Source of the DNA: Entomortierella parvispora E1425
Lineage: Eukaryota > Fungi > Mortierellomycota
Direction of reading: 5' to 3'
Assembly (NCBI GenBank): GCA_020891255.1
Contig: BQFW01000013.1
Location: 2,542,001 to 2,606,000 of the forward strand
DNA length: 64,000 bases
The notes under the pieces are model-generated. The model had not been told where the DNA came from, did not search any database, and worked only from the letters and a program-made list of their open reading frames with translations. Positions 1 through 64,000 of the stretch are shown in pieces. A program made the position numbers and the translations under genes. Position 1 is the first letter of the stretch; each line of letters opens with the position of its first letter.

Positions 1-701
1 CTTCTCGAGCAGAGTCCATGTTTTCACCCTCGCGAGGAGGCTTCACTACCCCAACATTTTCGGACCGAACACCACCACCAGCTCCTCGGCTTGGATACCA
101 CAGTGATACTCTCATGACCCAAAGTTCGTTGGGACTTAACCACGACGGCCTCTATGGCCACAGGAGCCAAACAGGCGGCAGCAATGATGACAGGACAGGG
201 ATGACAGGATTATCAACGAGTCCAGGAGGTAGACAGGGCAGCGCACGGACGGAAACATCTGATGGCGGGTCGTTGCCTTTTACTGCGTCGACCATGACCT
301 CTACCACAACCACCACGACATCCACACGTGCCACAGCTGCTGTCGTTACTGCGTCGAGGAGAACCACCTACCCAAAGACATCGGGTCTTGGTAGCACCAC
401 GCTGAGAAGTTTCCAGGACCGGGTCCGAGCCAGCGAGATCGAGGAAAACACATCGTTTGGAGATGAGGGTGATCATCTTGAGAATCATTTGGACGACGAC
501 GAAGATGTAACACAGAATATGATGCGGTCGCCTTGTCCTCCCGGCAGGACGTTACCGTTCATGGGTTCGAAAACCGACCTAAAGAGTGTGGCGGCTGCTA
601 CAGCGGCTGCCTCATCTGCCAATGGCAGTAGCAGTAGCAGTGGTGGTGGCGGATCCTTGGGATCGCTGTTTGGTAGTGTACAGCGACCACCCTTTCTTTG
701 A
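1..701 (+). CDS. 3' end of a Ser/Thr/Gly-rich low-complexity protein; gene begins upstream of the window
   Basis: Frame of ORF 18..701 is open back to the window edge and ends ...SVQRPPFL-TGA. No recognisable domain. Confidence 0.6.
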   Translation, partial: SRAESMFSPSRGGFTTPTFSDRTPPPAPRLGYHSDTLMTQSSLGLNHDGLYGHRSQTGGSNDDRTGMTGLSTSPGGRQGSARTETSDGGSLPFTASTMTSTTTTTTSTRATAAVVTASRRTTYPKTSGLGSTTLRSFQDRVRASEIEENTSFGDEGDHLENHLDDDEDVTQNMMRSPCPPGRTLPFMGSKTDLKSVAAATAAASSANGSSSSSGGGGSLGSLFGSVQRPPFL

Positions 702-1202
702 ATAATAAACCGCTTTTGTCGATAGTATCATAGGGCTTTGTGTTTGCAATGAGGACTTGATCATTGCTCTCCCCCTCCTGGGCTTACTTCAACTGCGTTC
801 ATTCCGATCACTCACAACGGTCGGGATCGGGCTGCGACTCGGGATCTTTCAAAATCAGCGTCCTGGATTGTTTCCTTAAAAGATCTCGCTGACAAGGAGA
901 GATGCCATCTTATTTTGGGGGTACCATATTGAAAAGCGGAGTCTTTTGAGCTGTTGTAGATAGCCCTAGGCTCCTATCGTCCTCTCATCCCTCATTAAAC
1001 ATTTGCGTGACACAATCAATTCTTTCGGTCGGATTGGCAGTCCTGAACTTTGGATTAGCAAAAAAAAAAAAAAAAAAAAATGGAGGAAGAAGTGTATAGA
1101 AAGAGGCCGTAAATATCGACCAACCCAAACCTCAAGAAACTGTCAATGCCTCGGTGTTATTTATTCAATGTAGACTATTTAACGCAAATATTTCAAAGGC
1201 CC

Positions 1203-4200
1203 CTATTCTTTTTCCGCACTATATATCTGTTTTAGGGCTATCATCTTTCTTAAAAAGTCATGGATGCTTTCATTCCTAACGTTTGACTCGGCGACAAGCG
1301 GGGCGAAATCATCAATGGCGCCAAGTTGTCGAAGGAGGCCCTGCTCCTCCCCGAGTCCTGTCGCTCCAGATACATTTGCGTCAGAGAGACACAACCGCTT
1401 TGGCATGCATCCCCAGACCAAACGGAAACGAACGCTATCTTCACCCTCCTCAATGACCCTCCAGACGCACACAGATTTGTCGAGACTGCCTGTGACAAAC
1501 TCGAGACTGCCCTCTTGTGGATTACAGGCAATATTGCACGTCTCCAGTCCGGGTACTTGAAGAATAGCCTTGAATGTCGCCACCACTTCCTTATTCTCAT
1601 GGACTGTAACCCTCCACAGGCGGATTGCGAGGTCAATACTTTTGATGACAAGCCAGCCACTAGATGACCACGCCATTGCGACAGCAAACAGTTCTCCTCC
1701 ATGTTTTAAACTGGTTCTCGTGACGGTCTTGAACTCCTCCGCTTGCACATCCCAAATCCTGAGTGTTTCTCCCATATGATCACAAATGATGATCATCCGA
1801 CCGCAGGGCGAGTAGCAAAATTTCACCCAAGTGGGAATATCAAATTCCGTGCGTCTGGCGCTGACCATGCTCCAGAGATATGTTTTGCAGTCCCGGCAGC
1901 TGCTCGCAAGTTGACTACCGTCTGGTGAAAAATTGAGACTCAATATTTCATCTGGGTGTCCTTTCCAGGTTTCCACTAGCCTGCAAGACTGCACATCCCA
2001 AATCCGAATGACCCCATCTCGATCCCCAGAGGCCATCCAGTGACGGCATCGTGTATATGTAAAAATACAGCCAATCTTGGTGCTGTCCTTAGGCTCGGCT
2101 ATTTCCATACCACCGGAAAGATCATATTCCTGGAACCGTGTGCTCTGCCCTGGAGTCATTTCAGGGAACATAACATGGCAAGCAGGGCTTTCGTGTGCAG
2201 AGGCATGTTGATGACTGCTCTGGATGCATGTGAAACAGTCATCCAACCCCTCGGAGTGAACGGGCGTTCCTGTCCTCGCATCCCAAGACTGCACCGTCCA
2301 GTTATCTAGGCTGCTCAGGAGAACAGAGTTACCATCGAAAGAATACCCGATGCAGGGTGTGCTTTCATAGATCCCAGATGGCATCGAGAATCTGACACTT
2401 TCCTGCTGTAGAAAATCGTTGTTGAAACTCAGATCCCAGAGGCGCATTGTATATTGTTGAGCGCTGATGACTTTTTGGTTGCTTGAGAAGTACACCCCGC
2501 GCCCTTCTCCCCCCTCTGCCTTCCATGTTCTGACAAGTTGTCCGGTGTGTGATTTCCAGACTCTAATCCATCCACCGTCGTCCAAAGATACAATCCACTG
2601 ACCATCGCCTGAGAATGCGACACTGGAAATCGACGTTGTGTGCCCCAACAGGATACGAGATTCGTTTGATCCACTTAAAAGATCCCACAGGTACAGGTTA
2701 GTGGAAGAGGTTGGGACATCACAGCTATCGCAACCTACAACCAAGTGCTGACCTTCTGGTGAAATAGCAATGCATGATGTGCCTTGCGGCACATACCCTA
2801 TGGTTTGCCCAGGATGCCAAGGAGCCTGTGCGTCTAACACCCGTGCTTCCCACTGCCCGTCATTTTGACACCGGCCGGTCACTGCAATTCGCCGACCATC
2901 TTTGGACCATGCAACTTGAGCCACGTGGAACCCATCGCCTTCGAGGGCCATCAGGCGCGTGCCAGAATATACGTCCCATATCCACATCACGCCGTCACGG
3001 TTGACAGCGACAAGCTGGCAGTTGTCAGGGGAGAATTCGGCTTTGTCCGCCTGTTTAAGCATCTTGCCGGACAAGAGAACATTTGCGCCACGAAGGAAGC
3101 TCCAAATGAGCAGCTGTGGCTCTACCTGCCCGCAGAGTGGCACACCCCTCGTTTGACGCAGGGCCACATACATGCCATTGTTTGATACGGCCAGGATTTT
3201 GGTGTCCCTGTAGCTCTCCTCATTCAGTGCTCCGAGTATCTGCCAAGAACCAGATGTGTCGTAAATGTGAATCCCGCCATCTTCCATCTGAACGCCAATC
3301 TTTGTTCCATCTGACGAGATGGCGCTTGAGTGCAATTCTCCAGTCAAGGGGCAGATCTTTACTCCAAAATTCACACCATTCATCTTGGCATCTCGAAAGT
3401 TCGCTTGCCGTAGCCATGTCCCTTGGAGAGAAACATCTCTCAAGTCGGCATCCTGCAGCTGCACAGAGTCGAACTGTCCCTCAGATAGGTCAGCGCCTCG
3501 GATCTGTATCCCTTTAAGATCGAATCCATTAAAATGGACTCCTGCCTTGACTAAAATTGAGATGGCATTGGCTGCCGCTCGACCAACCCTGGGCTTGGCT
3601 TTTGACAGACTGATAATCTGAAAGAGTTGCTCTTTGAAGATGGCGCTTTGTGAAACACGCTCCACAAGGAAGTGAAGAATCGATGGTTCAGAGACAAGAT
3701 CCAGCTTTCCAAAGGGATGCTTGGCGATGGACAGATGTTTCTTCTTTGAATCGAAGCATTCCGTAAGGTTGAGGCAGTCTTGATTGTCCTTCTGCTCAAC
3801 ATCAAGGCCAGATGGACTTGTCTTGGGCTCAAATATCAGGCGGGAAAAGAAGTACTCAAACATGGATCGATGGCTAAATATGTATAAACTGCCAGAACGG
3901 TCCAACGGACTTGCTACTCGGCACAGTTTCGCTTTTGGATCTTCTGAAAAGAATTTCTTCTTCCATTTCGGAGCACCCACCGACGATGCATACTCAACAG
4001 CGTCCTTCAGTTCCTGGTGTTTGAAGATTGCAGCGACCAGTCGTTTCATATAATCGATTCCAGCATGAACAAAGTCGTCCTTGATATCGCAAAAGGCATG
4101 TCGATCGTCAGGGTCCATTTTTGATATTTGTGCGGCAAGACGATTCCTTTCCATCTGAAATCGGTGGATCACATAGGCGTCGTAGAGCCTGACACGGCTT

Positions 4201-6935
4201 ATTTGGATCTTGGACAGATCTGAACTGGAATCCACAAGCCCTGGGAGAGTGTCTAAAGTGATTCCGAGCAGGAACGGATTCGTGACTAGCCCAGCCAAAT
4301 GGGGGACCTGATTGATGGTGCCTATGAATCGTTCTGCAATCCAGCCTATAGGCGATTGGGTGTCAGGCGACATGAGGTACTGCTCGACATAGTTTTGGAT
4401 TTGGTCTTGTCTGAATGGAACAATAGCTGCTTCTTCAAAGAGGTCTGAACCATTGGACCGAATGTTGCTGTATACTTCATCTGCGTGAGGCTGAAAGTAT
4501 GCCCGGTAGTCTCGTCCAACAAACTGACTGCGACAGCTGATGGTCATCTTCATGTTCCATTGCCATAGTCGACTATCGTCGTAAAGATTGGAAAGTCCTC
4601 TGCGCTCATCATATCCATCGCAAATCAGGATGAGCCGTCGACTTTCCTTCAATCTTAAAATTTGTTTTTCTGAAAACAAGCCGAGCCCGGCTAGGTGTTC
4701 TTCGACCATTTTCCTGTCGTCAGTGACAGTCTTGAGGTCAATGAATAGAGGTATAAAATCCCGAGGCTTGTAAGCCCTCCAGAGCTCAAATTCCAAGTGC
4801 CTGCTGAAAGTCGACTTGCCCGACCCAGAGTCTCCAAGGATGAGGAGAACTTTGGCTTCCCCATTCATGAACAGCTGCGCCCGATCTTTCAAGGGGCTCA
4901 ATCCGGTGTTGTCTGTGGCTTTCAAGTTTGGCTTTGACATCGGCTCAACATAGATGGATCTGTCTTCATTCTTCAACCGCCTGTTATACTCTCTTGACCT
5001 TTGGCGCCGAAGTCGATCGATGAGGGTGTCCAGATCGCAGTAACTGTTAACCATGTTGAGCAAGGTGGAGGTCTTTGGCAAAGGTAGGCGTCTCCTTAGA
5101 GGATAGACCGATTCAAAGGCCTTGTCTCCTGTTCTACTGAAGCCGCGAACCAACTCTAGCGCCTTGTCCTTGACTTTTTGATTGGAGATCCTGCTCGTGT
5201 CGACGGCGCCAGTAGGAAGGTAGGTAAATGGGAGTTCCGAGATTTGGTGAACAATTGTCAATACCCATCTTCTGATATCCGGAAGTAGATCGGCGCCACT
5301 GTTGATCATATAGTACTCTTTCAGAAGGTCAAGAGCTTGGATGCGCGAGGTATCGTCCCACATAGGTTCCGCTGCAATCTCTCCAAGAAGCTGACAGGCG
5401 CGCCATTGAAAGTTGATGTTAGTGCAGGCTGGCCCACTGCTAATCGACATGTTCAGATCCTGAAATTGACCTTTTCGGGCGTACTCTTCAGCCTTCTGGA
5501 TTTCCACGAACCACCCCTTCTGAGTATCGGAACCAAAAACTCTCTTGATGAGATTGAAAAGACCGACGGTGCTATCATATACGCCGGGGAGATTCTCTGC
5601 CACACCATCAAACTGAAGTGTGATGACTCCTGACATGCCTAGTAGACCTCCTGTCAATCCAAAGATATGACGACAAAACTCCTTGCGTTTGTTCTCGTTA
5701 TGGGAAATCGCGAGCAGGAGCTGGCTCGTGTATTTGGCCTGGAATCTGACGAGTGGATCCTTGCTTTTTCGGAGTTCTGAAATGATTTCGAGCAAAGGTT
5801 TGTGCTCCTTTTCTCGATCAAAGCAGCACGCTTTGGGTGAGGCGATGAGGACTGAGAGCAAGACACTGGCGGCAAGTATCAGGTAGGCCGTGTCGTCCGT
5901 GCTTTTCTGATTTGAATCCTCGAGTCGTCCCCGCACTGACTGAAGGATCCGCGTCAAGTCGTCTTGTTTCAGAAAGTTGGCTGGTGCATCTTGGACAAGC
6001 TGAACTAGGCCAAGAAGAATATCGACGCGTAACAAGGGGGTTCTTTCAAACTCGTCGAGAAAGGACGCGACGAGCTGTCGGAAATTATCCTTGTCCAGCA
6101 TTGGTCCAACCAGTACGATTTCTCGGATGGAGTCGAGGCTTCTGGTGGGTTGTTGAATAAACTTGTCCACCATTCGATTCATCAGCTTGTGGAGATGCTC
6201 CACTTCCAGCTTATTCTCGACCATGAATTGAATCCACTTTTTCTGGTCACTACTAGCATTCGCAGGTGGGCATGATAATGCTGATGAGAGGGGCTTGGGT
6301 GCAGTAGGATTACCGGCGTATGATAGGAGCAAATTGACGCAGAGTACCAGCTGAGTAGTGTCTTCGATCGGACTATCTTCTTTCGGCACAGGAACACTGA
6401 TCTTGGTAGCAGTGCCATTGCTGGAGAAGATGTCTGCTTGTGGCCGCATTCTAGAGGGATTTTGTGCTTTAGCCAGAGACGAAATGTTTGGATTGGTGTG
6501 AGACGTTGCTGCAATGGTTGTCCTCACACCGGAGATGGGCATTGAGGTGACTCCAGAACGCAAGCTGGAAGTATTCGCCGTGGCTGAGAAGGCGATTGCG
6601 GCAGCAGTGGACACGATTGTGGTTGGTCCGGATACACTAACGGCCAAACCAGACGCTTTGCCTAATTTTAGGGCTGGCGCGGGCTGGAATGGGTGTGGCG
6701 CAGATGAACTGAGGTCGCCAGTTATTATGGATGACGATGGCAATAAGGACGGGGATCCGAGTTTTGTTCGTTTGAGTTCGGGTCCATGAAACCTGTCCGT
6801 TATTTTGTCCTTGAGATTCGATAGATTCCTCTTAGTCGACCCTCCGAACACGTTGGCGCCTATGGTACTCGTGCGCGAGCCCGACGGGGTGGAAGGTTTT
6901 CCGAACCGAGTTGGAATCGCGTTAGGGTTCGCCAT
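1203..6935 (-). CDS. NLR-like STAND protein, about 1910 aa, intronless: ARM-like helical region, NACHT, pentapeptide repeats, WD40 repeats
   Basis: Single ORF with first ATG at 6935 (MANPNAIP). Walker A GDSGSGKST (~4812-4835), Walker B LILICDGYDE, pentapeptide run GADLSEGQFDSVQLQDADLRDVSLQGTWLRQANF, multiple GH...WD-type repeats (GHTTSISSVAFS, GHPDEILSLNFSPDG). Confidence 0.92.
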   Translation of the reverse strand: MANPNAIPTRFGKPSTPSGSRTSTIGANVFGGSTKRNLSNLKDKITDRFHGPELKRTKLGSPSLLPSSSIITGDLSSSAPHPFQPAPALKLGKASGLAVSVSGPTTIVSTAAAIAFSATANTSSLRSGVTSMPISGVRTTIAATSHTNPNISSLAKAQNPSRMRPQADIFSSNGTATKISVPVPKEDSPIEDTTQLVLCVNLLLSYAGNPTAPKPLSSALSCPPANASSDQKKWIQFMVENKLEVEHLHKLMNRMVDKFIQQPTRSLDSIREIVLVGPMLDKDNFRQLVASFLDEFERTPLLRVDILLGLVQLVQDAPANFLKQDDLTRILQSVRGRLEDSNQKSTDDTAYLILAASVLLSVLIASPKACCFDREKEHKPLLEIISELRKSKDPLVRFQAKYTSQLLLAISHNENKRKEFCRHIFGLTGGLLGMSGVITLQFDGVAENLPGVYDSTVGLFNLIKRVFGSDTQKGWFVEIQKAEEYARKGQFQDLNMSISSGPACTNINFQWRACQLLGEIAAEPMWDDTSRIQALDLLKEYYMINSGADLLPDIRRWVLTIVHQISELPFTYLPTGAVDTSRISNQKVKDKALELVRGFSRTGDKAFESVYPLRRRLPLPKTSTLLNMVNSYCDLDTLIDRLRRQRSREYNRRLKNEDRSIYVEPMSKPNLKATDNTGLSPLKDRAQLFMNGEAKVLLILGDSGSGKSTFSRHLEFELWRAYKPRDFIPLFIDLKTVTDDRKMVEEHLAGLGLFSEKQILRLKESRRLILICDGYDERRGLSNLYDDSRLWQWNMKMTISCRSQFVGRDYRAYFQPHADEVYSNIRSNGSDLFEEAAIVPFRQDQIQNYVEQYLMSPDTQSPIGWIAERFIGTINQVPHLAGLVTNPFLLGITLDTLPGLVDSSSDLSKIQISRVRLYDAYVIHRFQMERNRLAAQISKMDPDDRHAFCDIKDDFVHAGIDYMKRLVAAIFKHQELKDAVEYASSVGAPKWKKKFFSEDPKAKLCRVASPLDRSGSLYIFSHRSMFEYFFSRLIFEPKTSPSGLDVEQKDNQDCLNLTECFDSKKKHLSIAKHPFGKLDLVSEPSILHFLVERVSQSAIFKEQLFQIISLSKAKPRVGRAAANAISILVKAGVHFNGFDLKGIQIRGADLSEGQFDSVQLQDADLRDVSLQGTWLRQANFRDAKMNGVNFGVKICPLTGELHSSAISSDGTKIGVQMEDGGIHIYDTSGSWQILGALNEESYRDTKILAVSNNGMYVALRQTRGVPLCGQVEPQLLIWSFLRGANVLLSGKMLKQADKAEFSPDNCQLVAVNRDGVMWIWDVYSGTRLMALEGDGFHVAQVAWSKDGRRIAVTGRCQNDGQWEARVLDAQAPWHPGQTIGYVPQGTSCIAISPEGQHLVVGCDSCDVPTSSTNLYLWDLLSGSNESRILLGHTTSISSVAFSGDGQWIVSLDDGGWIRVWKSHTGQLVRTWKAEGGEGRGVYFSSNQKVISAQQYTMRLWDLSFNNDFLQQESVRFSMPSGIYESTPCIGYSFDGNSVLLSSLDNWTVQSWDARTGTPVHSEGLDDCFTCIQSSHQHASAHESPACHVMFPEMTPGQSTRFQEYDLSGGMEIAEPKDSTKIGCIFTYTRCRHWMASGDRDGVIRIWDVQSCRLVETWKGHPDEILSLNFSPDGSQLASSCRDCKTYLWSMVSARRTEFDIPTWVKFCYSPCGRMIIICDHMGETLRIWDVQAEEFKTVTRTSLKHGGELFAVAMAWSSSGWLVIKSIDLAIRLWRVTVHENKEVVATFKAILQVPGLETCNIACNPQEGSLEFVTGSLDKSVCVWRVIEEGEDSVRFRLVWGCMPKRLCLSDANVSGATGLGEEQGLLRQLGAIDDFAPLVAESNVRNESIHDFLRKMIALKQIYSAEKE

Positions 6936-8195
6936 TGTTATTTCCCAGGAACTCAACTAGGAACTGTTATTACAAAGAGCCACGTTATTAAAATCACTTC
7001 AAACAAACAAGACTGATCTCTCCTCTCAACAGCCATATTTCCTCTTACTGAAGATGATTGATGGTCTCTAGGAGAGACGGCGGACGTGTCTTTTGATGCC
7101 AGTTATCTTGATGGCCCTTTTGCTGTAGAGAAACACAAGGGATACCTAACAAGAGGCCCAACACGTTAGATCCAGTGGCAGTTCCAAAACAAAGAGTACG
7201 ATACATTCTGTCGCCCAGCTTAACGTCTTGGATACGATACCTTGAAAGTGGTTTGGACTGCAGTGCTCTGCCGGGCCGATGCTCCACGCTCTGGTTGTTG
7301 GTGATGGAAATAATTGAATAGTCTGGTGCATGCAGAATAGGAATCGTTAGAGATGCTGTTAACTTTGGTGAAGTGATATTATAGAAAACATATGAACACC
7401 TTACTGAACGATGCTACAGCGTTTTCTTGCTGTCAGGGGCAGCAAAGGATATCGAACCAACTTTGGCAGTCTATAGCACGTATCCAACACAAAGTGTCTG
7501 CGGTGCTTGCTCTGGCTGGCACAGAATAGCTGAACAATACACCAGACTGATAATTGAGAACTGGCCGACGGGTATTGGTTTTATATAGCAAATGGCAAAT
7601 ATTCGATAATGAAGAAGCAAAAGTAAAAATGAAGGAATGGAGATGATGGAGGAATGCAATGAGGCATGTCAGTTGGGCCGGACACGAGTCAAAGAGTAAC
7701 AACAGGAAAAAAAAAAATAGTCGGCTTTACTTCGCCTTTGCCCCACTTCAAATCGGTAGCACCCCCAGCAGCTAGTCGGCTGTGCATTGCAAGGTCAACT
7801 GAAGAGCACGTTACTCGAACCTTGAGTTCCTTCCAGCCTTGTACGATGGGTAGGAAAGGGAGAGAGAGAGAAGGTACCACGACGAGAGCATCGCATACCA
7901 ACACCGCCGTAAGAGCCCCCCAGCTCTAAGATCACGCTGAGCATTATAAGCAGAACGATCGCATGCTGGCCGGCCAACAAATGAGAAGTGTAAGAACGCC
8001 ATGACATATTGAGTGGGCTGCAGCTGGTGCAAGAAAAATGTTACATACTTCAGCTGAAGAGGAAATCCACCATCCATGCTGCTGCCCTCCCGTTACAGCT
8101 GTCGATTTTTTGATTGAGAAAACATATATTATTACATGCGTATACTACGTGTCCGCCTCTAATGCCTTCATATTCCGTTTCTTTTGTTGGGGTCC

Positions 8196-10153
<1,958 letters not shown>

Positions 10154-10245
10154 GTTGATGCGGATGTAGATGAATAAATGGAGGGAAAAGAAAAGAAAAG
10201 AAAAAAAACAGAGCAGAGAGGCAATGCAGAGGGAAACAAAGAGGA

Positions 10246-10272
10246 ACGCGTTCGTTCACCGTTTGCGCGCGT
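10246..10272. promoter_or_regulatory. Candidate G1/S (MCB / E2F-like) elements upstream of HAT1
   Basis: ACGCGT at 10246-10251 and TTTGCGCGCG at 10262-10271, about 95-120 nt upstream of the HAT1 ATG. Confidence 0.35.
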
Positions 10273-10842
10273 GCCGCTCAGTGTTTATTGTTGGAAGGAT
10301 TGCAAGTCACAAATTTACGTGAGCTGCTGACTCGCCTCACTTGCAGACAGACGAAGGGACAGCACAGGCAAGAACGTTGGTCTGATCGGAAGGAGTATCA
10401 AAAGAAACAAAAACAAACAAACTAAAAAAGGGTCGAGAAGGAAGGAGATGTAGGCGAGAAGCCACGTTGCGTCCTGAACGTTCGTCTTCAGGCTTGCCTC
10501 GTCTCTTTCCTGTCCCGTCGGACCAGGCGTAGATCCCACTGTGGGTGCTGCTCCTGTCGTCGTCGTCGCCGCTGACCGCCGTCGATACCGTCGTTACTCA
10601 CGCATACACTACAGTGTTACCATTGTTGAAAATGGAAAGGTGTTCATCACCAAGAAGACAAAGGGTAGGAAGGCACTGAAACATGGAAAAAACATGAGCC
10701 TGCTCTCTCCGCAGGCAAAAGTATTGCATCTGGAAACTGAAGATGCAAAGAAACAAAACGAGCAGAATGAAAATAATATAAAAAAAAAGAAATAAAGATG
10801 ATGCGTCGTTGTGTTTGTCCTCTCCCCCACCGGTTCCATTTT

Positions 10843-12751
10843 TTACAGCATGTCCATTTCGCCGGCAACAAAGTCGTCGTGTCGCAGACTAGAAAATAGT
10901 CATAGAGACGGATCCGTTGGGTCAATATACAATGACTCCAGAGCATGCCCCTTGTTCAAGATAAACATAAACAAAAAGACATTCGTCTTACCTCCGCCGT
11001 CGAGGCGCAAAGCCGATATCATCCTCGCTCATGTCTGAAAAGTCGTCATCTTCCGAAGGTGCGCCATAGCTATACTCATGAGAAATAGACAAATAAAAAA
11101 AAAGTCGAGTCAGTCATTATCTGTATGGAAGAAACCTTCATCCATATGAAATCGCAAAGAAGACGATTACCTGACTCCTCGCATAGTGAAATAGATGATA
11201 CGTTTCATCTTTTTGTTGAAGAAAAAGTAGTTGAAGGACCATCTAACCAATCACGATCATAGGTCGTGGGTTAGATACACAAAGACGCGACAGCCAACTG
11301 AGCAAGGCAGTCAACAGATGACATAATGATCATGTTGCTTACAACGTGCCGGCCCCTTCCTCGTCGTTCGGGTCGGAATCGCTTTCAGGGTTGTAGCTAT
11401 ACACGTCCGAGTCTTCAAAGTCGATCAGAGAATCAATGGCATCCCAGATCCGGAGATCCTTGACGGCCCGAGTGTTGCCATGGCTCAAGAGGGTCAAGTT
11501 CACAGAGTTGATCACCATGGCCACAGAGGTCTCTTTCCGGAATTGTTCAGGCTTGACTTCTCTAAGAACGAGTACGAAAAGGGGGTTGTTGGGCGTCGTC
11601 AGAAGACTTGTATTTTTTTTTTTTTTTTTTTTTTTCAAAAGACCAGGGCTGTGATGCATGGTTGATGCATGGTCGTACTCTCTAGAAAGGATTGTCACTA
11701 TTGCCATGTTTGTTGTTGCTGTTGTTGTTGTTGTTGGGGAAAGGTTGTGCATCTTCCCGTCTGCCTTCTTTCTTTTCGAAAGAGAGAAACAACATCGAGC
11801 CAGGCACCAAAAACTGCATCCACGAATAGCCTTGTAGCAAAAACTCGTGCTAACTCGAACCTTGTTTTCCACAGGCTCTCCAGTCTGTCCGTTGGCCAAT
11901 TCGCCACATGAACAACTGTATTCGGTCATAAATTGGGTTCCCGATCCGTCATTTTCGTGAACGGACGCACCCCAGGGCATCTCGAGTCTCAAAGAAAAAG
12001 AAAAAAAACTCGATCCACAGACGCGATGACCATTGTTCTGTTGCTGAACGTGGGGGAACGAGCGACCTCAAGGGCGCCCACCCAAAAAAAAAAAGTCACA
12101 GAGAAACCAACGAAACGCCCAACGCCCAGAGCAAAGCCCCAGGGTCGACTTTGCCCGTCCCTGCTGTGGGCAATTGAAGAAAAAGCAAGTGGGAACACTT
12201 ACGAAAAGTCATAGTCCGGGAAGGAGGCATTGAGGGTGCCGATCAAGTAGAACAATGTACGTCTTGAAGCAGCTTGATCCAAGGGCCCAAAAGGCGAGAT
12301 AATATATCGGAATCCATCGTCCTCTGGAGGACTGTGGGAAGGGTCGTACTTGATCTCGATTTGCTTGTACAGCTTCTTGTCGGATCCTGCTGCTTTGCCT
12401 GTTAGGGATGGTCGGAGGTTGATGGGGTTCAAAGAGCGAGCTTAGGAGAGTGTACTCTTTTTTTTTTTTTGGTGGCAACAGGTGTGGAAGTGTGGCAAAA
12501 GGAACAAAGAATGCACCATCTCTCTCTCTCTATTTTTTTTTTCTTCTTCTTCTTTCGCGTCGAAATGCGAGGTCACGAGCACAAAGATGCATCGAGACAG
12601 AGAGGGCTTGCTGCAGTTAAAAGCGACAACAGATGGAGGAAATGACCTTACAAGAGTAGGGCTCGATGCTTCCAAAGACTCTGCATTCAGGCGTTTCAAA
12701 AGCGAGCGCGCTGTTGAGGGTCTCGAGGCCGTCCAACTGGAGAAACTTCAT
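10843..12751 (-). CDS. MAF1: Repressor of RNA polymerase III transcription Maf1, multi-exon
   Basis: [16 protein letters not shown]...[17 protein letters not shown]; [32 protein letters not shown]; [20 protein letters not shown]; [18 protein letters not shown]; ends GEMDML-TAA. Confidence 0.93.
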
Positions 12752-13311
12752 TTGTGCGAGAACGTGCAAAAGACGAAAGTGAAGGAAAGAGAAGAACGGA
12801 AGAAGGGGGGCCTTTAAGCAAGGAATGAGGCGGAATGGTGCAAGGTGGAATGAGGAGTGAGTGATGGGCTTGTTTGAAAGAGAAAGAAGTAAGAAAAGAG
12901 GAGCGATGCTGACCAGACGGATAGATAGAAGACACAGGACAAAAAAAATGCACGCCGTGAAAGCTTGTCTGTCCCCTGTCCCCAGCCAACGTGCCTGCGC
13001 CCGACCGTGTTCACTGGCCGCGACTCGCACGCTGTGGGTCTCGACCAACCGATATGAGTGATGGAGCGCCACCAATTTTTTTTATTTTTTTTTTTTTATT
13101 TTTTTGGCCTTCTTGCTTGTCTGTCTTCATCATCCACACACGCTCTCCTCTTTGCTCGTGAAGAAGTTCTCGCTGGCTAGTGGTTGTTTGGATATTTACA
13201 AGTTTTATTATGCTTTTGTTTCTTGTCATCTAGAATAGACACATCGGTGTCTCGACATTCTTTTGGTCATATTGGAGAGGAGGCTGCTGGTTTTTTTTTT
13301 GTTGTATGTCT

Positions 13312-16288
13312 TTACAGCTTGGACTTGGGAGCCTCGAGCAAGGTCTGCTCAAAGAGCTGCTTCATCTCAGTGGCAGACTCCTTCAAGTAGTGGTGGAGAC
13401 GCTCGGGCTGCATGTTCTTCATCGAGGCAACGTTGAAGCTCAAGTTGTGCTCGTTGACCATGTAGGCAACTCCGTAACCGTCGGGGACGACCTCACCCCA
13501 ACCGTATCCATCAAAGTACTCGCCAGACAACTGAGAAGTCGACAAGTTCCAGTGGCAGGAGCGGCTAAAGATATCCTGTGCAAACATCTCGGGCTTGGAC
13601 TCGTGGGCCTTGAGGGACAAACGGAGTCCCAACAAGTGGCGATCGACACCCTGGCCCTCAACAGCCTTGGCCATGTAGCTGACATGGGACTCGAGAGCCT
13701 TCTTGAACAAGTCAGTCTTCTCGGCAGCAGACTTGAAGGGATCCTCCATAGCCTTGACCCAGGCAACAGACTCGGTGCTGACAGTGCGGCAAGTCTCGGT
13801 ACGACCGTGCTGGAACTTGCGGACCTGGGCAGACTCGTAGGTGGGGTTGGAGACACCGTGCATCTTGAAGTAGGCAAGCTGGATGATCATCTGGACATAG
13901 GCATCGGGAGAGCACTTGAACTTCTTGATCAAGCCCTTGCCGTATCCCTCGTAGTTCTGGACGTGGAGTCCGTGCTTGCCAATCAACTCGTCAAAGTTCT
14001 TCTCCGAGGCCTCAATGGCCTTGTGGACAGCAGTGTTGAAGGCAAAGTTGAGCTTCTTGGGGGCCTCCAAGGAAGAAGAGACCTGGGCGGAGCCGTGGTT
14101 AATCTTGTTCTGAGCCAAGTTGGTGAGGACATAGTCGTTCAAGCGGCAGGTGGGGGTACCGTCCATGGTCGAGTGCTATTTCAAATTCAGATCAATTAAT
14201 GAGCGTGAAGGTGAGCAAGTGGGTCATAATTTTTTGTGGTTGTGATCACATTCTCCAAGAGATGAAACAAAAAAATTGCATTCAATGTCGATGATCCAGA
14301 TTGCTTACCTCGCCCATGAATCCAGCCTTGCCGTTCTCAAAGACGATGAACTGAAGAGACTTGTCAAAGAAGCGGTTGCGACCATCTCCGTGCCAGCAGG
14401 CGCGCGAGACCTCGTCACGGGTAACGGGGCTAGAGTCATCCAAGCAGAGCAAGAAAACCGAAGACTCGATCTTACGGAGGAGCTCCTCGTTCTGGGAGCC
14501 GGCGTTGATGAGGGTCTTGCGAGCCTAGAGTAGATGAAGCATAGAGGGAAGGATGTCAGTTTAGGCCAATGGGTTGATCGGAGCATGGTCTCCACAAAAG
14601 ATCAGGACCGATCGGACTCTCCCATGTGAGAGAGCGAGTAGGTTTGCCGCCGAGAAGCCGGTCCGTGTTGCGAAGAGCCGATGAGGCCCTGGAGCAGTAG
14701 CAGTAGCAGGAGAAAGGAGACCTGTCCAAACAGCGTGCTCGCCGATGAAAATTGACCCTTCCCAATAAAGTAAATGCAAAGGTCGGACCTCGGTTTGCCC
14801 TGAATGGGAAACAAAAATGACGCGGATCTCAAGGTGACAGTGCGGGGTGCGCGTTGCGGCCATGTGAGAATGGAGAGGAAGGCGAAACGTGGTGTGGATA
14901 ATGCACAGTGCTTGTAATCAAGATCAAACATAGCACCGCTGTTGTCGATAGCATGGGAAGCACAACAAACATCACCCACTTGAACACACACAACAAAGTA
15001 GAAAGGAAACCCAAAGAACCTTTTTTGGGTCTGCTCTTGCAGATAAAAAAAAATAGTCCAGTGAGCCCTCGTCCGAACGGATCGCATGAAGAACCGAAGA
15101 ACCGAGATGACCGGTCCATAATCTGATCCCTCTTTCTTGTTCACACCCGAGGAGAATAAAAAAGAGGATCATCGGCCCGATGAAAATGACCGATCATGGT
15201 CCAGTCCTACACTTTGGACCTTCAATTGCCCTGCATATTCTTCCATTCCCAAAGAAAAAGAAAAAAAAGAAAAAAGAATAAAGGCCTACCTCGGTCCAGA
15301 TATCACGGTTGTCAGAGGTCAAGGCACCGATGGCGGGGTCCTTGCGATCACCAGCCAGCTTGACAATGGCGTCCAACTGAGCCTCAATATCGGCAGTGCT
15401 CAAGGGCTTGCCATCCTTGATCAGATCAAAGGTGAAGAACTGGTTGTGACGGACAACGGCAACATGGTTGTTCTGAGCAGGGTCAAAGGCCAACTCGAAA
15501 TCGCTGGGCTTAGCGGGGTATCTGCAGGCGTTGAACATGTACTTGTAGGTCGAAGAGTCCAAAGGCTGCTTCTTGGCCATCTCGGGGGCCAAAGACTCAT
15601 CAACGACCTGGCGACGGAAATCCATGGCAGCCTGGATGATGGAGGCAGCACGCTGGGTGGGCTTCTTGCGGAGACGGTCATCCTTGTAGGCATAAAAGTA
15701 AGAGACATAGATCACAACGGGATCGCGGTATCCAAAGTAGGCGAGATCGTTCCACCAGTCCTCAAGCCAGTTGACGGTCTTGGGGTCGTTGGCCTTGGCC
15801 AAAAGACGCTTCTGCAATTCCTCGCCCACACCGCCAGACTTTTGGAACTCGGCGACGGCAGCAGAGGTCTTTGCGAACTCGTCATCGTTCAACAAGGGGC
15901 GAACGGACTTCAAGTACTTTGCGCAAGTGTCGGCCAAAGAAGGCACGGGGAGCTTGGGCAAGGCAGTGTCATAGCGGTAGAGGGGGCCCTTGGACAAGTC
16001 GGGCTGGCCAACAGCGGGAGCGGCGGCGGCGCTGGTGTAGTTTCTGTAGAGCATGTTGGAAAGGATCTAAGGAGAAGAGGAGGTTAAAGAAGAGGAGACA
16101 GGAAGAGGGGTGAGGTGAGCAAGAAGAACAAAAGGCAAGAGAGACAAAACAAAAGCTGCTCGCAAAAGGAGAACTATGCACGTAACGAACGTAACGTAAC
16201 GCACCTTTGGCTGCTGGGGCTTGATGGAGGTCTTGAAAGAGTTGAGGAGGAAGGGTCTGGATGCAGAGGCCAAGGCGCGAAGAGACAT
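13312..16288 (-). CDS. CAT2: Carnitine O-acetyltransferase, 4 exons, with N-terminal mitochondrial-like presequence and C-terminal PTS1 (SKL)
   Basis: LPKLPVPSL, NWLEDWW, WHGDGRNRFFDKSLQF, EHSTMDGTP (catalytic His), TYESAQVRKFQHGRTE, GQGVDRHLLGL, GWGEVVPDGYG; ends SKL-TAA. Confidence 0.95.
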
Positions 16289-17638
16289 GAAGGAGGGCTT
16301 TCGAATGTGTTTGAAGGGGATGGTCGGGATTCGGATGAGGATGGAAGAGAGAGTGGAGCGGGAAGAAGAGAAAGAAGAGAAAGAAGAAGTAAGAGAGAAA
16401 GAGTACAAAGGAGCGGCGGGCAGACTCGGCCGACGCGGGGTGTCTTTTATACGGACGACGACGAACGATCGACGATGGGTCGTCTTGTTCTTGTTCTTCT
16501 TCAGGGCAACACCCACTCGCTCGACTGCGACCACAAACGACCTCAGCGACTCTGCGACTGACCAGCGAGCAGAAAGAGAGAGCGATCCACTCCCGAGCAG
16601 CGCCGGGCGGGTCACGTGCAGAGGGTCTTCCGTGATGTCCCACGGGTGCAGAAGGGCAGACCGTGCACAGAGTTTGTGCGTCTGTTTCGGGCCTGGGTCT
16701 ATCTTTTAATTGTATGTATTATAATACTGACACCAGCAAAAAAGGTGGGGAAGCAATTGGCCGGGTCTGCGAGCGGGCAACTGCCTTTTTGTTCATCATC
16801 CTCCCTTGTCCCCTTCTCCACAAACCTTTTTTCTCCTCCTAACCCTGTTCACCGTGCCCTCTTCTCGTCTCGTCGCCTGCTCGTGTTGGTGGCCATGGAG
16901 AAAACCGGAACTGACAATCGACCTTTTGAGATTCGGTCTCTGCTTTGTTCATGACCACGAGCCCCCCGTTCGTTTCTAACCTGCTTGTCTCTTTCACCTT
17001 GATCTGCGAAGGAAGGAAACGGGCAGAGCCCTGTGGAGTCACACCAATGGACGCCTGTGTTGTGTCAGTCTTGAACAGTTCTGGCCCCCATGACAAAGAC
17101 CACGTTGCCTGCTACTTTCTCTAAATATCTTCTCACGGCTGCCGCAACTCTCACGGTCGCGATTCGTCTCCTCATCTGACTCATTCATTCATCTTTCTTT
17201 TTCCTCAATTTATCAAAGTCTCCAATAAGCAGGATAAAACGGAGAACCAGCAACACAACCTTCAACTCTTGGACATCTGGACTTGACTTTCAGTCAGGCT
17301 CGAGGATTGCCAATAGATCCTCATTCACCTTCCGCACTTGCTTGACATAGAGAAGAAAGTATTATTATTGTTATACAGAAAAAAACATGGTATGAAAAAG
17401 TCTACGGAAAGAGAGAAAAAACAAAGTCGCCTAATCCTGGACTCTCAAGAAAATGATGATGACAAAACAAGATGCCAAATAAAAAAACAAAAAGCTAAAC
17501 AGAAGCTGACCATTGGAAAGAGACAGGTCTAGAGTTGCGGGTGAACGAACAGATGACGCGCCAAAATATGTAAAAGAATGGGTATAGAAAGAGAAAAAGT
17601 TGCGTGTGAAGATCAGACCAGAGTGTGGCACTATACCA

Positions 17639-20075
17639 CTATACCAGAGGCCGACGAGCCTTGATATCCTCTGATCCGTATGCATCCACTTCATCCGCAC
17701 TGTCCTCCTCATCGGAGGAATCCATGTTGAAAATCACCATATTCCTGAGAGGGCTGCTTGCCTTTGGTGATGTCCTGGGTGAGTTGCGCGGCGTAGGCCT
17801 GGGTGAGTTACGTGGTGAAGTCCGCGGAGCAGTCTTGGTCGTAACCTTGGGTTGCGACTGGGTATTCTTGGAGGAGGAAGTCAACTCTCTAGACTCTCCG
17901 CCCTTTTTACTCAAGGTATCCTGTGGATGAAGGGACTGTTGCCCTTTGGAATAACTGCTGGAGGAAGTTTGCGCCTGCTCCGATCCGTTTTGAGTAGACG
18001 ATCTTGTAGAGGTAATGCCGCCCGGACCTCTTACAACAGTTCGACTCTGTCCCAATTCTGCCTCCTCGTCCAAGTCTGTCATCGCAAGGCCTACATAGTT
18101 GCCACTGCTTGATCCTGAAGTGGCTGGGCGACGTCCATTGCTGGAGGATGTTGACGAGAAAAAGAACGATCCAATACTAAGTGCTGGACTCTCCACATGT
18201 CCGGACTCGTCCTCGTAAATCGCCCCGGTAAGAACGGCCTCATCATAGGCTACTTTCCATGCCAAGTAGAGTAGTCGCAGCAGTACGACCAAGAAGGGGC
18301 CGTTGTAAAGTACAACGTCGACAATGATCTCAAGGGGGATCAAAATGTGCCTAGAGTCTTTGTGGACATTACAAAGCTCCAGCAACAAATAATGGATAGG
18401 CATGTAGAGAATACCAAGATACCACTACACAAAGGCCAATGTTAGACATATTTTCTTTGACTCTTATAAAATCCAGCAGATGGCTGCTTCGCCTTTGAGA
18501 TTCTTACCTTGAACGACCACAAGTCCCTGGGAAACTTTCCAAACAGAACGACCCCACTTTGGGCCGGTCTGGTAACGACATGAAACAAAAAGATCATGCC
18601 AATTGCATACCAAATCTGACTTGTCATCCATCGAATTCCATTGGAAGACCAGTCATAAAAGGGAAGTGGTTCTTGCCATCCACGCAGCATGTACAAGACG
18701 TTGGAACAAAGAGTGAGAAATGTTGCAGTGATGCAAACCGCACCCATGATTCGGTAGTTGGCGGCAACAGGCGGTGGGAGCAACGCTATATTCATACGGC
18801 AAAGGGTTAGGTTTCAAGCTTTTGTACAGTTGGTCCTGCGCGTTGCATGTCCAAAGATCCAGTACACTACCTTTTGCGATTGTCTCGTTCGTGATATGCA
18901 TGCGATTGCTACCAATAAAAAAATGGAAAAGAACAATCTCGAATGTCAGTAACGTTGCCAAAAGATGAATGAGGCTGAGGAGGACCAGGAGAATCAGGCT
19001 CAGCGAGGCTGTTGCTTCATGCATGTCAAGAATAACTCGGGCACGGAAAAAAAGGAGGCTGTGGTTGAAAGGCCATTACCTTTTTTGGCGGCAATAGAGC
19101 AGCAATCCAAGCATCACAACAATGTCAAAGATTGGTCCCAGCATCGAGGAGATCTACGCATAAAAGAAGCGGCACGTGCATTAGACAGAGTCATTGAGAC
19201 ACGAGGGAGCTGCAGTCCACGGTTTGCAAAGGTTGGCTCCGGGATTGCGAACAAGTGGATATAGGCTGTATGCTGAGAAAAGTATTCCAAAGTAACGTCA
19301 AGAACCAGGAGTCAAGGGAGCGATGGAGCTAGGAGCCGAAAAGTCAGGGTCAGGGACAAATCCAAGGCCGTGACCTAACAGGGACTCGACCTCCTTTGAC
19401 TAGTCCTGTTTTTTGCTCGCCCTTCACAAAGAAATGCCTGTAACCGCTGGTTCGGGTCGTGTTATAGGAAACAAATGGAGGTTGAGCAAGCTGTCCAGTC
19501 GTTGCGTGTTGGCTGCGTGATATTCCAATGTCGACATAGCCACCTGTGAGGCCCTGTCATCATCCTGTGTCTGTGTTTGTGTCTGTCTCCATCTACTGTT
19601 CTTGCTCCTGCGCCTGCTACGCTTTTTGACTTACAATGCACCCTAGAAAAGTAATCGAACAAAAAGGACGATTGGTCAGTGTTATTGTTCTTCAAGCAAG
19701 AGCGGTTGGTTCATTGTACTAGATTGGATGGGGACTAATAAAACTAAAAGCCCTGAACTCTAGTTTCGGCCCGAACTTTGAGCCAAGGCAAAAAGACCGC
19801 AAAGATGGCAAAGGAATGAAAGGTGGTTGAAGAAGGGCAGTGGAGCCAACGTCGGTAGGAGGGAGCAGGCACTTACAGAGAACATAGCCAAGAATCTCCC
19901 AGCGGCCCATGCGCATGCGCAACAGGACTTGGTTTTCCATTATCAACACGCCGATGCCAAGCAAGGATGACACCAAGCCCGCATAAGCCCGCCAGTCATC
20001 AAAAAAGGGTTGTAGAAAGGTGATGACGGCATGAATGTTCCTGGACCAGTCGTCGTATGGTGAGTCAATCTCCAT
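17639..20075 (-). CDS. Multi-pass membrane protein, probably a divergent PQ-loop (Ypq/PQLC2-like) transporter
   Basis: Several hydrophobic exons. Segments SLDSWFLTLLW, QPLQTISSMLGPIFDIVVML and VTRPAQ resemble PQ-loop repeats. Acidic/Ser-rich C-tail. Family call made by eye. Confidence 0.55.
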
Positions 20076-20661
20076 GGTGCGGTTGTCCCGGTTGAAAGCA
20101 GATAGGAAGGGCGAGGGTGAGGGAGAGACGGGAGAATGGTGTGTGGGAGGGGAAAAGTGAAGGATGCCCAGACGGGTAAATGAACAGGCGGTGTTTGAAG
20201 GTTCAAGTCAGAGCAGAAGGAAGGGAGGGGGAGAAGACGAGGGATGGAGAGATAAGAAGGACGGAGCAAGGATGAAGCAGAAGAAACAGATTAGAGGAAT
20301 AAAAGGATGGAGAGAGAGAGGGAAGGACGGAGAAACGATCGCATGAATGAATGAATGAATAATGGATGGATGGACGGGAAGAGGGAGAGAGCAAGGAGAA
20401 GAAAAGAGAGCCGTTGCAGACTGTTTGAGTGCGTGCGTCTGCATGTGCTTTGGGCTGGCGTGCATTGGTCCGATTTCTTTTGGAATAGTTGAAGACTTGG
20501 AATATATAATATATTTATTCTAGATTCCCACTTTTTTGAATTATTTAATAGGAGATTTTATTTTAGATAGATATTTTAGAGAAGCGAAAGATGTGAAGGA
20601 TGTAGGCGGACGGATGGGAAGGATGGGACAATTATATCAGGGTGAAATGCAACAGCATAGC

Positions 20662-21902
20662 TTAGGCGGAGCAGATGGCCTTGATCTTGCTGACCTCCTT
20701 GGCGCTGATATCGGCACAGGCCTTGGCGCAGAGACCGGCAGCAGCCTGGAACTTCAATCCGATCGACTCGGAGACCTTGACGTCGCCAGTGACGTTGATC
20801 TTGACCAACAACAAGTTGACAGAGAACTTCTTGACCTCCAAGTCGATGCAGGCCTTGATCTTGGCAGCCAACTTGGCCTTGATCTCGGCGGAAATCTGGA
20901 CAGAGGCCTTGGTGGTGAGCTTGATGGCATCCGAGACAATGTTCTTGGCCTGGAGCTTGATGGAGGCAGCATCCTTCTTGGGGCAACGCTTGGTGATGAT
21001 GGCAGCAATGTTGGCCTTCAAGTTGGCAGTGAACTGGGCCTTGATCTCGGCATCAACCTCGGCCTTGACAGAGGCCTTGATGGAGGACTGGAGAGCAGCA
21101 GACAACTTGGCACCGAGACCGAAATCAAAGTTAACGAGTCCGCTAGAGAGGAAAAGGAAAGAGGAGGCACATGGTCAGAGGTTTGTATACAAGAGAAAAA
21201 TTGGTGGCGTATGTGCCTGGATCGGGAGAGACCGCAACCGTTGGCCAATCACAGGGCAGTGGGAATGGGCACGCGTAGGTTTGGGTTTTTTTGTTTGTCC
21301 CAGGGTGGGGAAAGGCTCTCTTGGACTGTTGTCGAACCGACAGCTGGAGTAGGTCTTGCCTCCCTTGGGGAAGACAATCGAACAAGAGCCTCGACCCAGG
21401 TGCTCACTTTGGAAAAAAAAAACTGGCCGATGTGTGTGCCACTGCTGCCGTTATCCCTCGTCGCGGTTCTACTGCTCACATCCCACACGATTGGTTGCTG
21501 AACAACAAAGTTGTCTGTCACGGCCGATAGACAGCGCCTCTTGTCATCCCTCTTCCAAAATAAATCGAAATCTCTGGGGGGGGGGGCATACGAAGAGCGA
21601 AAAGGCAAAGAGTGAAAAGGAGGAGGGGAGAAAGAAAAGAAATAAAGTACTCACGTAATCTGGACGCTCAAATCGGTCTGGACAGCAGAAGACAAATCGG
21701 CATCAGTGCAAACATCGGCGTAGGCCTTGGCGACGATACTGGCTTGCTCGCTGACCAAAAGGCTGACAGTGGCATCGAAAGCGGCAGTGGGACAAACGGT
21801 CTTGGCCTCGGCAGCACGGATCTCAAGACCAGACTCGGCCGAGGCAGCGGTGCACAGCATGGCAATCATGGCCAAGAAGAAGGCGAAAATGGCGGTTCTC
21901 AT
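20662..21902 (-). CDS. Secreted Ala/Lys/Ile/Val-rich helical protein, 242 aa, 2 exons
   Basis: Signal peptide MRTAIFAFFLAMIAMLCTAASA. Exon 1 21655-21902 (GTGAGT donor) joins exon 2 20662-21142 in frame. TATA-like TATAAAAA about 200 nt upstream. Confidence 0.85.
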
Positions 21903-24900
21903 GATGAATGGATGTTCGAGGGTGAGAGAAGGGAGAGGTTAAAGGAAGGGGGGAGGTTGGTTGGTTGGTTTAGTTTAGATGGCCAGGAGATGTGGCGATG
22001 GGAGGGGCAACTGCAAAGAGTTGGAGTGTGAGGCGCGTAGAGGCGGTGGGGGGGTGAGAAGGATGAGGATTAGGATGAAGAAAAAAAAAGTGGGCAGAAG
22101 TCGAGACTTTTTATACGTCTTCAACAACCAACAGCGCGGTCGGTTGAAGGGTTGTATACAGTACAGTACCTGTCCAGCGGGATCTGTATCGAAACTCTGA
22201 ATTAGATGCATGCTTTTCATGCAGTCCCTGACGCGCCACTGTGCTCCACAACCGCGTCAAAGCGAGGAGCTGTGTGAGTATGCCAAGCGGAGCTGCACAT
22301 GCAAGGTTTTATTCAATACTGGGGGTTGTCATTGCCGGAATCAATTGAGAAATATCGAGAATAGAATAAAGCAGCCTGTTGTTTCTTTTCTCTTTTGTTG
22401 CATGGTGAAGAGCCGCCGTGAGAGGAAAAGGAAATGGGGCGGAGAGAAAACGGTTTGTCGAGGCCCGAGGGTAGTCTCTCGCCCTGCAAGTTTGCTGGAC
22501 ATGAGATAGCGAAGGTACTGTAAGCAGCTGAAAGCGTTTGCTCCACGTCCTGGGCGGGCCACTGAACATCCACACAACGATACAATGTGAGCCCGGTTTT
22601 CTCGAGTCCGTCTCTTTTTGTCTTTTTTTATTTTTTTTTGCGTTCAGGCAGTTGTAGTCACACATGGTTTCTCTTTTGTAGAGAGGAAACCCGCTTCGTT
22701 AAAGGGGAGAGGGGCAAAATACAGATCGGAGGAAAGATGCAGCTCAACGACTGTAAACAATCGGACCAGAAAAAACAACTCTTTCTCATGGGGAGTGGGG
22801 TGATGAAAGAATGGCTTCCTTCACCGAGAGCTTTTGTCCTTTTGAAAGACAAGCGCTGTCTTCTACGCCGATCTCCCCTCCACCCTCCCTTTGTGAATCT
22901 TCACCTTGGCACAACATTTTCATAGAGAGAGGATTTCTGCTTCCCCAGGGCTGGCCATCACAAATTCCAACTGCCGGGAGGGAGAGAAAGAGTTGATGGA
23001 TGACGAATGTGTTTAGACAGGTACCAATAATGTACACCGGGTTCAAGGATACATGGATCCAAGGTGAACACAAGATGATGGTCCAATATGTGAGGCAGGG
23101 GGCATTCGATGATCCAAGGATTTATTAATATCCGCATCTTATGTATGTCCAACGAAACACTTTAGAAGGACAACAAAAATAACAACGGCAACCATTCCAA
23201 GGGAGAGGATATCTGTTGGATTCTTGCGCACTGTCCCAAACCCTACAGCGTCCCCTGAGATTCCCCCCCTTTCTCGTCTTCTGAAATGAAAACAAACAAG
23301 GAGGGTGGGACTTGGCTAGTCGTTGCAAGACTTGGAACAATCGGTAACTGGAATGCAAACAACCCCGGGGAACAGCAATTGATCTCGCGTCGCGACCGGA
23401 CAAAAGAAAAAACACTCAGGAGTAGAGGCAAGTATGCCATGCATGGAAAACACAACCATACCCTTCCACAGGGATCTTCCTTTTTCCTTTGGACACGACA
23501 GGAGGCCACCGATGCAGACACACAGGTGCAAACAGACAGGTGATAGCTTGTCGAGTGAGGACAAGGGAACTCCACAGAAGTGAGTGACAACGGCGACATT
23601 CCTCATGCCATTAACATTCCTTCCTCAACATAGATACAGAGCGCACACATGTCCCCACCTCTCTGTCATTCCCGCGCCTTCAATTGCTCGATCTCGTGGC
23701 ATTCCAGACGGAGGAGAGGAGGCGAGGAGAGGAGTTGTTGATAGTCTTGAAATTTAGACGCTAACGGTTACATGCAAAGACCGTACATTGCACCATAGCA
23801 ACCTCCGGAAGTACGGGTGAACGAATAGATATGAATGCCGCGTACATGTACTCTACAAAATTGGGACCCATATGCCATTCGAGCGGCAAGTGAGGAGATT
23901 CTGGCTCCTGGCACTTGCGTTTGTGTTCGCGTTTAGTAGAGAAAAGTGCCCGCATGGTGGTAGTGCGCAAGACATACATACTGCACAAATGAGATGGCCA
24001 ATGTACCCAAAGGATATATTCCTTAGAGTACATGAAAGAGATGGGTCGTGATGATCTGTTCTGTAGACGGGCAGATGGCAGAGGGAGAGCGGACCTTAAT
24101 GTGGCATGATCTGATACAGCGTACCAAGGCCGATGTACTTCAGCTGTCTTTTGCTCTGCACAGTTGCGGACGGTGTCTGCTGGCATACGGTCATCCCCAG
24201 CGAGACGAGAGCACGTCCTCATGATTGAGAGCCCTCTACAAAAAAGAAAAAAAGAGGAAAAAAAAAGCACCCACCCACTGGCACCTGCCTCGTTCCTTTG
24301 TTTGTGAGGTGCAAGAGTACCGGGCCGTTTATGAAAGTCCCGCTTCACGTTGCTGTTGTTGGCAAAAAAAAAAACATGGTTGTCTAAGAATAGGGCATCT
24401 TTCTTCATGAAAACTACATGTGCCCCTTCCCTTTCATCTACTCGGGCCAACGTGTCACAAAGGAAACACCGTTTATTTACATCTCTTTGTTTATCAGCTT
24501 TCAAATCCCTCGATATGAACCGAAAGACCCCATGTGTTGTCTTTATGCCTGACTTTCATTCCAAGACTCTGTGCAACGACACGGGTCTCATGTTGAGGCT
24601 TTCCTCATGGGTACAATGGCTTTCTGGCTGGCCTGCATTGGCCCTGGCTTGTCTCCTGCGCACCTTTCAGCCCTCTAGAAAAAAAATAGGCGTTGTGCGG
24701 CTGAGTGGGCCGAAACATCAGATCTGTTGGTCCGTGAGGTGTCCTTGGCCTGTTCAATGCTGTGCTCCTTCCACTAGCTGGACTCGAATCCTTAACAAAC
24801 AGGAAAAAAAAACGCGCTAAAAAAATGTCCGGCTCGCGATCAGACTTAGCTCGAAATAAAAAAAAAAATGGCTCAAGAGGTGGGGTCAGTGGATGCGCTG

Positions 24901-25241
24901 CAGGGTTGAGAGCCGATCGAGGGGGGTCAAAGTCATGTTTTGGTAATTTGGTCAACAAATGTTTGCATCCCAGCTCCTCTCTGACTCTCAATTGTGTTGA
25001 CAAGCTGCCTATCGCTTTTGGATTTTAGCCCTTTTGTCCCTTTTGTCGGCAACAGCTCACCGAGACCAGCAGCGGACCGGGGAACAGACATGGGTTTGAC
25101 AGGGGTCAGGAGAAGCTAGTGCTAGGCAAGCTCAGGAGGACCCGGCTCAAAGTTGCCTTCTGAGCAGATTTGCCCGCTTATCCCTGGCTTGATCAGCCGT
25201 TGATGCTACAGGGTTATTTTTGTCTTGTTGGGTCATGAAAT

Positions 25242-26645
25242 TCATACATCTCGTCGCGTATCCTGCCTCAACCAACTGGAAGGTACACACGTTGCTCTAG
25301 GGAAACGCTTGTTTGTGGCGAGACGGGAGAAATTGTCACCAGGTTTGGCGAAAATGTCGTGTTTGCCATTGTAGCTGGTTGTGGCACGTATTGGGTTGAT
25401 GGAGCCATTCGTCTGCTTCTCTGTCGTAGCCTTTCCAAACTGATGCTGCCTGCGATAAAAGCGATACTTTAAAACTTCGTCCATTCGTACTCTTCTTCGC
25501 CATCGACTATAACCTCAGACGCTCTGGCAATTAGAATATCGTAAAGCTGCCTAGGCAACTTGAAGACTCCTTCGCTGCGATATTTCATTGAGGCAGGATC
25601 CCAAACCGTCGCTGATTCCCCAGCAGACCAGTCTACATCAGGAGAGGATATGGTCCTCCAAAGAAAATCAACTTTCGCTCCGATCTTCTTCCTATCAACA
25701 TTGATGATACCCTGGTTTCTTCTTTCAGTCGAGTCGTGGCCGGTTTTCTCCCCCATAATAATGAATGCATCTTTAACCCTTGTGGCGAGACGCCTACACA
25801 CTCCCCAGGTATTCTCCCTCCACCAAGAGTCCCCCTGTTGCGCTGCCACAAGGAAAGGCGACGACTCCGAGACAAGCAACTCTTCCCTTGATTAGTTGCA
25901 GATAGACTAATATACTTGTTCAGTTTATATGTCTATCAACAATGGAACAGGAAACGCTCTAGACAAACACTTACCACTGGTCCAAACAGTAGTGAATTAT
26001 TTTGCATTCGGAATCTTGTTGCCGCGTCTCCAGTACGGCCCTCAACCCCTCCTTGGTATCGACATCCATCCTGGCAAGCTTCTAGCACTTCGTGTCTTTT
26101 TGAGAGAACATTGGTGCAAGTAATTTTTGGATTCCACCTCTCCAGCTTTGTTAATCCGACGTCCTGCACATGCGGCAGACATTTGAAACTCGACTTCCGC
26201 AGTGCGCTGAAGCCAGAACTGTCGTTCATGATTAATTCGGAAATAGTTGAACGACGCCTTCAGTGCAAGCCGCCTTCTCTGTCGAATTACATCAGACTCC
26301 AGCAATTCCGCAGTCGTTTGGTCGGTATAGTTAAATTGATTAACAAGGTTCTAGGAGACATGTTCATCATCCTTAATTTTCTGTGCCCATTGCAGGCAAC
26401 CTTGAATCAACACCATTCAAGAGAGGAGTCTCCATGGTTGACCGTAAGTCCCTCCTTGATTTCAGAACATAGTTGATCGTATTTCGCTCCAAAGCACAAG
26501 GATTATAACATGGCTGGGATCAAGTGCGCGAGGAAATGTGGAGTACTGTGGTTCTGATTCTACTTTTGATGTGTCAAGTGCTTGGGACCCAGAGTCCGTT
26601 GGATTAACATCGATCGAGAGGTCAAAGTGTGTGGTTGGAGTCCAT
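25242..26645 (-). pseudogene. Disrupted PD-(D/E)XK (restriction-endonuclease-fold) nuclease gene
   Basis: GEKTGHDSTERRN...RKKIGAKVDFLWR...DWSAGESA...KY...FKLPRQLYDIL resembles fungal REase-fold families. Coding segments are split across frames, with shifts near 26630, 26080 and 25475. Confidence 0.6.
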
Positions 26646-28035
26646 ATCGATGGGAGGTGAGGCGGTGATGCAACTAATGTTAGTGTGGGCAAAATAAGAA
26701 CTACACTAAGAGAATGAGAGATTAGAGGGGTGGGCCGATGGACGGGAGTTTTTATATGTTTTGTTGTGGACTCTTCTATTTCCACGAACGTTTCTATCAT
26801 CAATTGATTTTTTCATCAGGTCTTGGTGGTTTCAAGAGCCTTGCTTGATCCGTACCACAGGCACGCTTCTGGGGTGCATTTTTTTATTTATTTTTTAATT
26901 GATATATGATTTCTCCTGAACGCGACCGCAGCCTTCGCGATGTCTCTTCTGTTGTGCTGTCTGTTGCATTGGCGCCATTGATGCCGGCAGAGTCTGGCAT
27001 GTTCTGCCCAGCACCAGATCTGCGGCTGTGGCTGACTCCCGAACTAGAGCTTGTGTCCTGTGAATGGGGCAATGAGGGGCTCTGCAACGCTGCCGCGCTG
27101 CTCTGTGGGGTGCGGAGTTGTGCTGAGTTGGACATCTTGTCATATTTGGCAGTCTTGGTTGTCAAGAGCCGAACGACTGCCAGTCGCGTGTTATTGTCTA
27201 GGATTCAAAAGAGGTGCAATGTCGACAACCGTTAGCTGCAATACATACTTTTGCATGGTGTCCTTGGAATCATTGAAAGAGCTGCCTACTGTTGGTGTAC
27301 TTGAAAATGCCGTCTTTAACGCCTCTCTAAACATGTGTGAAGTATGAACAATGATAAGTACTGAGATTGCTGTGTCCAAAGGGGCCATCCATGAATCGAC
27401 GCAGTCTCAATCAACAGTGCGGACCTTGACAGCGTCATTGAATCGTTCTTCAAACGAATCCCACTTTGGACAGTACTTGTCCCCGATGAAGAGTTTGATC
27501 GCGGACCGTGTGGCACCTTTCTTGTCTTTGTTGTGACGGATGGCGTCCTATGAATATCATAAAAGATAAAGAGTTGGGTATGAATAGCTAGCTAGACGTT
27601 GCCTCCCTTCTTTCACATTCTTTGGTTCTCAAACTTGCCTCGATCATGTTGACATATGGAGGGTGGTCTACCAGCCCAGAAGAGTAGCGCGAGAGTGTAC
27701 TTGAGTTCCCTCTCCGTCCGACAAAGGCACCTCGGGCATTCGAGAAGAGTGGTGGTTGTTTGAGAGGGACAGTGTTGCGAGGCGTCTGTCTCGGCCCTAA
27801 AGCCGCCATTACGCCTGGATGAGCCAACAATGACCGTCCTTTCAAACGTGGTTCTGTAGCTGGTTCATGGGATGTCAGTCGCCTAGTCCTGGTTTTTGTT
27901 TGTCGGGGCTCTAGATTGTCAATTTCGGGGTTGTTGGTAGATGCGTCCGAGGCTTGAAGCACCACTGTTTCTAAGAATGGAAGGAAAGAAGGAAGGCTGA
28001 GATGACTGCAAAAATGTTGCTCCCTGCCACTCTAG
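26573..28035. repeat. Segmental direct repeat, copy A (about 1.46 kb); partner at 31939-33458
   Basis: Near-identical colinear sequence to 31939-33458 with scattered substitutions and several short indels. Confidence 0.95.
26884..27970 (-). pseudogene. 5'-truncated copy of the H15-domain gene (exons 2-5; exon 1 missing; native stop region deleted)
   Basis: Same exon/intron structure as 32298-33799, but homology stops within intron 1 at 28035, and about 55-60 nt containing the stop codon are absent. Confidence 0.8.
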
Positions 28036-28104
28036 TTACCTTCCACTGTTCCCGCGCAAGTGCAGGATCATCCACCAGCACAGCAAAAAGTCCATAGCAA
28101 ACCA
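28036..28104 (+). other. 69-nt fragment copied from exon 1 of the LRR-RhoGEF gene (35520-35588)
   Basis: TTACCTTCC...CAGGATCATCCACCAGCACAGCAAAAAGTCCATAGCAA.CCA matches 35520-35588 at 65/69 nt. Confidence 0.92.
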
Positions 28105-28273
28105 GTCTTTTAAAAAATGTGATGACGTCACCGTTTTTTTTTTTGGAATCAAAAGGAGAGGTGGACAGATTCCATCACATCATCAGCGACCATCTCTCTT
28201 CATAATAAGCCTGTCATTTCCACTGATTCCTTTTCAAGGTAAACGTTGCATTGTATCATAAGTTTAGTTTACT

Positions 28274-28583
28274 CCAACTGTGTCTCTGAGGGTGGGATGT
28301 ACGGTCTGACTGTACGTTCATACGGATGCGGCCTCTCAGCCACTGACCAGAAGGCCTCTGCGTCTGGTAATGCTCATTGTCGGTCATCTGATGCCTCAGA
28401 GGTGCGGGCAGAGATGGAGTTTGGGTGGCTTCAAAAGTTCCAACTGTGTCTCCGAGGGTGGGATGTACGGTCTGACTGTACGTTCATACGGATGCGGCCT
28501 CTCAGCCACTGACCAGAAGGCCTCTGCGTCTGGTAATGCTCATTGTCGGTCATCTGATGCCTCAGAGGTGCGGGCAGAGATGG
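28274..28583. repeat. 166-bp partial tandem duplication (one full unit plus 144 nt)
   Basis: 28274-28417 versus 28440-28583: 143/144 identical. Confidence 0.95.
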
Positions 28584-28683
28584 GGCTCAAGGCTTAAACA
28601 GCTTTTGATTGTTTCGCGGATTTTGTCTCTTTTCGCATGCCAGGATGCCTAATCATGATCTATCTGAGTTAAAATAGCTAGAA

Positions 28684-30590
28684 ATGAAGACTTTTAAAGA
28701 ATTTCTGCTCGCAGACAATCATGGGCACGACACTTTCACGAAAGTTTACTCATGCTTTGCGGCTTATGTTGGGCGGCAGCGTGGAGAAGGGGATGAACAT
28801 TGGAAGCAATACACTTTCGACACTGACGAACTTCAAAAAGACTACTACGAGACAATCATGGAGGGAAACGTTAGTTTCTCGCATTCTTCCGCGAGTACCC
28901 TTTTGCAATCGTTCGTTCGACATCACACCGAAAGTAAGCCCCTCTCTTTAATTCCAATGAGTTGAATGCGAGGTTTATTTTGACATTTAACAATTGATGT
29001 ATTATATTTCACAGGAACAATCTCAAGCGGTTGTAACCAAGCAGCGAATGAGCGTCACGAGAGAATAAGCAAGAAACGGACTGCCTCTGATAACTCGGTG
29101 GAATTTCTGGTCTCCTCAGACAGTTCAACTACAGTCGTCAGCCCCTCCTTTGATGCCTCTAAAGGTATACAATTGTTCTACTCATTAGCGACCATATCAC
29201 CAGCAGCTTGACGCTGACGAACATATTGTGTAACGTTGTAACGTAGAGTTGACCCCTGATCACGTTGCTGTGCACGAAGAGCCGCCTTCATATTCTACTG
29301 AAAATTCATCTGAAGCGGTGGATGTGGTGGGTCAAAAGTGTAAGTATGAATTAAAAAACGTGCCTCATTTCGATGTGTAGTATCGGTAGTGAAATTGCTC
29401 ACAGTGTCATTAGGTAACTATAGCAGTGGACGCCATGGCTGCATTGAATCAAAAGACAGTTTGGAAAATTGGTGAACTGGATCTGTTGTTAAAGTTTAAC
29501 CAATTCAAGGACCAACCACGATCAAAGTTCTCCTTGTCATTGGATGGAATTGCTGATGTTACGCCAGGTTCTGAATTTGCTTTGACACTGTCTAAAGAGG
29601 AACAGATATTAGCCAATGCCACCTCCACCTCCGATACAAACATCAATGAGCGATGGACAACTCTCTCGCCAGTCCTTGCCAGAGTTTGTGCTATTCCTCA
29701 CTCTTATGAAGACGTGGTAAAAGCCTTGGAAAAAGAAGATGCAAAGGACCCTATCATCAAGTATTTACAGAACATTGTGTACAACTAGTAAGTATCCATT
29801 TTGGCTCCTACTTGTCTGATGTGACTGGAAGATGAAGCTTAAGCTTACCTCGTCTTTCAAAAATAGTTCTCACCATCTCAAGTTTTCCAGTGAAATAAGC
29901 TCGGACCTGAATGAGCGAGAAGGATTTGGCGATCTCACTTGGCCTTTCATTCGAGGTGCTTTGACGATGGTCAATATCCAAACGCATTGTTTTGAGGTGC
30001 CAATTATTGGGTCCAAGGAGAGGAAAAACTATGGACGAGATCTTGTCCTGGAGATGGAGGACCAGGCATGCATGGCAGATGGCGTCGCTGTTTTTGATGG
30101 CCATCAGATCTATATCGCGGAAGCGTCGCTCATTCACGACACTAGACAGGAGAAAAAGAGCAAGGACAGGTTCAAGGCAGTGCGGTCCATGAGAGACAGT
30201 TGGAACTGTCAAATCAGATCCATCGCCCGAGAGAGTGTACCTCCCATTGGTCTGACAGTCTTTGGTTCCGTATCCTATCAAGATGACACGACGTTCCTCG
30301 CAATGGATTTCATTGGTACTTATAGGCTCCGGCAGATTGGGAGAATGCTTGTGCCGCTGAACAAGTCGCATTTCGCAAGAAGGATGGGAATCTGTGTTAA
30401 AGCCTGCTTGAAGTTTGCTTTGGACGTGGAAGACGAGATCTTTCGGCGGAAAATGGTGGATCCTTCTGATCAAAATTTAGACGCGGCGTGTGACATGATT
30501 GAGCAGACAAGGACAACACCTGTCAAAGAGCCGAAAATAACAGCAAAAGAGGCGAAAAAAAGACGCCTCAGCGGCATTTATAACAACTAA
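28684..30590 (+). CDS. Intact 5-exon, 526-aa protein with C-terminal PD-(D/E)XK-like nuclease domain
   Basis: Exons 28684-28933, 29015-29164, 29247-29339, 29424-29787 and 29867-30590 join in frame with GT-AG junctions. Motif ADGVAVFDGHQIYIAEAS...KKSKDRFKAVRSMRD. Confidence 0.75.
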
Positions 30591-30599
30591 ATGCCTCAA

Positions 30600-31930
30600 T
30601 CATCGAAAATAAACTTGTTGAAGTACCTTTCAGAACCTCGGAGCACTCAGTCGTCTTGTGGAAAGCCGTAGGTTCTAAATGGGTGTAGTGATTTTTACTT
30701 GACTTTTAGAGTTCGCAGAAGTTGGGGTAGTTTTCTTCTTTGGAGTAATTCTTCGTGAATAATTGAAGTTGAAGATCTTCGCTTGCCAATTGCACCTCCT
30801 CTTTACCCCTTGAATCTCAAGTCGGATGTCGTCGTTCTACAGCCACACGGGTGCAAACATGAACTTGCAGATTGCCAAACGGCACCGCGATCCCTTCCCT
30901 GTGCCACAAGTTCAGTATCATCTACCACCCTTTCCTTCAGGACATGAACATCATGACCTCTTCAATGTTTTTGTTATCGCAAAGTTGGAGCTGACACCGG
31001 AGTGGATCGCCTGGTTTATGAGGAATCTTCTCCCATGCAGTTCGCTGACCCCATGCTTCAATAGAGTTCTTCGCAAAAGAACAAAGCAATTGCATCCCTT
31101 CCAGAGGTATCTCGGAAAAAAAAAGTGAGGATGTGAAAACTATTCCAACTTCAGAAAATCGTGTGTCCCGTTCTAAATGCCGAGAGCAATGGCGACGCAT
31201 GTTACTGCCCACTGCACATTTAGACTCAAGTAGACTAGCTGTGCTGTGTGCACCCCTGCAATTATTACGCAAAAGACCCCTGTAATTAATCGCGCAGTAG
31301 ACGCCTGTCGTCCACGCAGCAGACCCCTGCAATTAATCACGAAGTCTATCGATCGATTCATTTATTGTTTGAGCTTTGCGGTACTCCAACTCCTTCAGTT
31401 TAACAAATCAGCTCTTTTCTATGTGCTTCAGCTCCAATTCCACAATCTCCTTGTGGGCTTCAAGTTGCATGCGCAACATCTGATTTTGCCGATCATTAGC
31501 CCTTTCCATCACCCACGAGTTGATTTTCCAAACTGCATGATTAGCGCACAGTCCAATGGCGTGATGAATAGCGAAATAAAGACGGGGATCTGTGACACCC
31601 CGATCCTCCTCATATTTTCCTTCTAGAAAAGAAGGCGTCTCTGATTCAGTTGTATTGCCAGGCGTAAGTGCCTGCGCCCAAAAGCCGTCTTCGGAAAACG
31701 GTCTTTGATTCCGCATCCTGCCTTCTTGAAGTCGACCTTGTTTTATCAACCTCGATTGCATTAGAACAAGCGTCGGTCGCCTGACTTTCTTCCATCAGGG
31801 TATCTGTCTGCGTTCTCTTACCCGATCAAATGGTTCAAAAAAACGACTTGGTGACAGCATAGAAAACAGGACTGTTAATGTCAGAGGAAAGTACACTCAC
31901 CCGTGCTTTTCCGGATTACCTTTCATTGGA
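30600..31930 (-). pseudogene. Degenerate coding remnant of unknown family (short coiled-coil-like segment)
   Basis: ORF 31408-31761 plus out-of-frame continuation LKELEYRKAQTINESIDRLRD*, with multiple stops downstream. Confidence 0.3.
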
Positions 31931-31938
31931 GATCGTGC

Positions 31939-32227
31939 GTCAAAGTACTTGGGACCCAGTTAATGAGGTTAATGAGGTCCGCTGGATTAACGTCGATCGA
32001 GAGGTCAAAGTGTGTGGTTGGAGTCTAATGTTAGTGTGGGCAATATAGGACTATACTATGGGAATGAGAGATTAGAGGGGTGGGCATGGACGGGAGTTTT
32101 TATATGTTTTGTTGTGGACTCTTCTATTTCTACACGAACGTTTCTATCATTTAATTGAATTTTTCATCAGGTCTTGGTGGTTTCAAGGGCCTTGCTTGAT
32201 CCGTTCCCGGAGGAAACCACAGGCACA

Positions 32228-32266
<39 letters not shown>

Positions 32267-33458
32267 GATAGAATGGTCTTGTATTCTGCCTGGTATTCTA
32301 GCGCTTTTTGTGCGGTAAGGCGCGTTTGGGAATGATTTCTCCTGAACGCGATCGCAGCCTTCGCGATGTCTCTTCTGTTGTGCTGTCTGTTGTTGCATTG
32401 ACTCCACTGATGCCGGCAGAGTCTGGCATGTTCTGCCCAGCACCAGATTGGTAACTGTGGCTCACTCCCGAACTAGAGCTTATGTCCTGTGAATGGGGCA
32501 GTGAGGGACTCTGCAACGATGCCGCGCTGCTCTGTGGGGTGCGGAGTTGTGCTGAGTTGGATATCTTGTCATGTTTGGCAGTCTTGGTTGTCAAGGGCCG
32601 AATGACTGCCAGTCGCGTGTTATTGTCTAGGATTCAAAAGAGGTGCAATATCTACAACCGTTAGTTGCAATACATCCTTTGCATGCTGTGAATCACTGAA
32701 AGAGCTGCCTACTGTTGGTGTACTTGAAGATGCCCTCTTTAACGCCTCTCTAGACATGTTTGAAGTATGAACAATGATAAGTACTGAGATTGCTGTGTAC
32801 AAAGGGGCCATCCATGAATCGATACAGTCTCAATCAACAGTGCGGACCTTGACAGCGTCATTGAATCGTTCTTCAAACGAATCCCACTTTGGACAGTACT
32901 TGTCCCCGATGAAGAGCTTGATCGCGGACCGCGTGGCACCTTTCTTGTCTTTGTTGTGACGGATGGCGTCCTATGAATATCATAAAAGATAAAGAGTTGG
33001 GTATGAATAGCTAGCTAGACGTTGTCTTCCTTCTTTCACATTCTTTGGTTCTCAAACTTGCCTCGATCATGTTGACATATGGAGGGTGGTCTACCAGCCC
33101 AGAAGAGTAGCGCGAGAGTGTACTTGAGTTCCCTCTCCGTCCGACAAAGGCACCTCGGGCATTCGAGAAGAGTGGCGGTTGTTTGAGAGGGACAGTGTTA
33201 CGAGGCGTCTGTCTCGGCCCTAAAGCTGCCATTACGCCTGGATGAGCCAACAATGACTGCTTTTTCAAACGTGGTTCTGTAGCTGGTTCACGGGATGTCA
33301 GTCGCCTAGTCCTAGTCTTTGTTTGTCGGGGCTCTGGATTGTCAATCTCGGGGTTGTTGATAGGTACGTCCGAGGCTTGAAGCACCACTGTTTCTAAGAA
33401 TGGAAGGAAACAAGGAAAGCTGAGATGACTGCAAAAATGTTGCTCCCTACCACTCTAG
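31939..33458. repeat. Segmental direct repeat, copy B (about 1.52 kb)
   Basis: Partner of 26573-28035. Confidence 0.95.
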
Positions 33459-33799
33459 GTCATGATTTCTATGGGAGACTACACGGCCTCTCTACCTTTG
33501 GGTGCTGGACCTCGAGATCTCTGGTGACGCGATGGCATTGCTGGTCCTTGCTCGATTTTTCTTTTCAGTGTGTTGCCATGTTTATGCTCCATCTCTGGTG
33601 CAGCTCCCTGCTGTTGTAGTGGATCTTCTTGCACCGTCAGTTGCGTCTGACTCGATTGACCGAGGAGTGGCTGCTGATCCGATCGGTGGCGATCTTGTGT
33701 CCTCCCTTGGCGAGTTGACGCAGATGCTTGTTCCGCAAGAGACACTGATGGTTCAAGGGACGATGGAGGAGAGGAGGAGGAGGTGTTGTCAGCAGACAT
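32298..33799 (-). CDS. Linker histone H1/H5 globular (H15) domain protein, 374 aa, 5 exons
   Basis: Exons 33496-33799, 33062-33393, 32848-32970, 32713-32749 and 32298-32626 give HPPYVNMIEDAIRHNKDKKGATRSAIKLFIGDKY...FEERFNDAVKRGVKEGIF, matching the H15 winged-helix pattern. Intron 2 is GC-AG. Confidence 0.8.
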
Positions 33800-33989
33800 G
33801 AGAGACAAGAGGATGAGTGATCAGATTATGTTGCAAGAGTAAGTAGACAGAGACGAGGAGAAGGAGGAGGAGGGTAGAGAGAAGATTCAAAGAAAGAGGA
33901 AGCTGATAGCGATGAGGAGAGGAGAGGAGAGGCAAGAAAGAAGTGAAGCAGTGAGGAAGGGAAGAAGGGAGAGAGTGTGTGTGGATCCA

Positions 33990-33990
<1 letters not shown>

Positions 33991-34034
<44 letters not shown>

Positions 34035-34123
34035 TGTGTGTGTGTGAGTGTGAGGTGGATCCCTCTCCTGAACGACAGACAGACAGACAGCCAGCCAGAA
34101 AGACAGACAGACAGACAGACAGA
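33991..34123. repeat. (TG)n microsatellite followed by (ACAG)n in the divergent promoter between the H15 and LRR-RhoGEF genes
   Basis: Directly visible dinucleotide and tetranucleotide runs. Confidence 0.9.
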
Positions 34124-34436
34124 CAGGAACTGCGAATAAAAAGTGCTACTATAATATAATAAATAAACTTATCAGGATAAATTTTTAGTTTACTCTTTCC
34201 CCACACACGCTTTTTCCATTCTCCGCCCCTGACACTGACACGGCATGGGCTAACAACATCGAACATCCCGCCCATCTACTTGCTGCAGTACGCGCTACTT
34301 TTCATCATCATCCGTGCTTGTTGTTGTTGTTGTCGTTGTCACTGCCGTGGTCATCTCTCATTCTCTCATCATCCAACCCTGTCCTTCGTCCCTTCTTCCA
34401 TCTCCTCTCCAGACCTCTTCCATTCGGTCCGCTGCA

Positions 34437-37400
34437 ATGAGTCTTCCTCGCTTCCTCCGCGGCCTGCAGATGAAGCGACCGCTCCATTCCTCCCACAGTA
34501 CCAGTGATCTAAATCTGTCGGATGCCTCCACTTCATCTTCCTCCAGTGGTCCCAAAGACGCCCTTGGCTTCCCCCTCCCCGTATCGATCACCATGACCAC
34601 AGCCGAAACAGCAACAACAACAACAACAACGACAGCAGACTCTTCCTCCCCCTCCACTCCCGCCTCGGCCTCCACAAAAGTCGCCGAGTCGTCCTCGTCT
34701 GCCTGCACCCACTCGCCCCTGACTGTCCACACTAGCCCCGATGCAGATGCAGATGCAGTCCATGCCACGGAGACAGTCCCTGATGAACAAAAGGAACACC
34801 CAACACACATCCACATCCACAGGCACCATCACCACCACCATGATGGTGCCAGTGCCCAGTCTGATCAGCCCGTCGACAATCCCGGGTCTGTGCCTGTGCC
34901 TGTGCCTGTTCCTGTGCCTGTGCCTGCTGTGCCTGTGCTGCCCGTGTCCGCAACCACATCCGTGTCCGTGTCCGTGTCTGTGCTCCCACCAACACCCGTC
35001 GATCGTGTTCATCCCCGAGACGACCATGCGCCACCAACAATCTCGTCGTCATCGTCATTGTCGCCGTTGTCTTCTCCGTCTCCCCCCTCTCCTTCTCTCT
35101 CCCCTTCCCCTTCCCCTGCCGATCTGCTCCCTCGCCCTTCCCAACCACACCTCCGTCGTCCTTCCTTACCTGCTGGCGTCAATGTCTCAACAACGCCAGT
35201 CCTCGCCGAGGACGTCCCTATCCCAGTCGTTCATATCACCTCGCCTACAAAGACACGCCCTCCACAGCCTCTATACCCACCGCCACCACCTCCTTCTATA
35301 CCCAGTTCTCCTGCCCTTGACCCTCATGGTGCCACCTCCAAGGATCCTGAAAATACAGTGCATACAACTGCTGCAGTCCTTCCACCGGAACTGTCAGGCA
35401 GCACTGCAAACAGCAATCGAAGGCAGCGCACCAAGGAACAGCCTGCAAGTCTCCTGGCAGAGCATCAAGGTCGCCTCTCGCATGGAACCAGAGTCCGATC
35501 CAATGCCATTATGCAAAATTTACCTTCCGCTATTCCCGCGCAAGTACAGGATCATCCACCAGCACAGCAAAAAGTCCATAGCAAGCCATCGACCAGGAAC
35601 AGGTCTTCTTCTAGTCCATTCGCCACTCAAGAATCAAGCAATACGTCGACACCACCACCACCGTTACCACCGCCGTCACTACCTCCAGCACAGCCGTCAG
35701 GATCGCAACAAAAGGGCAAGCAACCAAAGTCCATCTTACGGACTCGATCAAAGAGTCAGCCCCTTCCACCTTCAGAGTATTCACAAGAGGGTTGGATTCC
35801 TTTGTTTCCAGTCCCGCCTCTCAGAGGCACACGCTTGTCTGCTTCCTCAGATACCTCTTCCATCTCCAGGACCTCAGTTTATCTCTTGCAAGACCCAATG
35901 GGTGAGCCAGGCCAAGACGATGCTCGTATCGCTACAGAGACCCCTCCATCCGTGAGATCAAGGCGAGCCAGCAACAGCAGCACACACTCAAGATTGTCAG
36001 GTACATATATGCAAACTTGTATTGTGAACATGGAGGTTGTGTGAGCAGTCTTTGCTCCTTTGTCTTTCCAGGCACAATTCATTCAAGGAGGCCCCCTTTC
36101 AATTGCCTTCCCTTGGGGTAGCAAGGGGACGGGCAGAAAAAGAGAGAGAGAGAGAGAAAAAAAGAAGAAGCAAAAGAGAGCAAAGAGAGAAAAAAAAATG
36201 AAGAGAGAGAGAGAGGAGGGAGCGAGCGAGAGAACCAACTGGGGGACACAAAGCGGCAGGCGGGCATGCAAACAACAATAATGCTCGTGAAAAGGTCGTT
36301 CTCGTTGCCTGTCGTTCAATGACCGTTGCCCTTGTCCTTCTTTCCCTCTTTCCTCCTTGGCCACTTTTCCCAACTCCCCCATCCTCTTGACTTTGACTTT
36401 GACCTTGTCCTTGTCCAATCCATTGTTACGAACCCCTTCCAGTCCCTTCCACTCCTCACTAATCTCGACACGACTCTTTGTTCACGACACCCTTTGACCA
36501 TCCACGCATTTATTTCCATTTCCCTTCGCCCCCTCTCCCTCTCCCGTCCGAGGATTGCTTCTCGTTCTCCGAACTTTTCAGGGTGTGTGGTTCAAAACAT
36601 TCATGTGTAGTGTGCTGGTGAACGGCATCCACAAGTGTTGTCAGCACCGAGGACAAGGATGTGGGCAACGGGAGAAATGAAGGAGAAGAGGCAAAGTGGA
36701 GTGGTTCATCTACGCTTTTGAGTGGGGAGAACAAACAACAAGGGCCTGGATGGACACAATGTGGACCAACCATCCCAGAAGCGCCAAAAAAAAAAAAAAA
36801 AAAAAAAAAAGATAGAAGGGAACGGAGACAAGGATAGGATAGCAGCCAGAGATGATGATGATGATGTGCCTTTTTGCAGCTCTAACCCTCCACTCTCTCT
36901 CTTCCTTTCCTTCTTCCTTCCTTCCTTCTTCTCTCATCTCATTATTCACTCTCTCTCTTTCCTCTGCTCTCTCGACTCTCCTTTCACTTGCGTCCTTGCT
37001 CTACTCTCCACGCGATCCACCCGACCGTCAACAATTCGTCCCCGGCACTGGATCTGCTTCGTTGTCTACCATTGCTCCTGACCTGACCTAACCTGGCTGG
37101 AACTAACCTGACCTCACCTTTCCCGACTGCCCCTGCACCCAATTCACACCGACACCGACTTGCAACCCCACCCCCTTGACCTTTGACAGGCACTTGGACG
37201 ACAGGGACCAGCACCCATACCCTTCCCATTTCCTCCACGGACCTCATCCGTGGCGACCTCCAGTCTCAGTCTCGACACACGTCCATGTCCACATCCATCC
37301 CTGTCCCACCACACTCACCATCGCCGTCCTTGTACGCCCCTTTGGACGAGCACAGCAACCGCAACGTGAGCCGACAGTCCGACGACCTCGATCCAGCACC

Positions 37401-40400
37401 CGCCCACCTCCTCTCCTTCCCATCTCTCAACGACTACAAGGCCCCCGGAGCCATGCCCACCCCCACCGCCAATACCCATGCTGCCGCCACTCCCACCCCT
37501 CAGAACTACACCCCTCTTTCTCTCAAGAGCATTCGCCTCGCAAAGTCGCGAAGCAAGCTTCGTCATGACCCCGACATTGGTGTCGCCACAGGCATCAGAC
37601 GCAATTCTGGTCCCAAGAACGCAAACTCATCCACAGCAACCCCATCCATCTCTGGAAATGCAGGACTAGACGAGTCCATCTTTGATTCCTCACCGTCGAC
37701 CCAACTACCGCCCCTTCCAACAGACAACACCCCGCCCACAACAAGCGCTGGCGCACGGCATCGCGAGAGCTCCACCAGCTCGACCATCGGCTACAGTATG
37801 CCACCGTCCACACCTCGGCCTATCTTGAAGGACACCTCCGCAAGGGACAAGGCATTGAGGGAGAGCTGGATGTCAGAGCCTCCTGGTGCGGCTCTTGCCG
37901 GCACCGTGCCTTCAGCCCCCACCCGCCTCTCTGGCGTCCCTTACTCGACACCGGTGGCCCCTCCAAAGAGTCTTGCCAGGAACAATAGCTCGCGACGTCA
38001 GTCCAGACTCAGTCGCATGTCTGCCGTGGAGTATGATCAGGATGCACTCACGCCGCGACCCCGCAACTTGCCCACAGGATACGGTCCAGATTATCGCCCT
38101 CGGAGACAGAGCGGCGGACCTGGACACCTTTTATTCGCCTTTGACAACTCTGCGTCGAGTGTCGACATGGAGAGCGAAGACTACGACGACAGTGACACGG
38201 AAGAAGGACATACGCACTCGAAGCACTTGCAGGAGCAGTACCTGCGCATGCAGAAATCCCAGCTGCGTCAGTCTGTTCTCGACATTCCCGTTACTGCTGG
38301 ATCGACGCGGCCAAGATCAGGCACAGGAGGAGCACAATCAGGCGACGAGGGACACTATTTCGAGACGAGGGCTCAACGTAAATCACTGGGCGATGAGCTC
38401 AACGTGCCCCCCGTCCCCGAAAAGAGCACCCAGCGCAAAAGAGTCTCCACCGTCGACGCTGCCACGCTGCCGGCTGTCTCGTCCTCGTTCTCGTCAGCCT
38501 TGGCAGCGGCGAGCAGCAGCGCCACTTCTGCCTCTGAAACGCTCTCCTCCATCATTCGGTCCAACACTACGCAGCCCAAGGATCGCAGACACCAGGGCGC
38601 TTTGGGTCACAACTCTCTATCGTTTGAACCCTTGTTCGCTCTGAAGGATGCTGGCTCCAAAGCAGGATCGACGGATGAATTGCAGCAATTGCCTCCTCAT
38701 TTTACAGAGACAGCGAGCAGTCGACTCTCGACTGTTTCGGATGCAGAGTGGATCACCGCTCTAAAGTCTCTGGACCCCAGTCAAAAGGACGTCGCCATCC
38801 TAGATTTGAGCAAACGGGAGTTGTACGAAATCCCCACTGGTCTTCCCGCCAGTACGTTCTGCTCCCATTCACAATTAATTTCATGCACGGATCAAATGCT
38901 CACAGACCGTCGTCCCCCCCTGTTCTAACATTATTCGGCTCTCATGAACTCCTAGGTATTTCACATCTGCGTCTGGCCTACAACTCGATTCAGTCCATTC
39001 TTCCCATTGTCAATTTGACCAGTCTGAGCAATCTGCAAGTATTGGACCTATGTGACAACGGTCTGGAACTGTTGCCTTCAGAATTGGGCCGTCTGACAAA
39101 ACTCAAGGAGCTGCACCTCTCCAACAATAAGCTGCGAAAACTGCCGGATGCCGTTCAAAAGATGGTCAGCCTGGAGGTGCTGGATGTGCGGAACAATGAT
39201 TTTTATTTGTTGAGTAAGTCATGCACTGCACAGTGTTTTTTTATTTGTAAAAGATAACAAAAACAACAAATCGTTGTAAAATTAGACTGCAATTATTGAC
39301 CTTTTTTTTTTTTTTTTCTTTCTTTCTTTCTTCCTCTTTCCGTTTAGATCCTGCACTGGGCCGTTTGAAATCTCTGAGGCATTTGGATGTTCGCAGCAAC
39401 AAGCTAAAGTCGTTGCCAGCCTCCTTCCATATGCTCTCGTCCACGCTGGTGGTCTTGCTTGTGGACGGCAACCAGTTTGCTCAACCTTTCTCCGACCTTC
39501 TTCAACCACTCTTGCTCGATGACACTGCATCTACCGTTTCTGAGCAGCAGAGCTTCCTTGGCGACGACCCCTATGGTGACTCTCAGAGGGGAAGGGACCA
39601 ACCTACGACGCGATCCGTAGGTGGCTATGAACCTTGGAGAAGGGCTATCACGCCAGTCTCCAGGCGTGGTGCACCCATGTTGGCCAAGCGTCGATCCCAT
39701 GGAGATCTCATGACCATGATCGGACTCCAAAAGAAGGAATCGGTGGACAGCTTGGACATGATCAACCTAGAGTCGTACATGAAAGCCAGTACTATCTCAG
39801 GATCCACTGGAGGGTACCTTGCCGCCTCATTGTCGGAAAACTCTGGCGGTAGAAGGGAACGATCTGTCTCCACCTCTGGGCTGGTCCCAACGGCAGGTCA
39901 CCATGACGACCATCCAGTGCCCAGCCTCAACTCCCCCTCGGCCGGATCCTTGTCACTCAACCGGTTCTTCAAATCCATTCGCAAGAGCAGTCGTTCCTCC
40001 CTTAAGGACGGGTCTTCAAACCGCTTTGCAGCTACAGGTGAATTGGATCCTGCTCTGGATGGAGACTTTGAGCCGGAAACAAAGCAAACCTCGAGAGGTT
40101 CCGAGTCTGCAATGTCCACTCTGGGCAAAAAGCCGCCCTCTGGGGGCATCAACCAATGGGTCCGGGATCGACTCCACAAGAGAACCAACTCGAGCGACCA
40201 AGGGGTGTACAGTGCTAATGGAGACTCTCAGGATCAAGACGATGTCATGACGACTCGGGATTCTGGATATGGAGCCATCGGAGGTATGGGTCACAGCAAC
40301 GGCACCACCGATTCGCTTCATAGCGCTAGGGGCTCTGGCATGCTTGGCATCCGATACCAAAACAAGAGCACGGGTCACTTGCCTGCAGGACTCCCTCTTT

Positions 40401-41300
40401 CACCACGCGATTCTCAGCTTTCGGCCTCGTTTGACCCCTCCCGTAAAGACAGGAACAACCGGTTGAGCTACATGAGCATGGACAGTCAACTGACGCTTGG
40501 AACTGAAAGGGAGTCTGACTATGCAGATGCTGAAGTGGCCCTTGCGCACCAGCAACAGCAACAGCTGCAACAGCACCATCGCCTGTCCTCCATGCACTCG
40601 CCTACGACTCCTCTGCCCTCTTCACCTGTCATGAATGGACATTGGGGCAGTCATACCTCTCGCAGTCAAACTGCAGCCCACATCAAACCTTTGATGCGCT
40701 ACCTCAAGGACCTCGACGATTTGGATCCCGACTCTTCCGAATGGGAGGAAGTGTATGCCTGGAGACGAGTGTGGAACGCAGAGCGATCCCCAACGGCCGA
40801 CACGCCCGGCGCCAAGACCAAGGATGATGAGAAAGAAGATACGGAGGGCGACGCTGTGGATCTGGCAGAACGGGCCGCCAAAGAAGAAGAGATTCGACTG
40901 GCCAAGCTCCAGGCGCAGGCTTCTAGAAGACGCAGGATCGTGGACGAGATCATTTCGACCGAAAGGACGTATGTGGAGGGTCTGAAGGGTCTGGTCGAGA
41001 TTTACTTGACCCCCGCCCTGGCCATCATGCCCCCCAGCGACCACAAGGCCGTTTTCTCGACCGCAGAGGGCATCTGCAAGTTCCATGCCGATCACTTTTT
41101 GCCAGAGCTTGAAAAGGCCTACCGTGTTCATGATAAAGAGGCGACCACGAAGGAGCACCAAGACTCTACCGCAGAGGACCCAACCGTGCCAGAGTCTGCT
41201 TCGGGTAAGCAAGATGCCCCAGTCTCCTCGGCAGCATCGGCTCAAACAGTGGACCAGGACACGGCCACAGCATCCACAGCGGGCATGAGCACCAGTGCCA

Positions 41301-41339
<39 letters not shown>

Positions 41340-42541
41340 CGGACAGTGCGACCAAGGGAGTGGTGGAGGACCGGATCGGACGTGTCTTTGCCGACCATGT
41401 AGCGTACATGAAGATGTACAGTTTTTACATCAACAACTTTGACAATGCGCTCCGGGTCCTTCAGACGCAACTCACGGTGGCCAAGCACAAGAAGAAGATG
41501 AAGGAGTTTCTCCGACGCTGTGCCAAGCACCCCAAGCACACGCAGTTGGCCCTGCAAGGGTACCTCCTCTTGCCCGTGCAGAGGATCCCGCGCTACAAGC
41601 TCTTGCTACAGGATCTGTTGGAGAACACCTGGCCCAGCCATGTGGATTACCAGGACATTGCCACGGCCCTGGAGCAGATCTCGAGCCGGGCGGACGAAAT
41701 GAATGAACGGAAACGACAATATGAGAACCATGAGAAGGTGCTCTTGGTCCAGAACAGGATCTTGGGCCAGTACAAGACCCCGCTCGTGCAGCCCCATCGC
41801 AAGGTGGTCCGGGAGGGCATGCTGCATCTGATTCGTGTCATCACCCGGAACGTGTCCATGGCCGAGACCTTGGACGGCCCCTCTGCGTCCTCGGCAAGGC
41901 CTCTCTCCGGTCATGGGACGCGGTCGTTGACGCCCAGCCACAGTAGCAACAACAACAACATCAGCAACGTCGGCGACTTGACGGTCCACTACCTCTCGGA
42001 GGAGCTGGTCGAAAAGTCGTTCTTGTTCATCCTGTTCAACGATATCTTGATCCAGTGCAACCCCGTCGTCGTCAGTGGAAAGTCTTCGTCGTCGCTTGCG
42101 GCCGCTGGTGCCACGGCAGGCGGCCCCCACTCGGGTTCAGGAAACGGATCGGCCTCGTCTCATGGCGCTGGGGGCGGCACTGGTCCCTCTGCCACTGCTG
42201 CTGCAGCTGCTGCAGGAGCGTCTGGATCTGGGGACGCCAGCACAGGCAAGAATTTGGAGTTGTGCCGTGTGTTGCAGCTCGAGTCTCGACTCCACCCAGC
42301 TGAAGTCATTGGACAGGACGGTAAGGAAAAAAAAAGAAAAAAGAAAACGCGCGCATTCATGCTGGCAACAAAGACCCTCACCTTCACCTTCACTTTTTTA
42401 CTCATCTTTTTGTCTGTTGTCTTTATTGATTGCTCTCTTTGAATAGTTCTTCGAGTGGTCGATGATGCCATGGTGTTGTACTTGACGGGCGACAAGGATG
42501 TGATCCAATCGTGGAAAGAAGATATCAATTCACGTTGGTAA
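34437..42541 (+). CDS. Leucine-rich-repeat plus DH-PH (RhoGEF) protein with long disordered N-terminus, 5 exons
   Basis: LRRs (LDLSKRELYEIP, LQVLDLCDNGLELLPSELGRLTKLKELHLSNNKL). DH domain RRRIVDEIISTERTYVEGL...LLLPVQRIPRYKLLLQDLL. PH-like region ending WKEDINSRW-TAA. Confidence 0.88.
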
Positions 42542-43092
42542 CAGCTCATGCTGCCAGAGAAGAAAACAAAAGAAAAGAAAAGATTAAAAAAAAAAAAAAA
42601 AACTAAGTAGGCCGTTGTGCTGACAAGAGACTTTCATGAACATTGCAAGGGAATGGGGGGGGGGGTATACATTAATGGTCATTACAAAAAAAAAAGACTA
42701 CATGGCGGGCGCTCTATTTTGTGCTTCTCAACGGCAGATCGTGTTTGTTGACGAGGGGGAAAATGTCGATTGAAAAAAGACAAATGCCAAACAAATTAGG
42801 TGATAATACAGCTGCTGCACCTCTCCACTTCTTCTGGGGACGCCAGCGGTGCTGTCTCAAAATTCATCTGAGGCTCACTTGCGTGTCGAGGATGCCGCAT
42901 CGGTCGGTAAACCTCTTCTTCGTCCGAATCCGAAGGGCTGACCTCGTTCCTCCTGATCTCTCCGAGTTCAAGCTCGTCCCTCTCATGCGACTCTTCGTTT
43001 TCTTCCACATCCGCATCATAGTGGTTCCCGTGTGGCGTGAGAAGGTGTAGCTCGTCGTCGGATGAGCCAGTCAAGTGCGCCCGCTCTGATTG

Positions 43093-46000
43093 TCATTCAC
43101 CCAACCGACGCGATCTACGTCTCCGCAGAGACGAAAATGCGGTCGAGTAATTCTGGTTGTCTCTTTCCGTGTTGTTATTCCTGGATGGCAAGGCTACTGG
43201 GACCAAGGGTGCAGGTGGAAGGGGTTGGTTCGCTCTCCTCTGGACGTTGGGTGGAGGCATTCTTGGTTCAATCTCGTCATCGCTTTCCTCTTCTTCTAAC
43301 CCTCCTTCTTCATCCTCGTCCCCACCCTCCTCATCTTCATCATCTTCCTCATTGCCCGAATCATCCGAGTCATCACTAAACTGCAGCGAGTCGTCATACT
43401 CCTGACGCTTCACCAGTGTTAGACCAGGCGGCTGTCTGCTTTCCTTGCAAGTGACAAAGGGTTCATCCCAAGTGGCTCCAGACACCATCGAACCAAAGTC
43501 ACCACTCGGTTTCCTGATGACATTAGCGACCGGCGGGACAACAGCCACGGACTTGATCGGTTCGGTATTTTGCAACTCGCTGGCAATAGAAGAGAGGGAT
43601 CTCTGGGGGGTCAGTGGAGTCAAGCCAAAACGAACCGTTGCGTTCTCTGAACTTTGACCACTGCTACTTCCACTCGAAGTGCCGCTGTTGACGCCTGTGG
43701 TCGATCGCTTTCTTCTCGTTCCATGAAATTCTTCTAGGATTTTCGTCAGTTCTTCTGCAGAGGTGGCCATCGAATGATCATTTGTGGATCTTGGACTAAT
43801 CGTCCTTTGCGCTCGATCGCCATCGACCCATGATCCAGCACCCGCGTTAACACCATTGCTGCTGGTGTCGGCACCCTGTGATCCTGTATGCCCCTCATTC
43901 TCCTCCTCGCTCTCTTCGTCAACTTCCAAATCACGTCGGTTCCAAACGGGGAAGGAATCCATGTCTAAAAGCTCCAGTCGGATCTTGGGCAAGCCACTGC
44001 GGAGAATCATGCTCTCTGATAAGTCCTTGGATTGGACACCCTCCAACATGCGGTGACTCTTTTCGATATCTTCATCCAGACACGACTCCAGAATTTCGCC
44101 TAGACTCTTGCTCTTTTGGTGTCCAAAGGGTGGTCGAAACCGAACTGTCCGCGGCTCGTTGTCGTCCTCCTCTTCCATAGGTGAGAAACTCTCAGGACTA
44201 TGGACTCGAAACTCCGTCGGGGCTTCGTCTGTATCTTGAGAGACTGAGAACGACTCTGACGCAGTGCCTGTTGTCGGGAAGCTGAAAGGGGACATCGAGT
44301 CTTCTTCGATCCAGATGCGACTCGTCACAAATTTGTCGTCTTCAGAAGTATCGCTTCCCTGGCTGTCACTCTCCGAGTCACTCTCTTGACCAAACTTAGG
44401 ATAAGGCGTTCGCGTCATTCGAGGAGAGCCTTCTAATGAGTCCATGTTGGGACCAGCACCTGGTCTCTGCGTCCGACCCTGCATAACCTGGGCCACATCT
44501 AGATCATCAATCTCGTTCTGAAAGAGCTCATCTACTTCGCGCGCATCCGCTTTTGGGAAATCGTTGAAAACTCCTCCTGTAACATACTGCTGCAGTGGCG
44601 TATTGTCATCTGTGGCTTCTGGTATTGGAGAGTTTGCCTCGTCGACGCGACCCGCAAACGACCGCAAAGCGAAAAAGTCATCCGAGGAAAGGAAGCTGTC
44701 ATAGTTGCCAACGTTCTGTCGCATGCGAAGAGAGCCATCCGCAGATCGTTCGCCATCCTTGATACTCAGGACTGACTCGGTATCACTCTCTTCAAAAGCA
44801 TCCAGGATTTCTTTCGCCAACTCCTTGACCAACACGGCGGAATCTTCCTCTGCGATCCGAACTACAACATCAGAAATTCCGTATTGAAGCACCAACTGGA
44901 GTCGCTCTGGGTGAACATCAAAAATGGCTCGAAGGATACGAAGAAGATTCAAACGAACCACGGCTTTTGGATGGGCCAATCGGTCCAAGAGTCGCTGGAA
45001 GAGTGGAGGGAGAGCAATACCGCATGCTACGGCAGGCGAGAGTCGAATAATTTTGTGAAGTGGTTCCAGGATATTCTCAAACGAATTGGCCTTGGCAGTC
45101 AGGAATGCCTGAACAAACAAACTCAGCGACGATGGCTGAACGAGGATCTGTTCGACATCCGCAGTCTCATCCTGAAGCCTGTGGTAATGAGAAGGAAGAA
45201 ACCTTGTCAACGACATGGGGAGTCACTCGAGTTTTCTATTATCCTGTTCAATCTCAAGCTTACCATACTAAGACGGCATCCATGGCGTTCACCTGCCAGT
45301 ATGGATCCTTAAACAGTCGAAGATATACCAGCAAGGAGTCATTGCTCCAGAGAATAGTTCTGCAGGCCCTGCCTGCATGCGCCAAGTCGCACAGAATTGG
45401 AAGTGCAAACTGTTTGAGGGGAGACGCGGACTCTGCAATCTTTTGGAGATACGGGATGATTCCTGCTTGTGCTGCTTCTTCTTGGCGGGATTTGTTGATA
45501 CGGCAAAGGTTGAACAATGTTGTCAAGACGTGGTTGGAAATGTCCTATATCAGACAAAAAGACAATGATACAGAGTGTGAGTACACCTGAAAAATACGTA
45601 ACGTCAGCTTGGAACGTAGCCCAAAAGTCATTTGTACCGTGGCAAAAGGTTCCTTGCGGTCTCCAAGAACTTTGACCAGAGTGTGAATCGCACCGGCAGT
45701 CTGGAGAACATCCAGCGTGTTGGAATTCATTGAAATGTTCTTGATACACTTGAGCATCACAACGGCCAATTTAGGCGTCAAACGCTGCAAAGAGTCGAGC
45801 ATGCCTAGAGATTGACAATAACAGTCATCAGCATTGAGTCATACACACTAACGGAATCAAGACTGTCGATTCTGTTAAAATAAACCTACGATGGATGATT
45901 TGCCTCGTGGCAAGCAGCTCCTTGACCGGGGAATCGCCTTGAGAGAAGATCAAAAGGACCTGAACAATCTTCTCTGTGTAGGGCTCACCCCGAGCCTCGT

Positions 46001-49000
46001 CTCGGAGGGTATTGTGAAGTGTGGCTGAAAGTGGTTCCAGCAGCCCCTGCTTGGCTAGTAGTCGACAAAAATCGTTTCTTGGCGTCATACTCTACATGTG
46101 CCCATGGTAGTTTTATGTTAACATCATATCATCATGCTGCTGAAATGCAGCTGCAGTTCAGTCACTCACCTGGAGATTAAACACGCTGTGGATTCCATTA
46201 ATGGCGATGAAGACAAGATTCTGCTGTGTGGAGTAGTTGCCCTGCAGAAAATCGATCAAGACTCTGAGACCGCGGCAAGAAATAAACATTTGCAAAGTCA
46301 ATGGGTTGGTGTGGCAGATTTGCTGGATAAAACTGGCGGCTGCTTGTTGAATCTCCTTTCCATATCTTTTGGAGGTGTAGCGGATCAAAACCGGAATTGC
46401 GCCCACTAGGCAAAGGCTCTCTTGCAGCGCAAAGTCGTTGCGGGTTACCTACAGTGTTGGTAAACACAGAGTCAGCCAAGCGTCAAATGTACAGAATACA
46501 AGTCTCAATTTTTCTTACCATGTTGAGAATGTTGAGGAGCTTGAGCACCAAACTCTGTTGATTACAAGTTTCGATCAAGTCCAACAACGGGACCGCTCCA
46601 TGATTCGCGATGAGTGGCCCTCGCATGTCCGGATTCTCTGTTAACAGTGATATCTGAAAGAGATGGAATGCATAGGACGTTAGTCTACGAGGTCATTATG
46701 AATAAAAGAATTTGGCGAATGATGTATTTAGAATCAATTTTACCAGTCGATCGCAGACTTCCTCCATTTGTTTTTCTGATCGTTGTTTCTCCAGCTGTCG
46801 GAACTGCTCTGAAATACTTGCGCAGGTCCGAGCATATTTCTCCCGTGCAATGTTCGCCTCGAGATCTAAAAAAAAAAAAAAAAAAAAGAAGTTTGTAAAT
46901 AAAAAGAGAAGACGCCTTCAGTGTCTCCAGTTGTTTCTCTCCTGCCTACCTATTTCATCAAATCCTTCATCCACCTCTGCGAACGGGTCTTCCTCATCTG
47001 AGCCAGCATCGTTGCCAAACTGAAGGTCATAGATAGAGCCCCGGTGAGGCACAGGAACGGAGAGTGTTAGTCGACGTGGAGTTCATAGTAAGTGCCAATT
47101 GATCTTGTCATGTGTGGTTTTTATCATACCCAGCTGTGGTTTGACAACCTGGTTTGTAATGTCAAGCCTTCACTCGGATACATTGCACCTTGACTCTCTG
47201 GATAGGGTAGGATCGATGAATTAGAAAATCTTCAAAAAACAGAAATGGGTTGCTTCAAACGGGTGAATCACTTACCGGCATCTTCAAACAAGTCGGAAAA
47301 GTCATCGTCTTCTGACTCTCGGTAATTCTCAAAGTCATCTGACATCCTGGCAGGTACAAGGGCAAGTTCACCTGGCGCTGAGCGGGATCGGACCAAATCG
47401 ACGGGAGCGTGAGGCCCTGCTGATTTTCTAGACGCGAGTGAGCCACTAGGCTTGAGCGAGCTATCTGGTCTCGTGGGAGGCTTTTTCTTGCCCTGGGAGG
47501 TAACCCGTGGTTTCAAAAAGATCGGAAAATCCACTTTGTTAGTGTTTTGCGGACGATCCATATCATGAAAGCACCTGTGTATATCGCTTACCTCCATTGT
47601 TCTGACTCTGGCCTTCAGCTTGAGTTCCTGTATCTCGCCTTCGAAATCGTCATCATTAATATCACTCTCAGGATCTGCTACTGGAACTGGTCGCTGCATG
47701 AATCCAGGTCCGGCCCGTATTGTTTTAGAGACCTCATCTTCCTGGTCCCTAAAACCAGCCAACTGGATCGAAGATATTCCGTCTGCAAAATCATCATCCC
47801 AATTGTCGGTACATATTTCTGGCTCGTAGGTGCTTTGACTATTGCGCTTGTTATTTGCGTTGCTCCGGGTGGGATTGTTGTTGTTATGGTCAATGTTGCC
47901 GTTGCCGTTGCCGTTGCCGTTGATTTTTGGCCCCTGTCCCATGTTACCGCCATTCCGTTGCTGATAGAACTGAGCTGGGGGTGTTACGACAGCCGAGGAT
48001 CCATGACCAAACTGATTGCGAGCCTCTGATGATCCAGAGTTCCTTCCTTGGGACCTAGAAGTGTTGAAGATGTCCTCGATAGTCTGGTCCGTTACCCTCG
48101 GCCCTATTTGAAATAAATTCGAAAATGATGAATTTCTGGAAAACCGAGACGGACAAAACTATTAAAAGGCAAAATCCCTGGTACCTTTGTCGATAGACAT
48201 GCGCCTCACGTTGCCACGTGTCACAGTAGAGCCTTTGAGGGCCTCATTCCATTGCTGGACGCTCTTGACGGCTTCCTCGTAAGCTGGGATGGCTTTTTCT
48301 CGACTCCTTTGACTACCAGAGGCCTTTTTCTTTGACATTTGAATCCATGGATGTTTCGACAACTTCTTGGCAGATACTCTCAGATTGCAGTCCTTTTGGA
48401 AACATTGCATTAAAAAATCTCGAACGATCTATCAAGCAAAACGAGGGGCAGAGACAGTTAACGGACTGTGAGCTTGATACATGCACACTATCTCTTCAGG
48501 ACTTACAGCAGAAACGCTCTCAGGGATTGGGGGATGCTCATCGTCGACAATCTTGTAAAGTGCACCCATGGGCTGAAGATCGTGATACGGAGGCTCTCCA
48601 TCCAGCAGCTCGATAACTGTACAGCCAAGACTCCTAAAATCGCGAAAAGAGCTGGATATCAGCTTTGGGGGTGTCTGTGAAGTATGATTGTCAACATGGA
48701 GACAGTTAGACCCACCAGATGTCAGAGGCAGTAGTTGCTCCTGATAACTCTATAATCTCCGGTGCCACTGAAAAATAGGGGCTAGAGTTAGCCTGTCGCT
48801 CTGCATGTGCATCACGCGTTTCTGTGGATCAACACGTACTCCAGTAAGGCGTCCCTGCGACAGATGTATCGCCACCGACGTCATTAGAAAGTGTGGCTAC
48901 TCCAAAGTCGGCCAGTTTAACGAGTCCGTCCTTTGTTGCCAAGATGTTGGCTCCTTTGATGTCTCTATGAATGACTCCCTGGTCGTGAAGGTAGACAAGG

Positions 49001-49792
49001 CCGTCCAAAACCTGTGTTATGTACATTGCACCCAGATGCTCCGGCAGCTTTCCAAAGTTCTTGCATAGGCTCCGCAAAGACCCATTTTCGCACAATCTAT
49101 TGGGACGTGTCAGAGACGCGACAAGGCGCACGGCGGGTTATGAATTTTGTGACAAGGTACGCCCAAAAAAAAAAGGCAAATGATCACGAGAGTCCTTACT
49201 CGAGAATGATATTGAGATTGTCGCTAGTCTTTTCGAATCCATAGTACTTGACGATATTTGGATGCTATGGAGACAGGAAGGAGTGGAAGCATAAGTCGAC
49301 TGGCCTATGCCGCAGCGGATGCTTAGCAATGGACTATTGACGCCTACATTTAGTTTCTTGAGGAGGTCGATTTCCATCTATGGTCAAGACACCCACGGGC
49401 ACAGCAGACAAGAGAAGACAATTGCACAGTCAGCAGCATGATCCTTGACTGTTGGCGAGGATAGGCGAAACAAGACGAGGCAAAGCGGAGCAAAGGTAAA
49501 GAGGCAAGGGTGGTCCAACATACCATGATATTTGCAAGTTCTGACTGTGGTATGTCGGAGAGATTGATCTGCTTGACCGCCACCGTTGTTGCCGTGTCGA
49601 GATTCAATCCACGCCAAACAGATCCAAAGGCCCCCTTGCCGATGCAGTTTCCCAGCAGCTGCAGAACAAAGACGAGACAATACAGAGAGTTAGCTATCAG
49701 CAGCGCAGGAGACCTCCCCTCCTCGTCATTGCCAGTTGACTAGCCAAGGGCTTTACAATGTTGCCCACCCGGGTGGACGATCCAGAAGCCAT
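43093..49792 (-). CDS. CDC15: Cdc15/SepH (S. pombe Cdc7-like) MEN/SIN Ser/Thr kinase with armadillo-like region and long acidic tail; possible readthrough to 42796
   Basis: [38 protein letters not shown]; SepH-type helical region ([35 protein letters not shown]). Confidence 0.9.
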
Positions 49793-50324
49793 GTCGCCAG
49801 TACGAGTCGCGTTCGGAGAATAGTTCAAACAAGAAGAGGGGGGGAGGTTGGAGATAGAGAGAAAGAGTGGAAAGACGGGCTCAAGTACGCGACTAGAAGT
49901 CAGACAAGCAGGTGGGGTTGTAGAGAGTAGGACAGAGAGTGATGAATGGACAATGTACAGTTGATTAGGTAAGTAATGCAGCAAAGGTGAATGTATGTGC
50001 GTCGGTATGAATGAATGAATGAAAGAATGAGCGCGAGGAAAGAAGAAAAGAATGAATGAAGTGGAATGGAAGTGGAAAGAGAGCAGCACGGGTAAAGGAA
50101 GCAACCGCGAAAGAGAGCGAGAAAGAAAGAGCTGTGGACAGGTGCCGAGTGAGAGCAGGCAGAAAACAGACGGTGTTGCGACTCGAGCGGGGGGACAGAT
50201 AAGATGGATGGTGGTGTGTGCGTGGCAAAGGGAAGCAAGCAAAGAGAAGAGGGCGGAGGGAAGAGAGAAAGGCAAGAGAAAGGGCAAGAAAGAGAGAGAG
50301 GAAGAGGGAGGACATCCGTGCGTG

Positions 50325-50407
50325 TAAGTGTGTGTGTGTGTATGTATGTGTGTATGTATGTGTGTGTGTATGTGTGTGTGTATGTGTGTGTGTATGTGTG
50401 TGTGTGT
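50325..50407. repeat. Interrupted (TG)n/(TATG)n microsatellite upstream of CDC15
   Basis: Directly visible. Confidence 0.9.
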
Positions 50408-51181
50408 ATCCACTGCCTCTTCCTTCTTTCCTTCTCTCTTCTCTCTTCTGTCGGTGTTCTCTCTTCTCCTCAGGGGCATCCTTGTGCGCAAGCTCCCAGA
50501 CATGTCCATTTATGTGCTGTCCTCTAAGGTGGGTTGCAGTTTGTTGCCATGGACGTCCCTGTTGCTCCTCCTGCCCCCTCCTCCTGCGGAGGCATCGTTG
50601 AAGCAATAACGTTTTCTCTCGGCGATCGGGATCAAGTTCCAACTCCCGACCCATGCCTCTCCCTTGGTCTCGATGTCGACCTTGAGAACTCTGCAAAGGG
50701 AGCACAGCCATCAGCCCATGGGAGGGAAAGAGGACTATGCCAAACCCTTTTCTTGTTCATCACCCAGTCCACCGCCTAGTCACTCACAGGCACGCAAGCC
50801 CTGGGGATAGAACAACAATCTATTTGTTTTCTTCCGTCCTTCCAGTCCAGTCCAAGTCCCTTTCTTTGGTCACAAGGTAAGCCCTCTCTGTGCAATGGTT
50901 GCCCCTTTATTTCACCCAAACCACTGCGTCTTCACAACGGCCTCGGACAAGTCCCAAAATGATGGCTGGAAAAGCATGACTTCTTGGACAGAATATGATA
51001 ACAATATTGGCGGGAAAAAAAATACTAATGGGTGGCTCTCAGACCGTGTGGTTCCATCAGCTACTCCCTGTCGCGAACAAAGCTCTCATTTTCAGGTCCA
51101 AGCTTGGGTCGTCCGGATTGCGCAATGCCACGTTCTTGCAAAGGGGGAGGTCATCTGAGCACGCGTTGTCTGAACGGTCCC

Positions 51182-51212
<31 letters not shown>

Positions 51213-51359
51213 CAGGTCCATCTGAGATTTACGACCAATGCGTGGGGGCACAGTAACACGTTTGTGCCAGGTACCACATTGTAGCCAGTGCACTGTCCTT
51301 ATCCTCACATCCTCATATGGTTCGGTTCTAGAAGTGTTTATTACTGTACTGTAGTTATT

Positions 51360-52099
51360 TCAATCATCGCGCTGTCGTGCAGCAATTGCGGCTTTCAACT
51401 TGGCCGCATCCAAGTCAACGGTGCTCACCACCGGTGAGTGTCCAGAGGCCATCAGCTGTCGCTTTTGTCTGATTTTGAAGTGGCAGTACTCCCTAACGTG
51501 CCCGACAGAGGGGGTTCATGATGAGCCCATGGTTCAGAAAGACAAGATATTTGACAATACGGAGGTCAAAGGAACCTTCAATACAACTTACCAGGTTCCG
51601 ACTGTCATCAACACAAACGCACCGAATCCCCAGTTGGCCGCTGACCTTCCAGGCCCTAATGAATGACAGCATAGAGGGATTAGTTTAATGGTGTCCTTGT
51701 CCTGATGTCATGACATGGATTCCTGTCAACAGCAAAAAGCCCCTACCTGACTTCATTGCTTTGAGCAAACCAACACCGAGTCCCATTGCGGCACCGTCAA
51801 TAAATGACTCCTTGGCGCATGGGGACTTTGTCATGGTTGAAAAGTCGCGTGTTGGTTCAAGAGTCTAGAATACGAGTTTGGACGCAATGCTATTGTTAGC
51901 CTGGCTCGGTGCCGCCCGGGGTCATTCGGAGAGTTGAGCCTGCTGGGTCAATCCGCCTCAATGACATTGAATGCGTGTCCTGTACCTTGAACGCTGACAC
52001 GACTTGATCTTTATCAGGTGCTGGACGCGGGTCATTGAGTAAGGGCGTTGGGATCTCGGGCAACGGCTCCTTGGTTGGGTTATTATTGATTCCTGACAT
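51360..52099 (-). CDS. COX20: Cytochrome c oxidase assembly protein COX20-like, 4 exons
   Basis: KSPCAKESFIDGAAMGLGVG...SAANWGFGAFVLMTVGTWEYCHFK matches the COX20 pattern. Confidence 0.7.
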
Positions 52100-52336
52100 G
52101 GTTGGCGAAGCAAGGTATGTTGACCATTGGCGTCTCGAATCTGATCAGAACGAGGCAGGCATTTGCTCTGAACTTAAGGGTGTAAGGCATGGTGATCGTT
52201 CAAATTGGTGGCGTATATCCGATCCAGCCCGTTTTTGCCATCGAACCCCTGGTTCTTTATTTTTGTAAGGGTTACATTCTACACGTGGTATTTTGGGGTG
52301 TGGCTCCGGATGAGATCAAAAACAGTTATTAGGGCT

Positions 52337-53629
52337 TCAATAGTCGACGGCCCAGCCATTCTTTGAAATAAAGTCCTCGCATGCTTCCTTGAGAGCGCGG
52401 TTGGGGATAATATCGCGCTCCGTCAAAGGCACTTGGGCAACGGGATCAAACATACGTCCATGACTAAAGTGCTCCAGGAGAGTCGCGCGTTCGTAACTAA
52501 TGCCCGACTTTGTCGAAATGACAGGATCGTGCATGAACTCGAACGTGATTTTGTCCAGCATGTAGTCTGGAACTTCACGCGGTGTTGTGGTCGCAGCGTT
52601 AGGATTTGGCGATGACTGAGGTCCTGTACCATTAGAGAGAGAGTCCTTGTGGCTGAGGTAAGGTTTCGCGTATTCATGAGGTGCTCCAGCACGCTGCATC
52701 ATGGTCTCCAGTTGCTCCAGTCGCATTGCTCTGTCCACTTTGAAATCAGAAAGCGATTCCTGGTAGCCCTCCGAAGTAGTATCCAGAGCGTCCACCTGAC
52801 GTTGAAAGTCACCTTCTATAAGTCCAGCAAGATACCTGTATGTCTCTGAAACCTGTGCTATCCGCCTTCTTTCCTCCTCGAGCCATTTTTGCTTCTTTGC
52901 CTCTGATATTAACAAAACAATATCCTTGGTAAAGGACGACCGCTGCTCCAATGCGAATTCATACGCCTTCTTCAGCATAGCGTATGCTTCAGAAGGTTGG
53001 CTGAGCTCAAGATTTGCTTTGCCCATCTATTGACAGGCGGAGGAAATAGTTCAACAGTCAGATTTACCACAGTCAAGTATCTAATAATACACATCGCATA
53101 CTTACAAAATAATAGCCCTTGACTATGGTGTCATTTGAAAATAATGTCAAAGAGATACCATGGAGTTAGAGATCGCATTTCCTCGAGTTCTCATCAAGTA
53201 TCCTGATCGATCGTCCTCGTTTTGTACCTGATTTCGGCTCCAGCTCCACGACTCTCTCGCAGTCCGACACAACCATTGTGTACTTTTCAAGCTGAATATA
53301 GTAAACGCGGGTATTAGGCACTCGCTGTTAAAACAGGAAGCCTTCAAAAAATCCAGAGTTAGACAAAACACATCATACCTTGAGATAACAGTTAGCTCTG
53401 TTAGAATAATAGGCAGCGACTTTTGGGTCTTTTACCTAATCAACCCACACAAAGAACAGATCTGTCAGTCTTTCTATATAAAAACTCTTCAAGGGGGTAG
53501 TTCAAGAAATATGGCCCATGGACATACAATGGCAGTCGAGTACTCGGCGATAGCCTCGTCGAAGGCTTTGAGTTTGAAGTGCTCATTGCCCATGAGTTTG
53601 TGCTGGTCAGCGGTGAGAGTGGATGACAT
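52337..53629 (-). CDS. STUB1: TPR/U-box E3 ubiquitin ligase CHIP
   Basis: N-terminal TPR (HKLMGNEHFK...YYSNRANCYLK); U-box VPDYMLDKITFEFMHDPV...YER...PNRALKEACEDF; ends GWAVDY. Confidence 0.93.
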
Positions 53630-54047
53630 GGTGTTGGGTTTCAAGCGAGTCCCCCTCTAGGTCCTGTTAGTGTCGAGATGGCAAAAAGATTGGATTGAAG
53701 ATGTCGCTTGTTGGGGAAAGAGCCGAGAGATGAGTCCAACGTTGGACGGTGCCACCATTTTTTTGTCCTGAACGAAGTGTGTGCGTCATGTGATTGTTTG
53801 TCAGCCAGCCCCCGGTTGATCTTTCTGTGCGTTTCCATGGGCAAAAAATCTCGTATAAACTATTATCGCTCGATAAATTAACCTGGATATACTATTCAAG
53901 AAATGATCTCGAAAGAGCCCTGTTCCTTTTCCCTTCAAAGTTTCAACCTTCCTCGTTCTCCCTCTTTCTTTCCTTGCGCTCCTTCTCTTGCTTCCATATC
54001 CACCACTACAGCTCCACCCATCCCCCTCGCTTGTGCTGTAGTCTAGC

Positions 54048-56347
54048 ATGATCTTCTATTCACCCGACCCCGACCCCGTCTACCCCACGGTCGATGTATA
54101 CCATTATCTGGACTCCAACCCCTGCCTTGTTCCTCCAGGCAAAACTGTCTTTATTGACCCAGAGACTGGTCGCTCTTTGACCTTTGGCCAGTTCTTGCTC
54201 GAGACTCGACAGTTTGCGGCTGGTCTGCAAGACTCCTTGGGGTTCCAGGAACGCCAGGTCCTGGCTGTTTACTCTTGCAACCAGGTACGGGTCGTCATTG
54301 TGTAACCCAGGTTCGCCCCGATCGTCGTTCCTGAATGGCCACGAGCTAACAAACATTTTTGTGATTTTGTCTGGTAGTACGACTTTGGAATCCCTGTCCT
54401 CGGTACTCTTTGCGCTGGTGGTATTGTCACAACCGTCAACCACTCGTATACCCTTGATGAGGTTGTTCACCAGCTTACAGACTCGCAGGCTCGTTACATC
54501 GTTACCACGGTGGATCTCCTCCCTACAGCCACAAAGGCAGCAGAGATTTGCGGGATTGCCCCTGAAGCCATCCTTCTCTTTGGAGATAAGGATGATGCTT
54601 CATCAGGAAAGAAGGCCTACAGAAGCATCCTTGGCAAGCGCCTTGCAGAGCCAGCAACCTTGGCAATGGACGACATCGCATACCTCTGCTACTCCAGCGG
54701 CACCACCGGTAAGGAATTGATCCGGGGTTGATCTGTCTGTCGGGAACGCTGGTCACAGGTGGATGTGACTAGACTGACCAGGCCATGCGAGGTTTCAAGG
54801 CACGCAAGTGTTACAGAGGCAGGAATACGAAGGAGAAAAGGACAAACGAAGGAAAAAAAAAGGTTTTCTAAACACATTCGCACCCCGCCCTCATGGCAAT
54901 TCGCCTGTTCCTCAGCAATTCTTCGCTGGGACAATTATTTATATTCGGACTTCGATCGCCGGGAGCAGCTGTCGTCTCTTAGTGGTGGAACTACACCATG
55001 GATCACCGATCGCCCTGGGTCACGGATGGGCTATATGCAGCAGTGGGTTGGGAGCAATAACAACACTGAGTGCTGACAGATACATTCATCATTACATTAC
55101 ATAGGCAAGAGCAAAGGCGTGATGCTCACACATGGAAACATCACATCCAACCTTGTGCAGATCATGAGCTATGATGCAGAGGTCATCAAGGAGAAGAACC
55201 TGGTCGTTCTCGGATTCCTGCCTCTCTACCATATCTATGGTCTCATGAATTGTCTTCACATCTCGCTCATCACCGTAAGGACCTTATTTCCCTGCTAGAA
55301 CACAATCAATGGAGGCATCTACCTCAATAGACCCCCTGTCCTAACTCTCGTTGACCATCTATCCTTAGGGCACTGAAACTATCATCATGCCAAAATTTGA
55401 TCTTCCTTCCTTCCTTCAAAACATTCAGACCTACAAAGTCACCAACACCTTCATCGTGCCCCCAGTGGCTCTAGCGCTTGCCAAGCACCCTATGGTGAAG
55501 AACTACGACCTCAGTTCCCTTCGCCATATTGCGTGCGGTGCTGCCCCACTGCCCAAGGATCTCTGCCGTATGATCGAGGCTCAGTTGGGCGTTTATTGTC
55601 GACAGGGATTTGGAATGACAGAGGCTTCTCCATTAGTTGCTTGCTTGAGACCCAAAGCGAATGGCCCTGACGGCTCTGTTGGCCCTCTTGTAGCCGGACT
55701 GATGGCAAAGGTCGTCGATCCCTCCACCGGAAAAGGTACCTAGACCCTTTTCGTTTTTTTGAGGTGCTTCTTTTAGAACAATGGTGAGGCTGACGTTAAC
55801 TGTTCTATTTGATAATTTAGAGATGGGGGTTGGTGAGCAAGGCGAGTGGTTGCTAAAGGGCCCCAACGTGATGAAGGGATACTTGAACAACATCGAGGCT
55901 ACAAAGCACACCATCCGCGAGGACGGATGGATGCACACCGGTGATATTGTCTACGTTGACGAGAACCACAACTGGTTCGTGGTTGATCGTCTCAAAGAGT
56001 TGATCAAGTACAAGGGATTCCAGATTCCTGCCGCTGAGCTCGAGGCGCTCCTTCAGACTCATCCCAAGGTTCTCGATGCTGCCGTTATCCCTGCCTATGA
56101 TGCCAGTCAGGCGACTGAGATTCCCCGCGCGTATATTGTCCTTCACGATCCAGCCGAGGCCTCTGATGAACTCAAAAAAGACATTGTAGACTTTTTAACT
56201 TCCAAGGTTGCACCTCACAAAAAGTTGCGAGGAGGAGTCGTTTTCACGAACGAGATCCCAAAGTCCGCCTCTGGCAAGATCCTGCGCAAGGACATCGTCA
56301 AGTTTGATCGCGAGCAGGAAGCAAACCCTCAAAAGGCCCACCTTTGA
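54048..56347 (+). CDS. 4-coumarate:CoA ligase-like acyl-CoA synthetase (ANL family), multi-exon, PTS1-like C-terminus (AHL)
   Basis: YSSGTTGKSKGV, QGFGMTE, GEWLLKGPNVMKGY, GWMHTGD, VDRLKELIKYKGFQ, PKSASGKILR. Confidence 0.92.
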
Positions 56348-56792
56348 AAGAGAAAAGAGATGTTGCTTCAGAGCCGCCACACTTATACCATTTTCTAGGG
56401 CGTGCTAGAAAAGAATAAAGATCTTCCCGCGGAAGACGACACTGAGTTTGCGTAAGCTAAGCCCTTCTTTTGCAACATATTGGAAACGATTTGGAGTGAA
56501 ATGAGAGCCGCGTTCCACGACACAGTGAGGACGGCTGGGATGGGTGGATGGGACGATTGGCAGTGCTCACAACAATAATCTCAGCAACAGCAGCAGGGCA
56601 AGAAAAAAAACAGAAAAGTGGTTGGAAAAGGGTACAAATCAAGTCTGGACTGTTGGACGACCATGTCGACACTGACGGTTGTGAGCAATTGCTGTCTCGC
56701 TCATTTTTTTTTCTCCTTCCCTTTCTTTTTTTTCTTTTCTCTTTCTTTGTCCTCACCCCTCCGTCACTTTTCCACCGCTCCTTTTCACCAAC

Positions 56793-58111
56793 ATGGTCAA
56801 CCATCACAACCACGGCCACCAGCCCAATGAGACTGATGCTCTTCTTGAGCGCGCCGAAGCCGGCGTTACCCGAGTTCGTTATGAAGCTCGCAGCAAGTGG
56901 TCTGGTATCCGCCACAAGGTACTTTTACTTGGAGTTTTCCCGCCGCTTCAAAGTCGCTTGACCATCACTGCTCCTTACAAGAGACGACGAACAGGAGTGC
57001 AACTGATGTGATATTTTGTTGCAATGACAAGTCGACTTGAGGACTGACGCTTCATCTCCCGTGTTTATTTGTTTCACCAGTCCAGAAAGGCCTTTGCCGA
57101 GTTCCTCGGTACCGCCATCCTGGTTGCTTTCGGTTCCGGAGCCATTGCCCAGCTTGTCTTCTCGCCCAACAACTCTTGGTTCACCATGTCTCTCGGCTGG
57201 GGTCTTGGTTTGACCTTTGGTATCTATGTCTCTGGAGGAATCTCTGTAAGTTCAAGTTGGCCAAAAATAACCCCCTCGTTTTCTGTGACTTTTGGTGTTC
57301 CTGAGCTATTGCGCCAAAGGACGGTGCAATGACCTCTTGTCTGTTTGAACTGTATCTGTTTCTGGACAATACGACAAGAAAACCAAGAAACTCGAAAAGT
57401 GGCACAATGGATCCCTTCAACCATAAACGCCCTCATTGTCTTTTCTTCAAACCACATTTCGCGCTTCCCACGCAAATCCGCCACCCCCGCCGCTGAACAA
57501 CCCGACTGATTTTTTTTTTCTGTCTCGGTTGCAAAATAATGTAGGGTGGTCATTTGAACCCTGCCGTGACTCTTGCCATGGCTATCTTCCGCGGCTTTGC
57601 CTGGGCTGATGTTCTCGTTTACTGGATTGCCCAGTTCGCCGGTGCCTTTGCCGGTGCCTTGATCGTCTATATCACCAACTACTCTGCTATCCAGGCTGCC
57701 AAGCCCGAGGCCACCGTCGGCATCTTTGTCACCGGTCTCCAGACCAAGGATGTCACCACCACCGCTGCTTTCATTGCCGAGTTCCTCGGAACCGCTCTTC
57801 TTGTTCTCGTCATTCTCTCGACCTCGGACAAGGGCAACACCCCCGCTGGCAACACCCAGCCCCTCATCATTGGACTCTCGCTCGCCGCCATCGGTACCTC
57901 GTTCGGTTATGAGACTGGCTTTGCCCTCAACCCCGCTCGTGACTTGGCCCCTCGTCTGTTCACCGCTGTTTTCGGCTGGGGCTTTGAGGTCTTCACCCGC
58001 CAGGGATGGTACTTCTGGGTCCCAATCGTTGCCCCCTTCTTGGGTGCTATCGGTGGTGCCTTCACCTACGATGCTTTGGTCTATGCTGGCCCCAGCCCTC
58101 TTAACAACTAA
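56793..58111 (+). CDS. Aquaglyceroporin (MIP family, GlpF/AQP3-like), 3 exons
   Basis: AEFLGT, SGGHLNPAVT and ALNPARDLAPR motifs. Confidence 0.95.
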
Positions 58112-58675
58112 ACTGGTTATCAATTGACCCTTTCGTACATAGTAAAATAAACATTTTTTTTCTTTGCCTACTGAGAAGGGTGGTTTATTGTCATTTATTA
58201 TTTTCGTTCCGTTGAGACAGATGGAGAGCTCTTCGAAAACTTTCCAGGATGATAGTCTGCTAGAGCATCGTTTCAGCACCATGAAAACCACTCCATGCCA
58301 AAGTTTGTTTGCGCGCCACAAAAAGAAAGAAAAAAAAGGGAGACGCGAATTGTTCGCGTTTTTTGCACCACCGTTCAGGATCATGCGAATCACCGTTATA
58401 TCAGTCCGTTCAGCCGTCAATCATAAAAACAACAGCTAATATCAACCAGCGTTTGATGACGGTGCACCACCGATGCCTTAGCCAAAGATCATCATAAATG
58501 GAGGGTCATCATTTTCATAGTGAAAACCATTTCTAGGTCCCTGAACAACTCTGCTATAAAAACCAAAGCCTGTCACCTCAAAGTAGCCAGGTACTCGACT
58601 GTCCACTGCTCAACTCTCACCCATAATCACCATACCAGAGACCCAACAGACAACAGCAAAGCAACCCTCTCCTCA

Positions 58676-59125
58676 ATGGCTCCCCGCAAGGTTATCCTCT
58701 TGTTGACGGTCACTCTCCTGGCCACCGCTCTTTTCAATGTCTCGTATGCAGCTCCGGTCTCTTCTGAGGTCACGTCCCTATCCAAGCGTGGAGACGATTG
58801 CGACGACGACTGCGATGACGACTGTGACGACGATAGCGACGACGATGATGACTGTGATGATGATTGTGATGATTGTGACGACAACCACCACCACAAAGGC
58901 AACGGCGTTCGCATTGTTCGTGTCCCAAAACCTTTCCCTGTGCCCTCTCCTTTCCCAGTCCCAGCTCCTGTGCCCGTTCCAGCTCCAATCCCAGTTCCAG
59001 CTCCAGGTCCTATTCCTGGCGGCTTTGCAGGCCCTGTAGGTGCGTTTGGCGGCGCGCCCTTTGGTGGACCCCTTGGCGGACCCCTCGGCGGACCCATTGG
59101 ACCCGGTGGACCCGGCCCTTTCTAG
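58676..59125 (+). CDS. Small secreted protein, 149 aa: signal peptide, KR site, Asp/Cys repeats, His triplet, Pro/Gly-rich tail
   Basis: MAPRKVILLLTVTLLATALFNVSYA...SKR|GDDCDDDCDDDC...; TATAAAA at about 58556. Confidence 0.85.
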   Translation: MAPRKVILLLTVTLLATALFNVSYAAPVSSEVTSLSKRGDDCDDDCDDDCDDDSDDDDDCDDDCDDCDDNHHHKGNGVRIVRVPKPFPVPSPFPVPAPVPVPAPIPVPAPGPIPGGFAGPVGAFGGAPFGGPLGGPLGGPIGPGGPGPF

Positions 59126-59428
59126 AGGCGCAGCCAGTTTTTTTAGATCGACTGACCACTTTCCCGATCCGACATTAATCCACGCTACCTTGACTTTTCA
59201 GTCTGCAGTTCTACGCTTAGTGCCTACATGAAGACGTAATAAAGAAGAAAACAGAAGCAAAGAGAAGTGGGCGCAGCTCCGCTGGGGCACAGAGGATGAG
59301 TCGCGATGGATGCATATGAATAGCAGTCACGTTCTAAGCCACACTCCCGGACCACAATTGAACAAAAAGAGGCACGAACCTTGGTCTCTTGCGGCCTTAG
59401 TTCATTATTCATTCCCACCACTCTCATC

Positions 59429-62400
59429 ATGGCTACCGTCGTCATTGCCCAGAAGGCTGCCGCGATCCCCTATGGTACTTGCTGACATGATGGCTTGCCT
59501 GCTCGATTGATTGCGTACTTACTGGCAGGAAAACAGACGTGAAATCTGACTTGGGACTGGACTCTGGATCTACTTATCGATGCATGCAGGGATCTGGACA
59601 ATGCCCACAACGATTCAATCAGTCTCTTTCGAGACCATCACCGGGAAACATGGAGCGATCCTGAATCTAACAGAGGCGTATTCTTTCTTCCCGCGTCGTC
59701 TTCACTAGCGCCCATTGCGCTTGTTGCTGCTTTGAACAACCCCGCTGTTGCCAAGGTCGAATACAAGAACGTTGCTTCTTTGGCTGAGCACGGTAACGCC
59801 ACCGTTGCCTTGGTTGCCAATGGGTAGGTAGCTTTGTTGCCCTTCTCTCTGCTCATCTGACGCTTTTTTTTCAAGTCATCGCGCCTATCCAAAAATCTTG
59901 TCATTCTAACATTATGTGCTTTCCACATCTACAGAACTACCTTGACTTCCGTCAGCGCCATCTTGCGTTACATTGTCCGCTCGCACAAGAACACTCTCTA
60001 CGGCGCCAGCGCTGCCTCCACCAGCTTGGTACTTTCTTGATCCATCAGACATCGCTGTCGTTCACTTCAATTCCCTTGATCGCGCTTTTCTAATTGATCC
60101 AGTTTATGCCCGTTGTAGATTGACGAGTTCATCGACAGAAGCCAGGATATCATCAACTCTACCGACTTCAAGTCCTTGGACGTCATTCTTCAGCAGCTCA
60201 ACCACCACTTGACCCTTCGCAGCTTCTTTGTCGGCTACAAGGTCTCCGTGGCTGATATCGCCCTCTGGGGAGCCCTCAAGGCCAACGCCATTTTCTCTCG
60301 TCAGCTCAAGACTGGCAAGGATCTTGGAGTTTATCTCGGACGTTGGTTCAACCACATCTCTGCCCAGGCCTTCGTTGCTGTTGGTCTTGCTGAGTTGGCT
60401 AAGGCTGCTGAGAGCACCAAGACTGTAAGTCCATGGCACCATAACTGATTTGGGCAGGATATCAGGATAATCAAGGGCGACACATTCTTAACATTTAAGT
60501 ACCAATACTTAACATTTAAGTATCGCATACTTAACATTCTTAACATTTAAGTATCGCATACTTAACATTCTTAACATTTAAGTATCGAATACTTAACATT
60601 CTTAACATTTAAGTATCGAATACTTAACATTCTTAACGTTTAAGTATCATATACTTAACACACTTACTCTATTGCAATGATAGGCTAAGACTGCTGATCA
60701 GGGTTCGTTCGATATCAACTTGGTGGACGCCGAGATGGGCAAGGTCGTTACTCGTTTCCCCCCAGAGCCCTCTGGTTACCTTCACATTGGACACGCCAAG
60801 GCTGCCCTCTTGAACAAATACTTTGCTGATCAGTACAAGGGACGCTTGATTGTCCGCTTCGACGACACCAACCCCTCCAAGGAGAAGGAGGAGTACGAGC
60901 ACTCTATCAAGGAGGATCTTCTCTTGATCGGCATCGACACTTCCGTTGTCTCGTATACCTCTGACTACTTTGATCAGATCTACCAGTATGCTCTTACCCT
61001 CATCAAGGAGGGCAAGGCCTACTGTGATACCACTGGACAGGAGCAGATGCGCGCTGAGCGTATGGACGGAATTGCTTCTCAGTGCCGTGATCTCTCTGTT
61101 GAGGAGAACTTGCGTCGCTTCGAGGAGATGAAGAACGCCACCGAGTTTGGCTTGACCTGCTGTCTCCGTGCCAAGATCTCTGTTGACAACCTCAACAAGG
61201 CTCTTCGCGACCCTGTCATCTACCGCTGCAACCTCCTCCCCCACGCCCGTACTGGGTAAGATTTCCAGCCTGCAGTTTTTTCTTGCCGCTTGATTTGTTT
61301 CGCTCTTTCTAACCTTGCATCTTCTTGCACATTCTAGTAACAAGTGGAAGATGTACCCTCTCTACGATCTTGCTTGCCCTGTTGTCGACTCTCTCGAGGG
61401 TGTTACTCACGCTCTCCGCACAGACGAGTACCATGATCGCAACCCTCAATACCAGTGGTTCCTTGACAACCTCGGTCTTCGCCAGGTCCACATTTGGGAA
61501 TACAGCCGTCTCAGCTTCGTCTACACCTTGATGTCCAAGCGTAAGCTTACCTGGTTTGTTGACCAGGGACGCGTCTCTGGATGGGATGATCCTCGCTTCC
61601 CCACCATCCGCGGTATTCTCCGCCGTGGTCTCACCATGGAGGCCCTCAAGACCTACATTCTCATGCAGGGTGCTTCCACCAACTATATCACCTTGGAGTG
61701 GGACAAGCTCTGGGCTGTCAACCGTAAGCAGATTGACCCCATTGCTCCCCGTCATACCGCCGTCGAGGGCTTGAACAAGGTCAAGGTCACTGTTTCCGGA
61801 GCTGATGCCTATAACCTCAAGGAGGTCCCCCGTCACAAGAAGAACGAGGCTTTGGGCAACAAGAGGACCGCCTATGGCCCCACTCTCTGGATGGACCAGG
61901 CTGATTGCAAGGAGCTCGAGGTGAACGAGGAGGTCACCTTCATGGACTGGGGTAACGCTTTCATCCGCAAGATCGAGAAGAACGCCGAGGGCATTGTCAC
62001 CGGTGTTGAGGCTGAGCTTCACTTGGAGGGTGACTTCAAGAAGACCAAGAAGAAGTTGACCTGGTTGGCCGATGGCCCCGAGCTGGTCCAGGTCGACCTC
62101 ATGGATTACGATTACCTGATCACCAAGAAAAAGATTGAGGAGGAGGATGAGCTCAAGGATCTCTTGACCCCTGTCAGTGAGTTCAAGACCCAGGCCGTCG
62201 CTGATGGTAATGTTGCCGAGTTGAACAAGGGCGATATCATCCAGTTCGAGCGCAAGGGTTACTACATTGTCGATGCCGTCGCCACTGGCAGCGCCCCTGC
62301 CCGTTTGATCTTGATCCCTGACGGCAAGGTCGCCTCCATTGCCTCCAAGGCTGCCCCTGTCACCATGACCGAGCAGAAGGATGCCAAGGATGCCAAGAAG

Positions 62401-62733
62401 AAGAAGGAGAAGGGTGCCCCTGCCGCTGCCGCTGCTGCCCCCGCCGTCTCGGGCAAGAAGGCCAAGGCTGCTGCCCATGCTGCTGCCAGCAAGCCCGCCC
62501 CTAGCTGGACTGGTCCCGGCCCCAAGCCTGAGGAGATTGTCGAGTTGGAGGCCAAGATTGATGCCCAGGGATTGAAGGTCCGTCAGCTCAAGACCGACAA
62601 GGCTGATGCTGACCAGGTCAAGGAGGCCGTTGATGAGCTCCTCTCCCTCAAGAAGCAGCTCCCTATCCGCATTGAGGCTCTTCAGTCCTTGGCTGCTGCC
62701 GCCTCTGCTGCCGCCGACAGTTTCAGCTTGTAA
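59429..62733 (+). CDS. GUS1: Cytosolic glutamyl-tRNA synthetase with N-terminal GST-like domain and C-terminal WHEP domain
   Basis: TRFPPEPSGYLHIGHAKA, RFDDTNP, LMSKRKL, WDDPRFPT; C-terminal helix-turn-helix AQGLKVRQLK...VKEAVDELLSLK. Confidence 0.96.
60482..60660. repeat. AT-rich 31-bp minisatellite with internal palindromes, inside a GluRS intron
   Basis: Unit TTAACATTCTTAACATTTAAGTATCGCATAC; hairpin starts at 60495, 60516, 60547, 60578, 60609 and 60640. Confidence 0.95.
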
Positions 62734-62965
62734 ACAAACCCCACCCAAAACGTCTTTTTTGACGTGCAGGACCCCATTGAAATGCCACATTATTAAAGGT
62801 GAAATTTTTTTATTAAGGATAAGAATGGGATATATGGTACAAAAGGGTGGCTTTATGAAAGGGGAAAAGAAATGAAGTGAATGAAGAAGGGTATGGACAA
62901 AGATCGTAGCAAATGGGTGGTGTTTTTTCTCTTTTTTTTTTTCCTGTTTTTTGTAGGTTCATAAA

Positions 62966-64000
62966 CTATTCCTCTTCTTCCTGGATCGCGGCAGGCGCGG
63001 CTCCAGGGCGCTTGCCCATTGCTACTGCCATACTCTGGCGTCGACTCGAGTACGAATCTCTCTTGCCTCCGGCTCCATCATGATCGGCACCACTGGATCC
63101 CAGACTCTGATTTCCATGCAAGCCCGGGCTACCAGGAGGGTTATATCCATGGCTAGTATGATTCGAAGGCACCGAGGCGCCTCCCAATCCTCCCAGTCCG
63201 CCTAGAGCCACGCCGCCGTATTCGCGTTTGGGGAACAATCCAGTGCGGGGTCGAGGGTTGAGTTTCATGGCCGCTGTCGCCTCATAGCCCGCATTCGGGA
63301 CATTTTGCTGGATACGCAAGAGCTGCTCCTTTTGAAGTTGCTGAAAGTTTTGTTGTTGTTGAAGCGTCATGTTGGCCATCGATCCTGTACTGTTGCGGTA
63401 ACCTCGACGTCGTCCTGCAAATGCATTGGGGGGTCCGTTTGCAGCGGCCAACGAGGGACCAAAAGATGGAGAGGTGGATCTGGTCTGGCTGGCGCCTTGT
63501 CCATTCAAGTTCTTGGGCACGGTGGGTACATCACCTGGAGGCGTGGTGCCGGGCAATCCTGGTTTTGACAGCCGCTTGGCAGCCAAGGGCTGGAATCCAT
63601 TAATGACTTTCCGAGGCGTTCCATCCCGATAGTCCTTGATTTTCGCCTGGTTGGAAAAGTGCTGGTCAAATGACACCAATGGCCGTGATGAAGAGGGTGG
63701 GGAGGACGATCCTTGGAATCCTGAAGACAACTCATCATCATCTAAATCATTACTGATGGATGCTCGGTTGTAGGAAAGGCTGCTCCTTGGAGGAGGGTAG
63801 CTTGTCGAGAGTATGCTTATCTTGGACTCCTCTAGCAGCACCGAGGCCTTCTCCGGCAGAGGTTCGGATGTCTCCAATGCTTGAACACTAGCTTGAATCA
63901 TCACATTTTCTTGGGTCGAAGTTGGAGGTGAAGGAGGAGGCGATGGAATCAAGCTGCATCCATCCGTGAAATCCACTCTAGGCTCGGTATTCTGCTGATG
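62966..64000 (-). CDS. 3' portion of a Ser/Pro/Gly/Gln-rich protein; gene starts beyond the window
   Basis: Frame is open from the window edge to the stop at 62966. No recognisable domain. Confidence 0.65.
   Translation of the reverse strand, partial: HQQNTEPRVDFTDGCSLIPSPPPSPPTSTQENVMIQASVQALETSEPLPEKASVLLEESKISILSTSYPPPRSSLSYNRASISNDLDDDELSSGFQGSSSPPSSSRPLVSFDQHFSNQAKIKDYRDGTPRKVINGFQPLAAKRLSKPGLPGTTPPGDVPTVPKNLNGQGASQTRSTSPSFGPSLAAANGPPNAFAGRRRGYRNSTGSMANMTLQQQQNFQQLQKEQLLRIQQNVPNAGYEATAAMKLNPRPRTGLFPKREYGGVALGGLGGLGGASVPSNHTSHGYNPPGSPGLHGNQSLGSSGADHDGAGGKRDSYSSRRQSMAVAMGKRPGAAPAAIQEEEE

Follow-up and report, generated by a model that had tools for sequence, protein, structure and literature searches.

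Introduction

Functional readthrough of stop codons in cellular genes is accepted, but a clear purpose is seen in few of them; the best understood are those in which a peroxisomal signal is added to metabolic enzymes. In earlier fungal work, cryptic targeting signals were reportedly appended by alternative splicing as well as by readthrough. Fungi append the peroxisomal targeting signal PTS1 via UGA readthrough (PMC4207609). The type I readthrough signal, in which the stop codon is followed by CAR-YYA, is active in yeast with all three stop codons and requires no downstream structure (PMC13517186), and adenines at positions -1 and -2 raise readthrough in the same organism (PMC12233894). A different kind of C-terminal signal is found in yeast Ras2, whose CaaX box, CIIS, is farnesylated and lies adjacent to a palmitoylated Cys (PMC9927470). 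Here we describe a kinase gene of Entomortierella parvispora E1425 in which a conserved UGA in a type I context is followed by an in-frame extension that ends in a CaaX box.

Results

A mitotic-exit/septation-type kinase gene

The window (the whole 64,000-nucleotide stretch of DNA that was analysed, to which all coordinates refer) carries the gene on its minus strand. Three features upstream of the stop codon define it:

48841..49095, minus strand: kinase-domain exon of 85 codons (Pfam Pkinase PF00069, 77.7 bits, E 1.2e-21), which identifies the gene
43096..45178, minus strand: last coding exon (open reading frame), comprising a conserved ARM-like segment and then a long tail, disordered and acidic/Ser-rich, that reaches the last codon ahead of the stop
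43096..43131, minus strand: basic motif of 12 residues right before the stop, seen in ortholog C-termini

The kinase-domain exon matched the kinase domain at the N-terminus of full-length relatives, P0004 among them. The acceptor of the last exon (...ccacag/G, at 45179/45178) was consistent with a 14-residue sequence in relatives, and the first ~150 residues encoded by this exon shared 77-96% identity with Mortierellaceae orthologs. The relatives of the ARM-like segment at this level of identity have PF00069 together with PF24768, the PF24768 match being below the cut-off. An N-terminal Ser/Thr kinase domain and a C-terminal ARM-like region, the arrangement of the Cdc15/SepH/Cdc7 kinases, were both found. 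Homologs matched with the last exon bear the names "Cytokinesis protein sepH", "Protein kinase of the Mitotic Exit Network" and "ste11 cdc15 protein kinase", and these source names suggest orthology to the characterised Cdc15, Cdc7 or SepH. The gene thus probably codes for a Cdc15/SepH/Cdc7-type kinase of the mitotic-exit/septation network. The core of the basic motif, [L/F]-R-R-R-x-S, was seen in most orthologs (C-termini of P0001, P0003-P0007 and P0192); x-S is replaced by Q-R in Lunasporangiospora, and the two Podila loci are without the motif, which is missing from P0154, P0156 and P0193. A Pfam search of the tail and the extension detected no domain.

The stop codon and its context

The last exon ends at the following two overlapping features:

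43093..43095, minus strand: UGA stop, proposed to be leaky (TGA in 10/10 orthologous sequences, in the assembly of run X1 and in strain X3)
43081..43098, minus strand: 18-nt readthrough context GAA TGA CAA TCA GAG CGG (identical in L001/L002/L005, L004, L043 and L049)

The first-pass annotation had reported GAA TGA CAA TCA in the last exon, and the minus strand does read ...CGG TTG GGT GAA TGA CAA TCA GAG CGG... at this position. The stop is followed by CAA and by a second codon of the YYA type (TCA), as in a type I signal. Structure-free action, another property of this signal, agrees with RNA folding of the 100 nt after the stop in three lineages, which was no better than that of shuffled sequences (z +0.37, +0.71 and +1.60). 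The 18-nt context is unique in a genome of 38.9 Mb, its nearest other matches having 2 mismatches, and a repeat element was rejected on the basis of this uniqueness. It lies within an 87-nt block (43027-43113) in which none of the listed differences from strain X3 (~6% divergent) falls. Run X1 probably contains the source reads; its Logan assembly showed 0 differences over 42400-44000 at a contig depth of 74 and has the same TGA. Runs X4 and X5, which carry the same species label, matched only the low-complexity GA-rich stretch 43302-43352 and a piece near 42444-42550, leaving the stop uncovered. Two sub-threshold snoRNA-like Rfam matches in the GA-rich stretch were taken as chance.

Conservation of the stop across relatives

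The comparison set comprised strain X3 and nine orthologous loci (10 orthologous sequences where so counted below), including two metagenome contigs, three Logan contigs, "Mortierella alpina", Modicella, Lunasporangiospora, Actinomortierella and Podila. Among the nine loci with a complete extension, four nearly duplicate another locus, which leaves about six to seven independent lineages. Contigs L003 (Podila horticola), L006 and L007 end before the stop, and the Lunasporangiospora contig stops 61 codons into the extension.

TGA was retained in all 10 orthologous sequences as well as in strain X3, and a sense codon in its place was found in no ortholog; in validated readthrough genes, a sense codon at the stop in some orthologs is a frequent accompaniment. 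CAA directly after the stop (+4 to +6) and an A at position +9 were likewise present in 10/10, and GAA directly preceded the stop in 9/10. The second codon after the stop varied among TCA (Ser), CTA (Leu), CCA (Pro) and CGA (Arg), and conformed to YYA (TCA, CTA or CCA) in nine of the ten orthologs. The exception was Actinomortierella, in which CAT precedes the stop and CAA CGA follows it, outside the strict YYA rule but with the final A kept. The fixation of CAA and the +9 A, with a changing amino acid at the second codon, indicates that the constraint acts on the nucleotides rather than on the protein.

The candidate leaky stop and extension were absent from a Glomeromycotina ortholog and from metagenome orthologs of 35-60% identity (the latter taken as other fungi), which have ordinary stops about 160-290 residues after the conserved segment. 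When metagenomes were scanned with the conserved segment, most matches were such orthologs of 35-60% identity, the tail being present on one contig only (L005, the same as L002), and a word search with the tail gave 3 matches dominated by acidic low-complexity words. The annotated orthologs that we examined terminate at the first stop, and their predicted extended C-terminus has been missed.

The extension evolves as coding sequence

Beyond the stop, two features were recognised:

42799..43092, minus strand: in-frame readthrough extension of 98 codons (translation; dN/dS 0.27 against L001)
42796..42798, minus strand: second stop, TAA followed by T, the end of the predicted extended isoform (downstream alignments to X3 and L001 fragment)

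The previously reported open frame was recovered in full, with 98 sense codons from 43092 to 42799 and a TAA at 42798-42796, and its description as acidic and Ser-rich was borne out by the translation. The other two frames close 6 and 24 codons after the stop. The extension is in frame in all 10 orthologous sequences, with lengths of 32, 57, 58, 74, 82, 88, 90, 95 or 98 codons, and its interior diverges strongly and is poorly conserved between genera. The second stops are followed by T, G or A at +4, but never by the C that follows the first stop.

Rates of substitution were compared in three close pairs; a further pair, L043 versus L004, was saturated. The dN/dS of the extension was 0.27 between the window and L001 (Fisher p 3e-5), 0.02 in a second pair, with 30 synonymous versus 3 non-synonymous differences (p 2e-19), and 0.14 in a third (p 3e-4). 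Mismatches at codon positions 1/2/3 numbered 3/1/28 and 4/1/10 in two close pairs, and gaps within the extension summed to multiples of 3 (net in-frame). Strain X3 differed from the window by 8 substitutions in the extension (by hand count, 5 synonymous and 3 non-synonymous) and by one 6-nt in-frame deletion. Past the second stop, the alignment fragments into many short gaps, most of them not multiples of 3 (1-2-nt indels against X3 and L001). Coding conservation of the extension starts at the first codon past the first stop (QSER). These patterns indicate purifying selection on the extension frame in all three pairs, and the in-frame ORF downstream of the type I signal has the character of coding sequence.

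The proposal of programmed readthrough made in the first-pass annotation is thereby supported by comparison among relatives, with the TGA, the CAA context, the +9 A and the open downstream frame conserved in 10/10 sequences and purifying selection on that frame in three close pairs.

A conserved CaaX end

The C-terminus of the extension contains a feature that was overlooked in the first reading:

42799..42819, minus strand: C-terminal CSSCIIT, consisting of the CaaX box CIIT (42799-42810) and an upstream Cys (42817-42819); CaaX in all 9 complete loci

In the window, the extension ends ...ERCSSCIIT. All nine loci whose extension end lies on the contig terminate in a CaaX box: CIIT, CVIT, CIIS (four loci), CIVS or CAVS (two loci), giving the consensus C-[I/V/A]-[I/V]-[S/T]. 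The Cys is fourth from the C-terminus and is followed by two aliphatic residues, and the last residue is always T or S, as in boxes of the farnesyltransferase type. The chance of such an end is ~1-2e-4 per sequence. A second Cys, three residues upstream of the CaaX box, is present in most lineages and absent in Modicella and Actinomortierella. The genome (G000) contains three prenyltransferase beta-subunit loci above the Pfam cut-off for PF00432 (C8, C5 and C13). The conservation of the CaaX end points to it as the likely function of the extension. In a literature search, the CaaX fusions met with in the Cdc15-family pathway were all artificial, and we know of no Cdc15-family kinase that is prenylated.

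Proposed mechanism

We postulate that programmed readthrough of the tobacco mosaic virus (TMV) type yields a minor, farnesylated and membrane-tethered isoform of the kinase, the first stop giving the soluble form, and we assign this reading a probability of roughly 0.8. The UGA would be leaky by virtue of its type I context, being preceded by AA and followed by CAA-YYA, with C at +4. Termination at this codon by most ribosomes would release a soluble kinase ending in ...RRLGE, while a minority would decode the UGA with a near-cognate tRNA and continue through 98 further codons to the TAA, giving a protein that ends in CSSCIIT. From yeast work cited in PMC4207609 (its reference 25), Trp, Cys or Arg would be the residue inserted at the UGA. 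The CaaX box would then be farnesylated and processed, the upstream Cys might be palmitoylated as in Ras, and the lipid modification would tether the extended fraction to membranes. A share of the kinase is thus probably made longer and membrane-tethered, and the leaky stop would fix the ratio of the cytosolic to the membrane-anchored pool from one mRNA. What the sequences show is the anatomy of the locus, the conservation of stop, context, frame and CaaX end within Mortierellaceae, and the selection on the extension; ribosomal readthrough, its rate, the inserted residue, prenylation of the Cys and the cellular role of the isoform are inferred.

Alternative explanations

Among the alternatives, A-to-I editing of the mRNA comes closest. 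Conversion of UGA to UGG (Trp) in some transcripts or stages, also raised in the first-pass annotation, would produce the CaaX isoform from edited mRNA, and would account equally well for a TGA that is conserved, for an open downstream frame that is under selection, and for its CaaX end. We nevertheless consider editing improbable, because it leaves unexplained the nucleotide-level conservation of CAA-NNA after the stop and of AA before it. Moreover, the base before the edited A would here be G, whereas known fungal A-to-I editing, which occurs in the sexual stage of filamentous ascomycetes, favours U at this position, and RNA folding revealed no hairpin around the site. To our knowledge, A-to-I mRNA editing has not been described in Mortierellomycota.

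An unconventional splice that removes the stop, through an alternative last intron or an upstream donor joined into the extension, would make the CaaX isoform a splice variant, in keeping with the reported fungal use of alternative splicing for cryptic targeting signals. As stated in the first-pass annotation, the only GT...AG that removes the stop spans 15 nt; no other removes it in frame, and the GT of this mini-intron is lost in L001 (GGC GAA) and L004 (AAC GAA). A scan for introns of the form GTR..CTRAY..YAG, 45-700 nt in length and spanning the stop, detected no in-frame candidate in the window or in 6/7 other lineages, and the extension in the window lacks an acceptor having a branch site. 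Both the 15-nt mini-intron and longer introns across the stop were rejected. Coding conservation, furthermore, reaches the stop on both sides (GAA before the TGA, and CAA ... Q-S-E-R after it), and an intron would not hold the TGA and the readthrough hexamer invariant. Splicing is rated improbable, marginally below editing.

Slightly less probable again is that the downstream frame stands apart from the kinase, as a small ORF or peptide that is translated independently, either by reinitiation or from a distinct transcript. Gene callers on the metagenome and Logan contigs do list the downstream piece as a separate small ORF. However, its frame matches that of the kinase in 10/10 sequences, where chance would give ~1 in 3 for each, and no start codon is conserved for a separate ORF. 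The first Met of the frame in the window is codon 65, so that a separate ORF would omit most of the selected sequence, the conservation of which already starts with QSER.

Selenoprotein genes, too, are usually recognised by an in-frame TGA that is conserved and has coding sequence past it, but selenocysteine is effectively refuted: a SECIS search of 41800-43400 gave no match even at E up to 10, the genome has no SepSecS gene, the best tRNA-Sec match scored 34 bits against a cut-off of 47, and the UGA lies in a disordered tail rather than in a redox motif.

A nonsense allele confined to this strain, an error of assembly, or a frame left open by chance behind an ordinary stop is as negligible as selenocysteine. 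A single genome would have been insufficient here, the earlier figure of ~1% for a chance open run of 98 codons being correct ((61/64)^98 ~0.009). A recent nonsense mutation had been regarded as the main alternative, but this and the assembly-error reading are refuted, because all ten sequences keep the TGA, the CAA, the +9 A and the open frame, and three pairs show purifying selection; the TGA was also reproduced from the probable source reads and is shared by a divergent strain and by six or more further lineages, and the conserved CaaX end, together with the selection on the frame, opposes a chance origin.

Discussion

Taken with the alternatives, the comparative data favour readthrough of the UGA as the source of the CaaX isoform, and point to an output different from the peroxisomal one, a lipid anchor on a fraction of a core cell-cycle/septation kinase, with the classic viral CAR-YYA signal being used in a cellular fungal gene. 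We lean towards the view that Mortierellaceae possess a "conditional lipid anchor", in which a TMV-type leaky UGA makes a fixed minority of the Cdc15/SepH kinase farnesylated and membrane-bound, and which would be, within the literature searched, the first conserved cellular CaaX box appended by readthrough and the first naturally prenylated kinase of the pathway. If true, this would offer a simple means of dividing one kinase between the cytosol (or spindle pole) and the membrane, and would bear on septum placement and the coordination of nuclear division in largely coenocytic fungi. The claim is open to direct test: the signal is expected to be active in yeast reporters, and Mortierella alpina is transformable.

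The proteins share with Cdc15 of S. cerevisiae, Cdc7 of S. pombe and SepH of A. nidulans a Ser/Thr kinase domain at the N-terminus and, after it, an ARM-like region. In contrast to these kinases, the Mortierellaceae proteins add a disordered tail of ~550-800 residues and the stop-and-CaaX module. The predicted lipid anchor resembles the C-terminus of Ras2 (CCIIS), since the same CIIS box occurs in four orthologs, CIIT in the window, and the upstream Cys can be likened to the one that is palmitoylated in Ras2 (PMC9927470). Unlike in Ras2, the CaaX box is joined through a disordered linker to a kinase of ~1800 residues, and would be present in the readthrough isoform only.

With regard to the stop, the locus shares with the type I (TMV-type) signal the CAA followed by TCA, CTA or CCA, the structure-free downstream sequence and the A at -1 and -2 (PMC13517186, PMC12233894). 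It differs from TMV in being a cellular fungal gene with UGA instead of UAG, in the CAA CGA of Actinomortierella, and in that readthrough is here predicted from sequence.

Predicted prenylation signals have been listed in the readthrough extensions of one Drosophila gene and of Arabidopsis MT1C, which likewise place a CaaX-type signal at the terminus (PMC3840789; bioRxiv 10.1101/2021.11.09.467898). In the parts of these sources available to us, both appear as single predictor hits in genome-wide lists, given with neither conservation nor a test, whereas in the present case the CaaX box is kept family-wide while the remaining extension turns over. The logic is that of cryptic peroxisomal targeting (PGK and GAPDH in Ustilago; MDH1 and LDHB in mammals), in which a leaky UGA in a short linear context equips some copies of a cytosolic protein with a C-terminal targeting signal, and which likewise gives dual localisation from one mRNA (PMC4207609, PMC4359377). 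In those cases, where the context is UGA CUA(G), metabolic enzymes gain a PTS1 tripeptide at the end of a short extension, whereas at the present locus, with its CAA-YYA, a cell-cycle/septation kinase would gain a CaaX lipid-anchor motif at the end of 32-98 codons of variable sequence.

The gene and its stop codon

The gene is a multi-exon fungal gene on the minus strand. Its last exon begins with an ARM-like segment sharing 77–96% identity with Mortierellaceae proteins, full-length relatives carry the kinase domain followed by an ARM-like region, and remoter homologs of the exon bear the source names 'Cytokinesis protein sepH', 'Protein kinase of the Mitotic Exit Network' and 'ste11 cdc15 protein kinase'. 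Because of this domain architecture and these names, we accept the predicted product as a Cdc15/SepH-type kinase. The features concerned are as follows.

48841–49095, minus strand: exon segment of the protein-kinase domain (Pfam PF00069, E 1e-21)
43095–43093, minus strand: TGA stop, read in the window sequence
42798–42796, minus strand: second stop, TAA, closing the TGA-spanning frame after 98 sense codons

The last exon reads ...CGG TTG GGT GAA TGA CAA TCA GAG CGG..., and the 18-mer at the stop, GAATGACAATCAGAGCGG, has a single copy in the 38.9-Mb genome. Past the TGA, the two remaining frames stay open for only 6 and 24 codons. The first-pass annotation had described TGA-CAA-TCA and a 98-codon open frame running to 42796, with a chance probability of about 1% for so long an open run; re-reading of the minus strand showed both to be correct. 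Absent from that annotation was the C-terminus of the extension, ...ERCSSCIIT*, a CaaX box (CIIT) whose cysteine has another cysteine three residues before it.

A basic motif, [S/T]-[L/F]-R-R-R-x-S (43096–43131 in the window, minus strand), precedes the putatively leaky stop by 7 to about 45 residues in the majority of Mortierellaceae orthologs and is present at the C-termini of ortholog proteins P0001, P0003–P0007 and P0192. Q-R replaces x-S in Lunasporangiospora, and the motif is absent from the Podila sequences. Its sequence resembles a phosphorylation site for basophilic kinases or else a basic patch.

Conservation of the stop, its context and the CaaX end

Ortholog loci were gathered by two word searches and an exhaustive representative search, followed by contig look-ups. 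The queries were individual exons or parts of them.

Table. Stop context, extension length and extension end at orthologous loci. The five NCBI models (assembly, protein) end at the TGA, without the CaaX extension.
Window: GAA TGA CAA TCA; 98 codons; CIIT
L001 and L002 (= L005), two JGI metagenome contigs: GAA TGA CAA TCA; 95 codons; CVIT
L004, Logan contig: GAA TGA CAA TCA; 90 codons; CIIS
L049, Logan contig: GAA TGA CAA TCA; 82 codons; CIIS
L043, 'Mortierella alpina' (GCA_015849305.1, KAF9968458): GAA TGA CAA TCA; 88 codons; CIVS
L044, Modicella reniformis (GCA_015849295.1, KAF9963367): GAA TGA CAA TCA; 74 codons; CIIS
L045, Lunasporangiospora selenospora (GCA_015680635.1, KAF9580666): GAA TGA CAA CTA; at least 61 codons; contig ends
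L046, Actinomortierella wolfii (GCA_016098135.1, KAG0229437): CAT TGA CAA CGA; 32 codons; CIIS
L047, Podila minutissima (GCA_016098005.1, KAG0346999): GAA TGA CAA CCA; 57 codons; CAVS
L050, Logan contig, Podila-like: GAA TGA CAA CCA; 58 codons; CAVS

Throughout the table the stop is TGA, the following codon is CAA and never CAG, position +9 is A, and the downstream frame is open, while the residue of the second codon varies (Ser, Leu, Pro or Arg). No lineage among the orthologous loci compared had a sense codon in place of the stop. A CaaX box closes each complete extension, with a chance probability, from base composition, of about 1–2e-4 per sequence; the interior is nearly unalignable between genera. 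Because four of the nine complete loci closely duplicate others, the number of independent lineages is about six to seven. The extension is unannotated in the NCBI ortholog proteins because the models fetched end at the TGA. The readthrough proposed in the first-pass annotation, for which conservation of the TGA, its context and the downstream frame among orthologs had been named as the test, is supported by this comparison.

The Glomeromycotina ortholog (Funneliformis geosporum, L048) ends in TAG GAA, after which the frame runs on for 12 codons without a CaaX at its end. In metagenome-scan orthologs at 35–60% identity, which we take to be from other fungi, the frame closes about 160–290 residues past the conserved segment, bar a few that stop earlier, probably at introns; the stop-plus-CaaX motif was found in none of them, and no CaaX end was found among the best 150 representative matches. 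Since all of these sequences are without the feature, the long tail and with it the stop-plus-CaaX module appear to have arisen newly in Mortierellaceae or Mortierellomycotina.

Selection on the extension frame

In Nei–Gojobori counts, dN/dS in the extension frame was 0.27 between the window and L001 (24.5 synonymous and 32.5 non-synonymous differences; Fisher p 3e-5), 0.02 between L004 and L049 (30 and 3; p 2e-19) and 0.14 between L047 and L050 (10 and 6; p 3e-4). Elsewhere in the gene, the window and L001 gave 0.13 over the 300 codons preceding the stop and 0.05 over the ARM-like segment. Extension mismatches by codon position were 3/1/28 for L004 and L049 and 4/1/10 for L047 and L050, and gap lengths within the extension total multiples of three, whereas the 200 nt past the second stop could be aligned only with more than 20 short, mostly non-3n gaps. 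Together, these patterns argue that the extension is translated in the kinase frame, and the alignments indicate that selective constraint ceases at the second stop codon.

Probable route past the stop

The type I readthrough signal stop-CAR-YYA, which is active in yeast with all three stops and without downstream structure (PMC13517186), was matched in 9 of the 10 sequences, and AA at −2/−1 raises readthrough in yeast (PMC12233894). In three lineages, folding of the 100 nt past the stop was no more stable than that of shuffled sequence. At the second stops, +4 is T, G or A, and C in none. A readthrough signal would be expected to keep CAA and the A at +9 constant at the nucleotide level while the encoded residue varies, as is observed; editing, which the first-pass annotation had offered as a variant, and splicing do not predict this. 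Against splicing, neither the window nor six of the seven other lineages scanned had an in-frame GTR...CTRAY...YAG intron of 45–700 nt spanning the stop, and no acceptor with a branch site was found within the window's extension. A 15-nt GT..AG does cross the stop, but its GT is lost in L001 and L004, and coding conservation adjoins the stop on both sides. Bypass by readthrough is therefore the reading that the sequence comparisons support. Selenocysteine at the UGA was rejected: there was no SECIS match and no SepSecS gene in the genome, and the sole tRNA-Sec match (G000:C20:29684-29765, L039), at 34 bits under a 47-bit cut-off, is probably an ordinary long-arm tRNA.

The stop in reads and in a second strain

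The first-pass annotation had held a recent nonsense mutation to be the main alternative. A contig of run X3, which comes from another sample and study, is about 6% divergent and spans 42720–44000. Its difference table, sorted by place and, judging from totals, complete up to 43441, lists no change at 43027–43113; the TGA and its flanks are therefore identical in that strain, and a strain-specific allele was rejected. X3 has 8 substitutions (5 synonymous and 3 non-synonymous by hand count) and one 6-nt deletion within the extension, 8 substitutions and six 1–2-nt indels in the 76 nt directly past the TAA, and, over the 346 nt that precede the stop, 24 substitutions and a single 6-nt deletion. 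Assembly error was likewise rejected, since the Logan assembly of the probable source reads (X1) reproduces the TGA in one contig over 42400–44000 with zero substitutions. Its sole difference, a GGG insertion (plus strand) in the homopolymer at 42654, leaves the length there uncertain; long T and C homopolymers occur within 42553–42700 (3′ UTR and intergenic).

With a listed length of 1048 aa, a long plus-strand ORF at 39296–42442 stops about 350 nt short of the extension's TAA, an arrangement in which the two genes appear to converge; divergent contigs from two runs sharing the species label (X4, X5) match 42444–42550, just beyond its end. Across all four runs, many unrelated contigs gave short matches to a GA-rich stretch of the acidic tail (43302–43367; Asp/Glu codon repeats), where Rfam also placed two C/D-box snoRNA matches below threshold; we take all of these to be low-complexity artefacts.

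Proposed function

The conserved CaaX end supplies a likely function for readthrough. Yeast Ras2, whose CaaX box is CIIS, is farnesylated, proteolysed and palmitoylated on an adjacent cysteine (PMC9927470), and three prenyltransferase beta subunits are encoded in the genome. Given the appended CaaX, its Ras2-like form and these genes, we propose that a minor, readthrough isoform of the kinase would be farnesylated and tethered to membrane, while the major product would stay soluble. The variable, disordered portion of the extension would serve as a linker, and the conserved QSER(M/I/A) at the head of the extension may be part of the nucleotide signal. Readthrough and its rate, the residue inserted at the stop, prenylation and the cellular role of the isoform are all inferred from sequence.

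Our literature search found nothing relevant on readthrough in Mortierella and, for CaaX on Cdc15-type kinases, only engineered fusions in the mitotic exit network. In the literature searched, readthrough extensions with a prenylation signal appear only as isolated predictor hits in surveys of fly and Arabidopsis (PMC3840789; bioRxiv 10.1101/2021.11.09.467898). In fungi and animals, UGA readthrough is known to append a peroxisomal signal (PMC4207609, PMC4359377), whereas the signal appended here is a CaaX box.
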